DNA of 64,000 bases. Source: Candidatus Latescibacterota bacterium (GTDB lineage: Bacteria; Latescibacterota; UBA2968). Under the pieces are notes generated by a model. That model was not told where the DNA came from. It searched no databases and saw only the letters and a program-made list of their open reading frames with translations. The translations under genes and the position numbers were made by a program. How positions within the stretch are numbered: the stretch's first letter is position 1; every line of letters starts with the position of its first letter. Positions 1-64,000 of the stretch are shown in pieces. The DNA lies in the NCBI GenBank assembly GCA_965204745.1, contig OZ242010.1, positions 1,472,001 through 1,536,000 on the forward strand, written 5' to 3'.

Positions 1-744
1 CGGATGTAAGGGGAGATGCATCACGAAAAATCAGCGCGGCCGCGACCTGCGTGTTTCAATCCGCTCCCCTCACGGATGTAAGGGGAGATATGTCATTCCT
101 TGCTGTGATTGATGGTTTGAAAGACTTGTTTCAATCCGCTCCCCTCACGGATGTAAGGGGAGATTCAATGAGGGTGATGCGCTGATTTTTTCGTCGCTCA
201 TGTTTCAATCCGCTCCCCTCACGGATGTAAGGGGAGATAGCAGGCCGCGGCGGTGGTGCGCGAGCTAGGAAAAGTTTCAATCCGCTCCCCTCACGGATGT
301 AAGGGGAGATTTCGCGCTCGCGCTCGCCTGGTTCATCGGTATCGAGTTTCAATCCGCTCCCCTCACGGATGTAAGGGGAGATCGAGGCATTCCAGCGCAT
401 GGTGCGCGGCATTTCAAGTTTCAATCCGCTCCCCTCACGGATGTAAGGGGAGATTTACGCTTGGAAAGGTCGCGACATCGCTCGGACAGGTGTTTCAATC
501 CGCTCCCCTCACGGATGTAAGGGGAGATTTTATACGCGCTCTCGATGGCCTTTTCCGCGCTCGTTTCAATCCGCTCCCCTCACGGATGTAAGGGGAGATT
601 CGATTTGGTGCATTTTGTTGCTGTGTTTCATCTCGGTTTCAATCCGCTCCCCTCACGGATGTAAGGGGAGATTGATCCTCTCCTCGCTCCTCGATGAGAG
701 ATCCGCAGTTTCAATCCGCTCCCCTCACGGATGTAAGGGGAGAT
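1..744 (-). CRISPR. Type I-C CRISPR array (truncated by window start): 10 complete 37-bp repeats plus 1 partial, 10 spacers of 34-38 bp
   Basis: Identical repeat GTTTCAATCCGCTCCCCTCACGGATGTAAGGGGAGAT at 53,128,202,274,346,418,492,563,636,708 and partial at 1-17. The reverse complement ends ATTGAAAC and has the hairpin CTCCCCTTAC/GTGAGGGGAG followed by an 11-nt tail, typical of I-C. Confidence 0.99.
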
Positions 745-969
745 GCTGGTTGTTGTAACCAGCGGCACAACAAAAAGTTACACAAGCGGATGCGCGAACC
801 TCCTTCCTTTGCTTCAATCCGCTCGAAAAGTAAGAGGGAATATTGCGATGTAAATTGTTATTGGTCATAAGTTTAGTCCATTGCGCGAAAGCACGGGCAA
901 AATGCCATCACTCCCCTTTCGCGCCAAAAAATAATTCAAGCCGATCTCCTCATCGGATCGAGGAAAGGG
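745..969 (-). promoter_or_regulatory. CRISPR leader
   Basis: Non-coding, partly AT-rich stretch between cas2 and the first repeat. Contains GCGCGAA motifs (792, 883), an inverted TTCGCGC (918) and IHF-like AT tracts, as described for type I-C leaders. Confidence 0.85.
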
Positions 970-1260
970 CTAAAGAATAAGCGGCTCGTTTAGGTCTATG
1001 GGTTCTTTAAGCCCGTGATGCTCCGTCTTGTTTTTGGCGTTTTCGTCCAGATGGTAAAACCTCAGGGAATCCTGCTTGGGATCGATTTCTTTTAGCAGAC
1101 GATCCCTGAGTGTTGCCCATTCCGTTTTTCCAAGTTGGCATTCAAAAAGCGATTTTTGAGCGCGAACACCGTAATCCTCACAGGCTCTTGCCACTCGGCG
1201 CAACCGCTTTTGCCCGGCGCGGTCAGATGTGGAAACGTCATAAGCGATCAAGACAAACAT
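970..1260 (-). CDS. cas2: CRISPR-associated endoribonuclease Cas2
   Basis: MFVLIAYDVST...RLRRVARACEDYGVRAQKSLFEC...DSLRFY; start reset to ATG at 1260. Confidence 0.97.
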   Translation of the reverse strand: MFVLIAYDVSTSDRAGQKRLRRVARACEDYGVRAQKSLFECQLGKTEWATLRDRLLKEIDPKQDSLRFYHLDENAKNKTEHHGLKEPIDLNEPLIL

Positions 1261-1294
1261 GTTCGATCTCTTTCCCTTATCCACAAAGGGAGAT
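1261..1294 (-). repeat. Degenerate solitary CRISPR repeat abutting the cas2 start codon
   Basis: Minus strand ATCTCCCTTTGTGGATAAGGGAAAGAGATCGAAC-ATG: same 5' ATCTCCC, a TCCCTT/AAGGGA stem and a GATCGAAC tail (consensus GATTGAAAC). Confidence 0.65.
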
Positions 1295-1298
1295 GGGG

Positions 1299-2360
1299 TT
1301 ATTTGTAGATGAATGGGATATAGTCGGGGATATCGCCGCGGAGTTTTCGGGCCAACAATTTTGATTGGATGCTGAACACTTGCCCGATGCGGATATTTTG
1401 CTTGAACAAGGGATGCTTGATTTCCGTTTGTTTGCGCCGTTGCCAAGCTCGGATGACCTCTCTCCTGCCCCGGTCGGTAAATTCCACAGCACCGCCTTCT
1501 CGCACGCGAAAGTGTTTGGCCTCAATTTGGCGGCGGTTGATCAGGGTCAACGCCAGCCGCTCTGCCAAACAGGGGCGAAATTCTTCCATCAGATCCAAAG
1601 CGCAGGCTGGCCTCCCGGCCCGCGTCGCATGAAGCCAGCCGACATAGGGATCCAGCCCGGCAGTCGTCAACGCGGCCAAACAATCGTGGCGGATCAGCGC
1701 GTAAATGAAGGAAAGCAAACAGTTGATTCGATCCCGAGGCGGACGGCGCGTGCGCGTTGTGAACGCGAAGGTTTCGCGCTGTTGTTTGAGCATGTGTTGA
1801 AAGACCGAAAAATAGATCTTGGCCCCAAGGCCCTCAAATCCCCGGATCGGGTCGAGTGCCTCTCGGAGCGTGCGATCTGACGTAGCAGACGGCGCGTTGC
1901 CGAGTTGGCGAATCAGCCTGGCGAGTTCGGCAACAGCATCCGACAATGCCGTGCGATCCGAATCCCGATCTGCTTCCCGGGCGGATCGCAAGAGGTTTGC
2001 ACGCGAGTTTTGCAGTTTGCCGGCGACGAACTGCTGGGCAATGCGGGCCGCATCCTCTGGGCTATCCGCCGCGGCGTACTGCGCACGGCGCAACAAGTAG
2101 CGCGTGTCGCCACTGCCAATGACCTGTGCCAGCAGATAGCCGCTCTCCGTGTGATAATGCACTGCCACTTGGTGTTGCCAGCACAATGCCATCGCCGGCG
2201 GCGTGACCACGACTTGCCCAAACGCGCAGATGCTTTCCAAGTGGTGAATCGGCACGCGCAAGCGGGTTTGCCTTTCGATTTCGACTCGGAGCGTCAGATG
2301 ATCTCGGTGTACCACTGTCTTGGGCGTCGTCAGGTAAAGGGTGTTTTGAATCTCGGCCAT
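1299..2360 (-). CDS. cas1: CRISPR-associated endonuclease Cas1 (type I-C)
   Basis: NTLYLTT, RGFEGLGAKIYF, RTRRPPRDRINCLLSF, GLDPYVGWLH, LALDLMEEFRP motifs; ATG at 2360 with SD AGAGGA. Confidence 0.98.
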   Translation of the reverse strand: MAEIQNTLYLTTPKTVVHRDHLTLRVEIERQTRLRVPIHHLESICAFGQVVVTPPAMALCWQHQVAVHYHTESGYLLAQVIGSGDTRYLLRRAQYAAADSPEDAARIAQQFVAGKLQNSRANLLRSAREADRDSDRTALSDAVAELARLIRQLGNAPSATSDRTLREALDPIRGFEGLGAKIYFSVFQHMLKQQRETFAFTTRTRRPPRDRINCLLSFIYALIRHDCLAALTTAGLDPYVGWLHATRAGRPACALDLMEEFRPCLAERLALTLINRRQIEAKHFRVREGGAVEFTDRGRREVIRAWQRRKQTEIKHPLFKQNIRIGQVFSIQSKLLARKLRGDIPDYIPFIYK

Positions 2361-2370
2361 AATGTCCTCT

Positions 2371-2406
2371 GTTTCAATCTGTTCCCTCACGGATGTCAGG
2401 GGAGAT
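2371..2406 (-). repeat. Near-perfect solitary CRISPR repeat at the cas4/cas1 junction
   Basis: GTTTCAATCTG-TTCCCTCACGGATGTCAGGGGAGAT: 33 of 37 positions match the array repeat; overlaps the last cas4 codons. Confidence 0.95.
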
Positions 2407-3046
2407 ACACGTCCCGATAGGCCCGCGCCAGTGCAGAAGGGGCACTGGTGATTTCGGGCAGGCAATGATCAAAAAGCGAACACTCCGAACACTGGGGTTT
2501 GTGAATGGCGTTGGGGACTGCCTCCGCTTCGACGAGCCGATGCACGGCTTCAACCGCCTGTTCGGTGAGGCGGCGCAGTTCCTCGGTAAATACCACCTCT
2601 CGGCGGTGCTTGCTGCTCGCATGGAAGATGGCCCCTCGGGGAATGTCCAGCCCAAACATTTCTTCCAAGCACAGGGCTTGCGCGCAAAGTTGGGCATCGT
2701 CATTGTCAAATTTTCGTCGGCGACCCTTTTTGAACTCAACCGGAAACAACGATCCGTCGGGATGGCGTTCGACGATGTCGCACCTGCCGCTGAGCCGCAG
2801 CCGATCTGACCAAACGGGCAAGGCACGCAACAGCGTCACACCCCCAACCGTTTCGTAACCAGAAACATCGGCCTGCTCGTGGAACTGATTACCTACCAAG
2901 GTGTGTTCGTTGTCGCTAAAGGTGCCTTCGACATGAATCAGGGCAGCCCGGCGCGGACAATAAAGATACTGGTTGATGGCAGAGAGCGGGATGCTCCGAT
3001 CTGCATCATCTGATGGACTAGGCAGAACAACCATTGCTTTACTCAT
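2396..3046 (-). CDS. cas4: CRISPR-associated exonuclease Cas4
   Basis: LSAINQYLYCPRR, GRCDIVE, PVEFKKG, AQLCAQALCLEEM, C-terminal CSECSLFDHC Fe-S cysteines. Confidence 0.97.
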   Translation of the reverse strand: MSKAMVVLPSPSDDADRSIPLSAINQYLYCPRRAALIHVEGTFSDNEHTLVGNQFHEQADVSGYETVGGVTLLRALPVWSDRLRLSGRCDIVERHPDGSLFPVEFKKGRRRKFDNDDAQLCAQALCLEEMFGLDIPRGAIFHASSKHRREVVFTEELRRLTEQAVEAVHRLVEAEAVPNAIHKPQCSECSLFDHCLPEITSAPSALARAYRDVYLP

Positions 3047-3083
3047 GTTTTAATCCGCTTCCCTCACTGAGGTAAAGAGAGAA
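3047..3083 (-). repeat. Degenerate solitary CRISPR repeat abutting the cas4 start codon
   Basis: GTTTTAATCCGCTTCCCTCACTGAGGTAAAGAGAGAA, 30/37 identical and ungapped; its last base is directly followed by the cas4 ATG. Confidence 0.9.
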
Positions 3084-3094
3084 GCGGACTTGCT

Positions 3095-4051
3095 TTACTC
3101 ATGACGTTTATTCAAACGCACGCCGGCAGGCAGGTCGGTGTCGTCCCATCCGCAGTTGACCTCGTAATCGGCAAAAGATTTGGGAAATTCCACGCCATCC
3201 TTCAACTTCACCTCAATGCCCTCAAAGAGTTTGTGGGCATGAGCGCAACCGAGGCGGGCTTCTCGCCTGTTCTGCGCGGCGTTGTTCTCGTGCTGAGTGC
3301 CCACATGCTCAAAGTCGTAGATGCCGCGCACCACCATTTCGCCGCGAGCAGCGGAGCGGTCGTGCTCAAACATGTGGTTGAGCGCGTCAAAGAGAACCTC
3401 GAGGTCAGCGTTGGTGAACCCCGTGCGTTCGGCAAAAGCAGGAGACACGTAAGCCTTGGCCATATAGAGGGCGTAAGGCACAATGTGCTTATTGCCCATG
3501 GTGCGTTCCTTCTCGGCGTCCTCCTCTTTGGTCACGGCCATGCGAGTGATGGAGATCTCCATCGGGGTGATAGAATGGTACGATTGACCGAAGGTGATCT
3601 GTACCGGACCGCGCACTTGGCCCCAAGCGGAGCCTCTCATAATGTCGTCGCCGACAGAAAGCACACCACCAAAGGTGCGGACATCAAAGAACTCGCGGCA
3701 CAGCCATTTCATGGCGGCTTCCTGCTTTTCGGATTTGGACGCACCCGAGGCCAAGCCCTCACCGCTTTTCTCAATGCCATTATTGATCTCGTTGTTGAGC
3801 ACGGCGCCCTGCTTGATCAGCAGATTATAGCCGTTGGCACCATTCTCCCCAACCCGCTCCGGGGCGAACATTTCGACGAAGTTCCGCACTTTGCGCTTGA
3901 GGCACACATCGGAGACGATGCCACGGTTGGTATTGGGATCAAGACGCGGCATGTTGCCGGCATCGGGATCGCCATTGGGGTTGCCATTCGTGACCTCGAA
4001 GATCAGCAACACATCGTGCCGATTGGTGAGAATGTCGTTGATTTCGTTCAT
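3095..4051 (-). CDS. cas7: Cas7/Csd2 (type I-C backbone)
   Basis: NGNPNGDPDAGNMPRLD, VSDVCLKRKVRN, FFDVRTFG, QVRGPVQ, MFEHDRSAARG. Confidence 0.98.
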   Translation of the reverse strand: MNEINDILTNRHDVLLIFEVTNGNPNGDPDAGNMPRLDPNTNRGIVSDVCLKRKVRNFVEMFAPERVGENGANGYNLLIKQGAVLNNEINNGIEKSGEGLASGASKSEKQEAAMKWLCREFFDVRTFGGVLSVGDDIMRGSAWGQVRGPVQITFGQSYHSITPMEISITRMAVTKEEDAEKERTMGNKHIVPYALYMAKAYVSPAFAERTGFTNADLEVLFDALNHMFEHDRSAARGEMVVRGIYDFEHVGTQHENNAAQNRREARLGCAHAHKLFEGIEVKLKDGVEFPKSFADYEVNCGWDDTDLPAGVRLNKRHE

Positions 4052-4072
4052 CGTTCAATCTCCTGTCAGGGG

Positions 4073-4489
4073 TTATTGGTTATCGGCTTCTTTGTTTTGC
4101 TTGGCCGCGTCGCGGGCGACGCGGTCGGCGGCTTTTTGCTGGTAAAAGCCGATGGCGAACCGCCCCTGCGCGTGCAGGTCCAGCGTGCGGGGGAATTGGT
4201 TGACTTGGGTCAACACATCTTGAATGGCTTCGTCGAGGAAACGCTCATGGTTTTCATATTTGTCGGACTTGCCGATTTTGCTGAGGTGATGGCGGTTGAG
4301 CTTGAGGAGGATGGGAAACACCGAGGCCGGCGAGGCCATGGCGGTGCCAAAGTACCGTTCGACAACGCCAGCACCTTCAAGCTTATAGTCATGCGCCTTG
4401 GCCTGAGTTTCGGCGAGTACGGCGAGCAACCGCCCGCATTGATAGGCCGCATCGCCCGCATCGGCGGTTTGTCTTTCTGCAATTTCCAT
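4073..4489 (-). CDS. cas11: Probable Cas11c small subunit translated from an internal start in cas8c
   Basis: In-frame ATG (MEIAERQ) with SD AAAGGA upstream, just before the YxxGRL motif; internal Cas11 translation is established for type I-C. Confidence 0.7.
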   Translation of the reverse strand: MEIAERQTADAGDAAYQCGRLLAVLAETQAKAHDYKLEGAGVVERYFGTAMASPASVFPILLKLNRHHLSKIGKSDKYENHERFLDEAIQDVLTQVNQFPRTLDLHAQGRFAIGFYQQKAADRVARDAAKQNKEADNQ

Positions 4490-5926
4490 AATGTCGTCCT
4501 TTCTGTTTCGGTTTAGAATGAGTTTCGCCAAGGCGAAACGGGAATGGTTCAATAATGCCGTGCTCCCATCGCGCGCTATATCAACGCGCAGGCGGTTCAG
4601 CATGGGATGCAGTAAAGTGAGTGAAGGGGCAACACCTTCTAGTGCTGCGCGAAACAACTGAGCGGTCACTTCCGGTTGCAAATACTTCGCCTCTCGCACC
4701 GTAGTACAGGCCAGTCGGAATAGGGCCAACGGCGGCATTTTTTCCTTGCCGGAAGACGGGCGTACAGGCTCCAACTCAAGGTCGCTGAACCAGCGTTGCA
4801 GGTTTTCCGTAGCGGTTTCTAAGGTGGTCTGAATCCAGTGGCGCACGACGATCCGACCACTGTTGCCCGCGAGGGTGACAGCATGGAACTGCTCCTGCCG
4901 CAATGCCTCGCGCTCTTGACCAGACCATGGGGATTTGAGGAAATCCGCCACCGCCTTGGGGTCAGCTTGGTTGAGTAAATCACTCCAAGTGCTCGTGGCG
5001 TTCGTTTTGTTGCGAGTCCAGAAGCAACACGATGCCTGCCCCAAGCGAATGGAATGATCCTCACGACCAAGCATCCAGTTAAGCGCGGTGCAATAGGCGG
5101 TGACCGCCCGGGTGGAAGTGGAAGCATTGAGACTTTGCTCAAAACCGTAAGAAACGAAAGCATCCTTATCAAATGAGACAATCGCCGCACCAAAGGCTTG
5201 GGTGTTGGGCACGCCTTGCACTTTGGGGTTATGAGTCAGTGCAATGGGCTGATCGCGTTCACCAGTGATCAAGCAGTGACCGTGAGGCGCGTCTGTCTCA
5301 TGGGCTTCATTTTCCTTCTCGAATTGCCGCCGCCAAAAGGGCCTGATGTGGTTTTCGTCTTCCAGCAACAATTGTTCTCTCAAGCGGAATGAGAAATTGT
5401 CATTCCCTAACTTGACTTCCTCGCCATCGGCTTTGGTGATCCACCAAGCGGATTTTTCTTGTGGCTTGGGATCGGAACTGGTACCCCAGCGCAAAAAAGA
5501 TGGCATCTGCCCCGGCTCGGGCTTGAAAGCCAGCAGGGACTTCAATGCCTGACTGCGTGTGTCCCCATGGGCCTGTTCAATTTGTGCCCAAAAGTCATCG
5601 TATTTCCGGCAATTGTTTTTTATTCGATCCTTCCGCTGGTTTTCAGACATGGATTTTTCCGGGTCCGTATCGAGACCGAATACAGCCGTGATGCTGTCCG
5701 CCATGAACTCGGCCACGCCACCGGCATTCTTGGGCCGCGTGGTTTGCGGGCAACTAAATTCTTTTCCTTTTCCCTTCCTTTCTCCCACAGTTTCTACGGG
5801 ACCCTGTCCGACAAAGTTGCCCATATCGTCCAGCGCGATGATCCATCGCACCGCTTTGGATTTGAAAGCCAAATTGTCGAGGAGTTTTCGCGAAATTGCA
5901 AAGTCGTACAGATGTTTCAGCAACAT
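4073..5926 (-). CDS. cas8c: Cas8c/Csd1 large subunit
   Basis: HCLITGE, AAIVSFDKDAFVSYG, NSGRIVVRHW, AYQCGRLLAVL, QGRFAIGFYQQK; start reset to MLLKHL. Confidence 0.95.
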   Translation of the reverse strand: MLLKHLYDFAISRKLLDNLAFKSKAVRWIIALDDMGNFVGQGPVETVGERKGKGKEFSCPQTTRPKNAGGVAEFMADSITAVFGLDTDPEKSMSENQRKDRIKNNCRKYDDFWAQIEQAHGDTRSQALKSLLAFKPEPGQMPSFLRWGTSSDPKPQEKSAWWITKADGEEVKLGNDNFSFRLREQLLLEDENHIRPFWRRQFEKENEAHETDAPHGHCLITGERDQPIALTHNPKVQGVPNTQAFGAAIVSFDKDAFVSYGFEQSLNASTSTRAVTAYCTALNWMLGREDHSIRLGQASCCFWTRNKTNATSTWSDLLNQADPKAVADFLKSPWSGQEREALRQEQFHAVTLAGNSGRIVVRHWIQTTLETATENLQRWFSDLELEPVRPSSGKEKMPPLALFRLACTTVREAKYLQPEVTAQLFRAALEGVAPSLTLLHPMLNRLRVDIARDGSTALLNHSRFALAKLILNRNRKDDIMEIAERQTADAGDAAYQCGRLLAVLAETQAKAHDYKLEGAGVVERYFGTAMASPASVFPILLKLNRHHLSKIGKSDKYENHERFLDEAIQDVLTQVNQFPRTLDLHAQGRFAIGFYQQKAADRVARDAAKQNKEADNQ

Positions 5927-5928
5927 GG

Positions 5929-6732
5929 TCAGGCTCCGTTCGGTTCGAGGATTTCGATTTCGTCGGGGTGGCAAACCAAGGTGGAATCTATGATCTTGGC
6001 ACGGAAGAAACAGGCTCTCGGTCGGGCCAATTCGCCGACACAACGCGGGGTATTCTTTTTCGGTTTGGGCCCTAGTTCATCAGGGCGTTTCCAGCGAAAG
6101 CCCTGGGCGCGGGCGTTAGGCGAAAAAACATCGTAGAGCATCAAGCCCAAGTCCTCCTCGGGTTGCCGCCAACTGGTGCCAAGTTCGGTGGTTCGATCTT
6201 CCAGGGAGGCTTGGGGATCATCTACCCACTCGAAGTCCGCCGCAAATTCGCGCATGCCCAAGGCGGGGCGGTGGAAGCACTTGCCCTGCTGGGCGCGGCG
6301 TTTGAATTCAGCCAAGTACTTCACTGGTGGGTCGGTTTTGGGATTCGCCAACGGCGTGGTACGCAACTCGGCACTGATGATGTACTCCACCTCCTGCAAT
6401 GCCAGCATGTTGCGCTGGGTGCCGGCTGGTGCGCCGCCCCCGGCCTCAATGGGCGAGACTTTCTCCGGCTGTTTCATCCATTGACCAACATTGCGAATGC
6501 TGATAACTGATTGCACTTCATTGCGCCGAATCGAGGCCCAGCGACCTCGCCGAATTATCCGGATGGTAGCGACGAGATAGCGAACTTGCGGCTCCCAAAA
6601 GATGGCCTCCAAGATGCCTCGGGCAACAGAAGGCGTCATAATTGGGTAACTGACGCGCTCCACTTTCATTTCGGGGCGCGTGAAACATGCCCAATCGCCC
6701 CAAACTCTCAGGTGTACTTGGTTATCTTTCAT
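5929..6732 (-). CDS. cas5: Cas5c/Cas5d crRNA-processing subunit
   Basis: VWGDWACFTRPEMKVERVSYPIMTPSVARGILEAIFW, GKCFHRPALGMREF, DLGLMLYD. Confidence 0.97.
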   Translation of the reverse strand: MKDNQVHLRVWGDWACFTRPEMKVERVSYPIMTPSVARGILEAIFWEPQVRYLVATIRIIRRGRWASIRRNEVQSVISIRNVGQWMKQPEKVSPIEAGGGAPAGTQRNMLALQEVEYIISAELRTTPLANPKTDPPVKYLAEFKRRAQQGKCFHRPALGMREFAADFEWVDDPQASLEDRTTELGTSWRQPEEDLGLMLYDVFSPNARAQGFRWKRPDELGPKPKKNTPRCVGELARPRACFFRAKIIDSTLVCHPDEIEILEPNGA

Positions 6733-8972
6733 AACAAAAAATCCTCAGTCGGATGTTGGTCAACAACTACGCCGAGATGTTCGTGATAGGCGGCCTCTCT
6801 GAGTACATACAGTTCCATACCGGGCAACAGCGGGCAAAGCAACCCCATTGCGTAGAGTTTTTGAAAATCACGCGAATGCAGATTCACCATAAAGCGTTGG
6901 AGACCGCGCAAGTCCTTGCGCGTAAAACGCGGCCCATCTTGGGTGCGCTCCCGGATCGCGGCGACCTCTTTTAAGGATTCCCCCCAGGGCGCAATGACGG
7001 CCCGGGTGTCATCGCTAATTACCTTCGCTTTGCGGGCCACTTCTCGGAAACGCAACTCTTTTCGATCTTCCTGAATAGAGCATTCCCGTTTGACATGATG
7101 ATCCGTGGGCACGTATTCAAAAAGCTCTCTAAAGTAACGCCCAAACAACGTCGGATCGCCAGACAAATCGTCCGTATCCAATTGATCCAGCAACCGCGCC
7201 GCAATGTCCGTGGCGACGCGATAGACGCCGACTGGCAACTTGGCGTCCATTGGCCGGAACACCACCACGCGCCCCTTGCTCGGCAGGCGTCCTTCCCGAT
7301 TGCACCGCCCTGCTGCCTGCACAATGGAGTCCAGCGGCCCCAAGGCGCGATAAACCAACGGGAAGTCGATATCCACCCCGGCCTCTACCACCTGCGTAGA
7401 AACCAACCAACAAAATCGGCCTTCCCTTAAACGCCGCCGAACCTTTTTAATCACTTGGGTTCGGTGTTCTGCACACATAGCAGACGAAAGGTGCAATACA
7501 CTCCTCAACTTGGCTTCCAACTCATCTTCTCTCAAGCCTTGCTCTTTCAAAGAATCCCTCAATAGTTCCCACCATTCGGCGGCCTGCTTGCGCGTATTCA
7601 CCACCCCCAAGGCTCGAGGTTCGCTTATCCATTCCGCAGCCAATTCCGACCAATCGCTCTCTGTCTTTCGCACCTCGTACACTACCCGCCCCAACTCGTT
7701 AAACAAATCGCCGGGTTGCGATACAATTTCCTTTACTTCATTCGCATCAAACCCCTGCGGCAACGATGGGCTTTGTCTAAAGGCCGGTTGGGTAGCCGTG
7801 GAAAAAACAAAACTCACTCGGTAGTGTTTCTCGAGATCGCGCAATACATGTAGCAATGGATCGAGCAGATGTGAAGGCAAGGTCTGCACCTCATCCAGCA
7901 ACACCACGGAATTTGCGATGTTGTGTAGTTTTCGGCACTTGGAGGTGCGGTTGGCAAAGAGGGACTCGATGAACTGCACCGAGGTGGTGACGATGATCGG
8001 CGCGTCCCAGTTCTCCGCCGCCAACTCCTCGGGGGACCGACCTTGTTCGTCATTATCATCTTTTGAAGCCACGGCCGAATGGTGCTCAATCACAATGCCT
8101 CTGTTTTTCGGATCGAGCACTTTGCGGTACTCGGCGGCGTTTTGCTCGATAATTGACAGGTACGGTATGACCACGATCACCCGTTGCATTCCATGCCGCC
8201 GCGCATGTTCCAAGGCAAAGGCCATGCCCGAAAGCGTTTTGCCCCCACCTGTCGGCACGGTCAGAGAAAAGAAGCCCGCTGGCTCTGCCGCCTTTGCCAA
8301 GCACTCTTCAAACACCCTGTTACGCAACGCATTGAGTTCGCCAGAAGAATCAAACTTGCCCCGGTGCGCTTGCAGTCGCTCCAGCAACGACGTTGCATCC
8401 AACTTCACCGAGCGTCGTTCTTGGCCGCGGCTAAATTGTTCCGTATCCAGAAAATCCGCATCCACCAAGCAGGAAAACAACATTCGCACGTAGAATTCTG
8501 TGATGGCGGGATCGTCAAATTCCGGTTCGGCTAACTCGTTGGGAATTTTGCCCAGTTCCTCTTCAAACCGGTTGACCAGAGGATCGAGCCCGTTCATAGC
8601 ATCGTACTTTTTCCCATAAACCAATGCCTGCAAATCGCTCAAGTCATGCAACCCCGCATGATGCCCGGCAACGGCAAAAGCTGGGCCGCCCCACCCTCGT
8701 TGAAAAGCCAGCGCAGCACCATACACCGCATGATGTGTTTCAGCGGATACAAGGCGTTTGCCTGCCAGATATTCTTGGAATGGCTGCCGATATTTTCCAA
8801 GGTCGTGCAACAGACCTGCGAGGTGGGCTTCATCTGCCAACCCAAAGGGAGCGGCGAATTGTCGGGCCAATTCCGCGACATTGTGCAGATGGGTAGAAAG
8901 CAATTGCCAGCGCGATTGATTCGGATCGCGTTCTCCGGTCTCTGTTTCGGCTGTGTGGGCGTAATAGTTCAT
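6729..8972 (-). CDS. cas3: Cas3 HD nuclease-helicase
   Basis: YYAHT..HL..VA, LLHDLGKY HD domain; TVPTGGGKT, DEVQ, STATQP, STQVVEAGVDIDF, QAAGRCNREG. Confidence 0.98.
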   Translation of the reverse strand: MNYYAHTAETETGERDPNQSRWQLLSTHLHNVAELARQFAAPFGLADEAHLAGLLHDLGKYRQPFQEYLAGKRLVSAETHHAVYGAALAFQRGWGGPAFAVAGHHAGLHDLSDLQALVYGKKYDAMNGLDPLVNRFEEELGKIPNELAEPEFDDPAITEFYVRMLFSCLVDADFLDTEQFSRGQERRSVKLDATSLLERLQAHRGKFDSSGELNALRNRVFEECLAKAAEPAGFFSLTVPTGGGKTLSGMAFALEHARRHGMQRVIVVIPYLSIIEQNAAEYRKVLDPKNRGIVIEHHSAVASKDDNDEQGRSPEELAAENWDAPIIVTTSVQFIESLFANRTSKCRKLHNIANSVVLLDEVQTLPSHLLDPLLHVLRDLEKHYRVSFVFSTATQPAFRQSPSLPQGFDANEVKEIVSQPGDLFNELGRVVYEVRKTESDWSELAAEWISEPRALGVVNTRKQAAEWWELLRDSLKEQGLREDELEAKLRSVLHLSSAMCAEHRTQVIKKVRRRLREGRFCWLVSTQVVEAGVDIDFPLVYRALGPLDSIVQAAGRCNREGRLPSKGRVVVFRPMDAKLPVGVYRVATDIAARLLDQLDTDDLSGDPTLFGRYFRELFEYVPTDHHVKRECSIQEDRKELRFREVARKAKVISDDTRAVIAPWGESLKEVAAIRERTQDGPRFTRKDLRGLQRFMVNLHSRDFQKLYAMGLLCPLLPGMELYVLREAAYHEHLGVVVDQHPTEDFLL

Positions 8973-9255
8973 GATTTAGGTACCTTTTTTGACAGGTCGT
9001 TTTTTTTCAAGCGCGGATTTGTTTTTTTGCTACGGGAGAAAACGAGTACAGAGCGTATTGTCCCTGTGTCGAATATACTGAAAATTTGTTTAGGTCGCAA
9101 TGGGTTTTTCAGTGGTTTGAGACCGCTTGTGGCCTTCGGTTGTCCGGCGATGGTCGAAACGAAAAGCCACCTGCTTTGCAACGGCGGCTTGCAGGGAAAA
9201 AATAAAAATATGCCGTTGCGCCCGCTCCCCATGATCTATCGACGTATCTTCGGGT

Positions 9256-9283
9256 TTGACAAGTCTTCAATTTTTAGTATGTT
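9256..9283 (+). promoter_or_regulatory. Putative sigma70 promoter of the membrane protein gene
   Basis: TTGACA-16 nt-TATGTT upstream of the 9420 ORF. Confidence 0.5.
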
Positions 9284-9419
9284 AGACCGACGGTCGTTAA
9301 TGGTCTTTGCGTGGCAGGGGGTTGTCGGCCTTCTCGAAATTCTGTGACTTGTCTCAAAACCTTATCGGCCCGGCTCGGTTACAGAATACCCGTTCACAGA
9401 TTCAGGGCCAAAAGGAGCG

Positions 9420-10952
9420 TTGGATATGGGCGAAGTGTGGCGTCAGATGACGCATTTCTCGGAGGGATATGTGCTGCCGTTGATGAATGTGCTCGTGCCC
9501 CTGGGTATTCTGGTGGTCGGTTGGCTGATCGCCTTGGTGGCGCGGATGCTGACCTACCGGCTGTTGCGGCGCACGGAATTGGACGACAAACTCGCCCGCT
9601 TGACCCTCGGGGAAGCGGGCGCGTCGAAAATCCAGCCGGAAAAGTGGATCAGCAAAGGCGTGTATTACTTGCTGATGTTGTTCGTCCTCGTGGCGTTTTT
9701 TCAATTTATCGGCCTGACACAGGTCACCGAACCGCTCAACCAGTTGCTGGTGCAACTCTTTGCCTTCTTGCCCTTGCTGGTCAGCGCCGGATTGTTGCTG
9801 TTGCTGGCTTGGATCGTCGCCCGTTTGTTATGCGCGCTGGTCGAGCGCGTGCTGTCGGCGGCGAAGCTGGAGGAACGCCTCGGCGAGACCGCCGAAGATC
9901 GAGATCCCAGCCGGCTTTCCATTTCCAAAAGTGTGGGCAATGCCGTGTATTGGCTGGTATTTCTCATCTTTTTGCCGGCCGTGCTGGGCGCCTTGGGGTT
10001 AGAGGGGTTGATGACCCCGGTGCGGGAGATGGTGGGCAAGGCCATGGGGTTCGTGCCCAATTTGCTCGCCGGCGGTTTGATCCTGCTCGTGGGCTGGTTG
10101 GGTGCGCGAATCACGCAGCGCATCGTGGTCAATTTGCTCACCGCCAGCAATCTGGACCAAACCGGCAAAAAAGCCGGGTTGGACGCGGTCTTGGGAGAGC
10201 GATCCTTTTCCAGCCTGGTCGGCTGGGTGCTCTACTACGCCATTTTCATTTTGGCGATCATCGCCGCACTCGATGCCTTGCAGTTCGAGGTCATCTCGAG
10301 ACCCGCCAGCGCCATGTTGGGCCACATTTTTGACGCCATTCCGTCTATTTTCACCGCGGGCCTGGTTCTGATCGTGGCCTATATGGTGGGGCGATTGGTC
10401 CAAGAGATGGTCGTCGGGCTACTGACTAAAATCGGCTTCAACGAACTTCTCGAGCGGCTGGGAATCAGCGCGGGCGAAGACGCAGAAGAACGCAGCCCAG
10501 CCGTGTGGGCGGGGCACCTCAGCCTGGTGGTCATCCTGCTTTTAGCGGCCATAGAAGCGGCCGATCTGCTGGGGTTTTTGGGGCTTCAGGCCCTGCTGAG
10601 CGAATTTACCTACTTTGCCGGGCAAGTGGGCATGGGGCTGATCATTTTCATCCTGGGCCTCTATCTGGGCAATCTGGTCGGCGATATGGTGTCGAGAAAA
10701 GAGATGGCCCAAAGCAAACTGGTGGCTTCGGGCGCGCGCACGGTCGTGATCGTCCTCGCATCGGCGATGGCCCTGAGGCAGATGGGCATTGCCAACGACA
10801 TCATCAACATGGCTTTCGGGCTGTTTTTGGGGGGCATTGCCGCGGCGGTGGCCTTGGCCTTTGGGTTGGGATGCCGCGATTTGGCAAGCGATGCGGTCAA
10901 GGGTTGGTTGGCTGTGCTGGGCAAAAAGGAGGAAGACGATTCCGAGCAATAA
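9420..10952 (+). CDS. Mechanosensitive-channel-related membrane protein with repeated conserved TM-helix modules (CmpX-like)
   Basis: Repeated FxPxLxxAxLILLVGWLxAR helices; ends ALAFGLGCRDLA; no MscS cytoplasmic domain visible. Confidence 0.75.
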   Translation: MDMGEVWRQMTHFSEGYVLPLMNVLVPLGILVVGWLIALVARMLTYRLLRRTELDDKLARLTLGEAGASKIQPEKWISKGVYYLLMLFVLVAFFQFIGLTQVTEPLNQLLVQLFAFLPLLVSAGLLLLLAWIVARLLCALVERVLSAAKLEERLGETAEDRDPSRLSISKSVGNAVYWLVFLIFLPAVLGALGLEGLMTPVREMVGKAMGFVPNLLAGGLILLVGWLGARITQRIVVNLLTASNLDQTGKKAGLDAVLGERSFSSLVGWVLYYAIFILAIIAALDALQFEVISRPASAMLGHIFDAIPSIFTAGLVLIVAYMVGRLVQEMVVGLLTKIGFNELLERLGISAGEDAEERSPAVWAGHLSLVVILLLAAIEAADLLGFLGLQALLSEFTYFAGQVGMGLIIFILGLYLGNLVGDMVSRKEMAQSKLVASGARTVVIVLASAMALRQMGIANDIINMAFGLFLGGIAAAVALAFGLGCRDLASDAVKGWLAVLGKKEEDDSEQ

Positions 10953-11078
10953 GCAGCAGGGCACGCGCCCCCTCCTCACATGACTTTTTAACGGGCTTTT
11001 GGTCGCTGTGGACCTCGAGCCCGTTTGCTTTTTAATGCGAGATAACCGTTAAGAAATGCGTTCGCCAATGCAACGCGA

Positions 11079-12029
11079 TCAGAACAGCGAGAGTTGGGTG
11101 GGGGCTTCTCTGGGGGTGGGTGTCGCGTGTGGATAGCACGCGGCTTTGAAGGGGCAGGTCGTGCATTGATGGGTATGGGGCGTCATGGGAAAGGCGTCTT
11201 GAGACGCGGTATTTTGATCGGGATCGTCGAGGAGCGCGCGCATTTTTTGGATGCTCTCGGCGACAAAGATGCGCGTCTGCGCGAGATCGTCGGGCGAGAG
11301 ATGGACACTGCTCGCGGTGTTGGTTTGCAAATACACGTCTCGCAGGTGCAAATCGGACAGCGCGATGCCCCATTGCGACGCGGCATACAGCGCGTACACC
11401 GCGAGTTGGTGGCGGTCAGAGGCGCGCTCGCGCCCGGTCTTCCAGTCGAAAATCAAGACGCTTTTGCCATAGCGGATCGCCACGTCGAGCACCACCCAAA
11501 TTTTGGTCTCGCCCAGCGCGAAATCCGCGAGTTTCTCGATGCTGAGGTAGTGCTCGGGCAGAACGGATTGCAAGGTGGCGTACGCATCGGACGCAAAAAA
11601 GGTCTGGAGACTCGCCGCAACGCGCTTGACCGCCTGCATCCGGGCCGCGGCTGAAAGGGGTTCGCCGTAATAGTGTTCAAACAAATTGGTATATCGGGAT
11701 GGGGCACGCCGCCAGCGTTGTTGCTCGGAATCCCGAAGGTGCTGGTCGAACAAGTTTTGCGCGTAGGTCTCCACCGCCTGCGGGGACACGTTGCGTCCCA
11801 GTTGCAACGCCTTGAGCACCTGCTTGATGGCCTCGTGGACCACGGTTCCGATGAGTTGGGGAACCGTGGTCATTTTTTTGAGGCGATAGAGCAGTTGGGC
11901 GTGCGCGTCTGCGTCCTGCTCCCATCCGCCCCAACTGCCGTAGTAGTTGAAATAATACTGCCGCTTGCAGGCTTCAAACATGCGATGCCGCGAGGGAGAC
12001 CAGGAAAATTCGTTTTGGAAAATGGGCAT
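11079..12029 (-). CDS. PD-(D/E)XK RecB/Cas4-like exonuclease
   Basis: WSPSR..FEACKRQYY, IGTVVHEAI, LDVAI..LIFDWKTG, QLAVYALY, CTTCPFKAAC. Confidence 0.85.
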   Translation of the reverse strand: MPIFQNEFSWSPSRHRMFEACKRQYYFNYYGSWGGWEQDADAHAQLLYRLKKMTTVPQLIGTVVHEAIKQVLKALQLGRNVSPQAVETYAQNLFDQHLRDSEQQRWRRAPSRYTNLFEHYYGEPLSAAARMQAVKRVAASLQTFFASDAYATLQSVLPEHYLSIEKLADFALGETKIWVVLDVAIRYGKSVLIFDWKTGRERASDRHQLAVYALYAASQWGIALSDLHLRDVYLQTNTASSVHLSPDDLAQTRIFVAESIQKMRALLDDPDQNTASQDAFPMTPHTHQCTTCPFKAACYPHATPTPREAPTQLSLF

Positions 12030-12058
12030 GGGAGTTGTCAGTTTAGTCTAAGAGGGGA

Positions 12059-12188
12059 TTTTAGCCACGAGCGGGGTACAACTGGCGACAGCCAGTTCAA
12101 AGGCACAAAAACACGAGCGGGGTACAACTGGCGATAGCCAGTTCAAAGGGGAGCGATGCGTGTAGGGGCGATGCCTCCGTGCTCGCCC
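12059..12188. repeat. Composite intergenic repeat: two tandem GAGCGGGGTACAACTGGCGAYAGCCAGTTC modules plus a GTAG-type REP
   Basis: Modules near 12066 and 12112 (46-bp period); REP GTAGGGGCGATGCCTCCGTGCTCGCCC at 12162-12188. Confidence 0.85.
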
Positions 12189-12357
12189 AAAGATACAAGG
12201 GGAGACGGGAGACGGCTGTCCAAGCGGTCAGTGGTCTGTCCTATTTTCGGCCGGGAAAAACCAAAAAGTCGCTGCTCCGGCCCCTGCTAATCATACAGGG
12301 GACTGCTTTCGCGGGCGTGATAGTTGTGCTTTTTATCCGCGTTCATCCCTGATTACA

Positions 12358-13662
12358 TCACGCAGGGACAGGGCCGTGGTTGGTTTTTGCCTTCTCCAGC
12401 ACGTCGAAATAAGTCGGAAATGTTTTGGCGACGCACGCGGGATCGTTGATGGTGATGCCGGGGATTTTTAGGCCGATGAGGGACAGGCTCATCGCCATGC
12501 GGTGGTCGTCGTACGTCTCGAGCGCGGCGGGTCGCATGTGGGAGGCGGGATAGACCGTAAGCCCGTCGGCGCGGGTTTCGACGCGGACGCCGAGGCGGTT
12601 CAACTCGGTTTTGAGCGCGGCGATGCGGTCGGTTTCGTGCAGGCGCAGGACAGCCGCGTTGCGGATGTTGACCGGGCTAGTGGCAAAAGGGGCCAGCGCG
12701 CACAGGGTCGGCACGAGGTCGGGCGTGGCGTTCATGTCCAAGTCCAGGCCGGACAGGCGGCCCGTGCCGCGCACTTCGATGCCATCCGGGTCTTTGCGAA
12801 CGCGACAGCCCATTTTGAACAAAATATCGACAAACGCGATGTCGCCCTGAACCGATTGCGCGGTCAGTTGGGGCACGCGCACGCGACCGCCGGTCAGCGC
12901 GGCTGCGGCAAAAAAATAAGACGCATTGGACGCATCGGGTTCGATTTGGTACGTGCGAGGCTCGTACCGTTGCCCGGCGCGCACAGTGAAAGACCGGTAA
13001 TTGCGGTTGACGACTTCCACGCCAAAGTCGCGCATCACGGCGATAGTGAGGTCGATGTACGGCTTGGACACCAGATCGCCGTCAACGCGGATTTCCACAT
13101 CGGTTTGAGAATATGGCGCGACCTGAAGCAGGGCCGTGAAATACTGGCTGCTCTGGTTGCCTTTCATCGCGGTTCGCCCGCCCCGAAGGCCAGAGGCGAC
13201 CATGAGCACCGGGGGGCAGACGCCACCTTTGCCCTCGCAACGCGCCGTTGCCCCCAAGGGCGCGAGCCCGTCGAGGAGGTCTTGGATGGGCCGCTCGCGC
13301 ATCCGCGCAACGCCATCGATCAAATACGTCCCATGGCCCAAGCCGAGGTACGCGGTGAGAAAGCGCGCGGACGTGCCCGAGTTGCCGATGTGGAGTTCCG
13401 CATTCTCAGCGGGGATGCGACCACCCGTGCCAAAAACGCGAAATGTGGCCTCCGATGGGTTTTCATCTACGCGGATGCCCAAGTCGCGCAAGGCATTTGC
13501 CATATACGAGGTGTCGTCGCTCATCAGCGCGTTGTCGAGTTGGCTGATGCCATCTGCGAGCGCGGCGATCAACAGCACGCGGTTGGTAATGCTTTTCGAT
13601 CCCGGAATCGAGACGTCCGCATCGATGGGCGTCGTCAGGGGTTGGATTTCGAGGGTTTGCAT
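12358..13662 (-). CDS. aroA: 3-phosphoshikimate 1-carboxyvinyltransferase
   Basis: IPGSKSITNR, GNSGTSARF, SSQYFTALL, RLHETDRI, YDDHRMAM, KTFPTYF. Confidence 0.98.
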   Translation of the reverse strand: MQTLEIQPLTTPIDADVSIPGSKSITNRVLLIAALADGISQLDNALMSDDTSYMANALRDLGIRVDENPSEATFRVFGTGGRIPAENAELHIGNSGTSARFLTAYLGLGHGTYLIDGVARMRERPIQDLLDGLAPLGATARCEGKGGVCPPVLMVASGLRGGRTAMKGNQSSQYFTALLQVAPYSQTDVEIRVDGDLVSKPYIDLTIAVMRDFGVEVVNRNYRSFTVRAGQRYEPRTYQIEPDASNASYFFAAAALTGGRVRVPQLTAQSVQGDIAFVDILFKMGCRVRKDPDGIEVRGTGRLSGLDLDMNATPDLVPTLCALAPFATSPVNIRNAAVLRLHETDRIAALKTELNRLGVRVETRADGLTVYPASHMRPAALETYDDHRMAMSLSLIGLKIPGITINDPACVAKTFPTYFDVLEKAKTNHGPVPA

Positions 13663-13666
13663 GGGG

Positions 13667-15823
13667 TTAGTTCACCGTGAAGGTATTCTCGCTGCGGTGT
13701 CGTCCTCTAACGCCGTTGATGCTCACGTCGCCTACCAATCGGTATTCGCCGGGCGTGGTGGTCGAATAGGCGCACACTTCTCCCGTGCGTGCCGTGCCGG
13801 GAATATCGACCCACGATGTCCCGGATTTTCTCTGCCATTTTGAAGTGTGGACCTCGTATCCACCGATTCCAGCCAAGGGAATGCAGTTCTCCACTGAGAA
13901 AGACGCGAGTTGAATCCGGCCGTTTGACACGCGAAGTCCCGATATCGGGGTATAGGTGTCTGAGCCGCCACCGCTGCCGCTACTACTCGCGCTGACGCGC
14001 TCGGCGTGAACGTAGTTTGAACAACCCGCACCATTGCAAGCCCGCACCCAATAGCCGATGCGGGATGCCCCGCTATTGTGACGCGCGCTTGAGTCCGTCA
14101 CTGTGGCGATCAGCTCACAGCCTCCTGGACAACTCACGGAAAAGAAAAACGCGCTGTCGAAATAGACCCGGTAAAAAGTCGCGCCAGGAGAAGGGGACCA
14201 CGCGATTTGATACTCGGAATCAGAGCGGTCTCGCCAATACCGCGCATTGTTAGGTGGGGGCGGTGTCGCGCCGGCGCTGCTTTGCACGGTCACCCGAACC
14301 CCATCCGAGCAGTTGTTGTCGGTCTCGCGCTCTCCGCTGACGCGCACCACACACGCGCCGTAATAATACGTGTCTGCGCGCAATGGGGCCGTCAGGTTGA
14401 TCGATATGTCACGGGTGCCAGAAGCCGAAAGACGCGCTATCCTGTCTGAACCAACTGGCGTATCACCCGTGGCGATCGTCGCATCGGACGAGCGGTAATA
14501 GCGCATGGTCGTCACGGCAGAAGAACCCGTGCCCGCGTTGCGAACCGTGGCCCTCAGCGCGAAGGATTGCCCGGGCGCCAAGGTGCGATTGCTGACCGAA
14601 GGGGATTCGACAATCAGGTCTGGACGACCGCTATCGCCACCGCCGCCACCACTGCCGGGGGATGTGCCAAAGCTGCGGCTGAAGATCAGAAAATCGGGGA
14701 ACCCAACCGCGCCATCGCCATCTAAATCGTATTTCGCCTCGTACGTCCCATCGCCCCGACGCGCCCCAAACTGGCCTGCAAACAGCAAAAAATCGGGAAA
14801 GCCAACCTCGCCATCGCCATTAAAGTCGGGTGATGGCGCCGCGGGGACTAACAACGCAACGCGCACATCTAGCGTCTCAATCTGCGTTTTGACCCCCGCA
14901 TAATAAAGATCCGCCCTCGTCAACCGAATGGTGCTGCCCGAAAACGCCGCTGTCGTGCGAAAGCGAAACGCGCCAACTAGCCCGCTGTTGACTGTGGCGC
15001 GCCCGCCAAGAGACCCAATGCCAATTTCGACAAAAGTCGGATTTGATCCCCTGTCCTCAAAGCTTTGGACATTGGGCAAGACACCGCCGCCGCTATCGAA
15101 CCTCTCGTAAGCAACTTGAGTTGCGTCGTATTCAAAGCGAAGCGTAATACCCGTGATGTTTTGAATCTGCGCGCCGAAGACCTGAATGGCAACAACGCTA
15201 TCGGGATGGACTTCGACAGAGGCGACTGCTTGATCTCCGGGCGCGTCATCTGCGTCGAGGGAAAGGGAAAAATTGGTGGACGTCACATTAAACGCGATTC
15301 GGTCTGTGGGCATAAACGCGTCGCTCAATGCCGAGTTTTCAGCGAGTATCAACGTCGCAATGCCAATGGAAAATTCCCTGCCCGTGACATCCGCAAGCGT
15401 GGTAAATTCCGCGCGGGCCAAAAATCCCGATGCCTTCAATGTGACAGGGGGATCTGATGCGAAGTTCGTGCCCCTGCCCTGCCTTCCTGGAATGGAGAGG
15501 GAAAACGCGCTGTTCTCGGCTTTGACGAAGCTCAACAGGGACGAATCAAAATCAAAGACGATCTGCATCCCGACCAACGGCGTCGTGACACCCGTTGCGA
15601 AAATTTCGATGGCAATGGTCGTGCCCCGTCCCGAAACCCTGCCCGCTGTGACGCCATCATCTCTCTGATTTCCCGCGCCGCCCGTGGGGATCAGGTCGAG
15701 CGACAGCATCGCATCGGCATTGGCACCGGCAGATGCCTGCCCCGCAAAGACCAGCACGATCAGCGCGATCACCGCTGACAATGCGTGTGCTGAAGTGTTT
15801 TTATCTTTTGTCCATTTCCACAT
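13667..15823 (-). CDS. Secreted multidomain surface protein (two cohesin-like beta modules, EF-hand/dockerin-like pair, CARDB/Ig-like domain)
   Basis: Signal peptide ending QASA; DFNGDGEVGFPDFLLF / YDLDGDGAVGFPDFLIF Ca-binding pair; PDLIVES...ETDNNC CARDB pattern; Gly/Ser linkers. Confidence 0.75.
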   Translation of the reverse strand: MWKWTKDKNTSAHALSAVIALIVLVFAGQASAGANADAMLSLDLIPTGGAGNQRDDGVTAGRVSGRGTTIAIEIFATGVTTPLVGMQIVFDFDSSLLSFVKAENSAFSLSIPGRQGRGTNFASDPPVTLKASGFLARAEFTTLADVTGREFSIGIATLILAENSALSDAFMPTDRIAFNVTSTNFSLSLDADDAPGDQAVASVEVHPDSVVAIQVFGAQIQNITGITLRFEYDATQVAYERFDSGGGVLPNVQSFEDRGSNPTFVEIGIGSLGGRATVNSGLVGAFRFRTTAAFSGSTIRLTRADLYYAGVKTQIETLDVRVALLVPAAPSPDFNGDGEVGFPDFLLFAGQFGARRGDGTYEAKYDLDGDGAVGFPDFLIFSRSFGTSPGSGGGGGDSGRPDLIVESPSVSNRTLAPGQSFALRATVRNAGTGSSAVTTMRYYRSSDATIATGDTPVGSDRIARLSASGTRDISINLTAPLRADTYYYGACVVRVSGERETDNNCSDGVRVTVQSSAGATPPPPNNARYWRDRSDSEYQIAWSPSPGATFYRVYFDSAFFFSVSCPGGCELIATVTDSSARHNSGASRIGYWVRACNGAGCSNYVHAERVSASSSGSGGGSDTYTPISGLRVSNGRIQLASFSVENCIPLAGIGGYEVHTSKWQRKSGTSWVDIPGTARTGEVCAYSTTTPGEYRLVGDVSINGVRGRHRSENTFTVN

Positions 15824-15923
15824 GGTTTCCCCTTTTCTTGGGTGTTTAGATGACCGGATGGATATGACGCAATATAACACGCCTGTTGCATTGCTCAAAA
15901 AAATTAAATAGCACCCATCCGAA

Positions 15924-16796
15924 TCATCTGCGGACCGCCTTTGGATCCAGCGCGTCTCGCAAGCCGTCGCCGACCAGATTGAACGCGAGGACCGTCAAAA
16001 AAATCGCGCCACCGGGGAAGGTGAGCACCCATGGCGCACGCACGATCAATTCGCGCCCTTGGCTGAGCATCGCGCCCCATTCGGGTGTGGGAGGTTGCGC
16101 GCCCAGTCCGAGAAAACTCAAGCCCGCCGCGTCGAGGATCGCGGTTGCCAACCCCAAGGTCGCCTGTACGATCAAGGGGGCGAGGCAGTTGGGCAAAATC
16201 GCGATGGTCAAGATGCGTACATCAGACGCGCCCAATGCGCGGGCCGCGAGGACGTAATCGGTCTCTCGCACGGTCAAAACCGAGGCGCGAACCAAGCGCG
16301 CGTATTGGGGCACGGCGACAATGCCCACGGCCAGCATTGCGTTTTCCAACCCGGGGCCTAAGATCGCCACGATGCCGATAGCGAGCAAGATGCTCGGAAA
16401 AGCCAGCAGGAGATCCATCACGCGCATCAACACTTGATCGATCCACCCGCCCCAATAGCCGGCGACCAGCCCGATACCCGTGCCCAGCACGAGGGCGATC
16501 AGCACGGCAACCACGCCCACGCGCAGGGAGATGCGTGCGCCGTAGATCACGCGGCTCAAAATATCGCGCCCAAAATCGTCTGTGCCAAACGGGTGGGCGA
16601 GCGTTGGGGGCGACAAGCGGTTGTACAGCGCTTGTTGCATCGGATCCGCAGGGGCGATCAAGGGCGCGGCAAAGGCCAGCAACAGGAAGCCCGCGATCAG
16701 TGCGAGTCCCACCACCGAGAGGCGATTTTGACGCAAGCGATGCCACAGCGCGATGGTCTCGGGCCGGGGTTGCAGGGTATCTTGCAGACGCGCCAT
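15924..16796 (-). CDS. dppC: Peptide/nickel ABC transporter permease (DppC/OppC family)
   Basis: HPFGTDDFGRDILSRVIYGARISL, YVLAARALGAS, LGLGAQPPTPEWG. Confidence 0.92.
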   Translation of the reverse strand: MARLQDTLQPRPETIALWHRLRQNRLSVVGLALIAGFLLLAFAAPLIAPADPMQQALYNRLSPPTLAHPFGTDDFGRDILSRVIYGARISLRVGVVAVLIALVLGTGIGLVAGYWGGWIDQVLMRVMDLLLAFPSILLAIGIVAILGPGLENAMLAVGIVAVPQYARLVRASVLTVRETDYVLAARALGASDVRILTIAILPNCLAPLIVQATLGLATAILDAAGLSFLGLGAQPPTPEWGAMLSQGRELIVRAPWVLTFPGGAIFLTVLAFNLVGDGLRDALDPKAVRR

Positions 16797-16801
16797 GCCG
16801 T

Positions 16802-17812
16802 CTATTCCTCGCTGTATTTGATGCGCGGATCCAGCCATGCATAGAGCAAATCCGCGATCAAGTTGATCAGGACAAAGGTCGTGGAGACGATCAGCACGCC
16901 CCCTTGAATGGCGCGAAAATCGCGCGCGTACACGGATAGCAACAGCCAACGCCCGACCCCTGGCCAGGCAAAAATACTCTCGGTCAAAACCGCGCCGCCG
17001 AGCAAATAGCCAAATTGCAGACTGATGACAGTCAGCACCGGGATAAACGCATTTTTCAAGGCATGGCGCGCAATCACCACCCGTTCAGACAGCCCTTTGG
17101 CCCATGCGGTTCGCACGTAATCCTCGCGCAACACCTCCAGCAAACTCGACCGGGTCATGCGCGCAATCACCGCCGCGGGCACGGTGCCCAGGGTCACGCC
17201 GGGCAAAATCAGGTGCCAGAGCGCGTCTCCAAACGCGGGCAGGTCGCCTGCTAGCAAGCTGTCGATGAGGTACAATCCCGTGACCGGGTGGATAAACACA
17301 TGCGAACTGAGACGCCCAGAGACCGGGAACACGGGTAGCGAAACCGCGAGGCCGAGGATCAGCAACAAGCCCAGCCAGAAGATCGGCACGGACACCCCGG
17401 CCAGCGACGCGGTCATCCCGATGTAGTCCCACCAGGTGCCGCGGCGAATGGCGGACACAATCCCCGCGCCAATGCCGAGCACGCACGCAAAGACCATGCT
17501 GACCAGCGTCAATTCCATCGTCGCGGGAAAACGCGCCATCAACTCCACGGACACGCGCTCGTGCGACTTGATCGACCGCCCCAAATCGCCCTGCATCAGG
17601 TCCGAGAGATAGCGTCCAAATTGCACATGCAAGGGCTGATCCAACCCCAAATCGCGCCGCAACGCGGCCAAACTTTCCGCACTCGCCCGCTCGCCCAGCA
17701 TCACCTGCGCCGGGTCGCCGGGGACGAGATGGACCATAAAAAAAATGAGCACCGTAATGCCGAACAATGTGGGAATCAGTGCCAGTAGTCGTTTGAGAAT
17801 GTAGATGTGCAA
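16802..17812 (-). CDS. dppB: Peptide/nickel ABC transporter permease (DppB/OppB family)
   Basis: YILKRLL, PGDPA, LGLDQPL, RMTRSSLLEVLREDYVRTAWAKGL; probable TTG start at 17812 with SD GGAG. Confidence 0.92.
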   Translation of the reverse strand: MHIYILKRLLALIPTLFGITVLIFFMVHLVPGDPAQVMLGERASAESLAALRRDLGLDQPLHVQFGRYLSDLMQGDLGRSIKSHERVSVELMARFPATMELTLVSMVFACVLGIGAGIVSAIRRGTWWDYIGMTASLAGVSVPIFWLGLLLILGLAVSLPVFPVSGRLSSHVFIHPVTGLYLIDSLLAGDLPAFGDALWHLILPGVTLGTVPAAVIARMTRSSLLEVLREDYVRTAWAKGLSERVVIARHALKNAFIPVLTVISLQFGYLLGGAVLTESIFAWPGVGRWLLLSVYARDFRAIQGGVLIVSTTFVLINLIADLLYAWLDPRIKYSEE

Positions 17813-17954
17813 GGGAATGCTCCAAAGGCGGTGAGAGGGAAGGCGGTGAGAGGGGAGACGCAAGAGGGGAGAGGGAAAGGCGAAAAGCAACCACAGATGA
17901 ACGCGGATGAGGGGCAAAAGGGGCTAGATGCCGGTAGCTGATTTTCAAACGCGT

Positions 17955-18920
17955 TCAAAACTTCACAAAATACACCACGCGGAGTTCGCGGTCCGGATGT
18001 GGCTCGCGCATGCCATTGCGAAAAATGTTCTTCAAATCAAATTCCACGGCAAAACTGCCGGACGCGGCGACGCGGAGGCCCGCATTCAGAAATCCCTTTC
18101 CGGACCCCAAACTGTTGTCCGCGTTGTCATTCAATCCCAAATCGTATTCTGCCAACAGCATCGCGTATCGCCCAAGCCCGACATCGACCCCGACATAGCC
18201 CGTCACCGTGTCGTCGCCGTCGTCATCCTCAAAACTGCGGTTCGCGCCGACGTGAATGCCCGCGTGCCCCGCGAACCACATGAAATTTTTGCTGGCGACG
18301 ACGTACACGCCCTTGGACTTTTTGGTATAGCGTTTCAACTCCTCGTCATACGTCCCGTATCCCTGAGACGCATAGCCCACCGCAATGCCCGGCATCTTAT
18401 ATCCCTCTTCCAGCACCCGCACGCGGGCTGAAAATTCCACGCGCGGATTCAATGACACCGCGTCCTCACCCAACAGATCGCGCCCGCCAAACGAGATGCC
18501 CGCCATGCCGCGGCCGAACATGCCGACCGACAAATGGCCCAAAATGCCATCGCCCTCGTAAAACCGAAAATCCACCCCGACGCTGCCTCCGGGCAACAAC
18601 CCCGCGGTGGGGGATTCGACCAACTGTCGCGGCTCCAAGTCCTGCTGTGCCTCAACGTGCGTAGCGGTCAAAACGCACAACGCGGCGAGGAGTAAGACGG
18701 GAGACGGAAGACGGGAGTTTAGCCACGAGCGGGGTACAACTGGCGACAGCCAGTTCAAAAACAAAAAAACACAATGAGCCACAAAAGGCACAAAAACACA
18801 AAAGGCGAACGGTAGGGGCGATGCCCCCGTGCTCGCCCGAAGAGATGGGAGGCGGGAGACCCGTCCATTCTGACCGCTACGCGATTCGATTTGCCGTTCT
18901 GTCAATCCTCTTTTAGCCAT
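17955..18920 (-). CDS. Outer-membrane beta-barrel protein (YjbH-like); N-terminus contains inserted repeats
   Basis: LVESPTAGLL, amphipathic beta strands, C-terminal YFVKF; ATG at 18920 overlaps the tsaE stop; start uncertain. Confidence 0.65.
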   Translation of the reverse strand: MAKRGLTERQIESRSGQNGRVSRLPSLRASTGASPLPFAFCVFVPFVAHCVFLFLNWLSPVVPRSWLNSRLPSPVLLLAALCVLTATHVEAQQDLEPRQLVESPTAGLLPGGSVGVDFRFYEGDGILGHLSVGMFGRGMAGISFGGRDLLGEDAVSLNPRVEFSARVRVLEEGYKMPGIAVGYASQGYGTYDEELKRYTKKSKGVYVVASKNFMWFAGHAGIHVGANRSFEDDDGDDTVTGYVGVDVGLGRYAMLLAEYDLGLNDNADNSLGSGKGFLNAGLRVAASGSFAVEFDLKNIFRNGMREPHPDRELRVVYFVKF

Positions 18921-19386
18921 ATCGCCTTCCGAATGCTATGGTTAGATTTCGCATCGTCTCGCCCGCATGGTCAAAACGCACGTCAATCGCGTGCTCGGGA
19001 ATCAGTTCGCCCCCCAAATCTGCCCATTCGATCAAACAAACGCCCGCGCCGAAAAACAAATCATCGCCCCCGATAGCGTGTAGCTCCTCCGGACTGCCCA
19101 ACCGATACAGATCAAAGTGATACACAGGCAGGGGCGTGCCATCGGCTGCGGCCCCCGCGTATTCATTGACGATCACAAATGTCGGACTCGTCACCGCATC
19201 AATCACGCGCAAGCCCTCGCAAACGCCTTGCACAAAGCAGGTCTTGCCACTGCCCAACTCGCCGGTGAGGGCCACGCAATCCCCGGGCTCGAGTCGCGCC
19301 GCGAGGTCCCGCCCGAGTTGGTGTGTTTGATCCGGAGATGCAGAGAGATGTTTGGTCGTTTTATTTGATCTGTTCATCGTTTCCAT
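18913..19386 (-). CDS. tsaE: tRNA t6A biosynthesis ATPase TsaE
   Basis: LTGELGSGKT, VTSPTFVIVNEY, YHFDLYRL, LIEWAD. Confidence 0.96.
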   Translation of the reverse strand: METMNRSNKTTKHLSASPDQTHQLGRDLAARLEPGDCVALTGELGSGKTCFVQGVCEGLRVIDAVTSPTFVIVNEYAGAAADGTPLPVYHFDLYRLGSPEELHAIGGDDLFFGAGVCLIEWADLGGELIPEHAIDVRFDHAGETMRNLTIAFGRRYG

Positions 19387-19614
19387 GTTCTCCGCTTCCT
19401 CATCTCGTAGGCCGGCCAGTTCCGCCCGATAGACAGTCTCACAAAAGTGGGTGGAAGAGGGGCGAGATGAAGTTCAATAAACTCAAGACAGGTGCTGATA
19501 CGGTGCTAAATTGTGTTGACATTTGAAAAATATTGCTTATTCTAGACATCCGCAACAATGGCCTAAAATTGTAGATTTCGTTTTTCACAACATCGACAGC
19601 GAAAGGAGTGACTC

Positions 19615-20358
19615 ATGCCGAGAACAACGCAATGGATGCAGGTATTGTCTGCCCTAGAACAACTGGGCGGTATCGCTACATTATCACAGTTAAATCACGT
19701 CCTACTTTCTCCAGATGGGGACGGGGTGAATTGGAAGACCAATACGCCGGAGGCGACGATACGTCGCATTGTGAGGCAAAAGACCGACCACTTTTATTCT
19801 GTTAAACCGGGTTTGTACTGCATTCGGGAGTTGGCAACAAAGTTTGAGAAAGAGTACACCCTTCCGCAACAAGATGACATTCCCTCCAAAGTGGCGGATC
19901 GCAATCACTGGTATTATCAGGGTTTAATGGTTGAAATCGGCAAGGCACAGGGGTACAAAACCTATGTTCCCCCGCAAGACAAAAATCGGATATTCGTCAA
20001 CCGAAAACTCGGCGATGTCTGCGATATAACGAATCTGCCAAATTTCGGCTACCGAGATCTTATGCGTAGAGCCAGAACCGTGGATGTCATCTGGTTCAAC
20101 CGGCGAAACATGCCAGCAAAGATGTTCGAGATTGAAGTTTCGACTGATATGTTAAATTCATTGACTAAATTTAACGAACTGCGCGACTTTTGTACCGCAC
20201 TCAAAATCATCGCCCCTTCACGCCGAAAAAATCACTTCACCGGCAGAATTGAAATGGACACGTTTTACGAAATTCGCGGACGAGTGAAATTTTTGGGATT
20301 TGAGGAATTGGAGAAAAACTACGCTTCTGGCAAATACACCTTTAGTAAGCAAGAATGA
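19615..20358 (+). CDS. HARE-HTH-like domain fused to a PD-(D/E)XK restriction-endonuclease-like domain
   Basis: N-terminal WKTNTPEATIRR..GLY winged-helix pattern; C-terminal VDVIWF...FEIEVST nuclease motif; lower GC; own TTGACA-16-TATTCT promoter at 19516-19543. Confidence 0.7.
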   Translation: MPRTTQWMQVLSALEQLGGIATLSQLNHVLLSPDGDGVNWKTNTPEATIRRIVRQKTDHFYSVKPGLYCIRELATKFEKEYTLPQQDDIPSKVADRNHWYYQGLMVEIGKAQGYKTYVPPQDKNRIFVNRKLGDVCDITNLPNFGYRDLMRRARTVDVIWFNRRNMPAKMFEIEVSTDMLNSLTKFNELRDFCTALKIIAPSRRKNHFTGRIEMDTFYEIRGRVKFLGFEELEKNYASGKYTFSKQE

Positions 20359-20512
20359 ATCCCGATAAATCGCGAATGACAGACAAAAGGCGAGAACATA
20401 GGGACCCACTCCTACATTCTTGCCTTTTATTTTTATTTTTCTATGGCTACTGCTCACTTGCCGAGGATGGCGGCTGGGCGGACTGACTACTGACTACTTG
20501 GAACTACTCAAC

Positions 20513-22306
20513 CTATCCCACCAGCGCGAGCACCTGTCCATTGCTCACTTGGTCGCCGATGTCGAGGGGCATTTCGACGAGTGTACCTGCCACGGGCGCG
20601 GTGATCTGCACTTCCATCTTCATGGCTTCCAAAATGAGAATGACTTCGCCCTCTTGGACGCGATCACCTGCCTGCTTCAAAATCCGAATGACCTTGCCGG
20701 GCATCTGCGCGTGTACAGGTGCGGCATTGGTGCCCGACGTCGAATCCCGAGTCGGCTCTGCGTCCTGTATCTCGACGGTGTACGTCTTGCCATTGACGGT
20801 TGCGAGCTTGCCATCGATCTGCACGCGCACGGTTTTGCCATTGACCTGCAAGGCGTATTCTGCGGCGCCATCTGCCGCGGGCGCGGGTGCTCCATCCTGC
20901 TTTTCGACCTTCCGCACGCCGATCTCGCCCTTGCCCTTCAAAAAATCCATCCCCTTATCGCCGCACGTCGCCAGAATAAAAATGTGCTCGTCCGTCGCCT
21001 CAATCCCCTCGGCGTCCAACAGGTGTTGCGCGGCGGCTCTGCCCTTTTGCGGGTCCGCATCATTGCGTTCGAGAGGCGGTTGATCCGTGGGTTCAAGCCC
21101 CAACTGCTCGGACGCGATTTTTACGACCTCGGGATCGGGCGGCACAGGGGTTTTGCCAAAATAACCGAGCACCATCTGCCCGTAGGGTTCGGCGATTCTT
21201 TCCCACGCGCCAAACATCACGTTGTTGAAGGCTTGCTGAAAATAGAATTGCGACACGGGCGTGACCGACGTGCCAAACCCCCCGCGCGCCACCACGTCGC
21301 CCATGGCTTTGATCATATCGGGATATTTGTCCATAATGCCATTGTCGCGCAACATCTGCGTGTTGGCGGTCAGCGCGCCGCCCGGCATGGGGCTCCACGG
21401 AATCAGGGGTTCGACCGCCGTGGCTTCTGGCGGCAAAAAATAATCCGCCATGCACTCCTTAAACACCTCTTCGGCATCGCGGACTTTCTCAATGTCGATA
21501 TCCAAATCGTAATCCGTGCCGCGCAGGGCGTGCCACATCACCAAAATATCGGGCTGACAGGTGCCTCCGGAACACGGCGCCAGAGACAGATCGATGGCAT
21601 CGGCGCCCGCATCCAACGCGGCGAGATTGGCCTGCACGCTGATCCCGGCGGTTTCATGGGTGTGAAAGTGAATCCACGTATCGGCAGGCAAGAGGTTGCG
21701 CGCCCGCTCGATAGTCTCATACACCTTCGACGGCACAGCCGTACCGGACGCATCCTTAAAACACACGGAGTCGTAGGGAATGTCGGCGTCCAAAATCCCG
21801 CGCAAGGTCTGCTCGTAAAAATCCGCGTCGTGCGCGCCTTCGCAACCCGGGGGCAATTCCATCAAGGTGACGCACACTTGGTGGTGCAACCCGGCATCTA
21901 CGATGCACTGCCCGCTGTAGATCAAGTTATCCACGTCGTTGAGCGCGTCAAAATTGCGAATGGTCGTAATGCCGTGCTTTTTGAACAACTCGGCGTGCAA
22001 TTTGATGATGTCACTCGACTGGGATTCCAGCCCGACCACGTTCACGCCGCGCGCCAGCGTTTGCAAATTGGCATCCGGGCCTGCGGCTTCGCGGAACGCA
22101 TCGGTCATGGCAAACGCATCTTCGTTGCAATAAAAGTACAGGGACTGAAACCGCGCCCCGCCGCCGGCTTCGTAATAATCGATGCCGGCTTCGCGCGCGG
22201 CCTCCACTGCGGGCAAAAAATCGGCTGTGAACACGCGCGCGCCGTACACGGACTGAAAACCATCTCGAAACGCCGTACACATAAATGTCACTTTTTTCTT
22301 TTTCAT
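20513..22306 (-). CDS. oadA: Oxaloacetate decarboxylase alpha / pyruvate carboxylase B subunit with biotin carrier domain
   Basis: FRDGFQS, FKDASG, HFHTHET, MPGGALTAN, VTPVSQF, C-terminal EAMKM biotin motif. Confidence 0.88.
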   Translation of the reverse strand: MKKKKVTFMCTAFRDGFQSVYGARVFTADFLPAVEAAREAGIDYYEAGGGARFQSLYFYCNEDAFAMTDAFREAAGPDANLQTLARGVNVVGLESQSSDIIKLHAELFKKHGITTIRNFDALNDVDNLIYSGQCIVDAGLHHQVCVTLMELPPGCEGAHDADFYEQTLRGILDADIPYDSVCFKDASGTAVPSKVYETIERARNLLPADTWIHFHTHETAGISVQANLAALDAGADAIDLSLAPCSGGTCQPDILVMWHALRGTDYDLDIDIEKVRDAEEVFKECMADYFLPPEATAVEPLIPWSPMPGGALTANTQMLRDNGIMDKYPDMIKAMGDVVARGGFGTSVTPVSQFYFQQAFNNVMFGAWERIAEPYGQMVLGYFGKTPVPPDPEVVKIASEQLGLEPTDQPPLERNDADPQKGRAAAQHLLDAEGIEATDEHIFILATCGDKGMDFLKGKGEIGVRKVEKQDGAPAPAADGAAEYALQVNGKTVRVQIDGKLATVNGKTYTVEIQDAEPTRDSTSGTNAAPVHAQMPGKVIRILKQAGDRVQEGEVILILEAMKMEVQITAPVAGTLVEMPLDIGDQVSNGQVLALVG

Positions 22307-22335
22307 AGCTCAAAATCCTTCGACGAATACAGGGC

Positions 22336-23463
22336 CTACTGAACCAGCACGGACCACAAAATCCCCGCGGCAACAGCCGAACCGATCACCCCTGCCACAT
22401 TGGGCGCCATGGCGTGCATCAACAAAAAATTGTGCGCGTCTTCGCGCTGCCCCACCATTTGCACGACCCGCGCCGAGTCGGGCACAGCCGATACCCCTGC
22501 CGCGCCCACCAAGGGGTTGATCTTTTCCTTGCTCAACGCATTCATCAATTTTGCAAACAACACGCCACTAGCCGTTGCCACGGCAAAGGACAGCGCGCCC
22601 AGGCCAAAAATCAACAGCGATTGCGGGGTCAAAAATGTCTGCGCCTGCGTGCTCGCGCCCACGGAAAACCCGAGCAAAATCGTCACGATATCGACCATTG
22701 CCGTGCGCGCGGATTCCGCCAATCGGTCCGTGACCATGCTCTCTTTCAGCAAGTTGCCAAAAAACAACATGCCCAGCAGGGTCAACGCGCCCGGCGCGAT
22801 CAGCGTGGCGATCAAAAAGCCGGCGATGGGAAAAATAATGCGCTCGCGCTTGGAGGGCTTGCGCGGTTCGGGCATGCGGATCAACCGTTCGCGCTTTGTG
22901 GTCAGCAACATCATGACCGGCGGCTGAATCACCGGCACGAGTGCCATATACGAATAGGCCGCGATGGCGATAGCCCCCAAGAGGTGCGGCGCCAACTTGG
23001 CCGACAAGAAAATCGCGGTCGGCCCATCGGCCCCGCCGATGATCCCGATGGCGCCGGCCTCGGCGGGCGTAAATCCCAGGTACAGCGCGCCGATCAACGT
23101 CAGGAAAATGCCCATTTGCGCGGCGGCGCCCAACAGCACGAGTTTGGGATTGGACAACAGGGTGGAAAAATCGGTCATCGCGCCAATGCCCAAAAAAATC
23201 AGGGGTGGAAACAAGCCCGAGGTCACGCCAAAATAAATGTAGCGCAACACACTGCCCTCGTCATACACCCCAAGTGCCATGCTCGATATCGAGGGGATAT
23301 TGCCCACGATCATGCCAAAGCCAATGGGCAACAAGAGCAGGGGTTCGTAATCCTTGGTGATCGCCAGGTGGATGAACACGATGCCTATCGCGATCATGAT
23401 CCCATTGCCCACGCTCAAGTTGGCAAAGCCGGTCGTATTTAAGAAGTCGTAAAAAATATCCAT
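22336..23463 (-). CDS. oadB: Na+-translocating decarboxylase beta subunit
   Basis: EPLLLLPIGFG, FLGIGAMTDF, IGIIGGADGPTAIF, AYSYMALVP, NFLLMHAMAPNVAGVIGS. Confidence 0.96.
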   Translation of the reverse strand: MDIFYDFLNTTGFANLSVGNGIMIAIGIVFIHLAITKDYEPLLLLPIGFGMIVGNIPSISSMALGVYDEGSVLRYIYFGVTSGLFPPLIFLGIGAMTDFSTLLSNPKLVLLGAAAQMGIFLTLIGALYLGFTPAEAGAIGIIGGADGPTAIFLSAKLAPHLLGAIAIAAYSYMALVPVIQPPVMMLLTTKRERLIRMPEPRKPSKRERIIFPIAGFLIATLIAPGALTLLGMLFFGNLLKESMVTDRLAESARTAMVDIVTILLGFSVGASTQAQTFLTPQSLLIFGLGALSFAVATASGVLFAKLMNALSKEKINPLVGAAGVSAVPDSARVVQMVGQREDAHNFLLMHAMAPNVAGVIGSAVAAGILWSVLVQ

Positions 23464-23489
23464 CTGCCACCTATTCTCTAACGCTCGCC

Positions 23490-23741
23490 TTACCCCTTGC
23501 CCGCGCGCCGCATGTGCATCACAAACCCAATCGCGGCCATCAGCGGGCCATCGTCTTCCTGCCCTGCATGCCCTTCGGATTCGGGAAATTTCTTTGCTAT
23601 GACCGCCAACGCCTTGGGCAACAGGACGATGAACGCGCTGATCAACGCCAACACGCTGAACACGATGATCATCCCCGTCAGCGCAATCCCCAAGCCCTGA
23701 CCGTCTTCGATATTCTGCACACTAAAATTGAAATCGTACAT
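23490..23741 (-). CDS. oadG: Na+-translocating decarboxylase gamma subunit (OadG family)
   Basis: Small protein with one TM (GLGIALTGMIIVFSVLALI) and AAI..H tail, upstream of oadB. Confidence 0.85.
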   Translation of the reverse strand: MYDFNFSVQNIEDGQGLGIALTGMIIVFSVLALISAFIVLLPKALAVIAKKFPESEGHAGQEDDGPLMAAIGFVMHMRRAGKG

Positions 23742-23751
23742 AGATCACCAC

Positions 23752-23814
23752 AAAAAAGCCCCAACAGATAGGGGCTCGTTCACAAATTCGCCGAGACATT
23801 CCCGCCGTAAAGCC
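23752..23814 (-). promoter_or_regulatory. Candidate riboswitch/attenuator with intrinsic terminator in the oadG 5' UTR
   Basis: Promoter TTGACA(23847)-17-CACTAT; terminator AGCCCC/GGGGCT plus U tract about 10 nt before the ATG; 5' GGCUU can pair with GAGCC as an antiterminator. Confidence 0.6.
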
Positions 23815-23873
23815 GTAAATAGTGCAGGAAACAGAGGGGATTGTCAAGGCAAAAGCAACCGACAACTTCCGCA

Positions 23874-24134
23874 TCACAGCACGATCTGAATGCTATGATG
23901 GTGGATGAGGGCCGCGTAGATGTTGAGGCGGTGGGATTCGTTGAAAACGACCATGTCCAAATTCAAACTGCAATACTTACCGTGCCTGCTCTGGTTTGAA
24001 AACGTCAGCCGATAGGCGTAATCGCCCATAATCTCGGCAATGGCCTGACGCATGTGGTCTTCTTCGCGGCCGATCACTTTGAAATTCCAGGGGCACGGAT
24101 ATTCGATTTCCGGGCGTCTGTTGAGTCGTTGCAT
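23874..24134 (-). CDS. DUF493/YbeD-family protein
   Basis: IEYPCPWNFKVIG, SRHGKYCSLNL, IYAAL...IQIVL. Confidence 0.85.
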   Translation of the reverse strand: MQRLNRRPEIEYPCPWNFKVIGREEDHMRQAIAEIMGDYAYRLTFSNQSRHGKYCSLNLDMVVFNESHRLNIYAALIHHHSIQIVL

Positions 24135-24161
24135 AAAACACCTTTATCTTGCGAGAAAGGG

Positions 24162-24309
24162 TTAGACGATCTCTTCTTGGTGCTGTGCCAGTTCCACTGA
24201 TCGCTCGGCGCGTTCCCGCAGGGTGGCAATTTCTTGTTCTTTGAACAAGTCAATGATGATAATGGTCGTCTTTGAGTATCGCTTGGATCATGTCCGATTG
24301 CCGGGTCAT
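24162..24309 (-). pseudogene. Frameshifted gene remnant, possibly the N-terminus of a restriction-modification protein
   Basis: ATG overlaps the chorismate mutase stop; MTRQSDMIQAILKDDHYH then frameshift to DLFKEQEIATLRER...EEIV*; family recalled from memory only. Confidence 0.35.
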
Positions 24310-24611
24310 TTGTTCTCCGTCCCGTTTTGTTTCGAGTCGGAATCCGCGTGGTCTTCCTCCAAGCGCAGGGATTCGTCGATGATTTGTCGGAAAATGCGTT
24401 GCGCGGCCTCATGGCTCAAGGGCCCGGTATTCAAGGCGCGGATGCGGCTGAGAATCAGGGTTTCGCGGTCCGGAGCATAGAGGGGCAAACCCACGGCGCG
24501 CTTGATCTGCCCCACGGCCAACGCGCATTGGGCGCGCTCGTTGAGCAACGCGAGAATCTGTTCATTGAGCGAGTCGATTTTCTCGCGCCAGAAATCCAGA
24601 TCCTTGTCCAT
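24306..24611 (-). CDS. Chorismate mutase (AroQ type)
   Basis: LDFWREKIDSLNEQILALLNERA..VGQIK..YAPDRE..IFRQIIDES. Confidence 0.92.
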   Translation of the reverse strand: MDKDLDFWREKIDSLNEQILALLNERAQCALAVGQIKRAVGLPLYAPDRETLILSRIRALNTGPLSHEAAQRIFRQIIDESLRLEEDHADSDSKQNGTENK

Positions 24612-24614
24612 AAC

Positions 24615-25418
24615 TCACGCGCCTTTTCTCAAAGGGCCGATTAAAGACCCGACAAACGCGCCGACCTTGGCGACGAGGTCCGCATCATTTTGATACGCGC
24701 CGATGCGCCGCACAATCGCGCTACCCACGACCACCGCATCTGCATATCGCGCGAGTTCCGATACGTGTTCGGGCTTTGAAATCCCAAACCCAACGGCAAT
24801 CGGTATCGCCGCGTGCTGGCGAATGGCCGCGACCTTGGTTTGAATCTCATCCGCCAACTCATCGCGCTCGCCCGTCACGCCCGTGCGCGACACGTAATAG
24901 ACAAACCCGCGGGTATGCGACGCGATCAACGCCATTCGATCAGCACGAGTGGTGGGGGTCATTAGAAAAATGGTATCCAGCCCGTGCGCGTCCATTCGCG
25001 CTTTGTACTCGCCGCCCTCTTCCGGGGGCAAATCCAGCATCAGCACGCCGTCTATGCCCACTTCTGTTGCGCGTTCGACAAAGCGCGCGATGCCATAGCG
25101 ATGAATCGGATTGTAATAGGTGAACAGCACGATGGGGATTTCGGTTTCCGCACGCAGATCCGCGACCAATGACAACACGCCCTTGAGCGTCGCGCCTGCG
25201 CCCAAGGCGCGTTGAGACGCCTCTTGGATCACCGGGCCATCGGCCAAGGGATCGGAAAACGGAACGCCCAATTCGAGGATATCCACGCCTCGCCTATCCA
25301 ATTCCAACACGATCTGATGCGTGGTGGTCAACTCCGGATCGCCCGCCATAAGATACGCCACAAAGCCCGTTTGCCCGGCTTTTTGCAAGTCTTCAAACCG
25401 TTTTCCAATGCGCGTCAT
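24615..25418 (-). CDS. trpA: Tryptophan synthase alpha chain
   Basis: ELGVPFSDPLADGPVIQ, YYVSRTGVTG, VGFGIS, VVVGSAIV. Confidence 0.98.
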   Translation of the reverse strand: MTRIGKRFEDLQKAGQTGFVAYLMAGDPELTTTHQIVLELDRRGVDILELGVPFSDPLADGPVIQEASQRALGAGATLKGVLSLVADLRAETEIPIVLFTYYNPIHRYGIARFVERATEVGIDGVLMLDLPPEEGGEYKARMDAHGLDTIFLMTPTTRADRMALIASHTRGFVYYVSRTGVTGERDELADEIQTKVAAIRQHAAIPIAVGFGISKPEHVSELARYADAVVVGSAIVRRIGAYQNDADLVAKVGAFVGSLIGPLRKGA

Positions 25419-25463
25419 GATCGTCCTTGCGGTCAGCGGTGGTGAGGGGTAACTGACTACTGG

Positions 25464-26657
25464 CTACTGACTGGCTACTTGTTGCACATCTTTGTCGCCG
25501 CGGCCGGACAGATTGACGATCACAATCTGATCCCGTTGCATTTTAGGGGCCAGTTTGCAAACGTGGGCTATGGCGTGGGAACTTTCCAGCGCGGGGATAA
25601 TGCCCTCGCTGCGGCCGAGCAACTCAAAGGCGCGCAGGGCCTCTCGGTCTGTGGCATACGTGTAGGTCGTGCGCGCCATGTCCCGCAAATAACAATGCTC
25701 TGGCCCCACGCCCGAATAGTCAAGCCCTGCGGAAACCGAGTGCGTCAGCGCGATTTGCCCGTCGTCGTCTTGCAACACGTAGATGCGTGCGCCGTGCAAC
25801 ACGCCCAATTCGCCGCCGTTGAACCGCGCCGCGTGGTCGCCGGATGCAATGCCCCGGCCGCCGGCCTCCACGCCGATCATCTGCACATCGGCATCGTCCA
25901 AAAAGGCGTGAAACAACCCGATGGAATTGCTGCCCCCACCCACGCACGCGATGAGCACATCGGGCAAGCGGTCTTCTCGCGTCAAAATTTGCGCGCGCGC
26001 CTCCACGCCGATGACCCGCTGAAAATCGCGCACGATCATCGGGTAGGGATGCGGGCCCAAGACCGAGCCGAAAATGTAAAAGGTGTCATCGACATGCGTG
26101 ACCCAATCGCGGATGGCTTCGTTGATCGCGTCTTTCAGTGTTTTGCTGCCCGAATGCACGCCCGTGACTTGCGCGCCCAAAAGGCGCATGCGAAACACGT
26201 TGAGGGCCTGGCGTTCCATGTCTTCAACGCCCATATAGACTTCGCATTGCAAGCCGAACATCGCCGCGACAGTGGCGGTTGCTACGCCGTGTTGCCCCGC
26301 GCCGGTTTCGGCGATGATGCGCGTTTTGCCCATGCGCTTGGCGAGCAAAATCTGCCCCATCGTATTGTTGATTTTATGCGCGCCGGTATGGGCGAGGTCT
26401 TCGCGCTTGAGATAAATTTTCGCGCCGCCCAGATATTCGGTCAATCGCTCGGCAAAATAAAGCGGCGTGGGCCGCCCCACAAACTCGCGCCAATAGCGGT
26501 CCAATTCGGCCCAAAACTCGGGATCGCGCTTGGCCTCCCAGTATGCCGCCTCCAAGTCTTGCAACAGCGCCATCAGTGTCTCGGGCACATATCGCCCGCC
26601 ATAAGGCCCAAAATGCCCGCGTGCATCGGGCAACGCAGTTGTGGTCATGTTTCGCAT
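25464..26657 (-). CDS. trpB: Tryptophan synthase beta chain
   Basis: [46 protein letters not shown]; start 26657 or 26648. Confidence 0.98.
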
Positions 26658-26685
26658 TTCTCTCTCATTTCTCCTTTTAAGGGAC

Positions 26686-27357
26686 CTATCCCCCCGGGAC
26701 CCGTACCGCTCGTTTAGCCTCGTCAATCACCCGTTCAAGCTCTATTGTTCTCTTTCGCAACGCGCAGGGCGTATCGCCAAATTTGTCCTCTGCGTTGACA
26801 TCGGCCCCCATTTTTTTTAGCAACGCTTCCATCTCACGGGCATCGACCACCGCCGCATAGTGCAATGGCGTCTTGCCATCTTTGGCCTTCGCATTGACAT
26901 CTGCTCCTTGGCTGAACAACAACTTTGCCGTTTTAAGCGCGTTGTGCCACGCGGCATAGTGCAACGGCGTCTTGCCATCTTTGGCCTTCGCATTGACATG
27001 GACACCGCGTTTTAACAACAATGCTGCTATCTCACATGCATTTCTTTTTCCAGCAACATGCAACGGCGTTCCCGCAAATTCCGCGGTGGCGCAGACATCG
27101 GCCTCATAGTTCAGCAAGACCCGTGTCGTTTCGAGCGCGTTGTACTTCGCCGCATAATGCAACGGCGTCATGCCATAGTTGGCCTTCACGTTGACATTAG
27201 CCCTCTGCTTCAACAAAGAGAGCGTCAGGGCGGGCAGGTTCAGACGCGCTGCAATATGCACGCCGGTCTCGCCCTTATTGTTCATCGCCTCCACGGATGG
27301 ATCGCGGCACACCTCCAGGCGAAATTTATCTTTTTCCATAGCGAGATTCGGAATCAT
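26686..27357 (-). CDS. Ankyrin-repeat protein
   Basis: About five GxTPLHxAA...LL..GADVNA repeats; SD GAGGAG before MIPNL. Confidence 0.93.
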
Positions 27358-27592
27358 TGTGTTCTCCTCTTTTATGATAAAGCGGTGTTTCTTACCGCTC
27401 ACACGCCCTTTCGCAAAGCCCATCTTTTAGGGTTAAGGGGTCTGACCTATCCCCCTGGCTCACTCGTTTTGCCCTTCGATTTTGGGTAGCCAGGCGGGGA
27501 CTGGCCCCTGATCGTTTCGCCGCTGGGTGCGAGGACAGGCACGGGGGTCTGTCCCTACGGTTGATGGGCCGTAGCGGACTGACCCCTGACCA

Positions 27593-28570
27593 CTAAACAT
27601 CCCCCGCCACGCGGTCGTAGAAGGACACGTATTGATCGCGGTTGTTGCCGTCGAGGAGGGACATGGCTTCGCGGGGGTGTTGGTTGTGCTGACCGGTGAT
27701 ATTGTAGGGCACGAGAGGCCCCCACGTCATCTCGCGGCGCAATTTGACGAAATGCGCTTCCAACAACTGATAGACCGGGCGAACCTTGAACTTGGGATTA
27801 CGCAGAAACCCGAGTAGCAATTCCATCGGACAATTGCCCGCGCCGCGTCCCAAGCCATCCACAGTGGCATCCACCCGGTTCGCGCCCAAAATAATGGCTT
27901 CGATGGTATTGGCAAAGGCCAGTTGCTGGTTGTTGTGTGCGTGAATGCCCACCTCTTTGCCCGTAGTGTGGGTGGCGTCCAGATATTTTCGCACGAGCAT
28001 ATCCACTTGTTCGCGGTACAGCGCGCCAAAGCTATCGACAACGCATATCGTACCCACCGGGGTTTCCAGCAGCACTTCCAATGCCTGATCGATCTCCACA
28101 TCTTGCACGGTCGAAATCGCCATGATATTGCAACTCGTTTCGTACCCCTTCTCATGGGCATCGCACACCATTTCAACGGCCTCGGGAATTTGCTCGACAT
28201 AGCACGCCACGCGCACCATATCGACCACGCTCTCGCTGCTCGGCAAAATGTCTTTGGCCCAATCGCTCTTGCCCGCATCGGCCATGATCGCCAGTTTCAT
28301 GCCCGTGGCTTCGGGGTCGTGATCCCCGGTGATTTTGCGAATGTCCTCTTCGTCGCTGTGCCGGAACGCGCCAAATTCCGCCGGGGGAAACATCTCTTTG
28401 GAGTTCCGGTACCCGATCTCCATGTAATCCACGCCCGCCGCAACGCAGGTTTCGTACACGGCTTTGACAAAATCATCGCCAAAATGATGGTCGTTCATCA
28501 GACCGCCATCCCGGATCGTACAATCGAGTACTTTGAGTTCCGGGCGATACGTAATCCAAGGTGCCTTCAT
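27593..28570 (-). CDS. DRE-TIM metallolyase (HMGL-like / 4-hydroxy-2-oxovalerate aldolase-like)
   Basis: LDCTIRDGG, VVDSFG, GIHAHNNQQLAFAN, GLGRGAGNC. Confidence 0.85.
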   Translation of the reverse strand: MKAPWITYRPELKVLDCTIRDGGLMNDHHFGDDFVKAVYETCVAAGVDYMEIGYRNSKEMFPPAEFGAFRHSDEEDIRKITGDHDPEATGMKLAIMADAGKSDWAKDILPSSESVVDMVRVACYVEQIPEAVEMVCDAHEKGYETSCNIMAISTVQDVEIDQALEVLLETPVGTICVVDSFGALYREQVDMLVRKYLDATHTTGKEVGIHAHNNQQLAFANTIEAIILGANRVDATVDGLGRGAGNCPMELLLGFLRNPKFKVRPVYQLLEAHFVKLRREMTWGPLVPYNITGQHNQHPREAMSLLDGNNRDQYVSFYDRVAGDV

Positions 28571-28697
28571 AAAAAATCCTTTCTAAAAAAATGGGAACGC
28601 GGATGAACGCGGCCGAGATAACCCTCTGTCGGAGTTGTACAACGTTGGTGAAAGAGGGATCGACTTTGGAAAACATCTTTGGTCTCGACATAATTTT

Positions 28698-29963
28698 CTA
28701 ATCGCTCTTGATCTCCCACCGCACCAGATGGTAGCCGCGTTTGCCGCGGCGCAAGACGAGGTGTTCTCCCGCGAGTCTTTCAGAGGAGTCTAAAATTCGG
28801 CGCGTATCGGTGCAGCGTTGCCCGTTGATGGAGATGGCGCCGTTCGCGATGTCTTCTCGAGCTTGGCGTTTGGACGATGAAATTCGGGCAACTACGAGCA
28901 AATCGATCAACCCGATTTCATCTGTGCTCTCAAGCGCGTAGGATGGCACATCGCTGAATCCTTCTTCGATCTCTCTCGCGGTCAAATCGCGCAACTCGCC
29001 GTAGAACAAGGCGTTGGAAATCCGCTGGGCGCGTTGGGTCGCCGCTTTGTCGTGGACCAGCGTGGTCAGTTCTTCGGCCAGCACGCGCTGCGCCTCGCGC
29101 TTTTCTGGGCGTTCTCGCACCTCTGTTGCCAGATCGAGAAGCGCATCTTTCGGCAAAAAGGTGAGCAGCTTCAAAAATTGCATCACGTCGCGGTCGTCTG
29201 CGTTGATCCAGCATTGGTAGAACTGGTAGGGCGTTGTTTTGTTTGCGTCCAGCCAAACCGCGCCAGATTCGGTCTTGCCGAATTTGGTGCCATCTGCCTT
29301 TTGCAACAAGGGGAATGTCAGGCCGTACGCCTGCTGGTTCAGCCGCCTGCGAAGCAACTCGATCCCGGCGGTGATATTGCCCCACTGATCGCTGCCGCCG
29401 ATCTGGAGTTCACAGCCGTACTGGGCGTGCAGTTCTGCAAAGTCGTACGCCTGTAAGACCATGTAACTAAATTCGGTAAATGAAATCCCGGTCTTGAGCC
29501 GCGACGACACGGATTCCTTCGCCAGCATGTAGCCCATGGAAAAGTGCTTGCCCACATCGCGCAAAAATTCAATCGCCTTGAGCTCGGACAGCCAGCCCAA
29601 ATTGCTCACCACCCGCGCCGGATTTGACTTGGCCTCAAAATCCAAAAATTTCGCCAACTGCGCGGTCTGTCGCTCGGTATAAGCCGCCACGACCTCGGGC
29701 GTATTCAATGCGCGCTCCTCTGTTTTGCCACCCGGATCGCCGATCAACCCGGTGCCGCCGCCGATCAAGCCAATGGGATGATGCCCTGCCAGTTGAAAAC
29801 GCCGCAAGCCCAAAATCGGAATCAGATTGCCCACCTGCAGGCTATCCGCGGTCGGGTCAAACCCGCAATACAGCGTCACAGGCCCGGCGGACAACCGCTT
29901 GCGTAGGCCATCCGTCATCTGAAAAATAGAGTTGCGAAACGCCAAATCGTCTAATACATCCAT
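28698..29963 (-). CDS. tyrS: Tyrosine--tRNA ligase
   Basis: YCGFDPTADSL, QIGGSDQWGNI, KFGKT, C-terminal S4 domain with RRGK. Confidence 0.98.
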   Translation of the reverse strand: MDVLDDLAFRNSIFQMTDGLRKRLSAGPVTLYCGFDPTADSLQVGNLIPILGLRRFQLAGHHPIGLIGGGTGLIGDPGGKTEERALNTPEVVAAYTERQTAQLAKFLDFEAKSNPARVVSNLGWLSELKAIEFLRDVGKHFSMGYMLAKESVSSRLKTGISFTEFSYMVLQAYDFAELHAQYGCELQIGGSDQWGNITAGIELLRRRLNQQAYGLTFPLLQKADGTKFGKTESGAVWLDANKTTPYQFYQCWINADDRDVMQFLKLLTFLPKDALLDLATEVRERPEKREAQRVLAEELTTLVHDKAATQRAQRISNALFYGELRDLTAREIEEGFSDVPSYALESTDEIGLIDLLVVARISSSKRQAREDIANGAISINGQRCTDTRRILDSSERLAGEHLVLRRGKRGYHLVRWEIKSD

Positions 29964-29979
29964 CGTTTGTCTCCAAAAA

Positions 29980-30200
29980 TGCAGTGGTCAGGCCGCCCCG
30001 CTCAACCCCTTCGGTAAGACGTAAGAGGTGAGACGTAAGAGGTGAGACGTAGGGGCGATGCCCCTGTGCTCGCCCGAAGATAAATGCAGTGGTCAGTAGT
30101 CAGTAGTCAGTGGTCAGTCCCCGCCCAACAACCCCAAAAGACGAGAAGCGAATTGTAGGGACGATGCCCCCGTGCTCGCCCGAAAATCAGTGGTCAGTGG
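29980..30200. repeat. Composite repeat cluster (heptamers GAGACGT/CAGTRGT and two GTAG REPs)
   Basis: AAGACGTAAGAGGTGAGACGT tandem; CAGTGGTCAGTAGTCAGTAGT; REPs at 30049-30075 and 30155-30181. Confidence 0.8.
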
Positions 30201-30235
30201 CGTGAAGAGCTATTGCCTACTTGTTTGGGGATTGC

Positions 30236-30320
30236 AAAAAGACAGGCTCCTTCGGAGATTGGGCATAGTTGTCACCGCAACAACTTACCCGTTCTCACCT
30301 TTCTCACCAGGAACCTGTCA
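30236..30320 (-). ncRNA. Candidate ~85-nt rod-shaped small RNA
   Basis: Promoter TTGACG(30354)-17-TATCTT(30331-30326); closing stem GACAGGUUCCU/AGGAGCCUGUC, inner stems GGGUA/UGCCC and AGUUGUU/GACAACU, followed by a U5 tract. Confidence 0.6.
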
Positions 30321-30409
30321 TGCCCAAGATAGCCTCTTCCAAGACCTCCGTCAAGTTCCGAGTACGAGGACAAGCACAGGGGCCTGTCCCTACGAGCAAA
30401 CTGGTATAA

Positions 30410-31339
30410 TTACTGCTCCTGCCTCTCCGAGCGATTGGGCAATAAAAATACGCCATTGAAAGAACGGGTGGACGCTTCTTCCAAAAACGCGACCTCGGCT
30501 TCAAAATCGCGCCGAATGACCGTGCGGTCCGCGGTGTCTTCAACACTGGCCTCGAGTTGCCGATCCAGCAAATCGAAAATTTTGCGCCGCACCGCTGCCT
30601 TCATCGCGCCTGCGTCAAAGCACGTTTGGCGAAACGCCTCAACCTGCGCTGAGGATGGCAACAGGGATTCCAAATCCAATGCCAGTGCCAAAATGAGATT
30701 GCGTAACAACCCGTCATACGTGCGCCCATCGACCGCGGATTCCAACTCGACCAGCGCGGATTGGGGAATGGAGCGCGAAAACGCGAGACGTCGAAGCGCG
30801 GTCGCATAAGCCGCGTAATCCCGCTTGGGGTCCACCAGTTGTGGAACTTCTTCCTCGTCATCCGGCGGGCGGTACCAAGTCTCGGGGATGGCTTTTGCCC
30901 AGCGGGACACATCGCGGTATTCCGGTTGCAAAACAGTCACCTCGGGCCGCAGCAACAGCAAGCGACACTCGCGGACCATCTCTTGCAAGCGGAAAAACGC
31001 GATCTCGTACCCGCGCTTGCGGCAACCTTCAAAATCGCCCTGCGCGATGATCTCCACCGCCCGATTCAAGTCGCCCTCTGCATTCGCCTCCAAGCCCAAG
31101 TCCAGCGCAATCAACGCCTGCCGCACCCCGTGTTCTAACTCCTCGCGCCGAATGGCAATGCCCGACCGGTTGCGCTTGCCATAGTGCAAGCCCCGCACGC
31201 GCAAAAAGCCCAACAGCGCGTCCCCGGCATTGGGCGGCAACTTTTCAAAGCGCGTGCCCAATTCAAGGGCCTGCCCGACAAAGCTCTCTGAATCGATGCG
31301 AAACCGGCTTAAATCCAGCCTTGCGAGTGGGTTTTGCAT
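30410..31339 (-). CDS. Hypothetical protein
   Basis: 309-aa ORF with native codon usage and SD GAGGA; no recognised motif. Confidence 0.75.
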   Translation of the reverse strand: MQNPLARLDLSRFRIDSESFVGQALELGTRFEKLPPNAGDALLGFLRVRGLHYGKRNRSGIAIRREELEHGVRQALIALDLGLEANAEGDLNRAVEIIAQGDFEGCRKRGYEIAFFRLQEMVRECRLLLLRPEVTVLQPEYRDVSRWAKAIPETWYRPPDDEEEVPQLVDPKRDYAAYATALRRLAFSRSIPQSALVELESAVDGRTYDGLLRNLILALALDLESLLPSSAQVEAFRQTCFDAGAMKAAVRRKIFDLLDRQLEASVEDTADRTVIRRDFEAEVAFLEEASTRSFNGVFLLPNRSERQEQ

Positions 31340-31360
31340 GGGAAATCCTCAGTCGTCAGC

Positions 31361-31512
31361 AAAAGGCGTGAGAGGCAAAAGGCGTGAGAGGCAAGATGTG
31401 AGAGGCGAGAGGCGTGAGAGGCAAGACGCGAGAGGCAAGACGTGAGAGGCAAGACGTGAGAGGCGAGACGTGAGAGGCAAGACGCGAGAGGCAAGACGTG
31501 AGAGGCGAGAAG
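31361..31512. repeat. Heptamer tandem microsatellite (about 21 units of GAGAGGC/AAGACGT variants)
   Basis: GCGTGAGAGGCAAAAGGCGTGAGAGGCAAGATGTGAGAGGCGAGA... with 7-bp periodicity. Confidence 0.9.
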
Positions 31513-31715
31513 GCCGCCCCACCACCACCCGTGCGGCCTCACCTCCCTTCCCCGCCACCCGTGCGTTCCCGTCCCGTCCCCACCCCGCCCCCGTGCTCGC
31601 CCGAAGATAAATGCAGTGGTCAGTTGTCAGTCCCTGCCCAAAACCGAGACGCGAGACCGTAGGGGCGTCACTCCTGCGGAATCAGGCGTCCAGTGACTTT
31701 GCGGTTTTAATCCGC

Positions 31716-33425
31716 TCACTCCCTCTCCACATACACATAGTACGCGCCGAGGGAGAGGTCGTTGCCATCGGTGAGTTCGGTTTCGAGGCTGGTCTCGCCG
31801 GCGTCGAGGGTGTAGGTGAACGCAATCCCTTTGTCATTGGGGCCGATGGATTGCGTTTTTTTTGTACCGCCGACGCGGATGCGCGCGGTGGTCACGGCGA
31901 TGGCGTTGCCCCCGTAATAGGGCGTGAGTTTGCCGGGGATGCCCTCGGCGATGGCGCGGTCTTCTTCGCGCGGCCAGCGGCGCAGTTCAAAGGTGTAGGT
32001 GCCTGGCTCGGCGACGTCGATTGTCCAGCGGCCATTGCAGGCCATGCCCTTGCGGATCATCGCCTGATTCCAAGCGGCTTCGCTGTTTTCATTGTGCCAG
32101 TCGTGCGTGGTGATCACCGAGACGGGTTCTCGGTCAGAGCCGACGACAATGGGCACATCTTCGCCAAAGCGTTCAGAAACGAGCGCCCACCAGTCCTCGT
32201 AGTGTTGGCGCAACTCTGCGACGACTGCGGGATGCCGATCCGCGACATTGTGCCGTTGTTCGGGATCCACCTCCATGTCGTAGAGTTCGTCGCCGTTGAC
32301 CAGACGCCAACGCTGCGTCATGGTCGCGCACTTGCGCCATTTGATCGGGGTCTCAACGCGCTGCGAGTCCGTGACCAAAACGCGGTCGGGCCAGTTGTCC
32401 GCGCTGTCGAGGAGCGGTTTGACGCTCGCCCCGTTGATGCGCGCCATGGCCTCGTCGTCGATGGGCACGCCGCACAGGTCGCACAGGGTGGGCAAAAAGT
32501 CGATGTTGGCGATGAGGGTGTCGATGTCGCGCCCGGCAGTGTATCCCCCGGCAGGCCAGTGAAAGAAGAAGGGCACGCGATGCCCCCCGTCGTATTCCGA
32601 GCCTTTTTTTCCACGCATGCCCGCGTTGAACCCGTCTGTGACAAAGCCCTTGCCGTCGAGGTTGCAGCCGTTGGCCGTGCCATTGTCGGTCATGAAGATG
32701 AAGATGGTGTTCTCCTCCAAGCCCTTTTCCCGGAGGAAGGCGCGCATGAGGCCCACGTTTTCGTCGATGTTGGTGATCATGCCGTAAAACCTGTCGCGTT
32801 GCCCGGGCAGGTCATCCCCGTTGTAGAGTTCCCGGTAGTGATCTGCCACATTGAAGGGGCCGTGCGGCGCGTTGGTCGGAATGTAGCAGAAAAAGGGATC
32901 GTCGCCGCAATCTGCGATGAATTTTTTGGCTTCGTCAAACCAGATGTCCGTGCAATAGCCCCTGAATTTTTCCGGGACCCCGTTGCGGAAGTACGTGTCG
33001 TTAAAATAGGTGTTGCCCCAGTAGTCCGGGGTTTGGTGGACGCCGCCGCCGCCGTGGTAGACGACTGTGTCAAAACCTCGGTCGTGGGGGTGAAACGGGT
33101 AGTTGTCGCCCAAATGCCACTTGCCAAACATGCCGGTGCGATACCCCGCGGCCTTAAAAAAGTCGGCGATAGTGGTTTCATCGCGGCGCAACAGGGAACG
33201 CCCGGCAATGGTGTGCCACACGCCCGTGCAGTTGCAATAGCGCCCGGTCATAATGCCGGCTCGCGTGGGCGCGCAAGTGGGGCCGACGTGGTAATTGGTA
33301 AAACGCACACTTTCCGCGTGCAATGCGTCGAGATTAGGCGTTTGGATGACGTCATTGCCATGACAACCCAGATCGCCATAGCCTTGATCATCGGTGATCA
33401 CAAAAACCACATTGGGAGAAGACAT
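31716..33425 (-). CDS. Arylsulfatase (formylglycine-dependent, Cys type)
   Basis: PNVVFVITDDQGYGD, CAPTRAGIMTGR (CxPxR), GKWHLG, FMTDNG, MRGKKGSEYDGGHRVP; start MSSPN with SD AAGGAG. Confidence 0.95.
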   Translation of the reverse strand: MSSPNVVFVITDDQGYGDLGCHGNDVIQTPNLDALHAESVRFTNYHVGPTCAPTRAGIMTGRYCNCTGVWHTIAGRSLLRRDETTIADFFKAAGYRTGMFGKWHLGDNYPFHPHDRGFDTVVYHGGGGVHQTPDYWGNTYFNDTYFRNGVPEKFRGYCTDIWFDEAKKFIADCGDDPFFCYIPTNAPHGPFNVADHYRELYNGDDLPGQRDRFYGMITNIDENVGLMRAFLREKGLEENTIFIFMTDNGTANGCNLDGKGFVTDGFNAGMRGKKGSEYDGGHRVPFFFHWPAGGYTAGRDIDTLIANIDFLPTLCDLCGVPIDDEAMARINGASVKPLLDSADNWPDRVLVTDSQRVETPIKWRKCATMTQRWRLVNGDELYDMEVDPEQRHNVADRHPAVVAELRQHYEDWWALVSERFGEDVPIVVGSDREPVSVITTHDWHNENSEAAWNQAMIRKGMACNGRWTIDVAEPGTYTFELRRWPREEDRAIAEGIPGKLTPYYGGNAIAVTTARIRVGGTKKTQSIGPNDKGIAFTYTLDAGETSLETELTDGNDLSLGAYYVYVERE

Positions 33426-33559
33426 AATAAACTCCTTTGGGAAGTGAGAGGCGGGAGGTGAGAGGCGAGAAGTGAGATGGAAGTTTAGCCACGAGCGGGG
33501 TACAACTGGCGACAGCCAGTTCAGACGCGCTTTATCGATCAGATTCTCGGTCATGCATT

Positions 33560-34363
33560 TCAAACCGTTTTCTGTAATTCCTTCAAATAATTCAGCGTAT
33601 CTCGGATACTCGCCTCAGTTGTATCGGACGCGCCTTTCTCCACGCACAGCGGGCCTGTGTAGCCTGCGGCGTCTAAAATTTTCAGACAGGTCTTCAACTG
33701 ATACCCCATCGTCTCGCCATCTCGCGTCCAGGTTTGCGCGCCATCGTCGCTGTAATTGAACACCTTGACATGGCATGAAAACGCCCGCGGAGCCAGCACG
33801 CGCATGCCGGCTTCCCAATCCCCATCCGGAAAATTCGCCGTATCGGGACAAGTCGCAAACCAATCCGAATCCACGCCATCCAAAATCCGTTGCAAATTGC
33901 CAGCCGAAGACGACACCCCGCCGTGGTTTTCCACCAGCAACCGCACACCGGCCTGCTCGCCCACGGACACCAACTCCCGATAGCCCGCGATCACCCGGTG
34001 CATGGCCTCATCGTCGTCTGTGTGCCCCGTATTGATCCGGATGGCTTCAGAACCCACGGCCGCTGCCGTGTAAAACCACTGCTTCAACGCCTCCAAATCC
34101 GTGCGGCGCACCGCCTCATCTGCACCCGCGATATTGCCCATATCCACGGCGATATTACGCACGGACAGCCCATTGTCGGCCAGCCGCCTCCGAAGCTCAT
34201 TCAAATACCGCGCATCCTGGCTCTCAAAAAACCGCGAACACAACTCCACGGTCTTCACGCCATGCGCGGCACACACCGCGGGAAACGCCAGCAAAGTCAA
34301 CGACTTCTCCCGCAAAATTTCACCACTGACCACCCATCCAGCGATGCCGAGTTCACATTCCAT
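33560..34363 (-). CDS. Sugar phosphate isomerase/epimerase (xylose-isomerase-like TIM barrel)
   Basis: LLVENHGG, CPDTANF, CHVK, GYTGPLCVE metal ligands. Confidence 0.85.
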   Translation of the reverse strand: MECELGIAGWVVSGEILREKSLTLLAFPAVCAAHGVKTVELCSRFFESQDARYLNELRRRLADNGLSVRNIAVDMGNIAGADEAVRRTDLEALKQWFYTAAAVGSEAIRINTGHTDDDEAMHRVIAGYRELVSVGEQAGVRLLVENHGGVSSSAGNLQRILDGVDSDWFATCPDTANFPDGDWEAGMRVLAPRAFSCHVKVFNYSDDGAQTWTRDGETMGYQLKTCLKILDAAGYTGPLCVEKGASDTTEASIRDTLNYLKELQKTV

Positions 34364-34409
34364 GGTCATCTCCACAAAAAAAGTAAGAGGATTGAGAAGG
34401 CCACCCATC

Positions 34410-34979
34410 CTAATCCGTCCAACTCATAACTTCATTCAAAGACTTCCGCCGCGCTTCTGGGATTTCGTCCGGATAGCCCGAATAGAAAAAGCCGATGATG
34501 TATTCCTTATCCGCGTCGATACCCAGCGCGTCATAAGTACTTCTTTCCAACGTAATCGGCCCGGTGCTCCACTGCATGCCGACCCCTTCTGCCCATGCAA
34601 TTAGTTGCACATTTTGCATCGCACAACACGCCGCCGCGTAATCTTCTCGGTTCTTCACCTCGTCGCCATCTTGCAAACACGCCACCGCAACAATGGTCGG
34701 CTTCGACATAAACTTGGCATAGCCCGCTTCATTCAAGATCCTTCTCGCCTCGTCACTCGCGCTTTCAGCGGCCTTGGCCTCCTGAATTTCAGCGTAGCGT
34801 CTCGCCAGCCGCTCTTTGGTCTGTTCGCCCAACACCACAAAACGCCACGGCTCGGTCAAATGGTGATTGGGCGCCCACAGGCCGGCCTCAAAAATTTTCT
34901 CAATCACCTCTTTGGGCACACCGCCCGGGCGAAACTTAAAAATCGTGCGCCGCGTGTGAATGGCCTTCAAAACATCCAT
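34410..34979 (-). CDS. Nitroreductase family protein (YdjA-like)
   Basis: AIHTRRTIFKF, WAPNHHLTEPWRF, AMQNVQLIAWAEGVGMQWSTG. Confidence 0.9.
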   Translation of the reverse strand: MDVLKAIHTRRTIFKFRPGGVPKEVIEKIFEAGLWAPNHHLTEPWRFVVLGEQTKERLARRYAEIQEAKAAESASDEARRILNEAGYAKFMSKPTIVAVACLQDGDEVKNREDYAAACCAMQNVQLIAWAEGVGMQWSTGPITLERSTYDALGIDADKEYIIGFFYSGYPDEIPEARRKSLNEVMSWTD

Positions 34980-35109
34980 CGCGTACCTCCTATTGGATCT
35001 CCGTGAAAGTGACAAAAAAAAATAAGGCAGAATCTCGAAAAAAGAAAGGAGAAAGAAGAACGATTTGACGGGTTCTCCTTTCTCCTTTTCAGTGACAGAT
35101 CCAACGCAT

Positions 35110-35700
35110 TCATTGCGATTTTCGCACCAGCACGTTGGTCTCTTCAAACAAGTCAAACAAGCCCTCGATCTCGGGGGCCTGCGTTTTAAGAAAATTGTAA
35201 TTCTCCAAACGGGTTGCGGTAATCGCGATAGATCCCTTTTCCGGCTCGACATGGGGCAGTACATTGGGATGCTGTTTGAGAAAGTCGTGGAGTATGAACG
35301 GATCCATGAGCAAAAAATCCATCTTTGCATCGGTCAAACGCACCTTTGCAACCGTGTGCATCGGCAACAAATATAAAAGTCGGTCAACCGGCCAGTCGTC
35401 GGGACGTTCAGCCACGAGATCGAGAAAGACCTGGCGGTCAATGCCAAACGCAGTGCCGATAAAACGCATGGTATCGGACTCGGTGGTGATATGCACGCGC
35501 ATCGCGTTTTCTTTTTTTAGTTTTTCAATTTTGACCCATATCCCATTCTCCGCGTTGTGCCAACTTCCCGCGAACAAATCCGAATTGACTTCCGCGCTTT
35601 CGGGAAAAACCGGCATCGCGAAATTGGCAACGCCAAACTCGAAATTCTCGCAACCAGCCAAAAACAGCGCGAGAACAAGGGGCGCAATCCACCTGCTCAT
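35110..35700 (-). CDS. Putative lipoprotein
   Basis: MSRWIAPLVLALFLAGC lipobox; SD GGAGG. Confidence 0.75.
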   Translation of the reverse strand: MSRWIAPLVLALFLAGCENFEFGVANFAMPVFPESAEVNSDLFAGSWHNAENGIWVKIEKLKKENAMRVHITTESDTMRFIGTAFGIDRQVFLDLVAERPDDWPVDRLLYLLPMHTVAKVRLTDAKMDFLLMDPFILHDFLKQHPNVLPHVEPEKGSIAITATRLENYNFLKTQAPEIEGLFDLFEETNVLVRKSQ

Positions 35701-35718
35701 AACAACCTCCAAACGGAA

Positions 35719-35868
35719 GACGTGAGACGTGAGACGTAAGATGGGATTTTAGCCACAAAAGGCACGAGCGGGGTACAACTGGCGACAGCCAGTTCAAAGG
35801 CACAAAAGGGGTACAACTGGCAATAGCCAGTTCAAAGGGGTACAACTGGCGATAGCCCGTTCAAAGGC
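35719..35868. repeat. Heptamers plus three tandem GGGGTACAACTGGCNAYAGCCAGTTC hairpin modules
   Basis: Copies near 35763, 35808 and 35837. Confidence 0.85.
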
Positions 35869-35980
35869 GGGCAGCGACGATGCCCCTCGCCCAAATATAC
35901 GAGACGGGAGACGTAATATTAGAGGCTTGACCCAAAGAGACTGCCTGCGTCTACCTACATTCATCGGTGTTCATCCCGGC

Positions 35981-37843
35981 TTACACCCGTAGCCCCGCGC
36001 AAATCGCCGTTGCGAGTTTGAGGCTCACGCCCTTCACCTGTGCCACATCTTCAACCGTTGCCTCGCGCACGCGCTTGACAGAGCCAAAGTGTTTCAACAA
36101 CGCCTTGCGCCGCGACGGCCCCACCCCGGGAATATCGTCCAACTCCGATGTCAATGTGCGCTTCTGGCGCAACTTGCGGTGATGGGCTATCGCAAACCGA
36201 TGCGACTCATCCCGCAACATCTGCAACAACTTCAGGGACGACGAAGTCTTGGGGATATTCTGCGCGTTGGACAGCCCTGGCAAAAACACCTCCTCCAACC
36301 GCTTTGCCAAGCCGACCACCGGTTGATCCGCAATGCCCAATGCCCGCAATGCCGCAACCGCGCTCGACAGTTGCCCCTTGCCTCCATCGACCAACAGCAA
36401 ATCCGGAAACGGCTTGTTCTCCTCCATCAGCCGCTTGAACCGCCGCGTCACCACCTGCTGCATCATCGCAAAATCATTGGGACCCTCGATGCCCGTAATC
36501 TTAAAATGCCGGTACTCGCGTTTTCGCGCCCTGCCATCGACAAAACACACCAGCGACGCCACCGGGTCCGACCCTTGAATATTTGAAATATCCACCGCCT
36601 CGATCCAGCGCGGTGCCTTCTCTAAATGCAAATCGCGCTGGAGGGCCAGCACCGCGGCAGGTGCCTGTGACCGCCGGTTTTCGCGTTTCAGCCGCCGCTC
36701 GGTCAACAACAGCCGCGCATTGTTCTCGGCCATCTTCATCAGCCGAAACTTATCGCCCCGCTGCGGCAGGCGAATCTCGACCCCGGCCCTTGCCCGCTCG
36801 GAAAGCCAATCGAGCACGGTCTCGCGATCCTCGATATCGCACGGCAAACAGACCTCTTTCGGCACAAATGTGGCGGTCGCGTAAAACAACTGCACAAATG
36901 CCGACACCACCTCTTCTTCAGACGCATCGAGCACCCCGCCGACAAAGTAATTCTGCCGGCCGATCAACCGCCCATCGCGCACCTCCATCACCACCCCGCA
37001 CGCCTCGTCATCTTCCCGCGCTATCGCTATCGCGTCCCAATCCGTCAAATCATTCGACACCACCTTTTGCCGACTCGCCGCCTGTTCCAACGCTCGGATG
37101 CGGTCACGGTAAATCGCGGCCTCCTCGTATTTCAACGCCGCCGCCGCCCGCTTCATCCGCTCATCGAGCACGGTCATCACCTGCCTGTGCCGCCCCGTGA
37201 GAAACAACACGGCTTCATCGATGATCTTTTGATACGCCTCGGCCACAATCAACCCCTCGCACGGCCCGTCGCACCGCTTGATCTCGTAATCGAGACACAC
37301 GCGCACCTTGGCCTTTGGCAAATCGTAGTGGCAACTCCGAATCCGAAACAAGCGGTGCATCGTCTCCAACATGCGCCGCATCGCCTTCACATCCGTATAG
37401 GGCCCCAAATAGCGCGACCCGTCTTTGACCACCTCGCGCGTCACCACGATGCGGGGAAACCGCTCTTTTGTAATGCGGATATAGGGATACTTCTTGTCGT
37501 CCTTCAAGCTGATATTGTAACGCGGTTTGTGGGTCTTGATCAAATTGGATTCCAAAATCAACGCTTCCAACTCCGTATCCGTCACGATGTACTCCAAATC
37601 GCGCACACTGCGAACCAAGGCCCGAAATTGCCGCCGCCCATCATTGGCCTGGGGCCGAAAATACTGTTGCACCCGGCTCCGCAACACCTTGGCCTTGCCG
37701 ATATAAATAATCTGCCCCTCCTCGCCCTTCATGATGTACACCCCAGGCTCTCTGGGCATCAACCCCACAACGCCATCAATACGCTCGCGCATCGCCTTGC
37801 GACTCGCATCCCTACTTTTCGTTCCCTCAGCCAACGGCCTCAT
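35981..37843 (-). CDS. uvrC: Excinuclease ABC subunit C
   Basis: PREPGVYIM, YIGKAKVLRSRV, EALILESNLIK, DISNIQG, LVDGGKGQL, RDESHRFA, HhH tail. Confidence 0.98.
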   Translation of the reverse strand: MRPLAEGTKSRDASRKAMRERIDGVVGLMPREPGVYIMKGEEGQIIYIGKAKVLRSRVQQYFRPQANDGRRQFRALVRSVRDLEYIVTDTELEALILESNLIKTHKPRYNISLKDDKKYPYIRITKERFPRIVVTREVVKDGSRYLGPYTDVKAMRRMLETMHRLFRIRSCHYDLPKAKVRVCLDYEIKRCDGPCEGLIVAEAYQKIIDEAVLFLTGRHRQVMTVLDERMKRAAAALKYEEAAIYRDRIRALEQAASRQKVVSNDLTDWDAIAIAREDDEACGVVMEVRDGRLIGRQNYFVGGVLDASEEEVVSAFVQLFYATATFVPKEVCLPCDIEDRETVLDWLSERARAGVEIRLPQRGDKFRLMKMAENNARLLLTERRLKRENRRSQAPAAVLALQRDLHLEKAPRWIEAVDISNIQGSDPVASLVCFVDGRARKREYRHFKITGIEGPNDFAMMQQVVTRRFKRLMEENKPFPDLLLVDGGKGQLSSAVAALRALGIADQPVVGLAKRLEEVFLPGLSNAQNIPKTSSSLKLLQMLRDESHRFAIAHHRKLRQKRTLTSELDDIPGVGPSRRKALLKHFGSVKRVREATVEDVAQVKGVSLKLATAICAGLRV

Positions 37844-37937
37844 CCTTTCTTTGCGCGAGCACGGGGCATCGCCGAAAAAGGTGAGAGGTGAGAAGGCCAC
37901 CCCTCTCCCCGCTTGCGTCTCGCGTCTTCCCTCTTTC

Positions 37938-38432
37938 CTACAAATCCACAATCTCCACCGCCATCGCATTCAAATCGAGAATGCCCACCGTCTCTCTGCC
38001 CGTCATCCAACCGCCAGCTTCGCCGGGGTTGACCACCAGCGTATCGCCCTCTCGCACATCGATCTCGTGCGTATGCCCGTAGAAAATCACGTCATACGCC
38101 CCACTCTGCGCCAAGGCATCCACCTCATCCGGTTCGTGCAACATCAAAACGCGCTTGCCCTCCCATTCGTGAACATAAGGGGCGCGGTGAATCGGACCCA
38201 GGGCCTCGAAAAACGCCCGCAACCCGAACTTCTCGCCATCATTATTGCCGAAAACCCCGACAAATGGCACGCCCAAATCAGCCATCCAACGCGCATTGAA
38301 CGGCGCGATATAATCGCCCCCATGCAGCACCAACCCCACATCTCGCGCCTGAAACAGGGCAACCGCCTTTTCAATCGCGTGTTTATTATCGTGTGTGTCG
38401 GTCATCAAACCGACGAGATGCGCCTTTGCCAT
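37938..38432 (-). CDS. Metallophosphoesterase (YfcE/MJ0936 family)
   Basis: DTHDN, HGGDY, GNNDGE, YGHTH, NPGE. Confidence 0.92.
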   Translation of the reverse strand: MAKAHLVGLMTDTHDNKHAIEKAVALFQARDVGLVLHGGDYIAPFNARWMADLGVPFVGVFGNNDGEKFGLRAFFEALGPIHRAPYVHEWEGKRVLMLHEPDEVDALAQSGAYDVIFYGHTHEIDVREGDTLVVNPGEAGGWMTGRETVGILDLNAMAVEIVDL

Positions 38433-38574
38433 CGCTTCAAACCCCCGCGTGAGAGACCGCGTCCAGAACCAAATAGTTGGGATAACTTACTTTTCGCGTT
38501 TTCATTTGTCAACATGCAAGCCCATACATTACATTTCCCTAAAAAGGGAAAAAGCAGTATCTTTGGTTTAGGCC

Positions 38575-38690
38575 CCACCCCGCCCAACCCCTTCGGTGAG
38601 AGGTAAGACGGGAGAGGTGAGGCAACCCCGCCCAACCCCCTTCGGTGAGACGTAAGACGGGAGACGGGAGAGGTGAGGCAACCCCGCCAT
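38575..38690. repeat. Tandem duplication of the CCCCGCCCAACCCCTTCGGTGAGA.GTAAGACGGGAGA element upstream of hisG
   Basis: Two copies here; the same element occurs at 49981-50040 and about 29996-30050. Confidence 0.8.
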
Positions 38691-38711
38691 CCATTCGAGG
38701 AGGAATCCCCC

Positions 38712-39590
38712 ATGCCGAAATTAAAAATCGGGCTTCCCTCTGGCAGTCTTCAAGAATCCACACTCAATTTATTTGCCAAAGCCGGTTATCGCATTCGCGC
38801 TAGCCATCGCTCGTACACGCCCGTCATTGACGATCCCGAACTCGAAGGCTTGTTCTTGCGCGCCCAAGAAATCGCCCACTATGTCGAACGCGGCGTGCTC
38901 GACATTGGCTTGACCGGCATCGACTGGATCCGCGAAAACGAAGCCGACGTAGTCGAAATCGCCGACTTTGCGTACAGCAAAACCACGTCCCAACCCGCGC
39001 GCTGGGTCATCGCCGTGCCCGAAAACTCCGGCATCCAAACCGTTCGGGACTTGCAGGGCAAGCGCGTCGCCACCGAACTGGTCACGGCCACGCGCAACTA
39101 CCTCAAAGACCAAGGCATCACTGCCGAAGTCGAATACTCGTGGGGATCTACCGAAGCCAAAGTTCGCGTGCCCGGCCTGGTCGATGCCATTGCCGAAATC
39201 ACCGAAACCGGCTCGTCCTTGCGCGCCAACAAATTGCGCGTTGTCGAAACCATGTTTGAAACCACGCCCCGGCTGATCGCCAACAAACAGACGTGGGCCG
39301 ATGCGTGGAAACGCGAAAAAGCGCGCAACATCGCCACCCTCCTCATCGGCGCGTTCAACGCCGAAGACAAAGTCGGCCTCAAAATGAACGTGCGCCGTGC
39401 GGACCTCGGTCGCATCGTCAAAAACCTGCCCGCGCTCAACAACCCCACGGTCGCCAACTTGCTCGACGAAAACTGGGTCGCCATCGAAGTCATCGTGGAT
39501 GAGCGCGTCGTGCGCGACATCATCCCCAAGCTCAAAAAACTCGGCGCAGAAGGCATCATCGAATACCCCCTCAACAAAGTGATTTACTGA
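38712..39590 (+). CDS. hisG: ATP phosphoribosyltransferase (long form)
   Basis: KIGLPSGSL, LRAQEI, DIGLTGIDW, SWGSTE, AEITETGSSLRAN, GAEGIIEYPLNK. Confidence 0.96.
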   Translation: MPKLKIGLPSGSLQESTLNLFAKAGYRIRASHRSYTPVIDDPELEGLFLRAQEIAHYVERGVLDIGLTGIDWIRENEADVVEIADFAYSKTTSQPARWVIAVPENSGIQTVRDLQGKRVATELVTATRNYLKDQGITAEVEYSWGSTEAKVRVPGLVDAIAEITETGSSLRANKLRVVETMFETTPRLIANKQTWADAWKREKARNIATLLIGAFNAEDKVGLKMNVRRADLGRIVKNLPALNNPTVANLLDENWVAIEVIVDERVVRDIIPKLKKLGAEGIIEYPLNKVIY

Positions 39591-39600
39591 ACGAAACAAA

Positions 39601-39627
39601 CTGGATTCCGACTTTCGTCAGAATGAC
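39601..39627 (-). repeat. dRS3/RPE-like palindrome GTCATTCTGACGAAAGTCGGAATCCAG
   Basis: Hairpin ATTCTGAC/GTCGGAAT; an inverted partial copy CGTCATTCTGAC at about 39666. Confidence 0.55.
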
Positions 39628-39705
39628 AACGGGCGTCACCCCGGCGTTTTCCATGCCCGTTCCACCGTCATTCTGACCGCAACGGAGCACACGAGGTGAA
39701 ACGCC

Positions 39706-42126
39706 ATGCGGAGCAAACTTCCCATCCTCTGCCTCATCCTCTGCCTCATCTTGGGCTGTTCGCTGCGCTTTGTGGGACTGACGCGAGGGGACAGTTCGTT
39801 TGTGCTGAACGCAACCGGCCAATCCGAGGCCAGCAAGGCGTTTTATCATTTTCATCCGGACGAGACCACTGTCATCCAAGCCGCTTTGGGGCCCATCGAT
39901 CCCTTCGCCCCCAAACTCACCGCGTACGGCCTGCTACCCGTCTATCTCTTGCGAGGCGTCCTCGAATTGAATCGGGTCGTCTTCGGGTGGGACTTTGAAA
40001 ACCAGCAATCGCCCGATGGGACGCGCTACATCTACGTCACTGCTCGCGGGCTATCCGCGCTGATTTCCTGCGTCACGCTGTATCTTGTTTGGCTAGTGTG
40101 CGTCCGCTGGTTCGATGAACTGACGGGCCTGTTGGCTGTGTGCGTCGTCGCCGCGGCCCCAATCGCGATCCAACTGGCGCATTTTTACACCGTGGATAGC
40201 GCGTTCACCATGCTGATTCTCGCCAGCATGTACGCCCTGTTGCGTTCACTGGAACGCCCCGGTTGGCGGTGGTTCATCGCGACGGGCCTCCTGATAGGGC
40301 TCGCGGCATCCGTGCGCCTGATGGGCCTATCCGTGGGCCTCGTCTTGCTGGTCGGCTATGTCACGCGCCAGCGGCAACTCAAGGCCATCTTCGCCCCCCC
40401 TATTTATCTAGCAGGGCTGATAGCGGTGGTCGTGTTGCTCGCGCTCCAGCCCTATATCGCGACCAACTGGGACCTGCTTTCTCAGGACGTTTCGGGCATC
40501 TCTTTCGGGTTTGGGATGAAAGTCGCCCGAGGCGAGACCCTCTCCGCTTGGAGTTTGGTGGATGTACACACCACGCCTTACCTCTATCATTGGACCCATC
40601 TGTGGCCTTTGGGCGTAGGTTGGCCCCTGACCCTCCTCTTTCTCTTTGGAGTATCCTACGCACTTTGGAAAGTCGATCATCACAAAGGACTGATTCTGCT
40701 TTGGGCAGGGATTTATTTTTATGTGATTGGCGGTTTGCACACCAAGCCCATTCGGTATCTCCTGCCCCTGTTGCCGTTCTTCGCCCTCCTAACCGCAGCC
40801 TTTTGCGCTTGGCTCGTCCGCGCGCCGCGCTTTGTTTGGGCGCGGAGATTGGGCATCGCCATTTGCAGCGCGGCGTTCATTTACAGCACCGCGTACGGCA
40901 TTGCGTTTGCCGGCCTCTACGCCGAGGAAGACAGCCGCATCCAAGCCGCACGCTGGATAGACGAGCACATTCGGGCCACGAGTCGCATCGGCGTCGAACG
41001 GGGCGGGTTCTCCATGCGCGGCCTGATCGATTCCAAAAAATACGCCGTCCGCATCATCAACACCGGCACCCTCTTTGGCCTGCGCGGATTCATGACCTGC
41101 CAAGCCGAACTCACCTATCTCCTAAGTCAGTTACGCAACCCGGAGTATCTGGTCATCATCGACGCCAATCGCTACAAACAGTTCATCGCGGCACCCGAAC
41201 TCGTTCCGGGCGGCGTGACTTTTTATCACATGTTGATGGCCGGCGAATTGGGATTTGACCTCGTCCAGCGTTTTCGGCACTATCCCACGCTGGGAAGCAT
41301 CGCGTTCAAGGATGATGACAGCGAACCCACATTCACCGGATTTGACCATCCAACGGTCAGGATTTTCAAAAAACGGGATGAGGCGGCCTGGCAACGGGGT
41401 CAGGCACTCCTGCGAGAACGCCTCTCGTCAAACCCGCATTGTGTCGATTCCCTGCTGGCGACAGCCAGTTCCACCCTCCAATCGGGAAATTTTCACCAGA
41501 GTTTGCAAACCACCCGACAGGTCATAGCACAAGTGCCGCAATCCAAGTTGGCCCATCTCATCCAAGCGGAGATATACCGGCAGATGGGGCGCGCAACGCA
41601 CGAAGCCGTAGAACCCTATAACGCAGAGACGAAAAAGAGAAACAATCGGCATTTGATTTCCTGGGCGAGTGGGATGAGTTTATTTGACTTGGGCTTGACC
41701 GACTTGGCCTTGTTCGTCCTCGATTCGGGGACGCGACAAGTCCCCTATTTTTCCAGTGTTGGCGTTGTCAGTATGGCTAGTGCCTACGCCCACCTCGCCA
41801 CCATGATCTACGACCGCGAGCAAAAGGAAGCGGCAGAGAAAGTTTTCACCCTGTCAACCCAAATCCACCCGCTTCCTATGGCTTATTTCAACTTGGCCGT
41901 AATTGCCTTGGACGACGAGGACTACAAACGGGCAGCAACGCACCTCGAACAATCGTTGCAATTAGACGCCAACCAAGCCAACGCGCATGCGATTTTGGGG
42001 AAAATCAGGGCAGCGTTTCTACCCGATCCGGACAAGGCGCGCCATCACCTCAAAAAAGCCATTGAACTCGACCCCAACTTAGAGGCGGATTTGTCCGCGT
42101 GGCAAAAATTGATCCCCAACAAATAG
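39706..42126 (+). CDS. GT-C (ArnT/PMT-like) membrane glycosyltransferase with C-terminal TPR repeats
   Basis: HFHPDE motif, AHFYTVD, RYLLPLLPF, EDSRIQAARWI, multiple TMs; C-terminal AYFNLA..LEQSLQLD..AHAILG..AIELDP TPRs. Confidence 0.82.
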   Translation: MRSKLPILCLILCLILGCSLRFVGLTRGDSSFVLNATGQSEASKAFYHFHPDETTVIQAALGPIDPFAPKLTAYGLLPVYLLRGVLELNRVVFGWDFENQQSPDGTRYIYVTARGLSALISCVTLYLVWLVCVRWFDELTGLLAVCVVAAAPIAIQLAHFYTVDSAFTMLILASMYALLRSLERPGWRWFIATGLLIGLAASVRLMGLSVGLVLLVGYVTRQRQLKAIFAPPIYLAGLIAVVVLLALQPYIATNWDLLSQDVSGISFGFGMKVARGETLSAWSLVDVHTTPYLYHWTHLWPLGVGWPLTLLFLFGVSYALWKVDHHKGLILLWAGIYFYVIGGLHTKPIRYLLPLLPFFALLTAAFCAWLVRAPRFVWARRLGIAICSAAFIYSTAYGIAFAGLYAEEDSRIQAARWIDEHIRATSRIGVERGGFSMRGLIDSKKYAVRIINTGTLFGLRGFMTCQAELTYLLSQLRNPEYLVIIDANRYKQFIAAPELVPGGVTFYHMLMAGELGFDLVQRFRHYPTLGSIAFKDDDSEPTFTGFDHPTVRIFKKRDEAAWQRGQALLRERLSSNPHCVDSLLATASSTLQSGNFHQSLQTTRQVIAQVPQSKLAHLIQAEIYRQMGRATHEAVEPYNAETKKRNNRHLISWASGMSLFDLGLTDLALFVLDSGTRQVPYFSSVGVVSMASAYAHLATMIYDREQKEAAEKVFTLSTQIHPLPMAYFNLAVIALDDEDYKRAATHLEQSLQLDANQANAHAILGKIRAAFLPDPDKARHHLKKAIELDPNLEADLSAWQKLIPNK

Positions 42127-42133
42127 GAATGAC

Positions 42134-43420
42134 ATGATCGACATCATCCAAAACACACGCGACAGCGCGAAACTCGACGCCATTCTCGCGCGTACCCCTG
42201 CTTTTTCGCCCGAGCGAGAAGCCACTGTGCGGGAAATCGTCACCGCGGTCAAAGAACGCGGCGACTGCGCCCTGCTCGCGTACACCAAGAAATTTGACGA
42301 CATCGCCATGGCGGTTGCGGACATGCGCGTGTCCGCAACCGAAATCAAAACCGCGTACGACAACGCCGATCCCAAACTCCTCGAAATCATCGCCGCCGCT
42401 GCTACAAACATCCGCAACTTTCACAACGCACAGCGCCAAAACTCGTGGTTCATCGAAGACGGAGACGGGGTCGTGCTCGGCAAGCGCGTCCTCCCGCTCG
42501 ACCGCGTCGCCCTGCTCATTCCCGGCGCGAGTGCCCCCCTGTTCTCAACCCTGCTCATGGCCGCCATCCCCGCGCAAATCGCCGGCGTTCCGCAACTCTG
42601 CATCGCAACGCCACCCCAGGCAAATGGCGCGGTTCACCCCACTGTACTCGCAACAGCCCACGCCTTGGGGATCCGCGAAATCTACAAAGTCTTTGGCGCG
42701 CAAGCAGTCGCGGCACTCGCCTACGGCACCCAAACCATCCCTCGAGTTGACAAACTCGTCGGCCCGGGCAACCCCTATCTTCAAATCGCCAAAAAACTCG
42801 TCTTCGGCGCTGTTGACATCGACATGGTCGCCGGCCCCAGCGAAATCGTCGTCCTCGCCGACGAAACCGCAAATGCCAAGTACGTCGCCGCGGACCTGCT
42901 CTCACAAGCCGAACACGGCAGCGGCTTTGAAGCCGCGGTCTGCATCACGCCTTGCGAGGCCCTCGCGTCTCAAATCGCCGAGGAAGTCACTGCACAAGCC
43001 GCGGACCTCGCGCACCGCGCCGCCATCAAAACCGCGCTCGACCGCTATGGCGCAATCGTCATCGTCAACGACCTCGCCGAGGGCATAGCCCTCGTCAATC
43101 GCATCGCACCCGAACACCTCGAACTCATCGTCGCGGACCCTTGGGCACTCGTGCAATCCATTCGCCACGCCGGCGCCGTCTTTTTAGGCGCGGCATCATC
43201 CGAACCCGTGGGCGACTACTACGCGGGCACCAACCACATCCTCCCCACGGCCGGCACGGCCCGTTTCGCGTCCTCTGTGGGCGTTGACACCTTCACCAAA
43301 ACCATGAGCATCTTGCAATACACCGAACAACGCCTGCAAAAAACCTCAGGCCACATCATCGCCTTGGCCCAAGCCGAGGGCCTCGACGCCCACGCCAACG
43401 CCATTAGGCAGAGGCTTTGA
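42134..43420 (+). CDS. hisD: Histidinol dehydrogenase
   Basis: GAQAVAALAYGT, VGPGN, IDMVAGPSEI, DLLSQAEHG, APEHLE, GDYYAGTNHILPT, AEGLDAHA. Confidence 0.98.
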   Translation: MIDIIQNTRDSAKLDAILARTPAFSPEREATVREIVTAVKERGDCALLAYTKKFDDIAMAVADMRVSATEIKTAYDNADPKLLEIIAAAATNIRNFHNAQRQNSWFIEDGDGVVLGKRVLPLDRVALLIPGASAPLFSTLLMAAIPAQIAGVPQLCIATPPQANGAVHPTVLATAHALGIREIYKVFGAQAVAALAYGTQTIPRVDKLVGPGNPYLQIAKKLVFGAVDIDMVAGPSEIVVLADETANAKYVAADLLSQAEHGSGFEAAVCITPCEALASQIAEEVTAQAADLAHRAAIKTALDRYGAIVIVNDLAEGIALVNRIAPEHLELIVADPWALVQSIRHAGAVFLGAASSEPVGDYYAGTNHILPTAGTARFASSVGVDTFTKTMSILQYTEQRLQKTSGHIIALAQAEGLDAHANAIRQRL

Positions 43421-43785
43421 GGCGATGGGCAAAACGTCTGAATCGCGGATTAAACGGATTACTCAGATTACGCGGATTACCCCTCACATCCCTACCACCG
43501 CTTTATCGTTCCCATCCGCTATGTCCTTTGTACACCCCGCCGCCATCCGTCTTAGGGATGGGAACGCACAGGTGGCGAGGTGGCGAGGTGAGGAACGCAC
43601 ACGGCGGGGCGGGGGATTGGAGGGGATCGCACTTGGGCGGCTGAAGGGCGGGGTGGAAACTAGGTTGTGTTGACATTTCATTTTTTGACGTTACGCACAG
43701 AGTAGCAACTGTATTGCTTCTTGCTCATTTAAGGCGTTTCCTTTGATGGCTTCTCGCTCTGGTTGCTCTGATGGCGTTGCGCGAG

Positions 43786-43976
43786 GGGACCTATCCCCCG
43801 GCCCCTTTCCTACGAGGAAAGGGGAGTAAAGTTCCTTTGATGGCTTATATCAAGGGTTGCTCTGATGGCGTTGTGCGAAGGCATAAAGCGATTAAAAATC
43901 TCTCATCAATACCCTCGCAAAACCGCTCACAGTTCCCCCCTTCCTCACAGGAAGGGGGGTTAGGGGGGTAGGTCCC
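43786..43976. mobile_element. MITE-like element bounded by ~41-bp inverted hairpin repeats
   Basis: GGGACCTATCCCCCGGCCCCTTTCCTACGAGGAAAGGGGAG (43786-43826) and an inverted counterpart (43934-43976). Confidence 0.6.
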
Positions 43977-44088
43977 GATAAGGAGCGACTGTTTCAGTTT
44001 CTCAAACCGAGAGCATATTCTGCGATAGGGCTTGATTTTCTCGATAAACCGCTCAAGCCAGTTGCTTTGCTCGTAAATGTCAACAGAA
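43977..44088 (-). pseudogene. IS5-family transposase C-terminal remnant
   Basis: Translates as VDIYEQSNWLERFIEKIKPYRRICSRFEKL, matching the Y..R..IE.F..K.K..RR...R.EK signature of IS5 DDE transposases. Confidence 0.65.
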
Positions 44089-44108
44089 CCTAACAACTGA
44101 CAACTGAC

Positions 44109-45176
44109 ATGACCTATCTCCACAACATCAAACCCGAAGTTCGCGCCTTGCGTGGCTATCACCTGACCGCGTTTGATTGCCCCATCAAGCTCAATCAAAA
44201 CGAAAGCCCGTTTGACGTGCCCGACAGGGTGAAAGACGAAATCCTGCGCGCGGTTCGCAACAAATCCTGGTCTCGCTATCCCGAACCCATGCAAATGGAC
44301 CTCGTCCAAGCACTGGCCGATCACGTCGGCGTTGACGCTCGTGGGCTCATCGTTTGCAACGGGTCAAACACCTTGGTGCAACTCGTGGCAGGCGTCGTGT
44401 CTGCGCCCGGCGTCCGCGTGGTCATCCCCTCGCCCTCGTTTTCCCTGTACGGCCTCTACGCTGGGATATTTGGCGGTCGCGTCCTCGAAGTCCCCCTCAC
44501 CCCGAACTACGGCTTTGACCTGCCCGCCCTGTGCCGCGCTGCAAATGAAAAAAACGCACGCCTGATCATCCTGTGCTCGCCCAACAACCCCACGGGCTGC
44601 GCCATCTCAAACCGCGACCTCGACAGGCTCTTGTCCAGCACAGACGCCTTGGTCATGGTCGATGAGGCGTATGGCGAATTTTACGACCAAACCGCCGCGG
44701 ACCTCCTGCCCAACCACGCCAACCTCATCGTGCTCAAAACCCTGTCCAAAGCCTACGGCGCAGCGGGCATTCGCATCGGCTACCTCATCGCCCATCCGGA
44801 CTTGCGAGACGAAATCATCAAAGGCAAAATCCCCTTTGACATCAACGTCTTCTCGCACACAGCGGCCATGGCCATCCTCAACCACAAAGCTCTCATCGCC
44901 AAACGCATTGCATTTATCTGCGCCGAACGCGAGCGCGTCTTCCAAGCCCTCGCGCAACGAGACGGGGTTACGCCCTATCCCTCGCACGCCAACCTCATTC
45001 TCTTTGAAGTCGCCCACCCAGACGCGGTATTCGCCGGCTTAATCGAGCGCGGCGTGCTCATCCGCAACGTCACATCCTACCCCATGCTCGGCAAGGCCCT
45101 GCGCGTGTCTATCGGCACAGCAGAAGAAAACAACCGCTTTTTGGACGCGCTCGGCCGCACACTCAAAAAGGTCTAA
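44109..45176 (+). CDS. hisC: Histidinol-phosphate aminotransferase
   Basis: KLNQNESP, SRYPE, CSPNNPTG, VDEAYGEF, KTLSKAYGAAGIRIGY, RVSIGT. Confidence 0.95.
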   Translation: MTYLHNIKPEVRALRGYHLTAFDCPIKLNQNESPFDVPDRVKDEILRAVRNKSWSRYPEPMQMDLVQALADHVGVDARGLIVCNGSNTLVQLVAGVVSAPGVRVVIPSPSFSLYGLYAGIFGGRVLEVPLTPNYGFDLPALCRAANEKNARLIILCSPNNPTGCAISNRDLDRLLSSTDALVMVDEAYGEFYDQTAADLLPNHANLIVLKTLSKAYGAAGIRIGYLIAHPDLRDEIIKGKIPFDINVFSHTAAMAILNHKALIAKRIAFICAERERVFQALAQRDGVTPYPSHANLILFEVAHPDAVFAGLIERGVLIRNVTSYPMLGKALRVSIGTAEENNRFLDALGRTLKKV

Positions 45177-45177
45177 C

Positions 45178-46575
45178 ATGCCCAAACCAACAGACGTAAA
45201 GATCAAATCCGCCACCGTCTATTTCCTCCCGGTACAAACGCGCATGCCCTACCGGTTTGGCAGCGAACAACTCGACAGCGTCACCTGCGTCAGGGTGCGC
45301 GTGGATGTGGAAGACCGGCGCGGGAACGCGGCATCGGGCTGGGGCGAAACCCCTCTCAGCGCGCCCTGGGCCTGGCCTGCCGCACACCTCACCTACGCCA
45401 TTCGGGAAAGGGCCATGAAGGACTTCTGCCTCAAAATCGCCCGCGCTTGGGCAGACATCGACCACATCGGCCATCCCATCGAAATCGGCCACGCTTTCCA
45501 AGCGGCGGTTCTCCCAAACCTCTTGCGCGACTTCAACGCCGAACAGCGCGCAGGAGACATGCCCCGCTTGGCCGCACTCGTCTGCGCCTCGGCCTTTGAC
45601 CTCGCGCTCCACGACGCCTACGGCATGTGCCACGACATCGACATCTACGACGCGTATAACGCGGCCTTCATGAACGCCGATCTTTCGCACTATCTCGAAC
45701 CCGCGGACGACATAACTGCCGAGTTTCGCGGTCGCTATCCCACAGACTACCTCGTCCACCCGCGTCCAACCCGCTTGCCCGCCTGGCACGCGGTAGGTGG
45801 CAATGACCTGCTCGACGATTCCGAACGCACCGGCGACGAACCCGACGACGGCTATCCCGTCGTCCTACCCGACTGGATTCGCCGAGACGGGATCACCTGC
45901 CTCAAACTCAAACTCACCGGGCAAGAACCCGGCTGGGATTACGACCGCATCGTTCGCGTTGGGCAAATCGCTATCGCGCACAATGCCCTGTGGCTGTGTA
46001 CGGATTTCAACTGCACGGTGCGAGAAGTCGATTACGTCATCGACATCCTCGACCACCTCATGCTCGAACACCCGCGCATCTTTCAGATGATCCTCTACGT
46101 CGAGCAACCCTTTGATTACGAACTGGCCGACAATCCCCTGCCGGTCCACAGCATCTCGGCGCGCAAACCCCTGTTCATGGACGAAAGCGCGCACGATTGG
46201 CGCGTTGTGCGACTCGGCAGGCAACTCGGTTGGACTGGCGTCGCGCTCAAAACCTGCAAAACCCAAACCGGCGCCCTGCTCTCGCTCTGTTGGGCGCGCG
46301 CACACGGCATGACCCTCATGGTGCAAGACCTCACCAATCCCATGCTCGCCCAAATCCCCCACGCCCTCCTCACCGCGCACGCAGGCACGGTGATGGGCTT
46401 TGAAACCAATGCCATGCAATTTTACCCGGATGCCTCTCTGCCCGAAGCCGCGGTACACCCCGGCCTGTATCGCAGGCGCGACGGTCAGATCGACCTCGCC
46501 ACAGTGGAAGGCCCCGGTTTTGGCTACAAACGCGACCTGATCGACCGCACGCTCCCCGAACCCGCCGGCACTTAG
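45178..46575 (+). CDS. Enolase-superfamily (mandelate racemase/muconate lactonizing-like) protein
   Basis: GWGETPL, LKLKL, DFNC, YVEQP, FMDESAHD, ALKTCK. Confidence 0.8.
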   Translation: MPKPTDVKIKSATVYFLPVQTRMPYRFGSEQLDSVTCVRVRVDVEDRRGNAASGWGETPLSAPWAWPAAHLTYAIRERAMKDFCLKIARAWADIDHIGHPIEIGHAFQAAVLPNLLRDFNAEQRAGDMPRLAALVCASAFDLALHDAYGMCHDIDIYDAYNAAFMNADLSHYLEPADDITAEFRGRYPTDYLVHPRPTRLPAWHAVGGNDLLDDSERTGDEPDDGYPVVLPDWIRRDGITCLKLKLTGQEPGWDYDRIVRVGQIAIAHNALWLCTDFNCTVREVDYVIDILDHLMLEHPRIFQMILYVEQPFDYELADNPLPVHSISARKPLFMDESAHDWRVVRLGRQLGWTGVALKTCKTQTGALLSLCWARAHGMTLMVQDLTNPMLAQIPHALLTAHAGTVMGFETNAMQFYPDASLPEAAVHPGLYRRRDGQIDLATVEGPGFGYKRDLIDRTLPEPAGT

Positions 46576-46590
46576 ACAAAGGGCTTTGCC

Positions 46591-47181
46591 ATGTCGCCAC
46601 GCACCGCACACATCCAGCGCGAAACCTCGGAAACCGACATCGACCTGTCGCTCACCCTCGACGGGCAAGGCGATTCCAACATCCAAACGGGCATCGGCTT
46701 TTTCGATCACATGCTCACCGCCCTGGCCCGCCACGCCTTGCTCGACCTCGACATCACCTGCAAAGGCGACCTCGAAATCGACGCCCATCACACGGTCGAA
46801 GACGTGGGCATCTGCTTGGGCCGCGCCTTGGCAGCCGCCTTGGGGCCCAAAACAGGCATCGCCCGATTCGGTTCGGCGTATGTGCCGATGGACGAGGCCC
46901 TCGCCCGCGCTGTGGTCGATCTCTCGGGCCGCGCTTGCATCATCTATCGCGCCGCCTTTGCCGAAGAGCGCATCGGCGCGTTCCCCACGGCGCTCGGCCT
47001 GGAATTTTTCACCGCCTTCGCCCACAATGCCCATTTGACTCTGCACATCGACCTCTTGCGCTACACCAACGCCCATCACGGCATGGAAGCCATCTTCAAA
47101 GCCGTCGCCCGCGCCCTGCGACAAGCCATCGCCCTCGACCATCGCATCAGCGGCATCCCCTCGACCAAGGGAAGCCTTTAG
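46591..47181 (+). CDS. hisB: Imidazoleglycerol-phosphate dehydratase
   Basis: RETSETDI, TGIGFFDHML, DAHHTVED, PMDEAL, NAHHGMEAIFKA, IPSTKG. Confidence 0.98.
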   Translation: MSPRTAHIQRETSETDIDLSLTLDGQGDSNIQTGIGFFDHMLTALARHALLDLDITCKGDLEIDAHHTVEDVGICLGRALAAALGPKTGIARFGSAYVPMDEALARAVVDLSGRACIIYRAAFAEERIGAFPTALGLEFFTAFAHNAHLTLHIDLLRYTNAHHGMEAIFKAVARALRQAIALDHRISGIPSTKGSL

Positions 47182-47336
47182 CGCGTATAACATGAACATC
47201 CTACACCTTGCCTCTTGCTTCTTACCTCTTACCTCTTACCTCTTACCTCTTACCTCTTACCTCTTGCCTCTTACCTCTTGCCTCTTGCCTCTTACCTCTT
47301 GCCTACTTTAGCGCGTATAACATGAACATCCTACAC
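47176..47336 (+). repeat. Heptamer array (CTTACCT/CTTGCCT x14) flanked by a perfect 31-bp direct repeat
   Basis: CTTTAGCGCGTATAACATGAACATCCTACAC at 47176-47206 and 47306-47336. Confidence 0.93.
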
Positions 47337-48431
47337 ACCATATACGACGATCCCAACAACCCATGGTGCGGGGGCGGGGGTGCGATTCGCACCTGGGAAA
47401 TATCCCGTCGCCTCGCGCACAAACACCAAATCACCATTTTGACCGGCGCGTATCCCAACGCGCCCAAAGAAGAAATCAGAGATGGCGTACACATCCGCCG
47501 CTTGGGTTCGGGCCGCTCGTATCTCTTGAGTCGCATGAGCTTCGCTTGCCTGGCGTCCCGAGAAATCGCCCGCATCCGCACGGACCTCTGGGTGCATCAA
47601 TTCTCGGCCTTTGCCCCGCTCTGCGTATCCGCCGAGCAAAGGCGCGATGGCCTCCTCGAATTTTCCCATTTCATGGGCGACCACGCCATAGAAAAATATC
47701 CCTTGCTCGGCCACATCGCCCGCAAAGCCGAACGCCGCGCCCTTCGCCTTCACCCTCACATTCTGACCGTCTCGCCCACGGCAAGGCATCAACTTGAAGA
47801 ACGCCTGCCTAACAATAAGAACGACACGCAATTTTACCTCGTGTACAACGGCGTGGATCAACTCTGCTTTGACGCGCCCTGGGGAGAACGCGATTACATC
47901 CTGTATTTTGGTCGCTTGGACATTCACAACAAAGGCATCGACATACTCCTGTCCGCCTTTGCCAAAACCCGTGCTGATATTCGCCTCGTCCTCGCGGGCA
48001 AGGGAACGCCCCAACGCCAGCGCGAATTGCGAGCGATGGCCGATGCGCTCGACATCGCAAACCGCCTCGAATTGACCGGGCCTGTCACCCCCGAACAAAA
48101 AAACGACCTCATCGGCAATGCCCTTTTTGTGTGCATCCCCTCGCGCTACGAAGGCTGGGGCATCGTCGCCATTGAAGCAGGCGCCGCGGCCAAAGCCGTC
48201 ATCGGCACAAACATCCCCGGGCTGGCAGACGCAATTCGCCCGGATGAAACCGGCCTCCTCGTTCCTCCGGAAAATCCCGACGCCCTCGCCCGAGCCATTG
48301 AACGCCTGCTCAACGATGCCCCTCTGCGCCAACGCCTGGGCCGCGCCGGGCGCGCCTGGGCCGAGCGATTCACCTGGGATCGCACCGCCGAAAACCAAGA
48401 GCGCATCTACCTAAAAGTCGCCAATGCCTAA
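47322..48431 (+). CDS. Glycosyltransferase family 4
   Basis: GGGAIRT, VYNGVD, YFGRLDIHNKG, PSRYEGWGIVAIEA, ETGLLVPP, FTWD. Confidence 0.92.
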   Translation: MNILHTIYDDPNNPWCGGGGAIRTWEISRRLAHKHQITILTGAYPNAPKEEIRDGVHIRRLGSGRSYLLSRMSFACLASREIARIRTDLWVHQFSAFAPLCVSAEQRRDGLLEFSHFMGDHAIEKYPLLGHIARKAERRALRLHPHILTVSPTARHQLEERLPNNKNDTQFYLVYNGVDQLCFDAPWGERDYILYFGRLDIHNKGIDILLSAFAKTRADIRLVLAGKGTPQRQRELRAMADALDIANRLELTGPVTPEQKNDLIGNALFVCIPSRYEGWGIVAIEAGAAAKAVIGTNIPGLADAIRPDETGLLVPPENPDALARAIERLLNDAPLRQRLGRAGRAWAERFTWDRTAENQERIYLKVANA

Positions 48432-49938
48432 CATGAACAAAACAATCGATCAACCACGCCATCTCTTCCTCTTCTTGATCTGCATCTACACCCTCACCGC
48501 AGGCGGGCATTATGGCGGCGATGGGTTTTGGCATTACCTCACCGCGCAAAGCCTCGTGCGCGATGGGGACCTCATCGTCGCCGATGAGACCTTCGCCATG
48601 CCCGAAATGCAACACACCTACGAGGCGGTCACAGCTTCGGGACACCGATACTCCAAATACGGCCTTGGCATGTCCCTCGCAGAAGTGCCCTTGTACGCCG
48701 TCGGCCTCCTCCTCGTCGATCGCTTTCCCCATATCCCCGCGGACTATCTCACCATGTTCACCACCTCCATGACCAACGTGCTCATCTCCGCACTGTGGGT
48801 CATCGTCTTCTTCCATGCCCTTCGATCTTACGATTGCGCGCCCTCGACAATCCGATGGCTCACAGGTGCGTTTGCCTTCGGCACAATGGTCTTTCCCTAC
48901 GCGGGATATGGCTTTTCAGAACCCCTCGTCGGCCTGGGCTTGCTCATCGCAATCCACGGCCTCACCAAGCGCGATCCCTCGCCTCTCCTCGCGGGTATGG
49001 GGTTTGGGATCGCGATCCTCACCAAATCGTACATGGTCGTCCTGTTGCCGGTTCTGCTCCTCTATCTGCGCCGCAACAAATGGGACATCTATCGCGTCGG
49101 CGTCTTTTTAGCACCTATCGCCGCAACCTGTCTCCTGATCGCGTACCACAACCACCTGCGCTATGGCAGCATTTTTTTAGCCGGGTATCACCTCGGAGAC
49201 CTCGCCCTAAAAGGGGGCTATTTCACCTTTTTGGTCACGCAATTCGCCACCGCCTTTTACGGCTTGCTCTTCAGTACAGGGCGCGGTCTCATCTTCTTTT
49301 TTTCCCTGATCTGCCTCTTTCCCATCGCCTATTTGAAATTCCGATCATCGCATCCCAATGAAGCCCGCCTTTTCCTCGGCCTCATCCTGATGCTATTTGT
49401 CTTTCTGTTGCCCCTGATCTACTGGGACGCCGGCTCGTCTTGGGGGCCGCGTTATCTGTTGCCCATCATGCCCTTTTGCCTGCTCCCCCTCGGCGCACTC
49501 GCCGATCTCAAATGGATCCGCCGCCTCGCCATTCTCGGCTTCCTCGTTCAACTTCCCGCCGTGCTGATGAACCCCCATCTTTTTGTCCGCTTTGTTCAAG
49601 ACAACGAGATCGGCACCACGATCTTTGCACCCCATCAGATGGGCGACCTGCTGTTCTCCCCATACCTATCGCCCATCCTCGGCGGCTACTACCAACTCGC
49701 CTCGGCAGTCTATCGCCTCTTCACCGGGCAGTCGCTCCACTACACCATCCCGTCCTACACAGAGCGTTTTGTCTCTGCATCTTTGGCAAATTACGACCTG
49801 ATCGACATGTGGTGGGTCAACGCCCTCCGCACAAACATGCTCGGCCCAACCATGACCGCGGTGCTCATCTTCTCGGTGATCGGCCTGACGATTCTCGCCA
49901 TATATTCTGCGCGACGAGCAATGCACATAGACAAATAG
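48424..49938 (+). CDS. Multi-TM GT-C-type membrane protein
   Basis: GGDG near the N-terminus, YSKYGLGMS, FSEP, GLLFSTGRGL, WGPRYLLP; about 12 TMs. Confidence 0.7.
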   Translation: MPNMNKTIDQPRHLFLFLICIYTLTAGGHYGGDGFWHYLTAQSLVRDGDLIVADETFAMPEMQHTYEAVTASGHRYSKYGLGMSLAEVPLYAVGLLLVDRFPHIPADYLTMFTTSMTNVLISALWVIVFFHALRSYDCAPSTIRWLTGAFAFGTMVFPYAGYGFSEPLVGLGLLIAIHGLTKRDPSPLLAGMGFGIAILTKSYMVVLLPVLLLYLRRNKWDIYRVGVFLAPIAATCLLIAYHNHLRYGSIFLAGYHLGDLALKGGYFTFLVTQFATAFYGLLFSTGRGLIFFFSLICLFPIAYLKFRSSHPNEARLFLGLILMLFVFLLPLIYWDAGSSWGPRYLLPIMPFCLLPLGALADLKWIRRLAILGFLVQLPAVLMNPHLFVRFVQDNEIGTTIFAPHQMGDLLFSPYLSPILGGYYQLASAVYRLFTGQSLHYTIPSYTERFVSASLANYDLIDMWWVNALRTNMLGPTMTAVLIFSVIGLTILAIYSARRAMHIDK

Positions 49939-50110
49939 ACGGAGTGGGGTACAACTGGCCGGGGGGCAGTGGTCAGTCCGCCCCGCCCAACCCCCTTCGG
50001 TGAGACGTAAGACGGGAGAGGCAAGAGGCAACCCCGCCCCCAAAACCCGTACAAACAACTGAGTCGTATCCCTGTCCCCCGTTCCGCCGATTCGTAGATT
50101 CGTGCAACAC

Positions 50111-50139
50111 TTGACGCAACACATGGTTTGATGTATAGA
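50111..50139 (+). promoter_or_regulatory. Putative sigma70 promoter of the ATPase-HNH operon
   Basis: TTGACG-17-TATAGA; direct repeat GCAACAC on both sides of the -35 box. Confidence 0.6.
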
Positions 50140-50198
50140 TTGCCATCACGGGGCGACGCGCTTTTGATCGCCCAACACAAGACACGGGAGGTAAGCTC

Positions 50199-51500
50199 AT
50201 GAAATTGAAATCTGTGAAAATTGAAAATTACCGCGCCATTGAAAAACTCGAGCTACCGCTCGACCCATCGCTGACGGTCTTTCACGGGGCCAATGGGTGC
50301 GGCAAAACGAGCGTTCTGAGCGCGATTGCGGTGGGGGTGGGGGATATGATGGGAGCTTTGCTCGATGAATCGACCATTGATTTCTGCGAGGAGGATTGGC
50401 GCAAGGGTGCGGGGCCGCCGGGGGTCTGCGTTTCTAGAGCCGATAGACATGGAGAAGTTACATGGGAACGGCGTGAGGATGAGCAGACGGACGAGGAGTC
50501 GAAAGAGCAGAGGCGGGGTCTGTTGAGGGACAAAGACAGACGAAAATATCTGGATGAGGCCCTTCGTACGAATCAAAACGAGATGCCGATAGTCGCCTTT
50601 TACGATACGGATCGCACGGCCTCGGGGATGCCGGAGGTGTCGAACGATCCCAGGGATATTCGCAAATTTTCACGTTTGGCCGCACTGGAGGGAGCATTGG
50701 CCGCTCGCACGGATTTTGAGGCTCTCTTCGCTTGGTTCTATGCCAAAGAGGACGAGGAGTTGCGGGCGCAAAAGGCGAGGCGCGATTTCGATTATCAGCT
50801 AGAGGATTTGTCCGCGGTTCGCCGAGCGATTTCGGCCATGCTTCCGGAAGTATCCGATCCGCGCTTCGAGTTGAATCCGATCCGTTTCGTCGTATCCTTA
50901 GGGCCAAAGCAGGGCCAATCGGCAGAACTCTCGCTCGACCAGTTGAGCGGTGGCTATCGCATCGTGCTGGCACTCGCGGCTGATTTGGCGCGGCGAATGG
51001 CGCAGGGCAATCCGCATTTGGACGATCCCCTCGAATCCGAAGCGGTTGTGCTGATCGACGAAATCGAACTCCACTTGCATCCGGCCTGGCAACAGCGCGT
51101 CTTGGGCGACCTGCGGCGGACCTTCCCGAATACGCAGTTCATCGTCTCGACCCACAGCCCCCAAGTGCTGACCACGGTCAAGCCGCAACACATCGTGGAA
51201 CTGCATCGGGATGGCGACCTCATTGAGGCAGGCGCACCAGCAGGAGCGACTTATGGCGCCGAAGCCGGGGATGTTCTCTCCGTCGTGATGGGCGTAAATG
51301 AACGACCGCCCGAGAACGAATTCACAAAAGCATTGGAACAATACCGCCATCTGATCAGAGAGGGGCAGTGGGCGTCGAAAAAAGCCTTGGCTCTGCGGAA
51401 GAAACTCAAGCGCATGTCTCCAGATGACCCGGCTCTCGATAGGGCCAACCTCGAGATCAAGCGGCGCGAGCTGTTCGATCAGATGGCGAAATCGCAATGA
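50199..51500 (+). CDS. ABC/AAA_21 ATPase, PtuA-like defence ATPase
   Basis: KIENYRAI, HGANGCGKTS, LDQLSGGYR, LIDEIELHLHPAWQQ, FPNTQFIVSTHSPQV; AQGNP signature. Confidence 0.85.
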   Translation: MKLKSVKIENYRAIEKLELPLDPSLTVFHGANGCGKTSVLSAIAVGVGDMMGALLDESTIDFCEEDWRKGAGPPGVCVSRADRHGEVTWERREDEQTDEESKEQRRGLLRDKDRRKYLDEALRTNQNEMPIVAFYDTDRTASGMPEVSNDPRDIRKFSRLAALEGALAARTDFEALFAWFYAKEDEELRAQKARRDFDYQLEDLSAVRRAISAMLPEVSDPRFELNPIRFVVSLGPKQGQSAELSLDQLSGGYRIVLALAADLARRMAQGNPHLDDPLESEAVVLIDEIELHLHPAWQQRVLGDLRRTFPNTQFIVSTHSPQVLTTVKPQHIVELHRDGDLIEAGAPAGATYGAEAGDVLSVVMGVNERPPENEFTKALEQYRHLIREGQWASKKALALRKKLKRMSPDDPALDRANLEIKRRELFDQMAKSQ

Positions 51501-52234
51501 AGACCATCCGCAAATTGAACGCGCCTACTCCCGGCCTCGCCGAATACCTCAATGCTGTGGGCGCCAACGCGAATTGGAACGAATTTCGATCTCACAATGC
51601 GGGCGCGGCGTACCGTGAACTCAGAGATGCTCTCATCCAAAACCAACACGGACTTTGCGCCTACTGCGAGATCGAGATCAAAGAACGGCGGCTTCAGGTT
51701 GAGCATGTGATCCCGCAAAGCAGTGATAGGACGAAGTCCCTCGACATAGCCAACATGGTCGCCTGCTGTCTGGGTGGAACTAGGCCGATGCGTGATGAAG
51801 ATCATTATCGTATGCCCGTGAAACACAACCTGAGTTGTGGTCAGACGAAGGGAAATCAGATCGACAAAAACTTTCTTGACCCCCGGATACTCCCCGCGTT
51901 GCCATCGCTTATGCGGGTGATTGACAACGGACTGATTGAAGCAGACGAAAATGCCTGCCAACGGGCCGGTTTTTTCCCCGACCATGTGACCCGCACCATT
52001 GAAATTTTGAACCTCAACGCAGAACGGCTCCGGTTGGCGCGGGAAAAACGGTGGAATGGTCTCGAAGAAGAATTGGGACAAATTGACGATTCAGATATGA
52101 TGAATGATTGGATACGCTCCGTGCTGATACCGGACGCAGACGACTTGTTGGTCTCCTTTTTTACGACGAGCCGGTGCTACTTTGGCCCACTCGGCGAGCG
52201 CGTTCTCGCACGACAACCTCAAACTTGGATATAA
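51497..52234 (+). CDS. HNH endonuclease, PtuB / retron-effector (TIGR02646-like)
   Basis: LIQNQHGLCAYCE, VEHVIPQS, NMVACC, SCGQTKG, TIEILNLNAERLRLAR; ATGA overlap with the ATPase. Confidence 0.85.
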   Translation: MKTIRKLNAPTPGLAEYLNAVGANANWNEFRSHNAGAAYRELRDALIQNQHGLCAYCEIEIKERRLQVEHVIPQSSDRTKSLDIANMVACCLGGTRPMRDEDHYRMPVKHNLSCGQTKGNQIDKNFLDPRILPALPSLMRVIDNGLIEADENACQRAGFFPDHVTRTIEILNLNAERLRLAREKRWNGLEEELGQIDDSDMMNDWIRSVLIPDADDLLVSFFTTSRCYFGPLGERVLARQPQTWI

Positions 52235-52237
52235 ACC

Positions 52238-54634
52238 ATGCCTGCTTCCCGTCGGGCCTCGCGGCCAAAACGCACATCTGGCGCAGGTGCTGAAAAGCCC
52301 AAAGTCGGTATCGCCACCATCCTGTCTCGCGCTTGGGTGCCCGTGGTCTTCTTCGCCTTGCTCGCGGTGGGTTATTTTTATCACCTCGTTTTTACGGGCG
52401 ATATGATCCTCGGCAGCGACACCGGCACAGAATTTCACAGAGGCAACGAACCCTTTGTCGAGGCCCTCGGCAAATTGCGCCCTGCCAACTGGAGCCGATT
52501 CATGGGCGGCCTCCCGGAATCCGCCGGGCTCCGGGCGCGGTATTATCCCCTCGTCGTCATCGACCTCTTCACGAGTGAGCACCGCTATTTTGGCTGGCGT
52601 TACGTCTTCGCCATGTTCACCGCGGGCTATTTCACCTTTCTCTGCGTCCGCAACCTGGGGCTACATCCGCTCGCCGCGCTCATCGCAGGGGCCGCGTACG
52701 CGTCTGCCCCCGCGTTCCTCTCGTTCTCGCTCGCCGGTCACTATGCAAAAATGACGGTCATCGGCCTTTTCCCGCTCATGTACTGGGCACTGGGCAAAGG
52801 CATGGACACGCGCCGCGTCATCTACTTTCTCATCCTCGGCGGCACAGTCGGCATCGCCATCTACAGCCCGCACCTCCAAATGGCCTACTTCGCCCTGTGG
52901 GCACTCGGCCTGCTGTTCCTGTACAAACTCATCGCGCACTATCGCGCAACGCGAAAGACCGCGACCGCGCTGTCTCAAACCCTCCTCTCCGCAGGCGCGA
53001 TCTGTCTGGGCCTCGCCATAGGCGCGGAGGGATTGTTTCCGCAATATTGGAACACCCGAACATCGTCAAAACGCGCTGTTCAGGCGCGAGCCGACGCGGA
53101 CGCAGGGTATGAATTTGCCGCATCGTGGTCCCTCCATCCCGAAGAAATTTTCGCCCTCGTCATCCCCGAATTTGGCGGCTTTGACACGGAAAACCATCGA
53201 TACTGGGGCCGCAATCCCTTCAAAATCAACTCGGAATACGTCGGCATCGTCCCGCTCTTTTTTGCCATCATCGCCCTAGCGCACATTCGCAAACAATCGC
53301 ACATCGCATTTCTGATCGGCCTTTTCGCGCTCGCAGTTGCCTACGCGCTTGGCCCACACACCCCCGTGCATAAGTTCTGTTACCATCTCATACCGGGGGT
53401 CAATGTCTTGCGCGCGCCCGGCATGATCGCCTTCCTCTTTTCGTTTGCCTTATGCGTACTCGCCGCTCATGGCGTCCACCGTCTCATAACCGACGACATC
53501 GCGCCCGAATCGGCGAAGAGAATCGGCATCGCCGGGGGGATATGCACCGCAGTCCTCCTCCTATTCGCCTTTGCCCCGGCCATCCTCCTATCCCTGTGGC
53601 AAAGCACCATTTGGACAGACATGCCCGCCGCCCGGCAACAAATCGCACAGGCGAGTCTATCGCAGGTGGGAACGGGTGCCCTGCTCGCCGCGCTCTTTGT
53701 CGGCGTGCTCACCGCGCTCTCGTACCGCCGCGTGCAAAACAAACTCCCCCTTCACACCTTTGCCCTCATCATCCTGATCGTCATTCTCATCGACACCTGG
53801 CGCGTCGACAAACTATTTCTCGCGTATGCCGATCCCAATCGCTTTCTCCCGGAAGAGCGCGTCAACGCAGATGCGGTCGCTTTCCTAAAGCGGGACGACA
53901 GCCTCTTCCGCGTACTCGCGCTTCCCAATCGCAACGCCATGCCCTTGCCCGGCATCGACCTCGTCACCGGATTCCACGACTTTGCCATCAGGCGTTATGA
54001 CGACATCCTCAAATCAAACGCAATCGCCGATCCCGCAATCCTCAACCTGCTCAACACCAAATACATCGTCGCGGCAGACGAATTTGACACCGCCCAATTT
54101 GAAAAAGTCGCCGGCCGGCAGGGATTGCACATCTACCGCAATCCCCAGGCATTCCCGTGGTTCTATCTCGTGCCCCAATACGACATCGTGCCCGACGAAG
54201 CCGCGATCCTCCAAAAACTGCGCGATCCAAACGCCCAACCCAGGCGAACCGCCCTCATCGAACGAGACCCCGGCATCGCGGGCGACCCCCATGCAACTGA
54301 CGCGGGCACAGTCCAACGCCTCGACTACGATGAACGCCGGGGCTATCTCAAACTCAAAACACAGGCGGCGGGTGCGCGCATCCTCGTCATCTCGCAAAAC
54401 CACCACCCCAACTGGCACGCCACCGTCAATGGCGAACCCAAACCGCTCATCCGCGCCAATTATCTGTGGACCGCTGTCGCGCTCGCGCCTGGGGAACACA
54501 TCGTAGAACTCGCGTACCGCGACCCCATCCTCGCCATCGCGCGCTGGATCTCCCTGGGCGGCGTTGCCATCTTCATCGCCGCAACCGCGCTGTGCATTCG
54601 CAAAACCCCTGGAGCAACCGACAATGCCAAATGA
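52238..54634 (+). CDS. YfhO-family membrane protein (GT-C-like)
   Basis: WSRFMGGLP, HLQMAYF, SWSLHPEE, YWGRNPF, YVG, ILNLLNTKYI, HPNWHATVNG, LAPGEHIVELAY. Confidence 0.85.
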   Translation: MPASRRASRPKRTSGAGAEKPKVGIATILSRAWVPVVFFALLAVGYFYHLVFTGDMILGSDTGTEFHRGNEPFVEALGKLRPANWSRFMGGLPESAGLRARYYPLVVIDLFTSEHRYFGWRYVFAMFTAGYFTFLCVRNLGLHPLAALIAGAAYASAPAFLSFSLAGHYAKMTVIGLFPLMYWALGKGMDTRRVIYFLILGGTVGIAIYSPHLQMAYFALWALGLLFLYKLIAHYRATRKTATALSQTLLSAGAICLGLAIGAEGLFPQYWNTRTSSKRAVQARADADAGYEFAASWSLHPEEIFALVIPEFGGFDTENHRYWGRNPFKINSEYVGIVPLFFAIIALAHIRKQSHIAFLIGLFALAVAYALGPHTPVHKFCYHLIPGVNVLRAPGMIAFLFSFALCVLAAHGVHRLITDDIAPESAKRIGIAGGICTAVLLLFAFAPAILLSLWQSTIWTDMPAARQQIAQASLSQVGTGALLAALFVGVLTALSYRRVQNKLPLHTFALIILIVILIDTWRVDKLFLAYADPNRFLPEERVNADAVAFLKRDDSLFRVLALPNRNAMPLPGIDLVTGFHDFAIRRYDDILKSNAIADPAILNLLNTKYIVAADEFDTAQFEKVAGRQGLHIYRNPQAFPWFYLVPQYDIVPDEAAILQKLRDPNAQPRRTALIERDPGIAGDPHATDAGTVQRLDYDERRGYLKLKTQAAGARILVISQNHHPNWHATVNGEPKPLIRANYLWTAVALAPGEHIVELAYRDPILAIARWISLGGVAIFIAATALCIRKTPGATDNAK

Positions 54635-56159
54635 AGCGCAGGACGGTCACTCGGCCACGGCCATTCAGCGCATTGCACGCGGCGCGATTCAAACCTTCGG
54701 GAGCACCTATCCCGCGCGGATCATCAACTTTGTCGTCCTCCTCTTTCTCTATCAATTCCTCGTGCCCGAAGATTTTGGCGCGGTCGGCACGGCCTATTCC
54801 CTCCTCGCCTTCGCCATTGCCATCCGCGACTTTGGCTTGCACTTTGCCCTGTTGCACGAACACGACCGGGTCCACGAACTCGCCCCCACGCATTTTGTAC
54901 TCAGCGTCTGCACGGGCAGCATCAGCGCGATCCTCGCCCTGGCTATGGCATTGAGTGCGGGCCGCGCACTCGAATTTGCCCATGCCTTCCCCGCGTACAG
55001 TCCAGACCCCCAAACCTATCCCAAAGTCGCCCTGGCCCTCGCCGTATTGGGGATCTTCGACTTGCTCAGAACCGCGGCCCTCACCGCCGAAGTGCAACTC
55101 CAGCGCGACCTCGCATTTGGTCGCCTGGCCCTTGCACACGCGGGCGGCACCATCCTCGCATCCTTGGTCGGCCTCGGCCTCGCGTACCTCGGCTACGGCA
55201 AATGGGCATTGATCCTCGGGTTTTTTCCATACAGCGTCACCTACATCGTCTTCTACTGTGCGGTCATCTGGCAGCGCCATCCCCCGCCCTTGAACCAACT
55301 ACGCGCCTTTGACCGAGACGCCGCAAAGCGCATGATCCGCTACGGCCTGTGGTTCTGGGTCGGCGGCATCCCCAAGATATTCGTCCACCACTACGACAAA
55401 CTCATCATCAGCGCGTTCTTCGGGTTGCACCTGCGCGGGATATACGACGCCGCGCACAACTTTGCCCAAATCCCCACAGGCGCCATCACCCTGGTCATCG
55501 TGCGGATCACCTGCGCGGTGTACGCGCGCTATCAAAACAGGCGCGACCAACTCTCCGCAGCGTACCGCCGCGCCGTGCGCCTCATCCTCCGCACCACCGT
55601 CCCCATCTCTTTGGTACTCGCGCTCGAATCCAACCGCTGGATCTCGATCTTCAAACCCGAATGGGCGCCGGCCGCGCCACTGCTCCAATGGCTCATCATC
55701 TACTCCCTCTGCCGGCCCGTGCTCGACGACATCCACGCCTTGTTCTACAGCATCGGCGCCCCGAAAAACATCGCGAAATTCGCATCGGTTCAGGCCCTCG
55801 TACTCCTCGTTCTCGCCCCGGTGCTCGGCCACCTCTTGGGCATCGCCGGCATTGCCATCAGCCTCAACGCCGTGGCCGTTATCGGCCTCATCTTCGCGCT
55901 CAGCTTGGCGCGGTCACATGTGGATTTGCCCATCGCCAAAACATTCGCGCCCCCGCTCATCGCCGCGGCCCTTGGCACGGGCCTGCACCTCGCCGCCGCC
56001 GCGTGGCTCGACGCGCTCCCCACATTTATGGGCGTCATCGCAGGCAGCGCGATCTTTGTGATGGGCTATGCCAGCGGCCTGTTCATCGCTGAACGCAAAA
56101 CCCTGCTCCGCGAAATCAAAACCATCATCCACGCGCTCAAACGCCCTCCCACGCCTTGA
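54624..56159 (+). CDS. Oligosaccharide flippase (Wzx/MOP family)
   Basis: LVPEDFG, DFGLHFAL, LQRDLAFGRLA, LAYLGYGKWAL, DKLIISAFFG..GIY; about 13 TMs. Confidence 0.88.
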   Translation: MPNEAQDGHSATAIQRIARGAIQTFGSTYPARIINFVVLLFLYQFLVPEDFGAVGTAYSLLAFAIAIRDFGLHFALLHEHDRVHELAPTHFVLSVCTGSISAILALAMALSAGRALEFAHAFPAYSPDPQTYPKVALALAVLGIFDLLRTAALTAEVQLQRDLAFGRLALAHAGGTILASLVGLGLAYLGYGKWALILGFFPYSVTYIVFYCAVIWQRHPPPLNQLRAFDRDAAKRMIRYGLWFWVGGIPKIFVHHYDKLIISAFFGLHLRGIYDAAHNFAQIPTGAITLVIVRITCAVYARYQNRRDQLSAAYRRAVRLILRTTVPISLVLALESNRWISIFKPEWAPAAPLLQWLIIYSLCRPVLDDIHALFYSIGAPKNIAKFASVQALVLLVLAPVLGHLLGIAGIAISLNAVAVIGLIFALSLARSHVDLPIAKTFAPPLIAAALGTGLHLAAAAWLDALPTFMGVIAGSAIFVMGYASGLFIAERKTLLREIKTIIHALKRPPTP

Positions 56160-56199
56160 CATTTATCCCCATTTCCGATATTATTCCAATCAGAATAAT
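56156..56199 (+). promoter_or_regulatory. Promoter with overlapping palindromic operator
   Basis: TTGACA-17-TATTAT; inverted repeat ATTATTC-N6-GAATAAT (56180-56199). Confidence 0.6.
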
Positions 56200-56215
56200 T
56201 ATGGGGAGAATAATC

Positions 56216-57624
56216 ATGAAATTCTACAACAGAGAAATCGAACGGGCACTCCTTCAAGACCTGACCCAAAGATCGGCGCGATTCGCCCAATTCACCGCGA
56301 TCTTCGGGCGTCGCCGCGTGGGAAAAACAGAACTCGTGCGCCAGCACCTCCAAAATCGCGGCCTCTACTTCTTCGTGGAAAAACGCCCCTCCAATGCCCT
56401 TCTGGCCGAATTTTCAGCCACCCTCAAATCGCAGCGCGCCCACGCGCCCGCATTCACCAACTGGAAGGACTTTTTCGTCTTTCTCTTTGTCGAAACGCAA
56501 CGCCAACCCGAGATTGTCGTCTTCGACGAGTTTCAAAACTTTCTCGCCGTCGATCCCTCGGTGTATTCCATCCTGCAAGGCGTGTGGGACGACTGGCACA
56601 AACCGGCCAAAATCCATCTCATCGCCATCGGCTCTGTGGTGGGCCTGATGAAAAAGGTCTTCCAAGATGCCAAAGAACCCCTCTACGGTCGCCTCACCCA
56701 AGAAATCGACCTCGGCCCATTGCCCATCCAAGCCGTCTATCACATCGCCGCGGACCTCGGCTTTCAGTCGCCAGAAGACATCCTCACCCTCTACGGCATC
56801 TTCGGCGGCATGCCCCGGTATTACGAAATCATCGAGAGTTTGGGCCTAGGCGGTGCCTCCATCCGCCAAATTCTCCATCGCACGCTATTTGTGCCCTTTG
56901 CCCCTTTCCGCAATGAAATGCGCGACATCATCCTCTCCGAATTTGGAGGCGCGGCCCACACGTATTTGGCAATTCTCGAAGCCATTGCCACGGGCAAAAC
57001 CCGGCTATCCGAAATCGCCGGCCCCGCGGGGTTGCCGGCCACGAGCCTGTCCAAATACCTGCGCGACTTGTCCGCTCTGTTCGATCTCATCGAGCGCGAA
57101 GTGCCCATTACCGAGCGGTCTTGGCGCACGAAAAAAGCCGCTATAAAATCCGCGACCCTTTCATCACCTTCTGGATGCGTTTCATCTACCGGCAATTGAG
57201 CATTTACGAATCCGGCAATTTTTCGTATTTTCTCAACCACCTCGATACTTACGTGTCGGAATTTATGGGCTTTGCATTTGAAAATATCACGCGAGAACTG
57301 CTGCTCGACCTGAACCGGCAAAACCGCGTGCCCTTCTCCAGAATCGGCCGCTGGTGGGATAGACAAAGCGAAATCGACCTCGTCGCCCTCAACCCCGAAA
57401 CGCGCCAAACCCTATTCGTCGAATGCAAATGGACATCTATGCCGGTCGGCACGGGCGTTCTCAATGCCCTCAAGCAACGCGCCCAAAACCTCCACGCGGA
57501 CCAAGCCTTCTACCTCATCGCGTCCAAATCGGGATTTACCCATGCCCTCAAAAACCGCCGCGATCCACATCTCTACCTTTGGGACCTAAACGACATCGCA
57601 ACATCGCTCACCGAGAATTTTTAG
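56216..57624 (+). pseudogene. Archaeal-type AAA ATPase + wHTH + DUF234/PD-(D/E)XK protein, split by a -1 frameshift at A6 (57131-57136)
   Basis: KFYNREIE, IFGRRRVGKT, VFDEFQ, PLYGR, GGMPRY in the first frame; YKIRDPFITFW, FENITRE, GRWWDRQSEIDLV, VECKW in the -1 frame. Confidence 0.85.
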
Positions 57625-57704
57625 CGACTCCCGCTTTTGCTTTTATCCTTCCCGCTCGAGACATTGTTTTTCGTCTGAAAGTCATCAAACAAAAGGAATA
57701 AACT

Positions 57705-58886
57705 TTGTCAGAGACAATTTTAATCGGGTCATTGCCTCCCCCCATGACTGGACAGACCATTGCATTTCAGATGGTCTGCGAGGGTTTTCAGGAACGCGAA
57801 TTGCCCCATCGGGTGATTGACCTCAGTGGCAAAGAACACCAGAGGGCAGAGGGCGGTTTTTCGTTGCGGCGATTAAGACAACTTTTCAAACCCTTCTGCA
57901 ATGCCCTTATTTTGTTGGTAGGCCGGAAAAATCTATACCTCAGTGCCACTCAAAATTGGGCGGGATTTCTCAGAGATAGCACATTCATACTTTTGGCCGC
58001 TATCGGCAGGCAGCGCATTGTGATTCACGTACACGGGGGAAATTACGACGGCTTTTATGCCTCCCTTTCGCCCTTGCAACAGCACGTAGTGCGCGCTGTT
58101 CTCAAGTCTGTGGACAGAATATTGGTCCTTGGGAAAAGTCTGTTTGGCATGTTCGATTTTGAACCCGCTCTGCGGGATAAGATACAGGTCGTTTTCAACG
58201 GACTGCCGTACCAAATTGGGGAAACGCCCGTTGAACCAAAGCATCTGCCAAGAGGACAAGGGCGACCAAAGCTCCTCTTTCTCTCCAACCTGATTGTGAG
58301 CAAAGGCTACCTCCAAGTGCTCGAAGCACTGCACATCCTGGTACGCGACCGAGGAATCGACGCCGAATGTCATTTTTGTGGAAGTTTCGTCCTCGTGTCC
58401 GACATCTGTCCGTACTCAACCCCCAAAGAAGCGGAAGCCGATTTTTTGCACCGAATCAAAAAATATGGGCTCGGCGAACATGCGTTCTATCACGGCCCTG
58501 TCGATGGCAATGGGAAACTCCGTTTTCTTCAAAACAGTCACTTTTTTTTGCTTCCAACCCGCTATGTGTACGAAGGTCAACCGATATCGATCATCGAAGC
58601 TCTCGCGTTTGGGCTGGTTGTGATTACCACGCCCCATCGCACGATCCCGGAAATGGTAGAAGAAGGTGAGGCCGCGGAATTGATCCCCTTTGATCGGCCT
58701 GAAGAAATCGCCCGCGTGATCGAATTTTACATTCGAGATCCGGACGAGTTCTACGCGATGAGTCGAGCATCCATCAATCGGTACCGCGAGACATTTACCC
58801 GAGAACAACACCTTAATAGGCTAATCCCTCTTATTTTGCCTAGTAGTACGCCGCTGACGAATCGTCCACGAGGCGATTCTTTTTGA
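57705..58886 (+). CDS. Glycosyltransferase family 4
   Basis: PPPMTGQ, IHVHGG, LFLSNLIVSKG, LPTRYVYEGQPISIIEALAFG; lower GC than neighbours. Confidence 0.9.
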   Translation: MSETILIGSLPPPMTGQTIAFQMVCEGFQERELPHRVIDLSGKEHQRAEGGFSLRRLRQLFKPFCNALILLVGRKNLYLSATQNWAGFLRDSTFILLAAIGRQRIVIHVHGGNYDGFYASLSPLQQHVVRAVLKSVDRILVLGKSLFGMFDFEPALRDKIQVVFNGLPYQIGETPVEPKHLPRGQGRPKLLFLSNLIVSKGYLQVLEALHILVRDRGIDAECHFCGSFVLVSDICPYSTPKEAEADFLHRIKKYGLGEHAFYHGPVDGNGKLRFLQNSHFFLLPTRYVYEGQPISIIEALAFGLVVITTPHRTIPEMVEEGEAAELIPFDRPEEIARVIEFYIRDPDEFYAMSRASINRYRETFTREQHLNRLIPLILPSSTPLTNRPRGDSF

Positions 58887-59066
58887 TGGGACAGTAATAG
58901 GTCTTTTGTAAGTGCTCAATGTGAAGCATGACCGCTGTGAGTATTGATCTTCGATTCAGTTCTTTTTTTTGTCCTATTCATTAAGAATGATGCGTTATTT
59001 GACCTTTCCCCATCAAACCCCTATATTTGATTGCTCAAAAAAATAAAAAACGAGGAGAATTTTGCG

Positions 59067-60035
59067 ATGAAAATTCATGTTTATGTCAGTCACGAAGGCG
59101 TTCAGGAAAGTTTGTTGCGCGAATGGATCACACGCGGTCATGAAATCTACCTCACCGAAGGCATTGGACGCTGGAAAGAAGAAATGGCACCGATAGCCGA
59201 AGGCGTCAAACGCGAATGGCCGCGCAATCCCGATATTATATGGGTCGGCTCAACGCAGGATGTGGGCTACGCCTTGCTGTACAAATGGAAAAAACTCCGC
59301 CCGCGCATTCCCATTGTGCTCACGCATTGGTGGGTGCCCTCAACCGTGCGATTTGCGAAAACCGTGTACAAATTCGCCCACCAAATCAGCGTGTGCGAAT
59401 GGGGTCGCGAATACCTCATGGAACACCACGACATGGATTCGGCGGTCATGTATTGCCCGGTCGATCCCGACATTTTCACCCTCAAAGAAGAAGAACCCGA
59501 TCCCAAGCGCGTCTTGTGCGTGGGCAATCACTTTGCCTCGCGCGACATCATGGGCTGGGAATATCTCGAACCCATCATGGCAAAAGTCTATGAAAAAGAC
59601 CCCGAAGTGCATTTTGAGTTTTTAGGCGTCAATCCCGAAATCGATCCCGCCAACTATCCCAATGTCTCCAAGCGCGCCCTCCCGCAAAACGAAATGCCCG
59701 ATATCCAAGCCCGAGCGCGATGCGTCGCGATCACCACCACCTTCAACCTCATCCCGCATTCGCTCTTGGGCGCGATGGCATTGGGCCGCAACGTCGTCGC
59801 ATTTGATCTCCCATCGCTCCATGAAGTCATCGAACCCGGAAAAAGCGGCTACCTCATTCCGCGCTACGACACGGACGCTTTTGCCGCCCAAATCCTGCAA
59901 CTCACCAGCACGCCCGTCGATCCGGAAATAGGCATCAGAGCACGCGAAAACGTCTTAGCCAAATGCGACCACCGCCTCGTAGCATCGCAGTACGAAGCAT
60001 TCTTTCAAGCGGTGTACAACGGCGACAGGCGTTGA
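59067..60035 (+). CDS. Glycosyltransferase family 4-like
   Basis: CPVDPDIF, AMALGRNVVAFD..HEVIEPGKSGYLIP. Confidence 0.8.
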   Translation: MKIHVYVSHEGVQESLLREWITRGHEIYLTEGIGRWKEEMAPIAEGVKREWPRNPDIIWVGSTQDVGYALLYKWKKLRPRIPIVLTHWWVPSTVRFAKTVYKFAHQISVCEWGREYLMEHHDMDSAVMYCPVDPDIFTLKEEEPDPKRVLCVGNHFASRDIMGWEYLEPIMAKVYEKDPEVHFEFLGVNPEIDPANYPNVSKRALPQNEMPDIQARARCVAITTTFNLIPHSLLGAMALGRNVVAFDLPSLHEVIEPGKSGYLIPRYDTDAFAAQILQLTSTPVDPEIGIRARENVLAKCDHRLVASQYEAFFQAVYNGDRR

Positions 60036-60106
60036 AAAAAAATAAAAAGAGGTGCCCAATAGCACCTCTTCATCGAACCTACCCGCCCTTTCTATCAAAA
60101 AAAACA

Positions 60107-60143
60107 TCTCCCCTCCTCGTTTCGGGGAGGGGCCGGGGGAGGG
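60107..60143. repeat. Hairpin repeat TCTCCCCTCCTCGTTTCGGGGAGGGGCCGGGGGAGGG
   Basis: Resembles the 43786/43934 inverted repeats; sits between convergent genes. Confidence 0.55.
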
Positions 60144-60168
60144 ATCGTATTTGATTTTAAGACAACTT

Positions 60169-60510
60169 CTAAACGACCAGAACCTGCGTCTTTTCCAAAA
60201 GTTGCAAGCACAACGCCCGCATCTCTTCCAATTCGTGACGCAACGCCCGCTTGGCCTCTTCGGCCGGCAGATGCGCGAACAAATCCGGCAACTGCACTCC
60301 GCGGCTCATAATGGCATCGGCTACTCGGTTTTGGAAATGCTCGCGAACATAGAGACAGTTGTCCGCGTGATAAAAACATCGAATCGCCTCAGCAGAACTC
60401 AACGCACCGCTGTTCAATGACTGCACAAGTCCCAGATTCAAAAATGCAAACGACGCCAATTCCGCCGTGGAATTGCCATTGGAATCCGATAGCAGAATGC
60501 GAACTTTCAT
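60169..60510 (-). CDS. Putative immunity/antitoxin protein (DUF3969-like)
   Basis: Helical 113 aa: FLNLGLVQSLNSGALSSAEA..FY, IMSRGVQLPDL, LEEMRALCLQLL; ATGA-coupled to the upstream gene. Confidence 0.55.
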   Translation of the reverse strand: MKVRILLSDSNGNSTAELASFAFLNLGLVQSLNSGALSSAEAIRCFYHADNCLYVREHFQNRVADAIMSRGVQLPDLFAHLPAEEAKRALRHELEEMRALCLQLLEKTQVLVV

Positions 60511-60749
60511 AACGCCACCGTAAAATATTTCACACCAGCAACAGCACCTGATTCGCGTTCAAAATAATGGATTTCGCCAGAAGTGCCTTTTTTGATAACC
60601 TTTTGCCATCTGCCCGGCCGCAAATTTCGCAACACCAATAGAACAGAGCGATTTCGAACCGGATATTTAACCGTCCCTCCTCGAACGGGCCTCCATCCCA
60701 AAGGCACTGATCTGGACGCATAGACATCTGGATAGAGATAGAGCGGCAT
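60507..60749 (-). CDS. Small basic protein resembling a polymorphic-toxin C-terminal nuclease tip
   Basis: GRWQKVIKKG..EIHYFERESGAVAGVKY pattern; SD AGGTGG; lower GC. Confidence 0.5.
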   Translation of the reverse strand: MPLYLYPDVYASRSVPLGWRPVRGGTVKYPVRNRSVLLVLRNLRPGRWQKVIKKGTSGEIHYFERESGAVAGVKYFTVAL

Positions 60750-60907
60750 TCAAACCACCTCATGCAATATATCTTTTGCGAGATACTTCCACAACAGCAG
60801 ATCCAAACATACCGCTTGTATCTTTGGGCGACATCGCCGTTGAAATAGCTGTCGTCAGTTGTACCCCGCTCGTGGCTAAACTTCCATCTTATTTTTTGGG
60901 AAAACCA

Positions 60908-62476
60908 ATGGCAAAAAAACGCCAACGCCGCACGCGCCGTCAAACAACGCCATCAGCCCCTGGCCCTCGGGCCTCAAAACGGCACTTTGACCTGACGCGC
61001 TACGAAAGCAAACCCTATTTTTTGCCCGTGCTCGGTCTGTGCGGGTTGCTCATGGGCCTGCTCCTTTTCGACGCCAACCTCTCCCTTAGTGGCGACAACG
61101 CCAACTTCATCAACCTGGGTCGCTCCCTCGCGGGTGGGCTCGGCCTTGTGGAAACCATTGGCGGCGGCGATCCCATTCCACACACCAAATACCCCTTTGG
61201 CTTTCCGCTTCTCCTCGCCGGGGTCGAAATCGTCTTTCCTGGAAATCTCATCGCACTCAAGGGGCTCGTGGTCCTCCTCTACGCCATCTCAATTCCCCTC
61301 ACCTACCTCCTCATCCGCTGCTTTGCCGGCGCGCCCATGGCCTTGGGCGTCAGCGCGTTGTGCCTCGTCTCGCCTCCGCTGTTGGATTTTTCGCACCAAG
61401 TCATGTCCGAAATCCCCTTCCTGACCTTTTCTCTCTTGGCACTTTTTCTGTTGCATCGCGCCCACAACGCCGAATCGCCCAACGCCCAACTCGCCCTCGC
61501 AACACTCGCCATCATCGCCGCGTACTACATTCGCAGCGCGGGCATCCTGCTCGTCGGCACGGGCGTGCTCTTTTTCGTCTTGAACAAAAAATGGAAAGAA
61601 GCGGGCATCATCGCAGGCGGGTGTTTTCTGCTCGCCCTCCCGTGGCAAATCCGCACAGCAGCACTCGGCGGCAACGACTACATCCGCCAACTGCTCAGCA
61701 TCAACCCCTATCGCCCGGAACGAGGGCCTCTCACCTTCCCCACGCTGATCGAACGCCTCATCGACAATTTTGAAGCTTATGGCCTGCACGTCATCCCGCG
61801 GATCTTTGTCCCCTCTTTTGGCGAGGTCACGCTTTTTATCGGCCTCGTCTTTTCCGGCTCGATCCTCTACGCCCTGATCGCTGGCCTGATGAAACGACAC
61901 TTATTGGCCGTGTACCTCACCTGCTACTTGGGCCTTCACATGCTCTGGCCGCAAGTGTGGGCAGACACGCGCTTCCTGGTCCCGGCCATCCCCATCTTGT
62001 TCTACGCCGCGCTTACGAGCGTTGACGAACTCCTCGGCCTGCTCGCCAAAGCCGTAAAAAAATCTGCCTCTCGCGCTGGCCCCGTACTCTTCTGCCTCTT
62101 TCTCCTCGGCTCAAACCTCTTTGCCACCAACGACCTCGCGGACCGCATCGGCCGGTTCCCACCCAACTGGGACAACTACTTCGCCGCTGGGGAATGGATC
62201 AAAAACAACGCGGATCCACACGTCAAAATCGCCTGCCGCAAGCCCTTTTTGATGAACGCGGTCTCCAACCGCAAAACCTCGGGGTACCCATGGAAAGGGC
62301 CGGATCAGATCGTCGCCGACTTTGAAAAAAACAACATCGCCATCGTCGTCATCGACCAACTCGGATTCCGATCCACGCCCGAATTTCTCGTTCCCGCGGT
62401 TCAGGCACGCGCTGACCGCTTTGAAGTCATCCACGTCATCCCCAACCCCGACACCTACGTCTTGTCGTTCAAGTGA
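60908..62476 (+). CDS. GT-C (ArnT/PMT-like) membrane glycosyltransferase
   Basis: SGDNANFINLGRSL, KYPFGFPLLL, VMSEIPF, YYIRSAG, RFLVPAIP, AGEWIKNN. Confidence 0.8.
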   Translation: MAKKRQRRTRRQTTPSAPGPRASKRHFDLTRYESKPYFLPVLGLCGLLMGLLLFDANLSLSGDNANFINLGRSLAGGLGLVETIGGGDPIPHTKYPFGFPLLLAGVEIVFPGNLIALKGLVVLLYAISIPLTYLLIRCFAGAPMALGVSALCLVSPPLLDFSHQVMSEIPFLTFSLLALFLLHRAHNAESPNAQLALATLAIIAAYYIRSAGILLVGTGVLFFVLNKKWKEAGIIAGGCFLLALPWQIRTAALGGNDYIRQLLSINPYRPERGPLTFPTLIERLIDNFEAYGLHVIPRIFVPSFGEVTLFIGLVFSGSILYALIAGLMKRHLLAVYLTCYLGLHMLWPQVWADTRFLVPAIPILFYAALTSVDELLGLLAKAVKKSASRAGPVLFCLFLLGSNLFATNDLADRIGRFPPNWDNYFAAGEWIKNNADPHVKIACRKPFLMNAVSNRKTSGYPWKGPDQIVADFEKNNIAIVVIDQLGFRSTPEFLVPAVQARADRFEVIHVIPNPDTYVLSFK

Positions 62477-62561
62477 CGCCCCATTCGGATTTGTCAAAAA
62501 ACATGTGCTTTGCTATCTTTGTCTCGAACCACCGCTTTCAACCTCATCCACGTCACCCGCT

Positions 62562-63491
62562 ATGATCGACCTCACCCTCGTCATTCCCCTGCTCGATGAA
62601 AAAGAGAGCCTGCGCCCGCTCATGCGACAAATCCGAGACGCGCTCGCCAAACGAGACCTGACCTACGAAGTCATCTTCATCGACGACGGCAGCACCGACG
62701 GTTCGATCGACGTCCTCCAAGAACTACACGCGGCCCATCCCCAAGTGAAGGTCATCCAGTTTCGGCGCAACTTTGGCAAAGCCGCTGCGTACACCGCGGG
62801 CTTTCAACGCGCACGCGGCGCCTGTGTCATCACGATGGACGCGGACCTGCAAGACGACCCGGAGGAAATCCCCAACCTGCTGGACAAACTCGACGAGGGC
62901 TACGACCTCGTCTCCGGCTGGAAAAAAAAACGCTTCGACCCCTTGGGCAAAACCCTGCCCTCCAAATTTTTCAACTGGGTCACCGGTTGCGTCTCGGGCA
63001 TCGGCATCCACGACTTTAATTGCGGCCTCAAAGCCTATCGCAACGAAGTCGTCAAAGACGTGCGCGTTTTCGGCGAACTCCATCGCTACATCCCGGTGCT
63101 CGCCCACATGGAAGGCTACCGCATCGGCGAAATTCCCGTGCGGCATCACCCCCGGCAATTTGGCGTCACCAAATACGGTTGGGGCCGCCTGTTCAAGGGC
63201 TTTTTCGACCTGCTCACCGTCATGTACATCGGCAAATACATGAGCCGCCCGCTCCACTTGTTCGGCACAGTGGGCCTCATCTTTGGCATCGTGGGAATGG
63301 TGATCAACATCTTCATCGCATCGCTCTGGCTGCAAACCGGCACCATCCAATACCGCTACCCCCTGTTGATGCTCGGCGTCTTCCTCACCGTGCTCGGCGT
63401 GCAATTCGTCTGCACGGGCCTGCTCGCCGAAATGTTCACCCGTGGCCCTCGGCCCAACGAAAAATTCAATATCCGCAAAATTTTGGAGTAA
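62562..63491 (+). CDS. Glycosyltransferase family 2 (polyprenol-phosphate glycosyltransferase, ArnC/DPM1-like)
   Basis: VIFIDDGSTD, FRRNFGKAAA, TMDADLQDDP, HDFNCGLKAY, GELHRYIP; two C-terminal TMs. Confidence 0.93.
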   Translation: MIDLTLVIPLLDEKESLRPLMRQIRDALAKRDLTYEVIFIDDGSTDGSIDVLQELHAAHPQVKVIQFRRNFGKAAAYTAGFQRARGACVITMDADLQDDPEEIPNLLDKLDEGYDLVSGWKKKRFDPLGKTLPSKFFNWVTGCVSGIGIHDFNCGLKAYRNEVVKDVRVFGELHRYIPVLAHMEGYRIGEIPVRHHPRQFGVTKYGWGRLFKGFFDLLTVMYIGKYMSRPLHLFGTVGLIFGIVGMVINIFIASLWLQTGTIQYRYPLLMLGVFLTVLGVQFVCTGLLAEMFTRGPRPNEKFNIRKILE

Positions 63492-63497
63492 CCAGCT

Positions 63498-64000
63498 ATG
63501 GTGCAAAAAAACATCCTCGTCACAGGCGGGATGGGATTTATCGGCTCTCACCTCGTCGATGAACTCGTACAACGCGGGCATCGCGTCCGTATTTTCGACA
63601 ACCTCGATCCCCAAGTACACCCCCACGGCGCAGTGCCGGAGTACGCCAACCCCCATGCCGAATTTATCCGCGCCGACATCCGTGACCGCGACGCGCTCAA
63701 AAAAGCACTCGCGGGCATTGAAATCGTTTTCCACAAAGCCGCTGCGGTCGGCATGGGACAATCGCAATACGAAATCAAAAAATTCGTGGACATCAACACC
63801 GGGGGCACGGCGAACCTGCTCGATATCCTCGCCAACCACGAGCACCGGGTCGAAAAACTCATCGTCGCGGCGTCGCAAACCAGCTATGGCGAGGGGCTTT
63901 ACACCTGTGCGGAACACGGCACGCAGTACCCGGGCCCGCGTCCAAATGCCCAACTCGCACAGGCACAATGGGAACACCAATGCCCGGTCTGCGGCACCGA
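63498..64000 (+). CDS. NAD-dependent epimerase/dehydratase (5' part, runs off window)
   Basis: MVQKNILVTGGMGFIGSHLVDELV..RIFDNLDPQVH..HKAAAVGMGQSQYEI. Confidence 0.9.
   Translation, partial: MVQKNILVTGGMGFIGSHLVDELVQRGHRVRIFDNLDPQVHPHGAVPEYANPHAEFIRADIRDRDALKKALAGIEIVFHKAAAVGMGQSQYEIKKFVDINTGGTANLLDILANHEHRVEKLIVAASQTSYGEGLYTCAEHGTQYPGPRPNAQLAQAQWEHQCPVCGT

What the first reader, a model, noticed from the sequence alone, without database searches (positions are those of the whole stretch)
1261..4072. cas operon punctuated by solitary CRISPR repeats in front of cas4, cas1, cas2 (and possibly cas7): candidate Cas5/Cascade-controlled mRNA autoregulation
Seen: repeat-derived sequences in array orientation lie at successive gene junctions. 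They are 3047-3083 (30/37, touching the cas4 ATG), 2371-2406 (33/37, ending just before the cas1 SD), 1261-1294 (touching the cas2 ATG) and a collapsed copy at 4053-4072 before cas7. Established: type I-C Cas5d cuts its repeat at the 3' base of the hairpin, leaving an 11-nt 5' handle on which Cascade assembles; repeat-like regulatory RNAs are known near cas genes (CreTA/CreR, solitary repeat units). Inference: the adaptation module is laid out like an array whose spacers are whole genes. Cas5 could cut the polycistron into single-gene units, and Cas5/Cas7 loading on each handle would cover the SD/start codon. That would be a post-transcriptional feedback tying adaptation-protein synthesis to free Cascade subunits and crRNA supply. 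I do not know of a described case with a repeat at every adaptation-gene junction.
Basis: partly seen in the sequence, partly recalled or inferred. Interest (0 to 1): 0.92.

Follow-up and report, generated by a model that had tools for sequence, protein, structure and literature searches.

The report
CRISPR repeat copies between cas genes
Copies of the CRISPR repeat have been inserted just in front of the spacer-acquisition genes of this type I-C system and its relatives, where they now carry ribosome-binding sites and even start codons; whether the Cas5 nuclease also acts on them is untested.

Summary
Two of the four reported copies are certainly derived from the repeat. They are 2371-2406 (cas4/cas1) and 3047-3083 (cas7/cas4), with covariance-model E about 1e-5. 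They are two of only three such sites outside the array in the 5.5-Mb genome. 1261-1298 (cas1/cas2) is not significant alone, but it is an insertion at a junction where relatives hold clear repeat copies. 4053-4072 is chance; it is the cas7 Shine-Dalgarno.

The pattern is shared by a clade. 18 of 39 related loci hold 23 junction copies, nearly all in sense orientation. Nine end flush with the downstream start codon. In seven the start codon is the TTG inside the repeat's ATTGAAAC. None was found in 24 classical I-C loci.

The copies are insertions into ancestrally overlapping gene junctions. At cas7/cas4 the old start/stop overlap was duplicated, and this opens a small upstream ORF in 6 of 6 loci.

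Hairpins decay with age while the 3' handle persists, and all 10 cas4/cas1 copies have lost the G at the Cas5 cut site.

Best reading: ectopic repeat insertions co-opted as signals for translation initiation and coupling. Cas5/Cascade autoregulation remains possible for the young copies but is untested. No RNA data were available.

The parts
1..744 (-). CRISPR array. The window holds the leader-proximal end. The 37-nt repeat forms a 10-bp hairpin followed by the 11-nt handle CGGATTGAAAC.
   Evidence: 194 repeats in the genome; degenerate copies at the far end; fold -17.4 kcal/mol; different leader-end spacers in different runs
745..969 (-). Leader between cas2 and the array.
   Evidence: homologous leaders in L041, L040
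811..845 (-). Leader pseudo-repeat (degenerate copy; exact run TTCAATCCGCTC).
   Evidence: fitting score 7; model match at 811-836, E 0.16; similar leader hits in L050, L069 and L114
933..969 (-). Possible degenerate repeat copy directly after the cas2 stop. It lies in sequence that L041 and L040 lack at this place.
   Evidence: score 10; model E 8.8; 7-bp hairpin; comparison of the cas2 ends
970..1260 (-). cas2
   Evidence: TIGR01573 E 1.6e-17
1261..1298 (-). cas1/cas2 junction element. It is a 38-nt insertion, weakly repeat-like, and touches the cas2 ATG.
   Evidence: score 6; not found by the model; insertion relative to the TAATG overlap of relatives; fold not better than shuffles
1299..2360 (-). 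cas1 (type I-C)
   Evidence: TIGR03640 E 7e-127
2371..2406 (-). cas4/cas1 junction repeat copy (33/37). Its first 11 nt encode the last cas4 codons and the stop. The separate cas1 SD AGAGGA follows at 2364-2369.
   Evidence: E 1.2e-5; carries the loop specific to this window's array repeat; cas4 C-terminus replaced
2396..3046 (-). cas4
   Evidence: TIGR00372 E 4.4e-36
3047..3083 (-). cas7/cas4 junction repeat copy (30/37). Its 3' end is flush with the cas4 ATG.
   Evidence: E 1.6e-5
3052..3090 (-). Extended 14-bp hairpin of the cas7/cas4 element. It hides the cas4 SD and the first handle bases.
   Evidence: -24 kcal/mol for window 3035-3105, z -3.5
3034..3047 (.). Copy 1 of the 14-bp direct duplication TTGCTTTACTCATG (holds the present cas4 start).
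   Evidence: read; the same duplication is in L039/L045
3090..3103 (.). Copy 2 of the 14-bp duplication (holds the ancestral cas4 start overlapping the cas7 stop).
3064..3102 (-). 12-codon upstream ORF. It starts at the ancestral cas4 ATG, runs through the hairpin and stops 17 nt before the cas4 ATG.
   Evidence: such an ORF is present in 6 of 6 loci with a cas7/cas4 element
3095..4051 (-). cas7 (Csd2)
   Evidence: TIGR02589 E 6.8e-87
4053..4072 (-). cas7 Shine-Dalgarno region. It is not a repeat copy.
   Evidence: score 3 = chance; not found by the model; no fold
4073..5926 (-). cas8c (Csd1)
   Evidence: TIGR01863 E 4.6e-99
5929..6732 (-). cas5 (Cas5c/Cas5d). It has F, K, Y at the positions of the published catalytic triad.
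6729..8972 (-). cas3

Best explanation
The junction elements are ectopic copies of the array's own repeat, inserted immediately upstream of cas gene start codons in a horizontally spreading clade of type I-C loci. They have been kept because their 3' half now works as the translation-initiation and coupling region of the downstream gene.

The repeat's 3' part reads GGGGAG-CGGA-TTG-AAAC. That is a Shine-Dalgarno, a spacer, a possible TTG start and an in-frame TGA.

Copies end flush with an ATG, or donate their TTG as the start codon, or donate a stop codon to the upstream gene.

At cas7/cas4 the insertion duplicated the old start/stop overlap. A short upstream ORF therefore starts on the cas7 stop, reads through the hairpin and ends at or near the cas4 ATG. 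In this way translation would open the hairpin and hand ribosomes on.

With age the 5' arm and the hairpin decay and only the SD/handle/start part persists.

Shown: origin from the repeat, insertion polarity, positions relative to start codons, the ORFs, and hairpin decay. Inferred: that these signals are used by ribosomes, and how the copies got there. The window's two young copies may in addition be bound or cut by Cas5c.
For: Repeat origin. Fitting scores are 28 and 23 against a random maximum of 14. Model E values are about 1e-5. These are two of three such sites outside the array in the genome.

Clade-wide pattern. There are 23 copies scoring 11 or more in 18 of 39 loci. In 137,031 coding positions the rate of such scores is 5e-5 and the maximum is 12. 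Sense hits number 37 and antisense hits 4 in 313,892 bases.

Offsets of the 23 copies. 9 are flush with the start codon, 7 have the start TTG inside ATTGAAAC, and the other 7 lie from +1 to -23. In L046 and L047 that TTG is the only possible cas2 start. In L058 and L063 the only alternative is two codons further on.

Insertion into ancestral overlaps. ATGAGTGA (-8) at cas7/cas4 is kept in L047, L051, L073, L074, L076, L077. TAATG (-1) at cas1/cas2 is kept in 19 loci.

Duplicated start/stop flanks in REF/L045, L060 and L069.

Relay upstream ORF in 6 of 6 loci with a cas7/cas4 element. It ends 17-18 nt before the cas4 ATG, 3 nt before it, or overlaps it as ATGA.

Decay. Mean hairpin energy is -18.9 kcal/mol in arrays (n=32), -8.3 at cas4/cas1 (n=10), -7.6 at cas7/cas4 (n=5), -3.0 at cas1/cas2 (n=8) and -5.7 in control junctions (n=20). 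The handle stays 8-11 of 11. Among 10 loci it is more alike (0.82) than four-fold sites of cas1 (0.60).

Adaptation still works. Different leader-end spacers are seen in different runs.
Against: No expression or ribosome data exist.

In flush copies the GGAG core lies 11-13 nt from the ATG, which is longer than optimal.

The window's cas4/cas1 copy is followed by a separate SD, so that copy is not needed for initiation.

Full conservation of the 11-nt handle is more than an SD and spacer would need. However, non-repeat junctions also appear to keep their last ~10 nt before the ATG (by eye, not counted).

The upstream ORF could be a by-product of the duplication. A 12-17-codon open frame is not rare by chance.

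The handle-versus-synonymous-site comparison used alignment to a consensus and non-independent pairs.
Confidence: 0.45

Rival explanations
1. Cas5c/Cascade-responsive elements. Cas5c recognises the junction copies as it does array repeats. It would cut between the stem and the handle, severing the SD from the start codon and leaving the upstream mRNA with a protected 3' hairpin. Alternatively it, with Cas7, stays bound on the handle over the start codon. Synthesis of Cas4/Cas1/Cas2 would then depend on free Cas5c and on the supply of pre-crRNA.
For: [quoted passage not shown]

cas7/cas4 copies keep AG|CGG in 4 of 5, and handles are 10-11 of 11.

The handle is better conserved than synonymous sites.

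The window's cas4/cas1 copy carries the loop specific to this window's array repeat.

A solitary I-C repeat carried on a phage mRNA inhibits a I-C system (RacrIC1; passages of PMC10651486), so solitary repeats in mRNAs do engage I-C proteins.

The Cas5 here is a Cas5c by family and by solved relatives.
Against: Hairpins are far weaker than in arrays and are gone at cas1/cas2.

All 10 cas4/cas1 copies have A, C or T instead of the G at the cut site, and 2 of them have CAG instead of CGG.

The window's cas7/cas4 copy buries CGGAU in a 14-bp stem.

Cutting would remove the SD from genes whose products are needed and evidently work.

This Cas5 has F and Y at two triad positions. That is within the variation reported for Cas5c, but its activity is unproven.

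The nearest relative keeps both copies and intact cas genes, yet its genome has no array of this repeat family.
Confidence: 0.3
2. Neutral scars. The copies are accidents of recombination, gene conversion or integrase activity next to a very large array. They survive only where they do no harm. Their regularities reflect that filter, and their similarity to the repeat reflects youth.
For: Gains and losses are frequent on the Cas1 tree: at least 4, 6 and 3 changes for the three junctions among 36 rows.

Decay of hairpins is about as fast as at synonymous sites: 0.67 against 0.60 identity.

None was found in 24 classical I-C loci, so they are dispensable for type I-C.

The mosaic cas4/cas1 copy of the window suggests gene conversion from the array. 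It has the array-type stem-loop but the junction-type AAC.
Against: At least 7 copies now contain the downstream gene's start codon, and some contain the upstream gene's stop, so they are no longer without function.

The strand bias is strong, 37 to 4.

Flush placement recurs at four different junctions.

The handle is kept above the synonymous level.
Confidence: 0.2
3. CreA/CreR-type mini-CRISPR. The junction copies give crRNA-like guides that steer Cascade to a promoter by partial complementarity.
For: Such elements are known in type I loci. CreA-like elements are said to occur in I-C (passage of 10.1101/2023.03.10.532045). 34% of I-C loci hold a repeat-like sequence (Table 1 of PMC10120712).
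Against: There is no second pseudo-repeat 30-40 nt downstream; the copies are about 640-1100 nt apart.

None of five candidate pseudo-spacers has a seed match (8 of 10) with a TTN motif in 8900-9600, upstream of cas3 (0 hits).

The 'spacers' are coding sequence.
Confidence: 0.03

Closest known systems
Standalone repeat-like sequences in cas loci (Shmakov et al., PMC10120712; abstract, section 21, Table 1 and passages seen)
   Same: Repeat-derived sequences lie outside the array and inside a CRISPR-cas locus. That survey counts them in 34% of 1206 I-C loci.
   Different: The survey describes them in long intergenic regions, mostly near cas3/cas8 or cas6, and as mini-arrays that target promoters. 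It does not discuss I-C positions in the text I could read (supplements closed). Here the copies are single, sit in short junctions flush with start codons of cas4/cas1/cas2, and no promoter target was found.
CreA/CreR degenerate mini-CRISPRs (10.1101/2023.03.10.532045, passages; PMC8501985 and PMC9458426, search listing only)
   Same: Degenerate repeats within cas operons that tie Cas expression to Cas proteins.
   Different: Those act as DNA-targeting guides with two pseudo-repeats and a pseudo-spacer. Here there is no second repeat, no target, and any action would be in cis on the mRNA.
Viral solitary repeat units / RNA anti-CRISPRs (Racr, PMC10651486, passages seen)
   Same: A single repeat copy with a hairpin carried on an mRNA. 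RacrIC1 lies 11 nt after acrIC5 on a bicistronic RNA and acts on a I-C system.
   Different: Those are encoded by phages and plasmids and inhibit the host system. Here the copies are in the host's own cas operon and abut start codons.
Synthetic Csy4/Cas6f hairpins placed in mRNAs (PMC4604432, search listing and abstract start only; use as operon insulators is recalled, not from a call)
   Same: A CRISPR repeat hairpin within an mRNA, so that a CRISPR endoribonuclease can control stability and translation.
   Different: Those are engineered. Natural use in a cas operon has not been shown here either.
Translational coupling by overlapping stop/start codons and by upstream ORFs that open a hairpin (general bacterial knowledge, recalled)
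   Same: The cas7/cas4 element keeps an ORF that starts on the cas7 stop and ends at the cas4 start. The SD lies in the 3' arm of a hairpin.
   Different: The hairpin and the SD come from a CRISPR repeat.

Membership tests
Copy of this locus's CRISPR repeat | Similarity to the repeat beyond chance | tested here: met
   Met for 2371-2406 and 3047-3083. Inconclusive for 1261-1298, 933-969 and 811-845. Not met for 4053-4072.
Copy of this locus's CRISPR repeat | Same strand as the array, hairpin, and 11-nt handle | tested here: met
   Same strand. Handle 10/11 in both copies. Homologous stem pairs 9/10 (cas7/cas4) and 7/10 (cas4/cas1).
Type I-C CRISPR-Cas locus | cas3, cas5c, cas8c, cas7, cas4, cas1, cas2 in this order; no cas6 in the locus; repeat with hairpin and 11-nt handle | tested here: met
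   repeat fold. A Cas6-family gene lies about 620 kb away.
Cas5c (Cas5d) substrate | Intact base of the stem and first three nucleotides after the cut site (here AG|CGG) | tested here: inconclusive
   cas7/cas4 copy: AG|CGG is kept, but CGGAU is paired in the best fold. cas4/cas1 copy: AA|CAG, so not kept. All 10 cas4/cas1 copies lack the G.
Cas5c (Cas5d) substrate | Cleavage leaving an 11-nt 5' handle with 5'-OH | not testable with these tools
   No RNA run listed.
Catalytic Cas5c | Triad Tyr/His - Lys - His of characterised enzymes | tested here: inconclusive
   The window's Cas5 has F - K - Y. The literature says only the Lys is invariant, and that His, Phe, Leu and Tyr occur at the other two positions.
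CreA/CreR mini-CRISPR | Two pseudo-repeats around a spacer-sized segment | tested here: not met
   The copies are about 640-1100 nt apart and separated by whole genes.
CreA/CreR mini-CRISPR | Pseudo-spacer partly complementary to a promoter next to a PAM | tested here: not met
   0 hits in 8900-9600. Only this region was scanned.
Racr / viral solitary repeat unit | Encoded by a mobile element, with its own promoter or beside acr genes | tested here: not met
   The copies lie inside the host cas operon. There are no promoter-like sites at the copies.
Intrinsic terminator | GC-rich hairpin followed by a U run | tested here: not met
   No terminator-like site at the junction copies. The T run after 933-969 lies 13 nt from the stem.

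The most novel reading that the evidence does not exclude
In this clade the adaptation operon is wired to the crRNA-processing enzyme. Junction repeats place the SD in the hairpin's 3' arm and the start codon at the end of, or inside, the 11-nt handle. A single Cas5c cut, or Cas5c/Cas7 loading, would therefore switch off translation of cas4, cas1 or cas2 and cap the effector mRNA with a protected hairpin. Spacer acquisition would then be tuned to the balance between free Cas5c and pre-crRNA. This would be a natural counterpart of the engineered Csy4 operon insulators. Loss of the cut-site G in the cas4/cas1 copies would turn those into binding-only sites.
Probability: 0.3. Interest if true: 0.85.

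Novelty: new variant of a known kind. Interest (0 to 1): 0.62.

Why it matters
How cells keep spacer acquisition low but responsive, relative to interference, is poorly understood.

Here a whole clade of type I-C systems, shared among sponge- and coral-associated bacteria of many phyla, has CRISPR repeats built into the start regions of cas4, cas1 and cas2.

At the least this shows a new fate for CRISPR repeats: a source of ribosome-binding sites, start codons and stop codons, and a recurrent insertion process next to arrays.

If Cas5c acts on them, it would be the first natural case of a CRISPR endoribonuclease controlling its own operon's mRNA in cis. It could be tested with a few RNAs, one purified protein and reporter fusions.

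Tried and rejected
Chance similarity is rejected for 2371-2406 and 3047-3083 and accepted for 4053-4072.

A general type I-C feature is rejected. 0 of 24 classical I-C loci with an array in the fetched stretch had a repeat-like hit upstream of the array (29 loci from 401 Pseudomonadota genomes).

A promoter or terminator role has no support: no such sites lie at the copies.

A CreR-like guide is not supported: no seed-plus-PAM match upstream of cas3.

Co-evolution of junction copies with their own arrays holds only for the window and its nearest relative. The other cas4/cas1 copies share their own derived letters and do not follow their arrays.

The one double change in the cas7/cas4 stem between the window and L045 fits the extended hairpin. 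However, the A-to-G change also restores a pair in the canonical register, so I do not count it as covariation.

RNA evidence: no RNA holder was listed. Read laying used DNA contigs only. It showed leader-end spacer turnover and few listed differences in the copies (2387 T>C in one run), but 105 differences were not shown, so no conservation claim is made.

The metagenome scan with Cas4 gave only 11 loci, none closer than 79%.

The Cas5 triad difference did not settle whether the enzyme is active.

Origin by Cas1-Cas2 off-target integration was considered. The duplications are 9-14 bp and the inserts about 42-47 bp, which do not match the 37-bp repeat and 34-37-bp spacers, so it is left open.

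Supplements were closed; Table S5 and Supplementary file 3 of PMC10120712 may list where I-C repeat-like sequences lie and could bear on novelty.

That this arrangement is not in print rests on four searches and the passages read.

Full report
WHAT IS THERE. Window 1-9000 holds a complete type I-C locus on the minus strand. The genes are cas3 (6729-8972), cas5 (5929-6732), cas8c (4073-5926), cas7 (3095-4051), cas4 (2396-3046), cas1 (1299-2360) and cas2 (970-1260). A leader (745-969) and an array follow. The array runs out of the window and has 194 repeats in the genome, with its mutated repeats at the far end.

As transcribed, the 37-nt repeat is a 10-bp hairpin with a tetraloop, followed by the 11-nt handle CGGATTGAAAC (-17.4 kcal/mol). 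Across 24 different repeats of related arrays the hairpin is 100% paired and three pairs covary.

CHECK OF THE OBSERVATION. I aligned the repeat along the window (+1/-1/-2, repeat global).

- 2371-2406 scores 28 (33/37) and 3047-3083 scores 23 (30/37).
- The rest of the window reaches at most 9, and 40 simulated 64-kb sequences reach at most 14.
- A covariance model built from the 24 array repeats finds these two at E = 1.2e-5 and 1.6e-5.
- In the whole 5.48-Mb genome, both strands, only one other site outside the array scores 15 or more.
- 1261-1294 scores 6, which is common by chance, and the model does not find it.
- 4053-4072 scores 3. It is the cas7 Shine-Dalgarno.

RELATIVES. Cas1 searches gave six orthologous loci among 40 relatives and 38 loci in species genomes. 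Cas1 identity is 75-93%. The records are labelled as MAGs of Latescibacterota, Bryobacterales, Binatia, Opitutales, Gemmatimonadota, Alphaproteobacteria and others. The runs that hold the window's DNA are mostly sponge metagenomes. All arrays use the same repeat family.

I scanned each locus with its own repeat, or with one family repeat where no array was fetched.

- 23 junction copies score 11 or more, in 18 of 39 loci (the window counted).
- They comprise 5 at cas7/cas4, 10 at cas4/cas1, 7 at cas1/cas2 and 1 at cas3/cas5.
- Inside the cas genes of the same loci such scores occur at 5e-5 of 137,031 positions, with a maximum of 12.
- On the sense strand there are 37 hits of 11 or more in 313,892 bases. 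This count includes a few hits in coding sequence and unmasked array repeats of L055 and L077. On the antisense strand there are 4.
- A metagenome contig (L117) adds a cas7/cas4 and a cas1/cas2 copy.
- In a sample of 401 Pseudomonadota genomes, 30 had a I-C Cas1 over the cut-off. Of the 29 loci examined, 24 held an array in the fetched stretch. None of the 24 had a repeat-like hit upstream of its array.

The feature therefore belongs to this clade, not to type I-C as such.

ANATOMY. The copies are insertions.

At cas7/cas4 the ancestral state is an 8-nt overlap (ATGAGTGA), kept in L047, L051, L073, L074, L076 and L077. Loci with a copy have that start/stop motif twice, once on each side of the insert. 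The duplication is 14 bp in the window (3034-3047 and 3090-3103) and in its nearest relative, and about 9-10 bp in L060 and L069.

At cas1/cas2 the ancestral state is a TAATG overlap (19 loci). The window has 38 nt inserted there, and L046, L047, L051, L056, L057, L058, L060, L063 and L066 have 29-49 nt or more.

At cas4/cas1 the copy replaces the last ~10 nt before the ATG. In the window and L045 it also replaces the last codons of cas4 (..VFDTxD* becomes ..VYLP*).

The 3' end of the copy is placed with great regularity:
- 9 of 23 end flush with the start codon (..GGATTGAAAC|ATG);
- in 7 the start codon is the TTG inside ATTGAAAC;
- the remaining 7 lie from +1 to -23, several with a separate SD or a second partial handle.

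In L046 and L047 the handle's TTG is the only start candidate between the upstream in-frame stop and the conserved Cas2 N-terminus. In L058 and L063 the only alternative is two codons further on. The handle's TGA also serves as a stop, for example for cas4 in L069.

In all 6 loci with a cas7/cas4 copy, the duplicated ancestral ATG, which overlaps the cas7 stop, opens an ORF of 12-17 codons. This ORF reads through the element. It stops 17-18 nt before the cas4 ATG (window, L045), 3 nt before it (L060, L069, L117), or overlaps it as ATGA (L059).

STRUCTURE AND DECAY. The window's cas7/cas4 element folds into a 14-bp stem (3052-3090; -24 kcal/mol for 3035-3105; z -3.5). This stem contains the cas4 SD and the first five handle bases. 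The cas4/cas1 copy folds weakly, and the cas1/cas2 element no better than shuffles.

Across loci, the part before the handle has these mean folding energies:

| Set | n | Mean energy (kcal/mol) | z |
|---|---|---|---|
| Arrays | 32 | -18.9 | -5.3 |
| cas4/cas1 copies | 10 | -8.3 | -2.0 |
| cas7/cas4 copies | 5 | -7.6 | -1.2 |
| cas1/cas2 copies | 8 | -3.0 | 0 |
| Junctions without a copy (control) | 20 | -5.7 | -0.45 |

The handle stays 8-11 of 11. Over the 45 pairs among 10 loci with a cas4/cas1 copy, identity is 0.60 at four-fold sites of cas1, 0.82 in the handle and 0.67 in the stem and loop. The pairs are not independent, and the columns were set by alignment to a consensus.

All 10 cas4/cas1 copies have A, C or T in place of the G at the Cas5 cut site. 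The cas7/cas4 copies keep AG|CGG in 4 of 5.

The window's cas4/cas1 copy is a mosaic. Its stem-loop carries the loop seen only in this window's array repeat, while its 3' part has the junction-type AAC. This suggests gene conversion from the array.

On a Cas1 DNA tree of 36 rows the three junction states need at least 4, 6 and 3 changes. L080, L081 and L082 were left out because their Cas1 matches were short. L069's cas4/cas1 copy was scored as absent, although a degenerate copy lies inside its extended cas4.

WHAT ACTS ON THEM. The Cas5 is a Cas5c by family and by solved relatives. [quoted passage not shown]

This clade's Cas5 has F, K, Y where characterised enzymes have Y/H, K, H. The literature states that only the Lys is invariant.

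By these rules the cas7/cas4 copies of several loci look like substrates. The cas4/cas1 copies do not look cleavable, and the cas1/cas2 copies have no stem.

The system is active in nature: contigs of different runs carry different spacers next to the first repeat.

The nearest relative (G018, Cas1 93%) keeps both copies and seven intact cas genes. Its single-contig genome has no array of this family (0 matches), and its locus sits in a different genomic context.

READING. The best-supported account is that repeat copies are recurrently inserted in front of cas start codons. They persist because the repeat's 3' half supplies a Shine-Dalgarno, a spacer, a start or stop codon and, at cas7/cas4, a relay ORF that preserves coupling. 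The rest decays.

But hairpin decay, loss of the cut-site G and the burial of the handle argue that cleavage is not what selection maintains.

A CreR-like guide function found no support. How the copies are inserted is unknown. The precise 3' boundary at the repeat's end and the short flanking duplications are noted but not explained.

COMPARISON AND NOVELTY. Repeat-like sequences in cas loci are known. They are counted in 34% of I-C loci (Table 1 of PMC10120712). Known classes are CreA/CreR mini-CRISPRs and viral solitary repeats.

I found no description of single repeats flush with, or containing, the start codons of cas4, cas1 and cas2. The supplements that might list I-C positions were closed.

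I rate it a new variant of a known kind.

Noticed in passing
genome G000:C1 about 2440193-2440229, minus strand (outside the window): A third solitary repeat-like sequence (score 23; first 22 nt nearly identical to the repeat). It lies beside what looks like a tRNA gene, far from any cas gene.
   Followed up: partly
window 811-845; leaders of L050, L069, L114: A degenerate repeat-like sequence sits about 65-100 nt upstream of the first repeat in several related leaders, so it seems to be an old, conserved leader feature.
   Followed up: partly
L052, L054, L055, L070, L081, between cas7 and cas4: A gap of 420-485 nt with conserved sequence, probably an extra small gene, lies between cas7 and cas4 in five related loci. 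It was not identified.
   Followed up: no
L045 / G018:C1:363428-376486: The nearest relative has seven intact cas genes but no array of this repeat family anywhere in its 4.95-Mb single-contig genome. cas2 is followed directly by an oxidoreductase-like gene whose homologue in the window's genome lies about 2.4 Mb away.
   Followed up: partly
genome G000, many places; one copy at C1:1458176-1458478 next to the far end of the array: A repeat family of about 290 bp has some 90 copies at 73-91% identity in the genome (MITE- or IS-end-like).
   Followed up: no
window 5929-6732 (cas5) and its homologues in L045-L081: The clade's Cas5 has Phe and Tyr where characterised Cas5c enzymes have Tyr/His and His of the catalytic triad (AIFWEP, VKYL). 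A second I-C variant in the set has LYKP.
   Followed up: partly
genome G000:C1:851154-851531 (L083): A Cas6-family gene (PF01881, E 4e-28) lies about 620 kb from the window, which hints at a second CRISPR-Cas system.
   Followed up: no
L045-L082: Nearly the same cas4-cas1-cas2 module and repeat family (Cas1 75-93% identical) occur in MAGs labelled as at least eight different phyla or classes, joined to three different effector modules. This points to horizontal spread, apparently in sponge- and coral-associated communities.
   Followed up: partly
window 708-755 in runs X3, X6, X11: Contigs carry many different spacers next to the leader-proximal repeat (eight variants in X3), so strains in these samples keep acquiring spacers.
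   Followed up: partly
L060 about 5250-5290, inside the 5' part of cas4: An antisense repeat-like hit scores 15, above the coding-region maximum of 12 for sense hits.
   Followed up: no
window 30013-30051, 31363-31510, 33439-33477, 47207-47304: Short tandem repeats: units of 14 nt (up to 10 copies) and a 7-nt unit (14 copies).
   Followed up: no

Follow-up and report, generated by a model that had tools for sequence, protein, structure and literature searches.

The window, the whole stretch of 64,000 nucleotides that was analysed, carries a complete type I-C CRISPR-Cas locus in its first 9 kb, on the minus strand. All cas genes were named by NCBIfam models and lie in one polycistronic operon, 5' to 3' cas3-cas5c-cas8c-cas7-cas4-cas1-cas2, followed by a leader and the array. 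The models were cas3 core and HD domain for cas3 (6729-8972), TIGR01876 for cas5c (Cas5d; 5929-6732), TIGR01863 for cas8c (Csd1; 4073-5926; E 4.6e-99), TIGR02589 for cas7 (Csd2; 3095-4051; E 6.8e-87), TIGR00372 for cas4 (2396-3046; E 4.4e-36), TIGR03640 for the type I-C cas1 (1299-2360; E 7e-127, exceeding the curated cut-off) and TIGR01573 for cas2 (970-1260; E 1.6e-17). The leader (745-969, minus strand, 225 nt) contains two repeat-like fragments, detected with a covariance model and Smith-Waterman alignment, and the leader-proximal end of the array fills positions 1-744 and continues past the window start, on the same strand. The 37-nt array repeat ends in GGATTGAAAC and recurs with a period of 71-75 nt; 10 exact copies are found in the window and 194 in the genome. 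On the transcribed strand its 3' end is GGGGAGCGGATTGAAAC, and its fold, of -17.4 kcal/mol, is a 10-bp stem closed by a 4-nt loop.

A scan of positions 700-4200 gave no sigma-70-like promoter sites, and no sense-strand terminator was found at the junctions. Rfam returned nothing but weak, below-threshold CRISPR-DR9 matches on the array itself. When public DNA runs were compared with positions 700-3300, many different leader-proximal spacers (708-745) were observed, which show that spacer acquisition is active in nature. The same runs contained in-frame 3-nt insertions close to the cas4 start (3003-3010, the Cas4 N-terminus).

A solo repeat at the end of cas4

The minus strand of positions 2371-2406 reads ATCTCCCCTGACATCCGTGAGGGAACAGATTGAAAC, a 36-nt degenerate copy of the adjoining array's 37-nt repeat in sense orientation, which we call the solo repeat-like unit SRU-2. 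It agrees with the repeat at 33 of 37 positions, the four differences being T10G, the loss of one G from the G-run, G26A and G28A. In a search of positions 745-64000 with a covariance model of the family, for which its 24 distinct array repeats were used, just two matches were significant: SRU-2, with 24.9 bits and E 1.8e-5, and 3047-3083, with 25.6 bits and E 1.1e-5; the latter belongs to the unit SRU-1 described below. SRU-2 is also the best off-array blastn match in the 5.5-Mb genome, where the top three off-array matches (blastn-short) were SRU-2, SRU-1 and one orphan outside the window. It is solitary, lies about 1.6 kb from the first array repeat and has no array membership.

The cas4 reading frame ends TAT CTC CCC TGA, and its stop (2396-2398, minus strand) is placed in the 5' arm of SRU-2, as the first-pass annotation had noticed. 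The first 11 nt of the unit are the coding end of cas4, made up of two bases of one codon, the last two sense codons and the stop, and the other 25 of the 36 nt are intergenic. Directly 3' of the unit, again in agreement with that annotation, is the cas1 Shine-Dalgarno sequence AGAGGA (2365-2370, minus strand), which is the same in the closest relative, L038, and then the cas1 ATG (2358-2360); 35 nt separate the cas4 stop from this ATG. The array repeat has TTA at the site of the TGA. This had been described as the only change, which is correct for the 16 nt quoted at the time, while the whole copy differs at the four places given above. Neither was the change needed for termination, since a back-up in-frame TGA, which is part of the repeat consensus, follows three codons past the stop (2387-2389). 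The consensus has stops in two of three frames (a TGA within GTGAGG and one within GATTGAAAC), and therefore an open reading frame entering the repeat in those frames terminates there. The built-in cas4 stop is thus largely a by-product of the repeat's own sequence.

At three positions where all 24 array variants agree, SRU-2 does not: it has lost one G of the 3' arm, and both the base preceding the cut site and handle base 2 are substituted. A putative Cas5c cut, if any, would fall between 2382 and 2381, where the context is A/CAG in SRU-2 as compared to an invariant G/CGG in the arrays (the slash marks the cut). The fold of the unit reaches -9.7 kcal/mol, against -17.4 for the array repeat, and its stem has three non-standard pairs, whereas array stems pair in 240 of 240 cells. 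With flanks included, the z-score was -0.45 and 57 of 200 shuffled sequences were equally stable. A residual, interrupted 6-bp stem ends 2 nt before the handle, with a stability no better than that of shuffles. The minimum-free-energy fold of the region pairs GUGUAUCUC with GAGGACAU, and the paired part includes the cas1 Shine-Dalgarno sequence. Opening this sequence costs 3.1 kcal/mol, or 2.5 with a ribosome on the cas4 stop, as compared to 3.2 ± 2.0 with shuffled upstream sequence; SRU-2 thus had no structural effect on its accessibility beyond the shuffled controls.

Copies of SRU-2 in the locus pairs L044-L053 (8/37 mismatches) and L044-L049 (8/36) diverge about like four-fold degenerate sites (P 0.21 and 0.33). 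The window and L038 agree throughout the first 17 nt, and the alignment of their 3' halves has 14 gap letters. One alignment of the two gave 2 mismatches in 25 for the aligned 3' part (P 0.015), in a short, indel-rich stretch where the alignment is ambiguous. Some constraint on SRU-2 may exist, to judge from the identical 17 nt and these 2 mismatches. Four public DNA runs have contigs that bridge the solo repeats, and none of the 40 differences listed for them, out of 90, fall in 2371-2406, but at 0.2-2.7% divergence this comparison says little about conservation of the unit. The bases A13 and C16 of SRU-2 are, among the 24 array variants, present only in the window's own repeat, and 9 of 16 junction copies have A-A-C or A-A-A where all arrays have G-A-G-C. 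This suggests that SRU-2 may be a mosaic, in which array sequence has replaced part of an older junction copy.

Solo repeats in related loci

With Cas1 as query we assembled a close set of 40 loci, consisting of the window, 34 loci on genome contigs (Cas1 78-93% identical) and five on metagenome contigs, of which four have 82-85% Cas1 identity and one, L095, has 58% and serves as outgroup. One locus of the genome set, L071, has a stop inside cas1. Arrays were found in 34 of the 40 loci (none were found in six), all with the same kind of 37-nt repeat. The 24 distinct variants are invariant at positions 2-7 and 22-37, and the complete pairing of their stems is accompanied by covariation at three pairs. 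The non-array sequence of the 40 loci, 270,087 nt per strand, was scanned by Smith-Waterman alignment with each locus's own repeat at a score of at least 24.

The scan gave 17 sense-strand matches in the cas7/cas4, cas4/cas1 and cas1/cas2 junctions, distributed over 12 of the 40 loci; these loci are related, and because of their shared ancestry the number of copies overstates the number of independent events. Only one antisense junction match was found, in the palindromic SRU-1 of L038, and only one sense match inside any cas gene. The same scan of 40 more distant I-C loci, which have canonical 32-nt repeats, gave a single junction match. In the Cas1 tree the solo copies fall in several clades. 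That copies are still recognisable across lineages near synonymous saturation would need either selection or repeated gene conversion. In L038, whose Cas4 is 93% identical, the same fusion of cas4 and repeat is found as in the window, and other relatives have related solo copies at the cas4/cas1 junction. L038 has no array within 9.5 kb on the array side of cas4, nor in the 0.5 kb just past cas2. Its array of 256 repeats (G018:C1:672502-690000) is about 300 kb away from the cas locus (369039-372689), yet both solo repeats are kept.

In 31 of the 40 relatives Cas4 has an unrelated tail, whose end comes four residues past a conserved V-F pair. The ending VYLP-stop is restricted to the window and L038, where the join falls within the F/Y codon. 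Since 31 of 40 end otherwise, the tail of the window's Cas4 is repeat-derived rather than conserved coding sequence, and this alignment of C-termini also argues that the match to the repeat is not coincidental. In L046, L047 and L060 cas4 likewise runs into repeat remnants and stops at TAG, TAA or the TGA of the handle. Repeat-derived cas4 stops are thus found in five loci, and repeat-derived UUG starts in 11 genes, either cas1 or cas2. In eight loci cas2 has no in-frame start candidate other than the TTG in the handle GGATTGAAAC, before which the 3' arm of the repeat contributes GGAG-like bases, and the same handle TTG is the only in-frame candidate for cas1 in L044, L049 and L053. In most other solo copies the handle directly abuts an ATG. 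The earlier proposal that the repeat has been integrated into the coding architecture therefore holds, and is general: it extends to the fusion in L038 and to the other cas4 stops and UUG starts of the relatives.

Some weaker repeat-like sequences were also observed. The leader fragments at 811-836 and 935-967 (minus strand) reached 12.9 bits (E 0.13) and 7.5 bits (E 6.5) with the covariance model and were seen with Smith-Waterman alignment as well. The one at 935-967 follows directly after the cas2 stop and the other is located 64 nt before the first repeat. Degenerate repeats would normally be looked for at the distal end of an array. The 38-nt spacer between cas1 and cas2 (1261-1298, minus strand) starts with ATCTCCC and ends with GATCGAAC directly before the cas2 ATG. 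This possible, very degenerate unit, SRU-3, gave no covariance-model match at E<=10 and no significant fold, and is a weak candidate for a repeat-like unit. The orphan outside the window (G000:C1:2440176-2440228) is intergenic, and its last 26 nt are 92% identical to the repeat; aragorn called no tRNA beside it. Four loci with a distant I-C effector module have a handle-like GCGGATTGAAAC motif on the opposite strand upstream of cas5 (L040:316-330, L041:738-749, L043:799-814 and L061:135-150).

The adaptation module cas4-cas1-cas2 with the 37-nt repeat was seen joined to three different effector modules: the I-C type of the window, an I-C type only 40-45% identical to it, and a third with a divergent cas3 next to cas4. 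The loci concerned are L044, L047, L050-L052, L056, L059, L064 and L068, and L040-L045, L061, L091, L092 and L094. In several relatives, and not in the window, a small open reading frame for a retropepsin-like aspartyl protease (PF13975, E 1.5e-8; L063:4395-4787) is inserted between genes of the adaptation module; it is listed in the cas7/cas4 gaps of L048, L049, L055, L061, L062, L068 and L071.

The hairpin between cas7 and cas4

SRU-1 (3047-3089, minus strand), a repeat-like unit with 6 nt of 5' flank, differs from SRU-2 in having a strong fold. Its hairpin (3052-3090) has a 14-bp stem of -23.0 kcal/mol (z -6.47; none of 200 shuffles equally stable) and ends 7 nt before the cas4 ATG. The unit sits in a 56-nt insertion flanked by a perfect 14-nt direct duplication, which splits an ancestral 8-nt overlap of cas7 and cas4; the uninterrupted arrangement is kept in at least eight relatives. 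Copy 1 of the duplication (3090-3103) contains the cas7 stop, and copy 2 (3034-3047), identical to it and on the same strand, contains the working cas4 start.

SRU-1 changes slowly. Three pairs of copies had 4/42, 4/45 and 7/45 mismatches as compared to four-fold divergences of 0.28-0.42 (P 0.003, 0.0007 and 0.0001), and between the window and L038 the unit is conserved with one compensatory pair, U-A to C-G. With the SRU-1 stem, 11.4 kcal/mol are needed to open positions -12 to -7 upstream of cas4, as compared to 3.8-5.6 for the other cas genes. The first handle bases are locked in the extended stem, which argues against simple recognition by Cas5c. Judging from these features, SRU-1 rather than SRU-2 is the stronger candidate for an element that works, one that might, for instance, insulate the adaptation genes from the heavily used cas7.

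In a second lineage (L057, L060, L093) cas7 and cas4 are separated by a comparable insertion with a different flank and a 13-nt imperfect duplication, and the two SRU-1 groups differ both in flanking sequence and in duplications. Casposases, which are homologues of Cas1, are described as making target duplications of 13-15 bp (PMC5137440). The 14-nt duplication fits this range, and by analogy one may entertain the idea, and only the idea, that SRU-1 was inserted by a Cas1-type integrase. None of the 191 extant spacers has a 3' end matching the 6-nt flank of SRU-1.

Cas5c of the clade

The catalytic triad reported for Bacillus halodurans Cas5c is Y46, K116 and H117 (PMC3973291). Five solved homologues (3VZI, 3KG4, 8DEJ, 8DEX and 7KHA) have H-W-K-P and K-H, which in the Cas5c of the window are replaced by F-W-E-P and K-Y. 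Among 20 close loci, F stands in place of the catalytic Y/H in 19 and Y in place of the catalytic H in 19. As read from the alignment, the Cas5c of this clade is without both canonical acid/base residues of the described triad. According to the work on Cas5c processing, the enzyme recognises the cut site and the downstream handle and not the loop or the 5' part, and its tolerance to substitutions near the cut site differs between enzymes (PMC8524198), so that calling SRU-2 a poor substrate is an inference. Considering its sequence, SRU-2 is most likely no longer a good substrate for Cas5c.

Discussion

The best explanation we can offer, and to which we give about an even chance, is that SRU-2 is a domesticated and decaying solo repeat of the locus's own array with at most a weak regulatory effect. 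Solo repeats would have entered the short junctions of cas7, cas4, cas1 and cas2 throughout the clade of adaptation modules with the 37-nt repeat, and have been domesticated there as intercistronic sequence. The lineage of the window would then have lost the ancestral Cas4 tail (...VFDTxD-stop) together with its spacer of about 40 nt, after which the cas4 frame would run 11 nt into the repeat and stop there because the repeat has stops in two of three frames. The 5' half of SRU-2 appears to have been refreshed from the array by gene conversion, since the lineage-specific loop is common to both, while the 3' half would have drifted. cas1 is probably translated from its own Shine-Dalgarno sequence just downstream of the unit, and it is SRU-1 that seems to carry the signs of selection, in a stable and conserved hairpin that would bury the region just upstream of the cas4 start.

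The recurrence, the strict sense orientation and the confinement to adaptation junctions could equally fit selection for an element responding to Cas5c or Cascade. It is conceivable that the solo repeats are crRNA mimics in the cas mRNA, bound or cut by free Cas5c, alone or together with Cas7, either a short way upstream of the start regions of cas4, cas1 and cas2 or inside them, so that the Shine-Dalgarno sequence is cut off from the start or the start is covered, and the adaptation genes are held down when effector subunits exceed pre-crRNA. The bias of 17 sense to one antisense junction matches, only at adaptation junctions, and the near absence of matches in distant I-C loci speak for this. 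Most of 22 folded instances keep a residual stem 1-2 nt before an 11-nt handle-like tail (structures read by eye), and the handle, which with the cut site is what Cas5c is described to read (PMC8524198), usually abuts or contains the start codon. Solitary repeat RNAs of phages are reported to inhibit CRISPR systems (PMC10651486), and for solo repeat units a possible role in binding and down-regulating effectors has been suggested by Shmakov et al. (PMC10120712). The handles, however, are invariant in all 24 array variants and yet variable in the solo copies (CAG..., ...TTAAAAC, ...TTGCAAC). Copies of SRU-2 evolve at about the neutral rate, the first handle bases of SRU-1 are locked in the extended stem, and in the Cas5c of the clade the Y/H and H of the published triad (PMC3973291) are replaced by F and Y. 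Solo copies are also present in loci with a different effector module. Such an operator we consider a tentative and somewhat unlikely account of SRU-2, and for the set of solo repeats as a whole a Cas5c-responsive role is plausible if still doubtful. Further still, Cas5c might nucleate Cas7 on the handles at the cas4, cas1 and cas2 starts, so that the adaptation genes act as giant pseudo-crRNAs and free effector subunits throttle their translation, the repeats perhaps having been inserted by a Cas1-type integrase; this we regard as unlikely.

Cas4 and Cas1 act as a complex, and their balanced output would make sense, which together with the location of the cas4 stop (5' arm, with 35 nt to the cas1 ATG) and the pairing of a stretch including the cas1 Shine-Dalgarno sequence invites a model of translational coupling. 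In that model the cas1 start or a site of cleavage is hidden by the structure of SRU-2 until ribosomes that complete cas4 open this structure, and the output of Cas1, or cleavage, is thereby linked to translation of cas4. The first-pass annotation had reasoned along this line, proposing that melting of the hairpin by ribosomes could make cleavage depend on cas4 translation, and for this we found no support. The hairpin is weak and no better than shuffles, invariant bases have been changed, the cost of opening the Shine-Dalgarno sequence does not differ from that of shuffled controls and hardly shifts with a ribosome on the stop, and the acid/base residues of Cas5c are replaced. The same pairing occurs in L038 through identical sequence, which gives no covariation in its support, and we judge coupling to be very improbable. 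The solo repeats could also act at the DNA level, as patches of array homology or footprints of recombination or gene conversion that let cas4, cas1-cas2 and the array swap effector modules. One adaptation module (Cas1 78-93% identical) beside three effector modules, cas4 flanked by solo copies, SRU-1 in an insertion with a perfect 14-nt duplication at the boundary of effector and adaptation genes, and the mosaic of array-like and junction-specific halves in SRU-2 all agree with this, and recombination is among the roles considered for solo repeats by Shmakov et al. (PMC10120712). Against it, the loci with other effectors are without a match of at least 24 at or just upstream of cas4, the nearest being an antisense match of 22 in L047. 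Moreover, 37 nt of imperfect homology are a poor substrate for recombination, and the slow change and the compensatory pair of SRU-1 are left unexplained, which makes a DNA-level role quite improbable. That the end of cas4 merely resembles a repeat has nothing in its favour beyond the short length of the element. This reading was rejected on an E-value of 1.8e-5 in 63 kb, the rank of SRU-2 as top off-array match in 5.5 Mb and the different ends of homologous cas4 genes, and the two lineage-specific loop bases common to SRU-2 and its own array also contradict it; its probability is negligible.

Repeat-like sequences in cas loci have been described before. In the survey of Shmakov et al. 2023, at least one was found in 34% of 1206 I-C loci (Table 1), and mini-arrays in 7% (PMC10120712). 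SRU-2 resembles their solo units in being an off-array copy of the locus's own repeat inside the cas locus, similar to the repeat (33/37; E 1.8e-5) and conserved in close relatives. Their scan, as it is described, covered intergenic regions, whereas the units here overlap coding ends and supply stop and start codons; they lie at short junctions of adaptation genes with no mini-array, while those reported are in long gaps near cas3, cas8 or cas6 (PMC10120712). The text of that paper, as far as consulted, gives no positions for I-C and does not mention cas4, but its supplements may list such cases (PMC10120712). The literature that we searched, which did not extend to many subscription papers or to the per-gene I-C tables of Shmakov et al., held no account of repeats that flank cas4 or supply start or stop codons of cas genes.

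The mini-CRISPR regulators CreR, CreA and crlRNA are likewise described as degenerate repeats in cas loci that exploit the affinity of the effector for repeat RNA. They consist of two pseudo-repeats around a pseudo-spacer of 20-60 nt that partly matches a promoter, whereas the nearest partner of SRU-2 is SRU-1, 640 nt away and with the whole of cas4 between them. For the pseudo-spacers of the leader, no stretch of at least 10 nt was matched upstream of cas3, and elsewhere only two short matches, at 12304 and 13295, were seen. Hairpins between cistrons can, in bacteria, set the relative output of the upstream and downstream genes. SRU-1, with its 14-bp stem 7 nt before the cas4 ATG, fits this picture, whereas SRU-2 is without significant structure, and unlike generic intercistronic hairpins both derive from a CRISPR repeat. 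The Racrs are RNA anti-CRISPRs of phages, each with a solitary repeat; RacrIC1 is reported to share a bicistronic RNA with AcrIC5, and each inhibits type I-C (PMC10651486). They resemble SRU-2 in being a single repeat unit on an mRNA beside a protein gene, and they act by binding Cas subunits (PMC10651486). Racrs are, however, described from phages and plasmids and inhibit the system of the host (PMC10651486), whereas SRU-2 belongs to the host's own chromosomal cas operon, is more degenerate and is only a putative binder.

Solo repeats in cas loci are thus already known, but have been treated as intergenic RNA genes. Here the repeats are woven into the coding sequence, as stops, Shine-Dalgarno-like sequences and UUG starts of the genes for spacer acquisition, and this is seen repeatedly within a single, horizontally spreading family of adaptation modules. 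Were they inert, they would be a clear case of CRISPR repeats that spread and were domesticated as ordinary gene punctuation, and a warning for gene callers and array finders. If Cas5c or Cascade still binds them, they would be a simple post-transcriptional brake on adaptation, which bears on how cells keep the activity of Cas1-Cas2 low. Should the reading of the adaptation genes as pseudo-crRNAs be true, it would imply a protein-RNA feedback that ties the capacity for interference to the acquisition of spacers.
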